A DNA stretch of 64,000 nt. Origin: Octopus vulgaris (Eukaryota). The notes under the pieces were generated by a model, which made no database searches, had not been told where the DNA came from, and saw only the letters and a program-made list of their open reading frames with translations. The stretch spans positions 11,222,001 to 11,286,000 of the forward strand of contig OX597837.1 of assembly GCA_951406725.2 (NCBI GenBank), written 5' to 3'. The position numbers were made by a program, and so were the translations under genes. This document shows, in pieces, positions 1 through 64,000 of this stretch. Numbering within the stretch: the first letter of the stretch is position 1; each line of letters opens with the position of its first letter.

Positions 1-466
1 TCATTGTAAGGTTACAAAAGAAAGGATAGCAACGCACGCATGCATACACACACATACATGCACTTACAAACATACACACAAACACACACAGATACACACA
101 TATACACATGGCACTTATAATACGAGGCACTGTTAAAGTGGGAATCCTTTAGGAAACAAGCACATATATACATGCATACATCTACAACACACACACACAC
201 ACACACACACACGTATATGCATCCCTCTATTCATATAACATGTATATAAATACACACACACACACATTCACATTTCATGAATAGATGCATTAGAGTAGGC
301 GTGGCTGTGTGGTAAAGAGCTTGCTTCCCAAAGTCCATGTTTCCAGGTTCAGCTCCACTGCGTGGTGCCACGTGCCAGTGTTTTCTACTAGAGCCTCGGG
401 CTGACCAAAGCCTTGTGAGTGGGTTTAGTTCGACGGAGGCTGATAGAAGCCCGTCCTGTATGTATG

Positions 467-497
<31 letters not shown>

Positions 498-1422
498 TTA
501 TACATGTATACATGTATATATATATGTATACATATATACATGTATACATGTATATATATATAGATATATATATATACATGTGTATATATATATACATACA
601 TATATATATGTGTGTATATATATATATATATACATGTATATATATATACACATGTATATATATATATACATATATATACATGTATATATATATATTTATA
701 TATACATGTATATACATGTTCGTTTAGATGTTTTTGTTATTATGTTTTCGTTTCTCATTGTGTTCAACGTGTTTTTTGATGTCCCGTACCCATATATGCA
801 TGTATATATACATATAGATGTAGGTATGTACATATATGTATGTATATATGCATATATTTATATATTATTTATATTATATGTTCGAACGCCACGCATCCTT
901 TTCTAAGTAAGTATATTTATATATATATATATATATATCTGGATATGTCGGTATATGCATATGTATACTAGGAAATACATATAAACGTGTGTGTACGTGT
1001 GTGTGTGCCAGCATGCTTATATGTGTGCGCGTGCTTGTATGTTTCTCTTTGCGTATGTGTGAGTGTGTCTGTGTGTATATGCGCGCGTGTGTGTGTTTGT
1101 GCACATACACCATATAAATTGGATTTTTTCCTCCTCAACGTTGGCCTTCTTAATTCTTCACCATACGAAGCTACAAATTTTGTTTTCTCAATATTTCATT
1201 CTTAATATTTCACTTCATCGCATATTCCTTCCTCTTCGCAATTTCTCCGTAATTGGGTCTCTTTAGGCTTAGATACTTCTAGAATGAAAAACACAGTTCC
1301 CCCTCTTCTAATTAATTCTTATCTAACCGTAGCCCTAACTGTATTAATTAAAATTTTCAAACTGAAGAAAGAATACTCAAAAATACTATAATACCATTTC
1401 CTTCTACGAATGCTTATCGGAT

Positions 1423-2022
1423 GGCGGTTAACTGGCAGAATCGTTAGCACGCCGGGCGAAATGCTTAGCGGTATTTCGTCTGCCGTAACGTTCTGAGTTC
1501 AAATTCCGCCGAGGTCGACTTTGACTTTCATCCTTTCGGGGTCGATAAATTAAGTACCAGTTACGCACTGGGATCGATCTAATCGACTTAATCCGTTTGT
1601 CTGCCCTTGTTTGTCTCCCCTGTGTTTAGCCCCTTGTGGGTAATAAAGAAATAGGTATTTCGTCTGCCGTTACGTTGTGAGTTCAAATTCCGCCGAGGTC
1701 GAGTTTGCTTTTCGTCCTTTCGGGGTCGATTAAATAAATATCAGTTACGCACTGGGGTCGATGTAATCGACTTAATCCGTTTGTCTGTCCTTGTTTGTCC
1801 CCTCTATGTTTAGCCCCTTGTGGGTAATAAAGAAATAGGTATTTCGTCTACCGTTACGTTGTGAGTTCAAATTCCGCCGAGGTCGAGCTTGCTTTTCATC
1901 CTTTCGGGATCGATTAAATAAATACCAGTTACGCACTGGGGTCGATGTAATCGACTTAATCCATTTGTCTGTCCTTGTTTGTCTTCTCTGTGTTTAGCCC
2001 CTTGTGGGTAGTAAAGAAATAG
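1423..2022 (+). mobile_element. SINE family B (tRNA-like head, Meta/Sauria-like central domain), tandem array of three 184-bp units
   Basis: B-box GTTCAAATTCC; central GCCTTTCATCCTTTCGGGGTCGATAAATTAAGTACCAG; units start at 1470, 1654 and 1838 (GGTATTTCGTCT), and a degenerate fourth start is at 2028. The domain name is from recall. Confidence 0.85.
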
Positions 2023-2190
2023 AAATAGGTATTTCGCCTGTCTTTATGTACTGAGCTAAAATTCCGCCGCGTTCGATTTGACTTCGATGAAATTATTTGC
2101 AGTCAAGCACTGGGGTCTATGTGGTCGACATATCCCTCCATCCTCCACCTCATCCCCCAGATTTCATGCCTTGTGCCTATTGTACAAAAG

Positions 2191-2264
2191 ATTCTATAAT
2201 ATTTGGTTATTAGAGGGCAATGAATCTAGCAGAATCGTCCTCTAATAACCAAATATTATAGAAT
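2191..2264. repeat. Perfect 26-bp inverted repeat with 22-bp spacer
   Basis: ATTCTATAATATTTGGTTATTAGAGG (2191-2216) is the reverse complement of 2239-2264. Confidence 0.9.
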
Positions 2265-2379
2265 ATAAGCATTTTTCCGGCGTGCTAACGATTTGGCCAG
2301 TTCACCTCCCCCTGACAACGATGCAAAGCGCATTGTGACTAGCGATGTATTACAAGATTCGATAGCCATGTGAATCATG

Positions 2380-2447
<68 letters not shown>

Positions 2448-2480
2448 TGATCAAAATAAAAACATGATGCGAAGGATTCA

Positions 2481-2558
2481 GCGGTACATATGTTTCGGGC
2501 CTTTATTAGACAGATTTATAACAATGCATAATGTATGTCTGTGGCCTTCTTCAGCCGC
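2481..2558 (-). ncRNA. Type I hammerhead ribozyme, extended stem II
   Basis: Minus strand: GCGG-CUGAAGA-AGGCC...GGCCC-GAAA-CAUAUG-UA-CCGC. Stem I is GCGG/CCGC and stem III is palindromic. It lies in a ~200-bp island (2446-2642) between two (TA)n tracts. Confidence 0.88.
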
Positions 2559-2642
2559 GCACAACAGCTTCCACAAGGACATGTGTACACCACCAAACGG
2601 TATACACAGGTGCTTATAATTATCAAGTACTCACCCCGAATT

Positions 2643-2944
<302 letters not shown>

Positions 2945-3049
2945 ACACACATATATGTATGTATATATGCGAGTAAGTTTATATACATACGTGCTTACAT
3001 GCATGCCAGCAAGTATGTATGTGTATTTATAAATTTGAATATATATATA

Positions 3050-3118
3050 TATACACGCATATATATATAGATGCAATATATATATATATATATATATACA
3101 CGCATATATATATAGATG

Positions 3119-3152
<34 letters not shown>

Positions 3153-3940
3153 GCATATATATATAGATGCAATATATATATATATATACACGCATATATA
3201 TATAGATGCAATATATATATATATATATATATATATACACGCATATATATATAGATGCATATATATATATATATATATATATACACGCATATATATATAG
3301 ATGCAATATATATATATATATATACACGCATATATATATATAGATGCAATATATATATATATATATATATATATACACGCATATATATATAGATGCAATA
3401 TATATATATACTAGCAGTATCGCCCGGCGTTGCTCAGGTTTGTAAGGAAATAACTATAAAGCATTTTTAGAGAGTTATAGCCAAAAAATAGCAAAAAAAT
3501 GGAAAAAAAATGATGGTAAATTTTTTTTGAGGGATAAAAAGGTGGAGTTGCGTCCCCTAGACGGTCTGTGGTTTGGGTTTCAGATTCTCGACCCCATGTC
3601 GAATTTATCGATCTTTTTCAGAACTGGGGGAACTTTTCAAAATTTTCGCTGCGTTAGTTTTGAATTATGACATTGGGCTATGTGTGTGTCAAGTTTCATC
3701 AGAATCGGTTGAAAGCCGTGGTCAGAGTGAGGGTACGAGAAAACAGACACACAGAAAACGCACAGACAAACTGCCGTTTATATAGAGAGAGATATATACA
3801 CGCATATATATATAGATGCAATATATATATATATATATACACGCATATATATATAGATGCAATATATATATATATATACACGCATATATATATAGATGCA
3901 ATATATATATATATATATATATACACGCATATATATAAAT
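3050..3940. repeat. Minisatellite, unit ACACGCATATATATAGATGCA(TA)n, interrupted by a Helitron
   Basis: Repeated units at 3050-3410 that resume at ~3795-3940. Confidence 0.85.
3411..3792 (-). mobile_element. Non-autonomous Helitron
   Basis: Minus strand starts TC after A and ends with an imperfect CCCG/CGGG-type hairpin plus CTAG before T. No TSD. The 3' ~120 bp matches 4860-4985. Confidence 0.8.
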
Positions 3941-3945
3941 AGATG

Positions 3946-3978
<33 letters not shown>

Positions 3979-4072
3979 AATGATGTCTTCGTGTATGTAT
4001 GCATGTGTATAAATAAATCAGAGACAGAAAATGGAAAAAAATGAGATTCTTTATTCAAATGCACTTCGTAAT

Positions 4073-4118
<46 letters not shown>

Positions 4119-4586
4119 TACATACAAAATATATACATAAATATATAAATATATACATATATACATACATATATACATATATGTACACACACACATGAAA
4201 TATATATGCGCATGTGTGTGTATGTAAGCATGTATCCCCTCAACCCCAAACTAAAATATCGATATTGCATGGCACCAGAAAGGGAATAGATATCATCAGA
4301 AAGTGCTGGCACCATTTTGATGTTTTAGACGAATATATATGAATTAGGATATCAAACATCTCAATAAATCATTCATATACACACGCGCACACACACACAC
4401 ACACACACTAGCGAGCACACACACATACACGCACACACAAAGGCTTACATCACGTCAAAACGGTAGAGGAGTAGGGGCCGAAACCGGACGTGGTTCCTCT
4501 CGATGATGTCTTGAGCTAACTGGATCCTATAAAGGAGCTGTTGTGGTAGCAGACCACGAAACACGGTTGAAATTCCTCAAAGCTAA

Positions 4587-4985
4587 TCTTTATATATAAA
4601 ACTAAGGTTGTGTGCTGTCTGTCTCCTACGATTTAGATTCCTAACTACTCCCACATTTTGCGGTGCAGTTTATCCAAAACCGGGTATCTTATAGTCGTGA
4701 TTCATATCGAGCCCTTCTGGGTATTAGCCGCCGTCTACGATGAGTCTACGATTTAAAAAAAAAATTACCATAATTTCTTTCCATTTTAATGCATTTTTTC
4801 GCTATTATATAAGGGAAGTAACTCTCTGAAAATGTCTACGACGAGTCAACGATTTAAAAAGAAATTTACCATCATTTTCTTTCCATTTTAATGCACTTTT
4901 TGCTATTTTTTGGCTATAACTCTCTAAAAATGCTTATATAGTTATTTCCTTTACAAACCCGAGCAACGCCGGGCGATACTGCTAG
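4587..4985 (+). mobile_element. Non-autonomous Helitron
   Basis: A|TCTTTATATATAAAA ... CCCGAGCAACGCCGGG-CGATACTG-CTAG|T: 5' TC, subterminal hairpin, 3' CTAG and an A|T target. Confidence 0.85.
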
Positions 4986-5580
4986 TATTTCCTAAATCTA
5001 AATATTTTATTTGAAATTTTATCCTTAGCTGCAATATTTGAAGTAAAACATTTTTCTTGCTCTGTATTTTACCAGGTTTATAATTTTAAGAATATATTTC
5101 TCCCGCTCGCATTTTTCCATGCAATTACTTACATTTCAATTGGTTACGTATCAATTGATGGTTTCAGGTGGTTACGCAATACAATGACGGAAATGAGGTT
5201 GTCTGTGCAGTTCAGAAGTAGAGAGGGTACAAAACGATGGAAGAATTATTGAGAGAAGAGACTAAGACAAATTAATACCTTTCTCTCTTTCTCTCCTTTT
5301 ATTCCTCTCTCTTCCTCTCCGTCACATTTCCTAACAATCCACGTAACAAACTGTTACGTAAACATTTAAAGCTTACGTATTAAATCCATTCTCAACTAGT
5401 TTGAGAATGTATTCGAAATAATACAGAATTCAGGATTAATGGCAACACAGCTTGTCGCTATGTGAATAATAACTTTATAACGCAATATGGATATACAGGT
5501 GGAATATCACACTAGAAAATATGTGATAAAATCTACTGCACCAGCACAAACTACATATATACATACATAAATACATGCAT

Positions 5581-5614
<34 letters not shown>

Positions 5615-5864
5615 GCATATATACATATATATATATATGCATATATACATATATGCATATATATATATATATATGCTTATATACATATATATATATATAT
5701 ATATACATATATGCATATATACATATATATATATATATATATACATATATGCATATATACATATATATATATTTTTTTATTTGGTTTGCAAGATTCTTTA
5801 TGTGAATTTGTGTGTAGAAGCACTAAAAACAATTTCTCTCCCCAGGCACAATAATATATATATA

Positions 5865-5928
<64 letters not shown>

Positions 5929-5946
5929 CTTTTACTTCCTTGAAGA

Positions 5947-6082
<136 letters not shown>

Positions 6083-6097
6083 TTTTACTTTTTACAT

Positions 6098-6362
6098 GTG
6101 AAGGTGCATGGCTCAGTGGTTAGAGCGTCGAGCTTACGCCTGTGATGTTGTGGTGAGTTCAAATCCCAAAAAGGGCTGCGTGCTGTGTGCTTGGGCAAGG
6201 CACTTTATTTCACGTTGCTACTGTTCGCTCAGCTGTACAAAGGTGTTGAGACGTCACAGGTGGCAAGCAGTATCGGCCCTTTTTGCCTTTCCTGGTGGCA
6301 TGGAGAGGGAGGTCGGTATGCATGGGCAACTGCTGGTCTTCCATAAACAACCTTACCCGGAC
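6098..6362 (+). mobile_element. SINE family C (CORE-type), 3'-truncated
   Basis: A-box TGGCTCAGTGG, B-box GTTCAAATCCC, CORE-like TTGGGCAAGGCACTTTATTTCAC; homologous to 9214-9557. Confidence 0.8.
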
Positions 6363-6412
6363 TTATATATATATTTACAAAAAAAAGAAGATAAATTTTA
6401 ATTTTCTTAGAA

Positions 6413-6460
6413 ATTTTACATATTTCGGTTCTTCTTGAAAAAACGAACCTTATCAAAAAT
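6413..6460 (-). ncRNA. Type I hammerhead ribozyme, U3-A8 core variant
   Basis: AUUU-UUGAUAA-GGUUC...GAACC-GAAA-UAUG-UA-AAAU. Confidence 0.7.
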
Positions 6461-6589
6461 ATTTTATAAAGTTAAGTGTAATAAAAAGTTCATAATTGTA
6501 AAATATTTCATAAAATTAAGCGTAGTAAAAAAGTTCATAATTGTAAGAAACAATTATGAACTTTTTTATTACACTTAACTTTATAAAAT

Positions 6590-6637
6590 ATTTTTGATAA
6601 GGTTCGTTTTTTCAAGAAGAACCGAAACATGTAAAAT
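6590..6637 (+). ncRNA. Type I hammerhead ribozyme, U3-A8 core variant
   Basis: AUUU-UUGAUAA-GGUUC-(13 nt)-GAACC-GAAA-CAUG-UA-AAAU, with palindromic loop 3 CAUG. Confidence 0.75.
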
Positions 6638-6683
6638 TTCTAAGAAAATTAAAATTTATCTTATATAGTGGCGTTTTCAAACT

Positions 6684-6823
6684 TAGCTTGTTTACCAACC
6701 ACATGGTTCCGGGTTCAGTCCCACTGCGTGGCACCTTGGGCAAGTGTTTTCTACTATAGCCTCAGGCCGACCAAAGCCTTGTGAGTGGATTTGGTAGACG
6801 GAAACTGAAAGAAGCCCGTCGTA

Positions 6824-6863
<40 letters not shown>

Positions 6864-6940
6864 TGTGTGCATGTATGTTTGTGTGTCTGTGTTTGTCCCC
6901 CTAGCATTGCTTGACAACCGATGCTGGTGTGTTTATGTCC
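6684..6940 (+). mobile_element. SINE family A, truncated
   Basis: Matches the 5' two-thirds of the full copies (e.g. 61286-61740). Confidence 0.8.
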
Positions 6941-6962
6941 CCCCCCCCACTACACACACATA

Positions 6963-7440
6963 AATACCGCTAAGCATTTCACCCGGCTTGCTAACGTTTC
7001 TTATTTCTTTATTGCCCACAAGGGGCTAAACATAGAGGGGACAAACAAGGACAGACAAAGGGATTAAGTCGATTACATCGACCCCAGTGCGTAACTGGTA
7101 CTTAATTTATCGACCTCGAAATGATGAAAGGCAAAGTCGACCTCGGCGGAATTTGAACTCAGAATGCAGCAGCGGACGACGTACCACAAAGTATTTCGCC
7201 CGGTGTGCTAACGTTTCTGCCAGCTCGTCGCCTTTTCGCTAGCTCGCCGCGTTGAACAGCGGAAATATTCTTTTCTACTCTAGGCACAAAGCCCGAAATT
7301 TGTTTTTCTTCGGGGGCGGGTGGGGTGGGGTGGGGGGCAAGTCGATTAGATCGACCCTAGTACGCAATTGGTACTTAATTTATCGAACTCGAGAGGATGA
7401 AAAGTAAAGTCGATCTCGGCGGAATTTGAACTAAGAACGA
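6963..7440 (-). mobile_element. SINE family B cluster
   Basis: One full copy at ~7000-7233, a variant-tail copy at ~7268-7440 and a short head fragment. Confidence 0.75.
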
Positions 7441-7455
7441 ATAGATGGCTGGCTA

Positions 7456-7530
<75 letters not shown>

Positions 7531-7990
7531 GGATATTTGTTGTATTAGCTCTTACTGTCGTCGTACGGTGTTACGCGAAAGCGAAATCTGATGCCCGGAC
7601 TAGGATTCCGGGTTGATGGTTTTTCGCAACACACCGTCTCCGTTAGTTAGCATGGAACAACTACACAAATGTCTTCCGTATTCTTTTCAATCAACGCGAA
7701 GAAAGAGCGAGGCAGAAGAACGGTGATGCTTAAAGATGTGCCCGTTTTTATCAAGGTAGCTAGAACAGTCTTTGATGCGATTATGCATCCTAATACGATT
7801 AACATTCGGTAAGTCTTTCACAAGTTTGACATGTTAATGGAAACATAACCCAGAGACTAACAACCCATCAACACCCGCTTTGCGTTATTATACGTATAGA
7901 TCTCCCTACGTATACACATATATACATGCATTGGCATGTATACAAATATGCTATATATATATATAAAAGAATAAAGGAATATATATATGA

Positions 7991-8058
<68 letters not shown>

Positions 8059-8084
8059 AAATAAAATAATATATATATGTAGTC

Positions 8085-8120
<36 letters not shown>

Positions 8121-8128
8121 CTAAAAGA

Positions 8129-8198
<70 letters not shown>

Positions 8199-8242
8199 GT
8201 ATATATATGTGTATATATGTATGTATGTATACAGAAATATGA

Positions 8243-8275
<33 letters not shown>

Positions 8276-8303
8276 AATACATATATATATATATACATAT
8301 GAG

Positions 8304-8348
<45 letters not shown>

Positions 8349-9213
8349 ATACTTATCTATAGATGGAATAACATTAAATTTGTGTATAGTTTTTTAAAAA
8401 TATGTAGTGCGTTCGCACGTACACATACGCAGTTAAATATGTACGCGTGTATATATAACTGTGTGCGTGTATACACATACATGCACCCTTAGTAATCTAA
8501 TAGTTAAGCTGTTAGGCCCACGTTCGTATGTTCGTGGGTTCGATTCCTGAACCGAGTAATTTCTAGTGACCTTGATTAAGGCACCCCACTTGACGTTGCC
8601 CCTGTTTATTTTGTTGCAAAGGGTACCAGCCGACTAATAGTGTAACCCTTCCCCACTCCTGTTTTGATATCCCGAATGTTGCGCTCGGTCCTGCTTGGGA
8701 GGGCGGAGACGGCGACTATATTTGCTCTTGACTTCACTGGTACTTAGAAATGATAACTGCCACAAGCTTCTGTACTTCTTTCAATCTGGTGGTTTGTGTT
8801 CCTCACTGATCCAGAAGCTTCTACCAGTGGAGAGCAAGTTTCTTGTAGGGTCTCCCATATTGGAAAAGTTTAAAGAATAGAGGCCAGACTAACAGGGATC
8901 AGTTTTTCCCTAGAAGAAATAAAAAAAAGAAAACATCCTAATCTAGAAAAAAGGCAAACTTACTGAAGCATTGATGGCAATACAAAACCAAAACCTGTGA
9001 AAGGAAGACCTTCTCTCAGGGAAGGTGGGATATCGAGGCTAAGCTGACCGCCCCCCCCCCCCAAAAAAAAAAACAGGGATCCAATTTGAGAGAGAAAAAG
9101 AGATCCCAGAGTTAATTACAGAGGAGAAAAGTTATTGAGGCCCGGTGAACCATTGGGAGCGAAAGGCTTGAGTAAGAAAATAAATAATATGCTATACGAA
9201 AGAACTCAGATAT

Positions 9214-9557
9214 GTGAAGGCGCATGGCTCAGTGGTTAGAGCGTCGAGCTTACGATCATGAGGTTGTGAGCTCGAATCCCGGACCGGGCTGCGTGTTGTG
9301 TTGTTGAGCAAAGCACTTTATTTCACGTTGCTCTAGTTCACTCAGCTGTAGAAATGAGTTGCGACGTCACTGGTGCCAAGCTGTATCGACCTTTGTCTTT
9401 CCCTTGGATAACACTGGTGGCGTGAAGAGGGGAGGCTGGTATGCATGGGCGACTGCTGGCCTTCCATAAACAACCTTTCCCAGACTTGTGTCTAGGAGGG
9501 TAACTTTCTAGGTGCAATCCCATGGTCATTCATGACCGAAGGGGGTCTTTACCCTTT
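9214..9557 (+). mobile_element. Full-length SINE family C (tRNA head + CORE domain) with 21-bp TSD
   Basis: TATACGAAAGAACTCAGATAT at 9193-9213 and 9558-9578; A-box TGGCTCAGTGG; CORE-like TTGAGCAAAGCACTTTATTTCAC...CACTCAGCTGTAGAAATGAG. Confidence 0.92.
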
Positions 9558-11301
9558 TATACGAAAGAACTCAGATATACTTCTTGGTTATACTTGTTGC
9601 GAGTGACGGCTATGCACACGAGTGTTGTTGGGTGTATAGTATTATTGGTTTCCCACAATTATAAAAGCACTGAATGTTTCATGAAGTAGAATATATACAA
9701 AGAAAATAAATAGTACGAGTAGAAAGACTAATTGTAATTCAACGCGTAATAAGCGTTGACAAAAATATCTTTCTATTTTTACTACAATACATTTCAGCGC
9801 TTCAAAAATAAGCTGATGTTTGTTCACACATGACGTAAAATAAATCGTATTTGTGCATTACAAGGTCACTACTCGGAGTTTCATGCTTAACAGAGGTCTA
9901 CAATCAGTTCGAATTAGAAATATATATATATATATCTGCAGTGACGGCTCGTAGATAAAATTAGTGGAGGTGCTGTTTCAGAAAAATGTTAGCCCTTGTT
10001 TTAATATTGTGTAAAAGGAGACAAACATAAAAAGAAAATTTATACATAAACTTGATTGGTTCGCGTTTTAGCTACTGCCAGGTAGTGTGTTTAATTTGTT
10101 CACTGAACACCGCCGCAAATTCCCCCTTGTTTTTCAAAAATCCCTCCTAAATCACAAAATAGTGGCGGGGGGGATACATCCTGTTTTTTTTCAAATCCTG
10201 GCAGCAGGATAATAATCTAATTCTACACTTTATCACATTCAAGAATATAAACATGTTTTTAATCATAACATACGCAAAATCAAAAAGAAACACTACCTTT
10301 CACTCGGCATTGTCGTTCACGCAGAGCTCTCTCTCCCTAGTGTGAAGCTTCCTATCTCGGACATCTGAGCATGCGCACAACAGCCAAACACCGCGTCGCT
10401 GGAAATGTGAAGCGCACAGTTCTATACAAAGAATTTTGTATTTTTTTATTAAAAGGTATTTCGTCTGTCTCTACGTTCTGAGTTCAAATTCTGCCGAGGT
10501 CGACTTTGCTTTTCATCCTTTCGCGGTTGATAAATTAAGTACCAGTTGCGTACTGGAGTCGATATAATCGACTGGACCCCCTCCTCCAAAATTTCGGGCC
10601 TTGTGCCTAGAATAGAAAAGATTCTCTTATCAGTAACTTCCAGCTAGTTCCAATAAAAATAATGCATCTCATGATTCACTGGCCAAATGTGTGTATCCGC
10701 ATACATTCAACATGTAGTTTGCACTTAAATTCATTATGTCATTCTTTCTTGGGGCGATCAGATAAAGGAATCTGAGCGCTTTAAAGCTAACTTAAGATCG
10801 CAATGGCAAGAGCCAGCTGCCCATATGACAAAGAGTTATAGGTGTTATATTATCGAAAGAGCAGACGACTTTATAACGACGTAAATACAGACATTTATCT
10901 GATTTATATTGTTTTACTGAAGTTTAAATTTGAAATTCTGATATGAAGTTTGCACGTAAAATGCTTAGAATTGTTTGTACTTCGTTATGCGGAGGCGTTG
11001 CTGCGTGGTAAAGAGTTTGTTTTCCCAACCACATAGTTCTTGGTTCAGTCCCACCGCGTGGCACACTGGGCTATTACTTTCTACTATAGCCCCGGACCCG
11101 ACCAAAACCTTGTGAGTGGAATTGGTAGACAGAAACTGAAAGAAGCCCGTCGTATATATATATATATAAACATACATACATACATACATACATACATACA
11201 TACATACATACATAATACATACATACATATATATATATTCTTTTACCGGTTTCAATCACTTGATTGCGGCCATGCTGGAGCACCGCCTATCTACATATTC
11301 A

Positions 11302-11376
<75 letters not shown>

Positions 11377-11537
11377 ACTAATGTAGGATAAAATGTTTTT
11401 CGGGAAAAATTTTTATCAATGGCCAGCATATCAAAAGATACCTTTAAAGGTCAAATTTACAAATAATTTACAAAATAAGGGCAAAAGAAAAATTCTATTG
11501 CCAAATATGCCGAAAAAAAGACTAAATTGTCAATAAC

Positions 11538-11650
11538 CATTATAATTTATACATCTCGAAACAAACCGATAGAAATTTGGGACCAATACGGTAATAACGG
11601 ATTTTTTAGAAATTTCTATCGGTTTGTTTCGAGATGCATAAATTATAATG
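11538..11650. repeat. 41-bp inverted repeat in a (TA)n-flanked island
   Basis: 11538-11578 vs 11610-11650, one A/G difference. Confidence 0.88.
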
Positions 11651-12077
11651 TATATATATATATATATATATATATACGTGTATGCATGTGAGTGTGTGTA
11701 TGTATACATATATGTGTATGTGTAGATATGTATATGTATGTGTAAGTGTATATATATGTATATATATATGTGTGTGTATGTATGTGTGTATGTATATGTA
11801 TATATGTTTGTATGCGTGTGTATATATGTATACATATGTGCATAGGTATAAGTGAGAATCTCCTTATTTACCTAAAACTCTATTCCCCCTTTTTTTATAT
11901 ATATATATTTTTTTATTTTTTTTATTTTTATTTATTCTTCTATCTAATTTAACACTGACTCCTTGACCACTCCCCCAAGTATGATATTTTGCGCTATGCC
12001 TACCCCCAAAAAGTCCCCCACCAATACCCCTTTAAACCTGCCTAAATGTATAAATGCCAATACAATTCTTGTTAACT

Positions 12078-12128
12078 AGCTTCCTGAAGATTTCTCTTGA
12101 ATGAAACAGTTCTAGTCCTGTAGAAGCT
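12078..12128 (+). ncRNA. Type I hammerhead ribozyme
   Basis: AGCUUC-CUGAAGA-U.UUC-UCUU-GAA.U-GAAA-CAG-UUCUAGUC-CUG-UA-GAAGCU. Stem I is 6 bp; predicted cut after 12122; (TA)n begins ~85 nt downstream. Confidence 0.9.
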
Positions 12129-12211
12129 CCTTCTATATAATAAATTAATTTTACTCTGCTATGTATTGAGTACCTTATTTACTGTGGTTAACCCCGAATC
12201 AACCCGGGACC

Positions 12212-12383
<172 letters not shown>

Positions 12384-12774
12384 CGAAAGTAACCAATAGA
12401 AGAAGTACCAGGTTTTAAACAGTACCGGGTCCAATTCGTTTGACTGACATTCTTCAAGGCGTTGCCCCAGCATGGCCGAGGTCTCATGAGTGAAACAAGT
12501 AAATGATAAAAGAAACAAACTAGCAGAAAGGTCTCCCCTCGGGAGGTTTTCTTATTTTCACTGATTAATATTTACATATTTGGTTCCCAATTTGTGTACT
12601 ATTCCTCATATGTTAGGTCAAATCTTACCTTCTGACCTTTATTCGTCTGACGATACTCATTTGATCACCAAATAAATTCACTCTAATACAAAGAACTCGA
12701 ATACAGAGTTTGAATTAATGAAGAAATGAGATTATCATTCTTAACTAACCAGGCCAGGTACAAGTTGTTTGTTT

Positions 12775-13217
<443 letters not shown>

Positions 13218-13707
13218 TAATGGACTCTTAACTCAACACGAAAGCTATGAATAACATTGTTATTTATAGCTATATCTATTTCGTGTTCCTTTGTTAAAAA
13301 TGAATTATGCCACACTCTCTCGAAGTTTCTAAATTCTTTTGACGTTAACAATGTATGTGCGTGTGTATACATACGTACATGAATATAGTATACACACATG
13401 TATGTATGCATGTATAATATACTTTTATATGCATTCCTGTGTGTATGTATAAAACTTTGAAATATAGGCAAAAATCTTGAAATTTTTAGGGAAGGGCCCA
13501 GTCGATCCCGTTGACCCCAGTACTTATGTCATCGACCTCAAAAGTATGAAAGTTAAGTAAACCCCGGCGGAATTTGAACATTAGAACGGACGAAATGCTT
13601 GTAAACTTTGTTCAGCGTGCTGTGGATTCTACCAGCTCGCAGAAAATGTATAATGTCATATTTATATACGATGTGTAAAGATATACAAGTTGGGTGTACG
13701 TATGTAT

Positions 13708-14134
13708 ACTCTTTACTCTTTTACTCTTTTACTTGCTTCAGTCATTTGACTGCGGCCATGCTGGAGCACCGCCTTTAATCGAGCAACTCGACCCCGAGAC
13801 TTATTATTCTTTGTAAGCCCAGTACTTATTCTATCGGTCTCTTTTTGCCGAACCGCTAAGTTACGTTGACGTAAACACACCAGCATCGGTTGTCAAACAA
13901 TGCTAAGGGGACAAACACAGACACACAAACACACACGCATACACATACATATATATACATACATATATATACGACGGGCTTCTTTCAGTTTCCGTCTACC
14001 AAATCCACTCACAAGGCTTAGGTCGGCCCGAGGCTATAGCAGAAGACACTTACCCAAGATGCCACGCAGTGGGACTGAACCCGGAACCATGTGGTTGGTA
14101 AACAAGTTACTTACCACACAGCCACTCCAGCGCC
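13708..14134 (-). mobile_element. Full-length SINE family A
   Basis: tRNA-like head (TGGCTGTGTGG, GGTTCAGTCCC), internal TA/TG microsatellite, tail ...GACTGAAGCAAGTAAAAGAGTAAAAGAG. Confidence 0.9.
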
Positions 14135-14435
14135 TATAGTTGAAATTTATAGAAAAACAAAAGATGAAGACAGGAGTATGAACAACAAGCAGGTGTATTA
14201 GTTTGACACTCAGGAAAATGTAAAAGTCTTTTACATGTCGAGCCTACGCTCTTCAACAGAAAGAAATAAGAGAAAACAAATAGAGAATGAAAAAAAAAAC
14301 TTGTAGATTTCAGCGGTTCAGCAAGGCGAATATATATATATATATCATATTCACATCTTATAATGTATACACGCACCAAAACATTTGGAATTTTATATTA
14401 CGTTAATATTACTATTATTATATTTTCTTTACCAC

Positions 14436-14660
14436 AGGTTTTGTTGGAGTTCCTCGAGTCTTATATGCCATATACAGGCCTTATAAGGCCTTTGTATGCT
14501 GTGCACAGGTCCCCTTTTTTTCTATGTATACCGTGTATTCTTATTTTCTTTCCTTCTTTCTTTCACTTTTTTAGTCATTCCATTATATGTAAACCCTAAC
14601 ACCCCATGTCTGTCTTTGTATTGACCCTTCATCCTTCGCCCTTGTGGAAACTAAATTAGA
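14436..14660 (+). mobile_element. 3' UTR of a LINE-like element ending in (TAT)n
   Basis: Homologous to the reverse complement of 15218-15380 (AGGCCTTTGTATG...TCCTTCGCCC..GTGGAAA). Confidence 0.55.
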
Positions 14661-14666
14661 TTATTG

Positions 14667-14715
<49 letters not shown>

Positions 14716-15012
14716 GTTTTTTCCTTCTTTCTTCAAATTTTCTTCCGTTTCTCGCCGGGTGTTTTCCGTACACCTAGGGCAGAGAAGCTCATTGTATGCA
14801 TTCCCAGATTACACACGCAAATTCACAGATAAAATATGTATCTAAAAATTAATAAATAAATAAATTCATGGATGTTGTTTTCACAGCGATAATGCTCTTC
14901 TCAGTACACGAGCCGTTCCAGTTAATACGATTTTTTGCACTTCCTGTAGGGATGGTAAGCCTGGAATCATTTTCAAATAGGTTTCAGTACCTTTTTTTTA
15001 TCATTCCTAGAG
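14716..15012 (-). mobile_element. R4/Dong-clade non-LTR retrotransposon 3' end inside (TAA)n
   Basis: Minus frame reads LGMIKKGTETYLKMIPGLPSLQEVQKIVLTGTARVLRRALSL*, a typical R4/Dong C-terminus; TAA repeats on both sides. Confidence 0.8.
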
Positions 15013-15072
<60 letters not shown>

Positions 15073-15111
15073 GTTATTATTATTATTTTTATTATTATTA
15101 TTATTATTATC

Positions 15112-15201
<90 letters not shown>

Positions 15202-15217
15202 AAGTAGTAGTAGTAGT

Positions 15218-15545
15218 ATGATTTATTTTCCACCAGGGCGAAGGACGAAGACAAGGTGTTGGGGTTTACATATAATGAGATGATAAAAAGGTTAAAAAAA
15301 TAAATAAATAAATAAATGAATAATACACGGTATACACAGAAAAAGAAGGGACCTATGCATACCATACAAAGGCCTTCCTGATAATGAAGGTCTCTAATGA
15401 TAATCGAAGAACCCCACTGTCCGAGATCTCCCTGAAATCCCAGGAGCAAATGCCCTCGCCAATTCCTTCTCTCCGACTCACAGGTCCCCACATAGAGAGA
15501 TATTACCCATTGTTGCCATTTTCGCAACTTTCATCCACTTTTCAA
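15218..15545 (-). mobile_element. LINE 3' end (possibly Tx1/L1-like) between trinucleotide repeats
   Basis: Minus frame WMKVAKMATMG followed by a UTR shared with 14436-14660. Clade is a guess. Confidence 0.45.
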
Positions 15546-15548
15546 GAA

Positions 15549-15593
<45 letters not shown>

Positions 15594-16169
15594 GTTGTTG
15601 TTGTTGTTGTTGCTGTTATTAATTTCGTTCATCATTACTTTATTGATTTTATTTAGATTTAGACAAATTGAAGCAGGTCTTTGACAATTCTGGAGTGTAT
15701 GGAACCCATTTTGTGCGTGACCTCTGGTCAACCCTATTATGTTATACACAACCTATATAAAATTATGTAATATATACATATATACATACTTGATTATAAG
15801 TTTATATAAACTTGGCAAACGAAACCAGATTCTCTCTTACAAGTTCAGAATCTTATTCGTGGTAAACCTTCAGTAGAATTGTGTTGATAAATTAATCTAT
15901 TTTAGCCATTTTTGCGCAACGCTGATACTTTGATCTTCACCGTTCTTCGATTTTCTACAACATGCTGATACATATCATGATATATGCGTTTAATCCGTGT
16001 TATATAACTATATCGATTCTTAACTCAGCTTTAGCGCCGCTGGATACGTCAGGGTTTCCGATGAAAATTTGTAACTATATTTCATTTTGTTATTACACCG
16101 ATTGTATTTAGATGTTCACCAACGTTTAACGTAATCTTGTTTTCAATAAATAATATAAATATGATACAT

Positions 16170-17126
16170 AGGCGCAGGAGTGGCTGTGTGGTAAGTAGCT
16201 TGCTAACCAACCACATGGTTCCGGGTTCAGTACCACTGCGTGGCATCTTGGGCAAGTGTCTTCTGCTATAGCCCCGGGCCGACCAATGCCTTGTGAGTGG
16301 ATTTGGTAGACGGAAACTGAAGAAGCCTGTCATATATATGTATTTATATAGGCGCAGGAGTGGCTGTGTGGTAAGTAGCTTGCTAACCAACCACATGGTT
16401 CCGGGTTCAGTCCCACTGCATGGCATCTTGGGCAAGTGTCTTCTACAATAGCCTCGGGCCGACCAATGCCTTGTGAGTGGATTTGGTAGACGGAAACTGA
16501 AAGAAGCCTGTCGTATATATATAGGCGCAGGAGTGGCTGTGTCGTAAGTAGCTTGCTAACCAGCCACATGGTTCCGGGTTCAGTCCCACTGCGTGGCATC
16601 TTGGGCAAGTGTCTTCTGCTATAGCCCCGGGCCGACCAATGCCTTGTGAGTGGATTTGGTAGACGGAAACTGAAAGAAGCCTGTCGTATATATGTATGTA
16701 TGTGTGTGTATGTGTTTGTGTGTCTGTGTTTGTCCCCTTAGCATTGCTTGACAACCGATGCTGGTGTGTTTACATCTTGGGCAAGTGTTTTCTGCTATAG
16801 CCCCGGGCCGACCAATGCCTTGTGAGTGGATTTGGTAGACGGAAACTGAAAGAAGCCTGTCGTATATATGTATATATATATATATGTATGTGTGTGTATG
16901 TGTTTGTGTGTCTGTGTTTGTGTGTCCCCTTAGCATTGCTTGACAACCGATGCTGGTGTGTTTACGTCTCCGTCACCTAGCGGTTCGGCAAAAGAGACCG
17001 ATAAAATAAGTACTGGGCTTACAAAAAAGAATAAGTCCCGGGGTCGAGTTGCTCGACTAAAGGCGGTGCTCCAGCGTGGCCGCAGTCAAATGACTGAAAC
17101 AAGTAAAAGAGTAAAAGAGTAAAGAG
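16170..17126 (+). mobile_element. SINE family A tandem array (three heads plus a partial restart, one tail)
   Basis: AGGCGCAGGAGTGGCTGTG at ~16170, 16350 and 16523; internal restart at ~16772; single tail ending ~17126. Confidence 0.9.
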
Positions 17127-17526
17127 ATTATTATTACAAGTAAGGCCGCGAGTCGGCAGAATTATTAGCACGCCGTGCGAAAATCTTATCGGTATTTAGT
17201 CTTCGGGATCGATGTAATCGTCCAGCCCTTACAGCCCCACGAAATTTCAGACGTTGTGCCTTCAGCAGAAGAAAAAGGCTATAAAATCTGCTAACACTCA
17301 CAGGTCCTATCAAAGCCCCTAGTGTCACAGTTACAGATTCAGAGATCGCTGTCCTGTGAACAGATAGGCCGTGCAGTTTATGGGACAAGCTCTCTCTCTA
17401 AGCTTTTTCTTTTCCCAATGTGTTTCAGATTTAATTGAAACTTACGAGAATTACAAACGTACAAACCTACCATATTTACTCGCGTAAAGGTGTTTTCCTC
17501 GCGCGTGTGTACATGGTGCACCCCAA

Positions 17527-17579
17527 TTATTATTATTATTATCATTATTATTATTATTATTATTATTATTACAATTATT

Positions 17580-17629
<50 letters not shown>

Positions 17630-17660
17630 CATTATTATTATTATTATTAGTATTATTATC

Positions 17661-17728
<68 letters not shown>

Positions 17729-17735
17729 AATTATT

Positions 17736-17785
<50 letters not shown>

Positions 17786-17814
17786 CATTATTATTATTAT
17801 TATTAGTATTATTA

Positions 17815-17854
<40 letters not shown>

Positions 17855-17909
17855 CATTATTATTATTATTATTAGTATTATTATCATTATTATTATTATT
17901 ATTAGTATT

Positions 17910-17974
<65 letters not shown>

Positions 17975-18244
17975 CATTATTATATGTTTGACTTTTGCTT
18001 TATGTCTGCACAAGTTGGCTCCAAGTCTCACCCAGAGACCTCAAGAGACAACAGGTTGGAAGTTCACGTTGTTGTTATGCCTAGTGTGCCATATATTTGG
18101 GGGTTTTTTTTGGTGTTGTACTAGTGAATGTCTAATAAATAAATTTAAAAAAAAATTTTTTTTAAGTTTGTTTTAAACCTTGGGATTACATAGAGAGTAT
18201 TTTGCGTAGGATATGAACAGTTCCCATGAGCACTATCTTATTAA

Positions 18245-18289
<45 letters not shown>

Positions 18290-18298
18290 TACTACTAC

Positions 18299-18331
<33 letters not shown>

Positions 18332-18526
18332 TAATATTATAATTATTATTATTATTACTAATATTATTATTATTATTACTATTATTATTATTATTATTAC
18401 TATTATTATTATTATTATTATTATTAATATTATTATTACTATTATTACTATTATTATTACTATTATTATTATTACTATTATTATTATTATTATTATTACT
18501 ATTATTATTATTATTATTATTATTAC

Positions 18527-18562
<36 letters not shown>

Positions 18563-18576
18563 TATCATTATTATTA

Positions 18577-18610
<34 letters not shown>

Positions 18611-18674
18611 CATTATTATTATCATCACCATCATTATTATTATCATTATTATTATTAATAATATTATTATTATT
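17527..18674. repeat. (TAA)n arrays with an internal retroelement island
   Basis: Direct reading. Confidence 0.95.
17985..18240 (-). mobile_element. R4/Dong-clade 3' end inside (TAA)n
   Basis: Minus frame KIVLMGTVHILRKILSM* followed by a 3' UTR; different subfamily from 14716-15012. Confidence 0.8.
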
Positions 18675-19262
18675 AAAATCAAGTACAAAATAGTACGACA
18701 TATACACGAGGATATACGGTAGTTGTTAGCTGAGCGTTCATACAACGCACAACAATTTGAACAATGGCGCCGATGGAATATTTAACCGTTAATTTCCACA
18801 TTAGTTTAACGAAATACACGAATAACCATAAATCTGAAGAGAGTTTCATTTTGTTTTAGCTTCATTTTGGTATATCATGAATATTCATATTTAGAAAACG
18901 TGGATAAATGTTGAATATACATTAGCTTTTCTTGCATATGATGTTAAGCCATGTATTACTTTTCGCCATTGCTATGTGTACAATAATATTCTGCTGTTCA
19001 ATTGGATTATATCATTAAGCATTCTTTCTCATTCCATTAAATTGTTTCTTTCGTATTTGACATTTCAGAGAATTCTATAGAATATCAAAAATATTCGTTC
19101 CGTAAAATTCTTTACACCTTAATTCAAATTCTTAAATCGAAATTAATATTAAAGCAAATATTTATTCTTAATTTTTACCAGGTAATCACGACCGAGCTCA
19201 TTCTCTCTCTCTCTCCCTCTCTCCTCCTCTCTTTGTGCATATATATATGTACAACTACTTAC

Positions 19263-19454
<192 letters not shown>

Positions 19455-19466
19455 ATATCTACCTAC

Positions 19467-19530
<64 letters not shown>

Positions 19531-19689
19531 ATACTTTCAAACGTGCATGCACATATGCATATATACATATGTATGTACAGACATACAAACATGCACAGAC
19601 ACGCGTATGTATATGCGTCTATGTGCATATGTGCATGTATGTATATGCATGTATGTAAGAATGTACGTATCTATATACACAGAATGTAA

Positions 19690-20100
19690 CGAGCTTGCTT
19701 ATGAACCACATGGTTCCGGGTACAGTCCCACTGCGTAGCCCCTTGGGCAAGTGTCTTCTGCTATAGCATCGGGCTGACCAAAGCCTTGTGAGTGAATTTA
19801 GTAGACGGAAACTGAAAGAAGCCCGTCGTATAAATGTATATATATATGTATGTATGTATATATGTATGTATGTATGTGTGTGTGTGTGTGTGTGTGTCTG
19901 TGTTTGTGTGTCTGTGTTTGACCCCCAACATTGCTTGACAACCGATGCTGGTGTGTTTATGTCCCCGTAACTTAGCGGTCTGGCAAAAAAGACCGATAGA
20001 ATAAGTACTAGGCTTACAACGAATAAGTCCTGGCGTAGATTTGCTGGACTAAAGGCGGTGCTCCAGCATGGCCACAGTCAAATGATTGAAACAAGTAAAT
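19690..20100 (+). mobile_element. SINE family A, slightly 5'-truncated
   Basis: Homology to the other copies. Confidence 0.85.
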
Positions 20101-20377
20101 GAATGAATAAATAAATAAATGAATATCTGTATATACAAGCATATATGGGCACAGGGCATCACGGAACGTAAACAACATAAAATAAACATAGAATACGAAA
20201 ACAATATGAAATACGAAATACGAAAACATGGAATACGAACTTTTTTTGCGAACAACGAAAGAAACAAACGGAAAACAAGACAAGCAACACGAAAAAAATG
20301 ACCTTTCATCAGTTGTTGGCTGCTTTTCTACTTAGTATTTCGAGCATTTTACAACATACACACACACACACATATAT

Positions 20378-20884
20378 GTGGAGGCACGATGGCCCAGTGG
20401 TTAGGGCGGCGGACTCGCGGTCGTAGGATCGCGGTTTCGATTCCCAGACCGGGCATTGTGAGTGTTTATTGAGCAAAAACGTCTAAAGCTCCACGAGGCT
20501 CCGGCAGGGAGTGGTGGTGAACCCTGCTGTACTCTTTCACCACACCTTTCTCTCACTCTTTCTTCCTGTTTCTGTTGTACCTGTATTTCAAAGGGTCAGG
20601 CTTGTCACACTCTGTATCACGTTGAATCTCCCCGAGAACTACGTTTAGGGTACACGCGTCTGTGAAATGCTCGGCTACTTTCATGTTAATAAATGAGCTG
20701 CGATGTCACTGGTGTCAAGCTGTATCGACCTCTGCCTTTTCCCTTGGATAACATCGGTGGTGTGGAGAGGGGAGGCAGGTATGCATGGGCGGCTGCTGGT
20801 CTTCCATAAACAACATTGGCCGGACTTGTGCCTCGGAGGGTTACTTTCTAGGTGCAATCCCATGGTTATTCATGACCGAAGGGC
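20378..20884 (+). mobile_element. Chimeric SINE: family D head joined to family C 3' half
   Basis: 20378-20565 matches family D (52269-52572 rc); 20690-20884 matches 9355-9542. Confidence 0.75.
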
Positions 20885-20894
20885 ATCACAACAA

Positions 20895-20931
<37 letters not shown>

Positions 20932-20952
20932 CATTCATACGCACACACATAC

Positions 20953-21079
<127 letters not shown>

Positions 21080-21236
21080 TCAATAAATGGTGGGGTTGTG
21101 TTGACCGCATGTTGAGAATTGATAAGCAAGTAAACATTGTAAAAAGGCAGAATGCTAAATTGAAAGAAAATTTTTATGAAAATGGGTGTATGGAAAAGTT
21201 TTTGAAAAATTGATAAAATATATATATATATATATT

Positions 21237-21278
21237 AATTCAAACCGGTTTTCGTCATAATGTGACTTTTCAAGAATT
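21237..21278 (-). ncRNA. Type I hammerhead ribozyme, U3-A8 core variant
   Basis: AAUUC-UUGAAAA-GUCA-CAUUA-UGAC-GAAA-ACCGGU-UU-GAAUU; all three stems pair and stem III is palindromic. Confidence 0.75.
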
Positions 21279-21820
21279 ATAAAAAAAAAATTTTTTTAAA
21301 TGTGAGTAGGGGTTAAAAAGAAAATTACATTGTTTTTTGCAAAAAAATAACAATAAATACATACAAAAATTAAAAAATAGGTACTCCGATACATTGTAAA
21401 GTCTTTGTCTATCTTGAGTTTAATGATTGTTCATGAAAAAATTACCTTGAAGTATTGAGATCCAATGGGATTAAATCCATGTGTTGTTTAATTTAATTAA
21501 GGGTGTCTCTCAAGTGGATGGCAAAACAGGAAGTAGTAGTAGTCCAGTTCCTGTGTTGTGAATAAGGGGAGACAACTCTATGGGTTTTAAGCTCTTCAAT
21601 TTGTGTTTATCAATTTTTTGTAATAAAGGGTGTTAATAAACCTTAAATTATAAAATTATCATTTTAGCTTCATTTGCATTATCTTTTTTATATAATTGTT
21701 TGCTAACTTAACATTCAGATTTTAACACTTTATTTATATTATTTTCTAATTATATAAATTTGCATAAACCATAAAATTTTCTTTCAATTTAGCATTCTGC
21801 TTTTTTACAATTTTTCCTTG

Positions 21821-21856
<36 letters not shown>

Positions 21857-21857
<1 letters not shown>

Positions 21858-22201
21858 CAAATAAGAAAATGGAGAAACAATTTAGTTGGTTCATTCGCTT
21901 TAGAATATTAGAATATTGATTTATTTATTTATTTAACAATAACGAGAACCTTAATAACATGCATATATACATTATAATTCAATACATATAAGATAAGAAT
22001 ACAATTATAAAAATCTTAATATAAATTATTGGAATCATTAAGGTTTTTATAATTGTATTCTTATCTTATATGTATTGAATTATATTGTATATATGTATGT
22101 TATTAAGGTTCTCGTTTTTGTTAAATAAATAAATAATTCAACATTCTAATATCCTGAAGCTGATGAACCAACTAGTGTGTTTCTCCATTTTCTTATTTGT
22201 A
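21857..22201. repeat. Older long inverted repeat (~165-bp arms) next to (TA)n
   Basis: 21857-22020 vs 22037-22201 with several mismatches. Confidence 0.88.
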
Positions 22202-22836
22202 ATATAAATTAATGGTAAAATATTTCTTTACCTTCACCCATTTAATGCAATAAGTAAGTTTATTGCATTGCAATTAAAAACACTTGTGTATTAATAATTT
22301 GGGTATTATACCAACAGTATATTGGATAAGTATTATCCCTTAGTTGGTTGGATCCACAACCCCTAACTTGGTGTTATATATATATATATACATTCATACA
22401 TGCATATGCGTATTTGTTGCATCACAACTCATGGGATATAAATATTTCTTATTCATAAGCTTTACAAATGTAAGCGTAGGTGTGGCTGTGTGGGAAGAAA
22501 TTTGCTGCCCAACCAAATGGTTCCAGGTTCAATCCTCCTGATAGGACATCTTGGGAAAATGTCTTCTACTATAGCTGTGAGACGGAGCACGTTGTATTTT
22601 AGCCAAATATAAATAATCGGCCAATTACTTTTTTGTCAGGATTGGTAAGCAGCCACACAATGCACGGCAAATTTCCCCGTTGTTCCATGTGAATTTGAAA
22701 TTTGAGCAAATCAAGAAATCATTGTCTGCGAGCAACTTTTTAAGTATTTAAACAGAATGAAAGTCGTTTCTGCTTCTGGCCTTCTCTTAAACCTTACCAG
22801 GAGCCAAGAGTAAGCTGTTTCATTCAACTTTAACTT

Positions 22837-22885
<49 letters not shown>

Positions 22886-24028
22886 ATCTCTTCAATTTAT
22901 CTAGTTGTTATCATTTGAAATATTCTTCACAAAATAGTTCTTATCAGTTTCACTACAAGTGCTTAAATCTAATTTTCTCTTTATTGGTTTCCAATTTTGG
23001 CACAAGGCCTGCTACTTAGTTTATCGATCCTGAAAGGTAAAGTCGACACCTTGGCGGAATTTGAACCCAGGACGTAAAGGTGGCCGAAATGCCGCTAGCC
23101 ATTCTTCCTGTTGTGCTAACAATTCTGCCAGCTCGCTACATTGATTTTCTCTATATTTCTGACCATTTATCTGTTCGCACACATACACCACAAATTATAC
23201 CATTGACACCAATATTTGCGACACATTTTATCCGACTGATATAGTAAGACCCGAATATATATAATTGTATTTTTAGAAACTCAATTTTTAAAACTTTTCT
23301 TCGTTGATCTTCTAAACATTCTTTGTTTGAATAATATCCTGAAATCTGTATTCTTAAATCTCATGTTGCCTTTGTGTTTATCGAATTATTCCGCCAACAA
23401 ATCGGAAAGATCTATTTTACGTATGTTGGAAATATACGACAAAAAGAAATCTAAGCATAATTTTCTTCGTTATCCCTGCCAGCCATCTTTAATTTCTTAC
23501 ATAAATATTAAATTAAAATAAGCGCTGGTGTCTGTGTGATCGATTAACCCATAAAGGCGTCGACCCCGTTTGACCATGGTTCAAGTGTGATATAGAGAAC
23601 GAGGATCTCATGTGATGAGGCTGACATAGATAAAGAAATATAGAAGTGATCACGGTGATCACGAGGTAGAGGTAAAGGAAAGAAACGAAGGGTGAGAGCA
23701 GGAAAGATAAATGGTGATGAAGACGATGAAAAAGGTAGAAATAGATTAGCAGAAATAAAGATAGAGAGATGCATAGAGAGCAAACGATACGTAGCGAGAA
23801 AGAGATGCATAGGTCGAGAGTATGCGATACAAAGTGGTCAGGTGTACAATAGATGAGAGAGAAAGATATAGAGATATACAGCGAAAGAGAAATATAGAGA
23901 AAGATGCACCGATGCAAACAGAGAGAAAGAGGGAGAGGAGGCGGCGGCGGCGGTGAAGAAAAGCGGTTATATATGTCATATATATTAGTTACGATATTAG
24001 ATTTTCAAAGAATGAGACAGAGAGATAG

Positions 24029-24079
<51 letters not shown>

Positions 24080-24446
24080 ATCAACTAATGAGGGTGAGAA
24101 AGTTGGATACTAATTTAATAGTACATCCATTTAACACCAAGTGGCTTAGTGCATAAAAACCCGGATTACGATACATTTTATACATAAATATAAGAGAGTA
24201 AATATAAGAGAGTAGACCATGTGGTCTACTCTAGCACGGCTGAAACCCAGCGGATCTATTTTTAGTGCTAGAGTAGACCACATGGTGGTTACTCTCTTAT
24301 ATATATATATATATATATATATATCACAATCAAGGAACGGCCATAATAGGCCATTCACCCACTAGAAATAACAGCCAAAGCTTCAACCGCAAAATAACAT
24401 TAATTCCGCAAACCAGGAGAAAATTAAAAAAACATTTACCCTGTAA

Positions 24447-24551
24447 TTTCTTATACGATGCACCGTTTCATCTATTGTTTAATGGTAAACCAACCTGATT
24501 AAATTAAATCAAGCCAATCTTCCATAGGCCGATAGATTCGTCAGTAAGAAA
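24447..24551 (-). ncRNA. Type I hammerhead ribozyme (mirror copy)
   Basis: Reverse complement of 24732-24836. Confidence 0.9.
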
Positions 24552-24731
24552 ACAGCCAGATCGGAACAGATATTTTCACGAGGCACTTCTCTCCCTGCCT
24601 CGGCAATATCTGACCTAAAATTTTCAAATCATCGCACTCGCGCCAAATTTATCGGCAGCAAATAAATATAAGCCGCCGATTCCATTAGGGAGAGAAGTGC
24701 CTCGTGAAAATATCTGTTCCGATCTGGCTGT

Positions 24732-24836
24732 TTTCTTACTGACGAATCTATCGGCCTATGGAAGATTGGCTTGATTTAATTTAATCAGGTTGGTTTACCA
24801 TTAAACAATAGATGAAACGGTGCATCGTATAAGAAA
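24732..24836 (+). ncRNA. Type I hammerhead ribozyme, long stem II
   Basis: UUUCUUA-CUGACGA-AUCUAU...AUAGAU-GAAA-CGGUGCAUCG-UA-UAAGAAA; 7-bp stem I; predicted cut after 24829. Confidence 0.92.
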
Positions 24837-25056
24837 TTACAGGGTAAATGTTTTTTTAATTTTCTCTTGGTTTGCGGAATTAATGTTATTTTGCAGTTGA
24901 AGCTTTGGCTGTTATTTCTAGTGGGTGAATGGCCTATTATGGCCGTTCCTTGATTGTGATGTTGAACTTATAAATGGTCTATGACTATTTAATCTTTTCC
25001 CACTAGGCCGCTGGTGGCAAAAAAATTCTACAAAATTTTTTGCCACCCTATATTGA

Positions 25057-25103
<47 letters not shown>

Positions 25104-25107
<4 letters not shown>

Positions 25108-25378
25108 CGTGATCAGATGTTGTTACACATCGCTGGTCACAATGCGCTTCGCATTGTCTTAGCCTTCAAATGACGCCACCCCGCTGGCTAAGCGACAGGC
25201 CAACAGAAGAAAGAGTGAGAGAAAGTTGTGGCGAAAGAGTACAGCAGGGTTCGCCAGCACCCCCTGCCGGAGCGTCGTGGAGCTTTAGGTGTTTTCGCTC
25301 AATAAACACGGACAATCGAAACCGCGATCCTCCGACTGCGAGTCCACTGCCCTAACCACTAGGCCATTGCGCCTCCAC
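25104..25378 (-). mobile_element. SINE family D with internal deletions
   Basis: Matches 52269-52572. Confidence 0.85.
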
Positions 25379-25387
25379 ACACACACA

Positions 25388-25419
<32 letters not shown>

Positions 25420-25420
25420 T

Positions 25421-25476
<56 letters not shown>

Positions 25477-27002
25477 AATTATTATTTGAGAGAATAAAAT
25501 CCAAACTCACAAGGAAAAAGAATTCAATTTAGAAATACTAAATCAAATTCCACACAATATAATAAATATATAAAAAAATATTAGAAAAACCCCCACCTTT
25601 TATCAATTCAAAATGAAGAATTAAATTACACCATCTAGAAAATTACATATAATAGAAAAGTTAAAATTAAAATTAAAATAAAAAGTAAAGATTAAGTAAA
25701 TTAGAAAAATAATGAAAATGTATGTAATAATATATATAAAATTCTATCTCTCTGTCTCATTCTCTGAAGATCTAATATCGTAACTCTAAAGCTAATAATG
25801 TACTTGTAACTTACTTTAAAGTGTCTCAAACAGAATCAGTAAATGGCAAAAAGGCTTGGGAACGTCAGAGGAACAGGTCTGACTCGGCAGGTGTCTCAGT
25901 GTATCACAGGCTGGCCCCGGTCGTCATCCTGCCACTATGGTCAAATAATCTTCAAGAAAAAGTAAAAATAAACATCCTTTGAATTTAAATAATGTAAATA
26001 CTTATCGGCCGCAGAAACCCGCGATATACTGAGCAGTCCGCGATATATGATTTACATATATCAAAATAGAAAAATCCGCGTGGGATTATTGTGTTCATTG
26101 AATCTGAGCGATTAGTGCAGAATGTCAGCGTTTAGTGGTGACTTTTTCGAAGTCTAGATGTAGCTCTGCAAAAAAAAAAAGAAAAAAAGAGGGGCAGAAA
26201 AAGAAAAATTGAAATAAATAATCCACATATACATTATATGTCAGATGAATATCTGAATGCAAAAGGAGCAGATGAATTTCTTCAAAACTCATAAATCAAC
26301 TTCACAAATCGGCATTTCGCTTTCTTCGTTTGTCTCTCTCTCTCTCTTCCTTACTGTCTCACTTTGTGTGCCTCTCTCTCCCCCTCTCTCTCTCCCTCTC
26401 TCTTTCTATTTTTATGTATCTTTTATCGTTTATAGTTTAACTGTTTCAGCCATGATGCAGCGCCACCTTCAAGGGTTTATTTATTTCTGTTTTTTACTTT
26501 TGCGCGCACATCGGCAACATTCATCAATTTATTGAATACAAGGTAAGTCCACATTAATTCGCATATTTGTTTTCTTGTGATTTACCTTGCATTTACTTCG
26601 CATTGCTTTGGCCTTACCCACGACCTTTTATACAATGTGTTTTTACTCTTTATCTTATATTAAACTTTTAATACTTTTTGATAGTTTATTAAAAAAAAAA
26701 TTATATTAATAAATAAATAAATAAATATGAAAATACAAAAATAAAAAAAAAATATAAATAAAAAATAAATAAATAATTAAATAAAATAATAAAAAAATAT
26801 ACATATATTTATAATCTATAAGTTTTAAATTATTAATTTAAATAATTTTTTTAAATTTTAACTTTAATTTAAATATTTTAATTGGATTTTTATATTTTAT
26901 ATTTTATATTTTTTATATATTCTTTCATTGATTTTATTTCTATGTATTGGCTTATGATTTTCACTGTTTGATTTACCTAATAGTGGTTTTATCTCTAATT
27001 TA

Positions 27003-27055
<53 letters not shown>

Positions 27056-27058
<3 letters not shown>

Positions 27059-27261
27059 ATCCAAACATGAAAACGCAAAGAGAAAACACAACAACGCGAG
27101 GACGTGGAACAAATATAGTATTATTGGACGCTCAGGAAGGAAGCGAAGAAGGAGGGCTAAACGTTTCGAGCGGAGCTCTTCGTCAGACACATAGGAAAAG
27201 GAAAGATCCAAAGAAGGGAAGACGGAGTAAAAAAAATCGCCAACGGTACACATGCGGTCAA

Positions 27262-27262
<1 letters not shown>
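27056..27262 (-). mobile_element. ~200-bp (TA)n-inserted element with a minimal HHR motif (27157-27190)
   Basis: CUGACGA-A-GAGC-UCC-GCUC-GAAA-CG-UU, with stem I broken in this copy; closely similar to 40460-40665. Confidence 0.7.
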
Positions 27263-27311
<49 letters not shown>

Positions 27312-27430
27312 TAATGAGAGTAGAAATTGATATCAATCAATTAACATCATCAATTTAAACCAGTGGTTTAGCATATTCAAAAAAATCCGAAGATTTAAAA
27401 ATTATATAACAATTAATGATGTATATATAT

Positions 27431-27659
27431 ATTTCTTTACTACCCACAAGGAACTAAACATAGAGGGGACAAACAAAGACAGACAAAGGGATTAAGTCGA
27501 TTACATCGACCCAGAGCGAAACTGGTACTTTATTTATCGACCCCGAGAGGATGAAAGGCAAAGTCGACCTCGGTGGAATTTAAACTCAGAACGTTACGAC
27601 AGACGAAATACTGCTAAGCATTTCGCCCGGCGCGCTAAAGTTTCTGCCAGCTCGCCGCC

Positions 27660-27660
<1 letters not shown>
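27431..27660 (-). mobile_element. SINE family B monomer
   Basis: Full-length homology to 39501-39731. Confidence 0.88.
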
Positions 27661-27747
<87 letters not shown>

Positions 27748-60425: not shown

Positions 60426-60724
60426 ATAATTCGAGACAAAACCACTATTTTAAAACCAAACAAGGAAAGACTTAATCAATACATAAAATTTTAATATAAA
60501 TTAAATAAACCGCCACTACAAATGTTTCATGTCTGCTCCGACAATCTTCAGGTGGATTTTCGATCTTCTAATCAGTATCAAATTTTGATACTGATTAGAG
60601 ATCGAAAATCCACCGAAAATTGTCGGAGCAGACATGAACATTTGTAGTGGCGGTTTATTTAATTTATATTAAAATTTTATGTATTGATTAATTCCTTGTT
60701 TGGTTTTTTGGTTTTGTCTAATTA
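60426..60724. repeat. Spacerless palindrome centred at ~60583 between (TA)n tracts
   Basis: CTAATCAGTATCAAA-T-TTTGATACTGATTAG centre; the right arm carries several small deletions. Confidence 0.9.
60513..60555 (-). ncRNA. Type I hammerhead ribozyme
   Basis: CCAC-CUGAAGA-U.UGUC-GGAGCA-GACA.U-GAAA-CAUUUG-UA-GUGG; the mirror copy at ~60610-60650 has a damaged core. Confidence 0.88.
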
Positions 60725-60752
60725 TGGTTTTAAATATATATATATTTATGTC

Positions 60753-60903
<151 letters not shown>

Positions 60904-61082
60904 TTAAATTAATTACATTTAATTCATTAATAGCGAAACAATTGTCCCAAGATAATCTGTATTTTTGTTATTTTTATGAACTAACAGTCGTACCGGCTTT
61001 CATGGGAAACATGTATTTTTCGTGGTTGAAACCTCTTGGATTAACTGGTGCTAGAGTGATCAATATAGTGAACACTCTCTTA

Positions 61083-61122
<40 letters not shown>

Positions 61123-61141
61123 AACATATATATATATATAT

Positions 61142-61740
<599 letters not shown>

Positions 61741-62421
61741 AGATATCTAATCGTTTATAGTAACGTGTAGATGCACTCTACGAGGACACATTTTGGATTA
61801 TACACCCGTCTGCTAGATCCACCCACAGCGCTTGGGGCATCTCGGAGCTCTAATACGTGATACTTGTTCAAGATGCCACACTGCAACTCTGCAGACGTGT
61901 TACCAGGCCACTTACCAATACTGGCCCACTTAACAATAATTTTCCGAGTTGTTTAATCAGATGTATAATCCGGAGTATGAATTGATAAAGGAAAATTCAG
62001 ACAGCTTATGTTTGAGTGGACTGAATTACTGAAGAGGCCATTGTAAAGGCAACGATTAAATAAAGCACTTCAGACCGAATCTGAAACAAACACAACAGAT
62101 GCGCGCGCAGACATACATACATACATACATACATACATACGTACGTACGTACGTACGTACATACGTACATACATACATACATACATACGTACATACATAC
62201 ATACGTACGTACATACATACATACGTACGTACATACATACATACATACATACGTACATACGTACATACATACATACGTGCATACATACATACGTACATAC
62301 ACATAAATATATATTCACACTCATATATATATATATATATACACACGTATACATATACATACACATACATACATATGCATATGTATATATATGTATATAT
62401 ATACATAGATACATACATATA

Positions 62422-62496
<75 letters not shown>

Positions 62497-62515
62497 ATAG
62501 ATATATCTATACCTG

Positions 62516-62547
<32 letters not shown>

Positions 62548-63418
62548 CACGTAGGTATTGACAAGGCGGTGGGATAGAGAGTGAGAGAGAGGGAGATATA
62601 CGTATACAAATGAAACAGTGCCACAAAGAAATAAATTGAAAAGCAATGAAAGAAAACGAAATTAATTGCAATTTTCAAATAATTAAATAAATAAATGATA
62701 TAACCGATGTCTCCGATCGAAAAGAAAACCGGTTGAGGATAAGGTGGGAAACCGGCAACGGTATCGTAGAAGGGAACAACAACAACAACATATATATATA
62801 TTGGAGGATTTCTGTTGTACGAATCAACTAAAATTTAAAGCCTGTAACCAACTCTATCGATCTTTTGTGCCGAACTGCGACGTTACAGACTGCACGTCCT
62901 AAATGTGTAGGACCATCAATGGATCATCAGTGATGTTTTAGCATTTTAATATTTCGAATATTTTTGTTTATATACAATCATGCTTAAAGAAAGAACGTTC
63001 TGGTAACTTTTATCATTTGGTTGCTTTATTCATTGAACCACGACCAGGCTGGAGCACCACCTTGAAGTGTTTTAGTCGAATAAATCAACTGCAGTGCTTA
63101 TTTGTTTTAAAGACAGGCACTTATTCTGCTGATATCTTTGGCTGAACCGCTAAGTTACGGTTATCAGGTGGGGGTATCGGTGACAGACACAAGCACAAAA
63201 AATATTTACATACACACATATACACACACACGCACACACACACACTCACTTTCTCCTTCGCTCTCTCTCTCTCATATACACACACATACACACACACCCG
63301 CTTTCTCCCCCCCTCTCTCTCTCTCATACACACACACACATACATGCACACACACACACATATGGATATATAACAAATGATGGAGAAGGAAAATGGACTA
63401 AACGAAAATCTTTATGGC

Positions 63419-63522
63419 TCACAACGATCGTTTCGACCCATTTTGTATCAATCCCTCGCGAATGAGATAATGTACAACTGGTTGTGATGCATCACTCGGT
63501 ACAGATGTGTCTCGTCAGGTGA
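63419..63522 (-). ncRNA. Type I hammerhead ribozyme, long stem II
   Basis: UCAC-CUGACGA-GACACAUCUGUA...UACAAAAUGGGUC-GAAA-CGAUCG-UU-GUGA. Confidence 0.9.
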
Positions 63523-63563
63523 TTTTACAAGAAAAATCTCGTTAAAAGCCTCTGTTTTGCTCT

Positions 63564-63635
<72 letters not shown>

Positions 63636-64000
63636 GGGTTAGGGCTAGGGTTACACCCATAACCTCTATCTTACTTTGTACTATATATATATGTATATAT
63701 ATATAAGGTTACAGTAAATCTCATGGGGATCACTTCTCTATGTTTCTCGACCCAATATTTTATGCAAGTAAATCCCAAATCACGTTGAATGTATATAATT
63801 TTGTTACATCAAAACAAACAGTCAATGGGATTCTGTTGTTCTGGACAGATGTGACAGGAAATCGATGTCATAATAAAGTTGTCAAGATCTCCACTGTCAG
63901 TTAAACACATTTGAAATCTGGTGAGTACACTATGTATGAAAAAAGCGGTAATTTAACTTAATGAGCAGTGCAAAATAATTTTTTAATGTTAAAATGTTAA

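Follow-up and report, generated by a model that had tools for sequence, protein, structure and literature searches.

Head-to-head insertions are an established feature of PLEs. The available text of PMC3846280 gives head-to-head as the commonest PLE arrangement, with a tail on one of the inverted pLTRs, and that of PMC8557442 agrees. For the inverted arms, self-priming on an antisense template has been proposed (PMC3846280), and both accounts, in the portions available, treat the origin of these arms and the retention of introns as open questions (PMC8557442, PMC3846280). In the available account of PMC11167929, purified PLE protein acted on both strands, cleaving and extending each, and its two internal start sites delimit the tail. 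Non-LTR retrozymes are a further described type of hammerhead-bearing repeat, and the term "inverted" is absent from the main text of PMC7229834. We found no paper on PLE twin priming or on spliced PLE copies in the literature searched; the subscription PLE reviews of 2005-2006 lie outside it, as do the supplements of PMC11167929 and PMC8557442 and those of the bioRxiv preprint cited below, which may bear on both points.

The window analyzed here is a 64,000-nt stretch of Octopus vulgaris DNA (contig OX597837.1) in which a sequence-only reading had placed four palindromes of four unrelated families, each with its hammerhead ribozymes pointing outward. Self-BLAST after masking of microsatellites recovered all four palindromes at the places given, and the reference sequences of the families, named A (24 kb), B (6 kb), C (48 kb), and D (60 kb), share no BLAST similarity. 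In every palindrome the left arm carries the ribozyme on the minus strand and the right arm on the plus strand, as judged by a descriptor scan together with mirror copies. The type I hammerhead descriptor, which requires the core CUGANGA/GAAA/UH and stems I-III, had 10 matches in the window, compared with 0-1 per shuffle in 10 shuffles. At 24 and 48 kb both arms have an intact hammerhead, on the minus strand in the left arm and on the plus strand in the right; at 60 kb only the left (minus-strand) copy is intact, and at 6 kb only the right (plus-strand) copy. The scan did not detect the mirror hammerhead at 6 kb (~6413-6460, minus strand), in which a C-to-T change turns GAAAC into GAAAT. The right arm at 60 kb is damaged, as the earlier reading had it, with 6 gaps compared with 0-1 in 48 other arms, an excess that is possibly a consensus error. 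A stricter descriptor detected none of the four loci, and no hammerhead family is among the Rfam matches listed (150 of 324), which are microsatellite-driven miRNA and similar matches.

Table 1 Features of the four palindromes and of a related insertion in the window
Feature	Position	Strand	Remark or basis
Family B head-to-head pair, pLTR of RT+GIY-YIG PLE	6388..6682		
Minimal type I hammerhead, U3/A8 core	6590..6637	+	descriptor scan
(TA)n target, left flank of 24-kb locus	24288..24322		sequence
24-kb short-end arm, family A	24323..24686	-	outer end at monomer position 384
Type I hammerhead, 68-nt stem II insert	24447..24551	-	predicted cut 24454
24-kb long-end arm, family A	24687..25064	+	monomer positions 112-488
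Type I hammerhead, weak stem III	24732..24836	+	predicted cut after 24829
24-kb tail, 104 nt between short and long end	24961..25064	+	in every tandem-array monomer
Hairpin in 24-kb tail, just before long end	25013..25047	+	also in each monomer
(TA)n, right flank of 24-kb locus	about 25062-25105		sequence
Diverged family C relative, head-to-head without palindrome	40195..40446		
Family C copy ending at long end	47578..47835	-	hammerhead 47727-47815
Mirrored microsatellite core centered on (TA)n, non-family sequence	47836..48091		
132-nt family C copy identical to left arm	48092..48223	+	hammerhead 48112-48200
Family D long-end arm	60341..60588	-	hammerhead 60513-60555, tail ~60341-60417
Family D short-end arm, 6 small gaps	60578..60754	+	

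The arms differ in length in all four palindromes, and not in three as first described; at 6 kb the right arm is ~20 nt longer and adjoins another repeat. The tails had been called unique. They are instead family sequence, present in the parents or monomers of the 24-, 6-, and 60-kb families, and in the 6-kb and 60-kb parents they correspond to the stretch from the ribozyme to the ORF start. The hairpin reported at the end of the 24-kb tail is present (Table 1), and a role for it in initiation is a guess. Within the 48-kb locus, 47595-47654 was considered as a separate forward segment and rejected, as it is the tail on the minus strand. In the family C relative near 40 kb, a long-end piece in inverted orientation adjoins a hammerhead-region arm, and the two overlap by ~10 nt. 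Four of the ten descriptor matches lie outside the palindromes, at 2481-2558 (-), 12078-12128 (+), 34421-34506 (+), and 63419-63522 (-). A further palindrome at 21856-22201 terminates on both sides in TA repeats, and its right arm contains a CTGATGA motif; the descriptor scan found no canonical type I hammerhead there, and it is possibly another PLE-type insertion. Small inverted-repeat elements without a scanned hammerhead occur at 11538-11650 and 24199-24305, the second looking MITE-like, and a long AT-rich trinucleotide tract (54476-55966) dominates inverted-repeat scans.

Family A occurs as a tandem repeat with an exact period of 488 nt and one hammerhead per unit. By the sequence criteria of PMC7229834 and a 2026 preprint (bioRxiv 10.64898/2026.07.22.740005), as far as their available texts go, it is a non-LTR retrozyme, its non-coding status being judged from monomer size. 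The predicted fold of the monomer is -144 kcal/mol, compared with -109 +/- 6 for shuffles, and two arrays (L153 and L036) contain seven or more exact 488-nt units. Family B corresponds to the pLTR of its parent, a broken PLE in which a GIY-YIG domain (Pfam E=3.8e-7) is present and RT and DKG motifs were recognized by eye in broken frames. The family D parent has an intact 822-aa ORF with YRDD and YIG motifs, RIKWK in place of RWK, DKT, a CxCx5C linker, and a C-terminal CxxC, together with a canonical hammerhead and (TA)n targets; a Pfam search of this ORF gave no match. Families B and D are classed as EN+ PLEs by the RT and C-terminal GIY-YIG of their parents, and family D is assigned by its motifs to the Hydra clade.

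Two direct hammerhead-bearing pLTRs flank an ORF at L157 and at L249/L281, and families B and D have an inverted 5'-truncated copy at the 5' end, with one end tailed. The intact Hydra-type element, which includes an Asn-rich stretch, is located at about 107.955-107.986 Mb of G000:C6 (L249/L250/L279/L280) within an inverted duplication that has arms >10 kb and includes the flanks; both of its outer ends are short. A second near-full family D element (L281, G000:C6:135272600-135282500) has a 781-aa frame, a short end on one side, and an inverted long end on the other. Family C comprises a shared unit of ~1.6 kb with no ORF of at least 120 codons inside it at six loci; its ends may be those of a PLE passenger, and no parent element was found at the nucleotide level.

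In all, 187 distinct loci were mapped, 45 of family A, 30 of B, 60 of C, and 52 of D (duplicates removed, L097 and L253 by hand). These derive from the best 40 of 1190-4417 first-look candidates per query, so the scored loci are young and biased. Within this set, 103 of the 187 loci have a divergent 5'-to-5' (head-to-head) junction and none is purely convergent; two of the 103 carry an extra convergent fragment 20-40 nt beyond the finished end. Five further family D loci were head-to-head when wider sequence was examined. Family D junctions alone were counted genome-wide, and among the matches listed all 35 opposite-strand neighbor pairs of exact junction patterns within 10 kb are divergent, in partial overlap with the mapped loci. 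Arm orientation is therefore non-random, as the sequence-only reading had anticipated, and its statement that PLE insertions often carry inverted partial terminal repeats matches the head-to-head pLTR arms described in the available text of PMC3846280. The palindrome architecture is an integration footprint of PLEs, already published and ordinary for these elements, and is here found in new family members.

Each family has two outer ends, both adjoining (TA)n, which forms most insertion flanks: 384 and 488 in A, ~1170 and 1200 in B, 1471 and 1554-1590 in C, and ~180 and 257 in D (reference coordinates), here called short and long. Inverted loci of family A have one short and one long end in 28 of 33 cases and an odd end in the other 5, with no long/long or short/short locus. 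The same holds for 10 of 14 inverted loci in family B, where one is short/short (L115). Among 20 family D loci picked by their paired inner junctions only, and thus blind to the ends, 18 are short/long, one is cleanly short/short (L292), and in one another insertion interrupts the tail. Several odd ends are exceptions to this rule, of which we found no published count in the literature searched. Single-arm copies, too, most often end at the short site (13/16 in B).

The palindromes at 6, 24, and 60 kb are head-to-head insertions of a PLE or its passenger, and we consider it probable that in each two target-primed cDNAs of sense RNA were joined by microhomology. The PLE enzyme would cleave a (TA)n target on both strands, and sense RNA of one donor, probably a single molecule, would serve as template for two primed cDNAs. 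Of the two start sites, which lie 30-120 nt from each other on the downstream side of the hammerhead, one cDNA would use the short and the other the long. Each cDNA would run 5'-ward and stop on its own, after which the cDNA ends would pair via a few bases and complete each other's second strand, presumably with strand displacement where the arms overlap. Both outer ends would then be 3' ends of the element, so the ribozymes would point outward and the tail would be present on one arm only.

The sequence-only reading had proposed a snap-back or template-switch step instead. In a snap-back, as in self-priming, one cDNA would fold back and copy itself, and the copy would be trimmed at the short site; a self-primed copy must therefore sit within its template arm. 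This is not the case at 24 kb, where ~90 nt at the 5' end of the left arm are absent from the right arm and the tail of the right arm is absent from the left. Arms are non-nested in 13 of 28 family A loci, and the inner-end phase of this family is broad, with only 6/28 within 30 nt. With tail-blind queries, the short arm reaches further 5' in 10/14 loci of B (some of these non-nested assignments rest on 5-10 nt), 11/15 of C, and 5/9 of D. The corresponding counts in tail-selected sets are 5/9 in C and 2/23 in D, and the 21 of 23 tail-selected D loci with nested or equal arms would suit a snap-back or an inherited palindromic master. So would the hot spot of family D, an internal mini-palindrome at which 28 of the 80 spliced arms stop. 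Likewise compatible with a snap-back are tiny fold-backs at L086 and L059, the 53 rare variants common to both arms in family A, and the microhomology at junctions. However, tail-only inverted pieces (L275, L278, L128, and the 40.2-kb locus) overlap the other arm little, if at all, the prevalence of the short site among single-arm ends also tells against a snap-back, and the spliced copies and A>G bias described below indicate sense RNA. With neither arm copyable from the other in many loci, a snap-back alone fails as the general cause, and we regard it as unlikely.

The other half of that proposal survives as the joining of two cDNA ends by microhomology. Among clean family A junctions, 14/18 have microhomology of at least 2 nt, compared with a chance expectation of 18%, and 11 of 29 A junctions have filler or a nearby variant. 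The junctions of B and C are mostly too degraded for scoring (1 clean each). Junctions vary between loci in family A, and some recur in family D.

Divergence between arms bears on whether the palindromes are assembly or chimeric-read artefacts. Arm-to-arm compared with between-locus divergence is 0.55% vs 1.8% in A, 3.6% vs 4.5% in B, 6.2% vs 6.7% in C, and 0.95% vs 0.78% in D, with little or no arm homogenization in B, C, and D; the two arms of the 24-kb locus differ at 2 of 265 compared nt. Because divergence tracks family age, the arms age independently, which argues against fold-back artefacts and against strong conversion. In family A, however, the lower divergence between arms than between loci and the 53 shared rare variants speak for a common donor of both arms. 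One-of-each fixed ends and non-nested arms are, moreover, impossible from fold-back reads. An artefact would account for the identical arms at 48 kb and for the excess of indels in the 60-kb right arm, and no contig spanning a window junction is among the matches listed (four runs, with the 24-kb family at high depth), a result that is uninformative. We judge this explanation very improbable overall, and for three families the palindromes are not assembly artefacts.

The 48-kb locus looks secondary, and the earlier supposition of one mechanism for all four palindromes is not supported. Its arms have 0 differences in 132 nt, compared with the family C average of 6.2%, and the palindrome mirrors ~260 nt of flanking microsatellite, which is non-family sequence. 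Both arms have a common 5' junction with the microsatellite that is unique in the genome; no parent copy with this junction was found genome-wide. This palindrome quite likely arose later, when an older single insertion was duplicated by a fold-back, with an artefact as the distinctly less likely but not negligible explanation. An integration origin keeps some plausibility, its right end being 12 nt away from the short site. Duplication after insertion, or copying of whole palindromes from palindromic masters, would suit this locus with its identical arms, mirrored flank, and unique junction, as well as the family D locus within the flank-including inverted duplication and the recurrent D junctions. 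Applied to the other palindromes, it conflicts with A junctions that differ between loci, with fixed outer and variable inner ends (the opposite of a truncated palindrome copy), and with flanks that are unmirrored at 6, 24, and 60 kb, so that as a broader account it seems quite improbable.

Spliced copies provide evidence on the template strand. In the family D parent, a 1306-nt GT-AG intron separates exon 1 from the hammerhead exon. Short D copies, including that of the window, are without this intron, and a tested copy matches the parent at 100%; the 60-kb long-end arm is the spliced 5' end of a Hydra-type PLE RNA, with its exon junction at 60565/60564. Genome-wide, 276 exact D junctions are spliced and 45 unspliced. 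None of the spliced arms (n=80, a few of them maybe counted twice) extends >33 nt upstream of the junction, where an Inr-like TCACT is located. Among the matches listed, which cover contigs 1 to part of 6 and 100 of the 276 spliced places, paired arms are spliced/spliced in 25 cases, unspliced/unspliced in 5 (one a secondary duplication), and mixed in 0, a concordance with a probability of 1.2e-5 under random pairing. This points to a sense RNA template from one donor, although separate donors, some spliced and others unspliced, could produce the same concordance without a single shared molecule if their activity fell at different times.

A second indication comes from variants present in all copies of a family A locus, where 11 sites show A>G and 3 show T>C (P=0.006; 14 sites, polarized by majority). 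Single-copy A variants lack this bias (7 and 14), and it is absent in B, C, and D. The excess fits editing of sense RNA before copying, with the palindromes not implicated. The long arrays L153 and L036 have a template-borne excess of A>G, suggesting that edits made in RNA became fixed in the DNA. Together with the spliced copies, the A>G bias speaks, for these families, against self-priming on an antisense template as put forward in the available text of PMC3846280.

Double priming on sense RNA may extend beyond these palindromes. Tentatively, double priming on a single sense RNA could be the normal way in which PLEs integrate, each strand of the target being tied to a different internal start. 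Since the start sites are located just behind the 5' ribozyme, spliced mRNA would on this tentative reading yield only short "strong-stop" copies of the 5' end, and full elements would come from unspliced read-through RNA only. If true, double priming would explain the head-to-head arms and one-sided tail without an antisense template, along with the abundance of short hammerhead repeats and the retention of introns in PLEs. The young copies allow sense-strand double priming to be tested directly against antisense self-priming, by way of the intact-ORF Hydra-type family, hundreds of spliced copies, matched splice states, and the short/long rule. Spliced 5'-end copies with matched splice states thus make both PLE template polarity and intron retention testable.

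The outward orientation had also been thought to let a transcript form long double-stranded RNA and mask its own ribozyme, whose activity we infer. In silico, the 24-kb palindrome, taken over its whole plus strand, forms a single hairpin (-536 kcal/mol) in which the probability of the hammerhead stems is zero. A 120-nt ribozyme fragment is predicted to form stems I and II and hardly stem III (P=0.04). Masking is thus supported in models of a read-through transcript, but the isolated 374-nt arm is also without a predicted stem I. As modeled, masking would follow from geometry only and be limited to read-through from outside. Judging from family D and the available text of PMC2377424, the element's own start is likely at the center and points outward, so its own transcripts would exclude the antisense arm. 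The hairpin of the read-through transcript would suit selection maintaining the orientation, either to silence the ribozyme or to make double-stranded RNA. However, transcripts begun at a central start would exclude the antisense arm, and the youngest families are already biased, so the insertion mechanism suffices; we regard selection as highly unlikely.

The EN+ PLEs, in the available texts of PMC3846280, PMC8557442, and PMC2377424, have the same head-to-head inverted arm with a tail on one pLTR, the same pLTR hammerhead, (TA)n targets, Inr-like TCACT, and an intron near the 5' end. The tails of A, C, and D are longer (77-120 nt, compared with the 30-40 nt given for published EN+ PLEs), and many copies are spliced, whereas published PLEs are described as intron-retaining. 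Family D has the single ORF, DKT, CxCx5C, CxxC, hammerhead, and (TA)n targets of the Hydra clade as described in the available text of PMC8557442, and differs from that description in its Asn-rich stretch, its 1306-nt intron, and a unit of ~6.2 kb, most Hydra elements being <3 kb. The in vitro account of Poseidon PAc (PMC11167929, as available) reports the same two starts downstream of the hammerhead, extension of both strands, and AT-rich targets; it leaves the inverted arms unexplained and the start sites unassigned to strands. Like the animal non-LTR retrozymes in the available texts of PMC7229834 and bioRxiv 10.64898/2026.07.22.740005, family A consists of tandem, non-coding, low-GC monomers with type I hammerheads. 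Its 488-nt monomer exceeds the 150-450 bp quoted for that group, and its arrays are mostly two back-to-back runs with PLE ends, unlike those of the described retrozymes. LINE-1 twin priming is said to use two primers, one per target strand, and to produce an inverted join with microhomology. Compared with that process, the insertions described here have fixed internal priming sites and no poly(A), and their arms often overlap, which results in palindromes.
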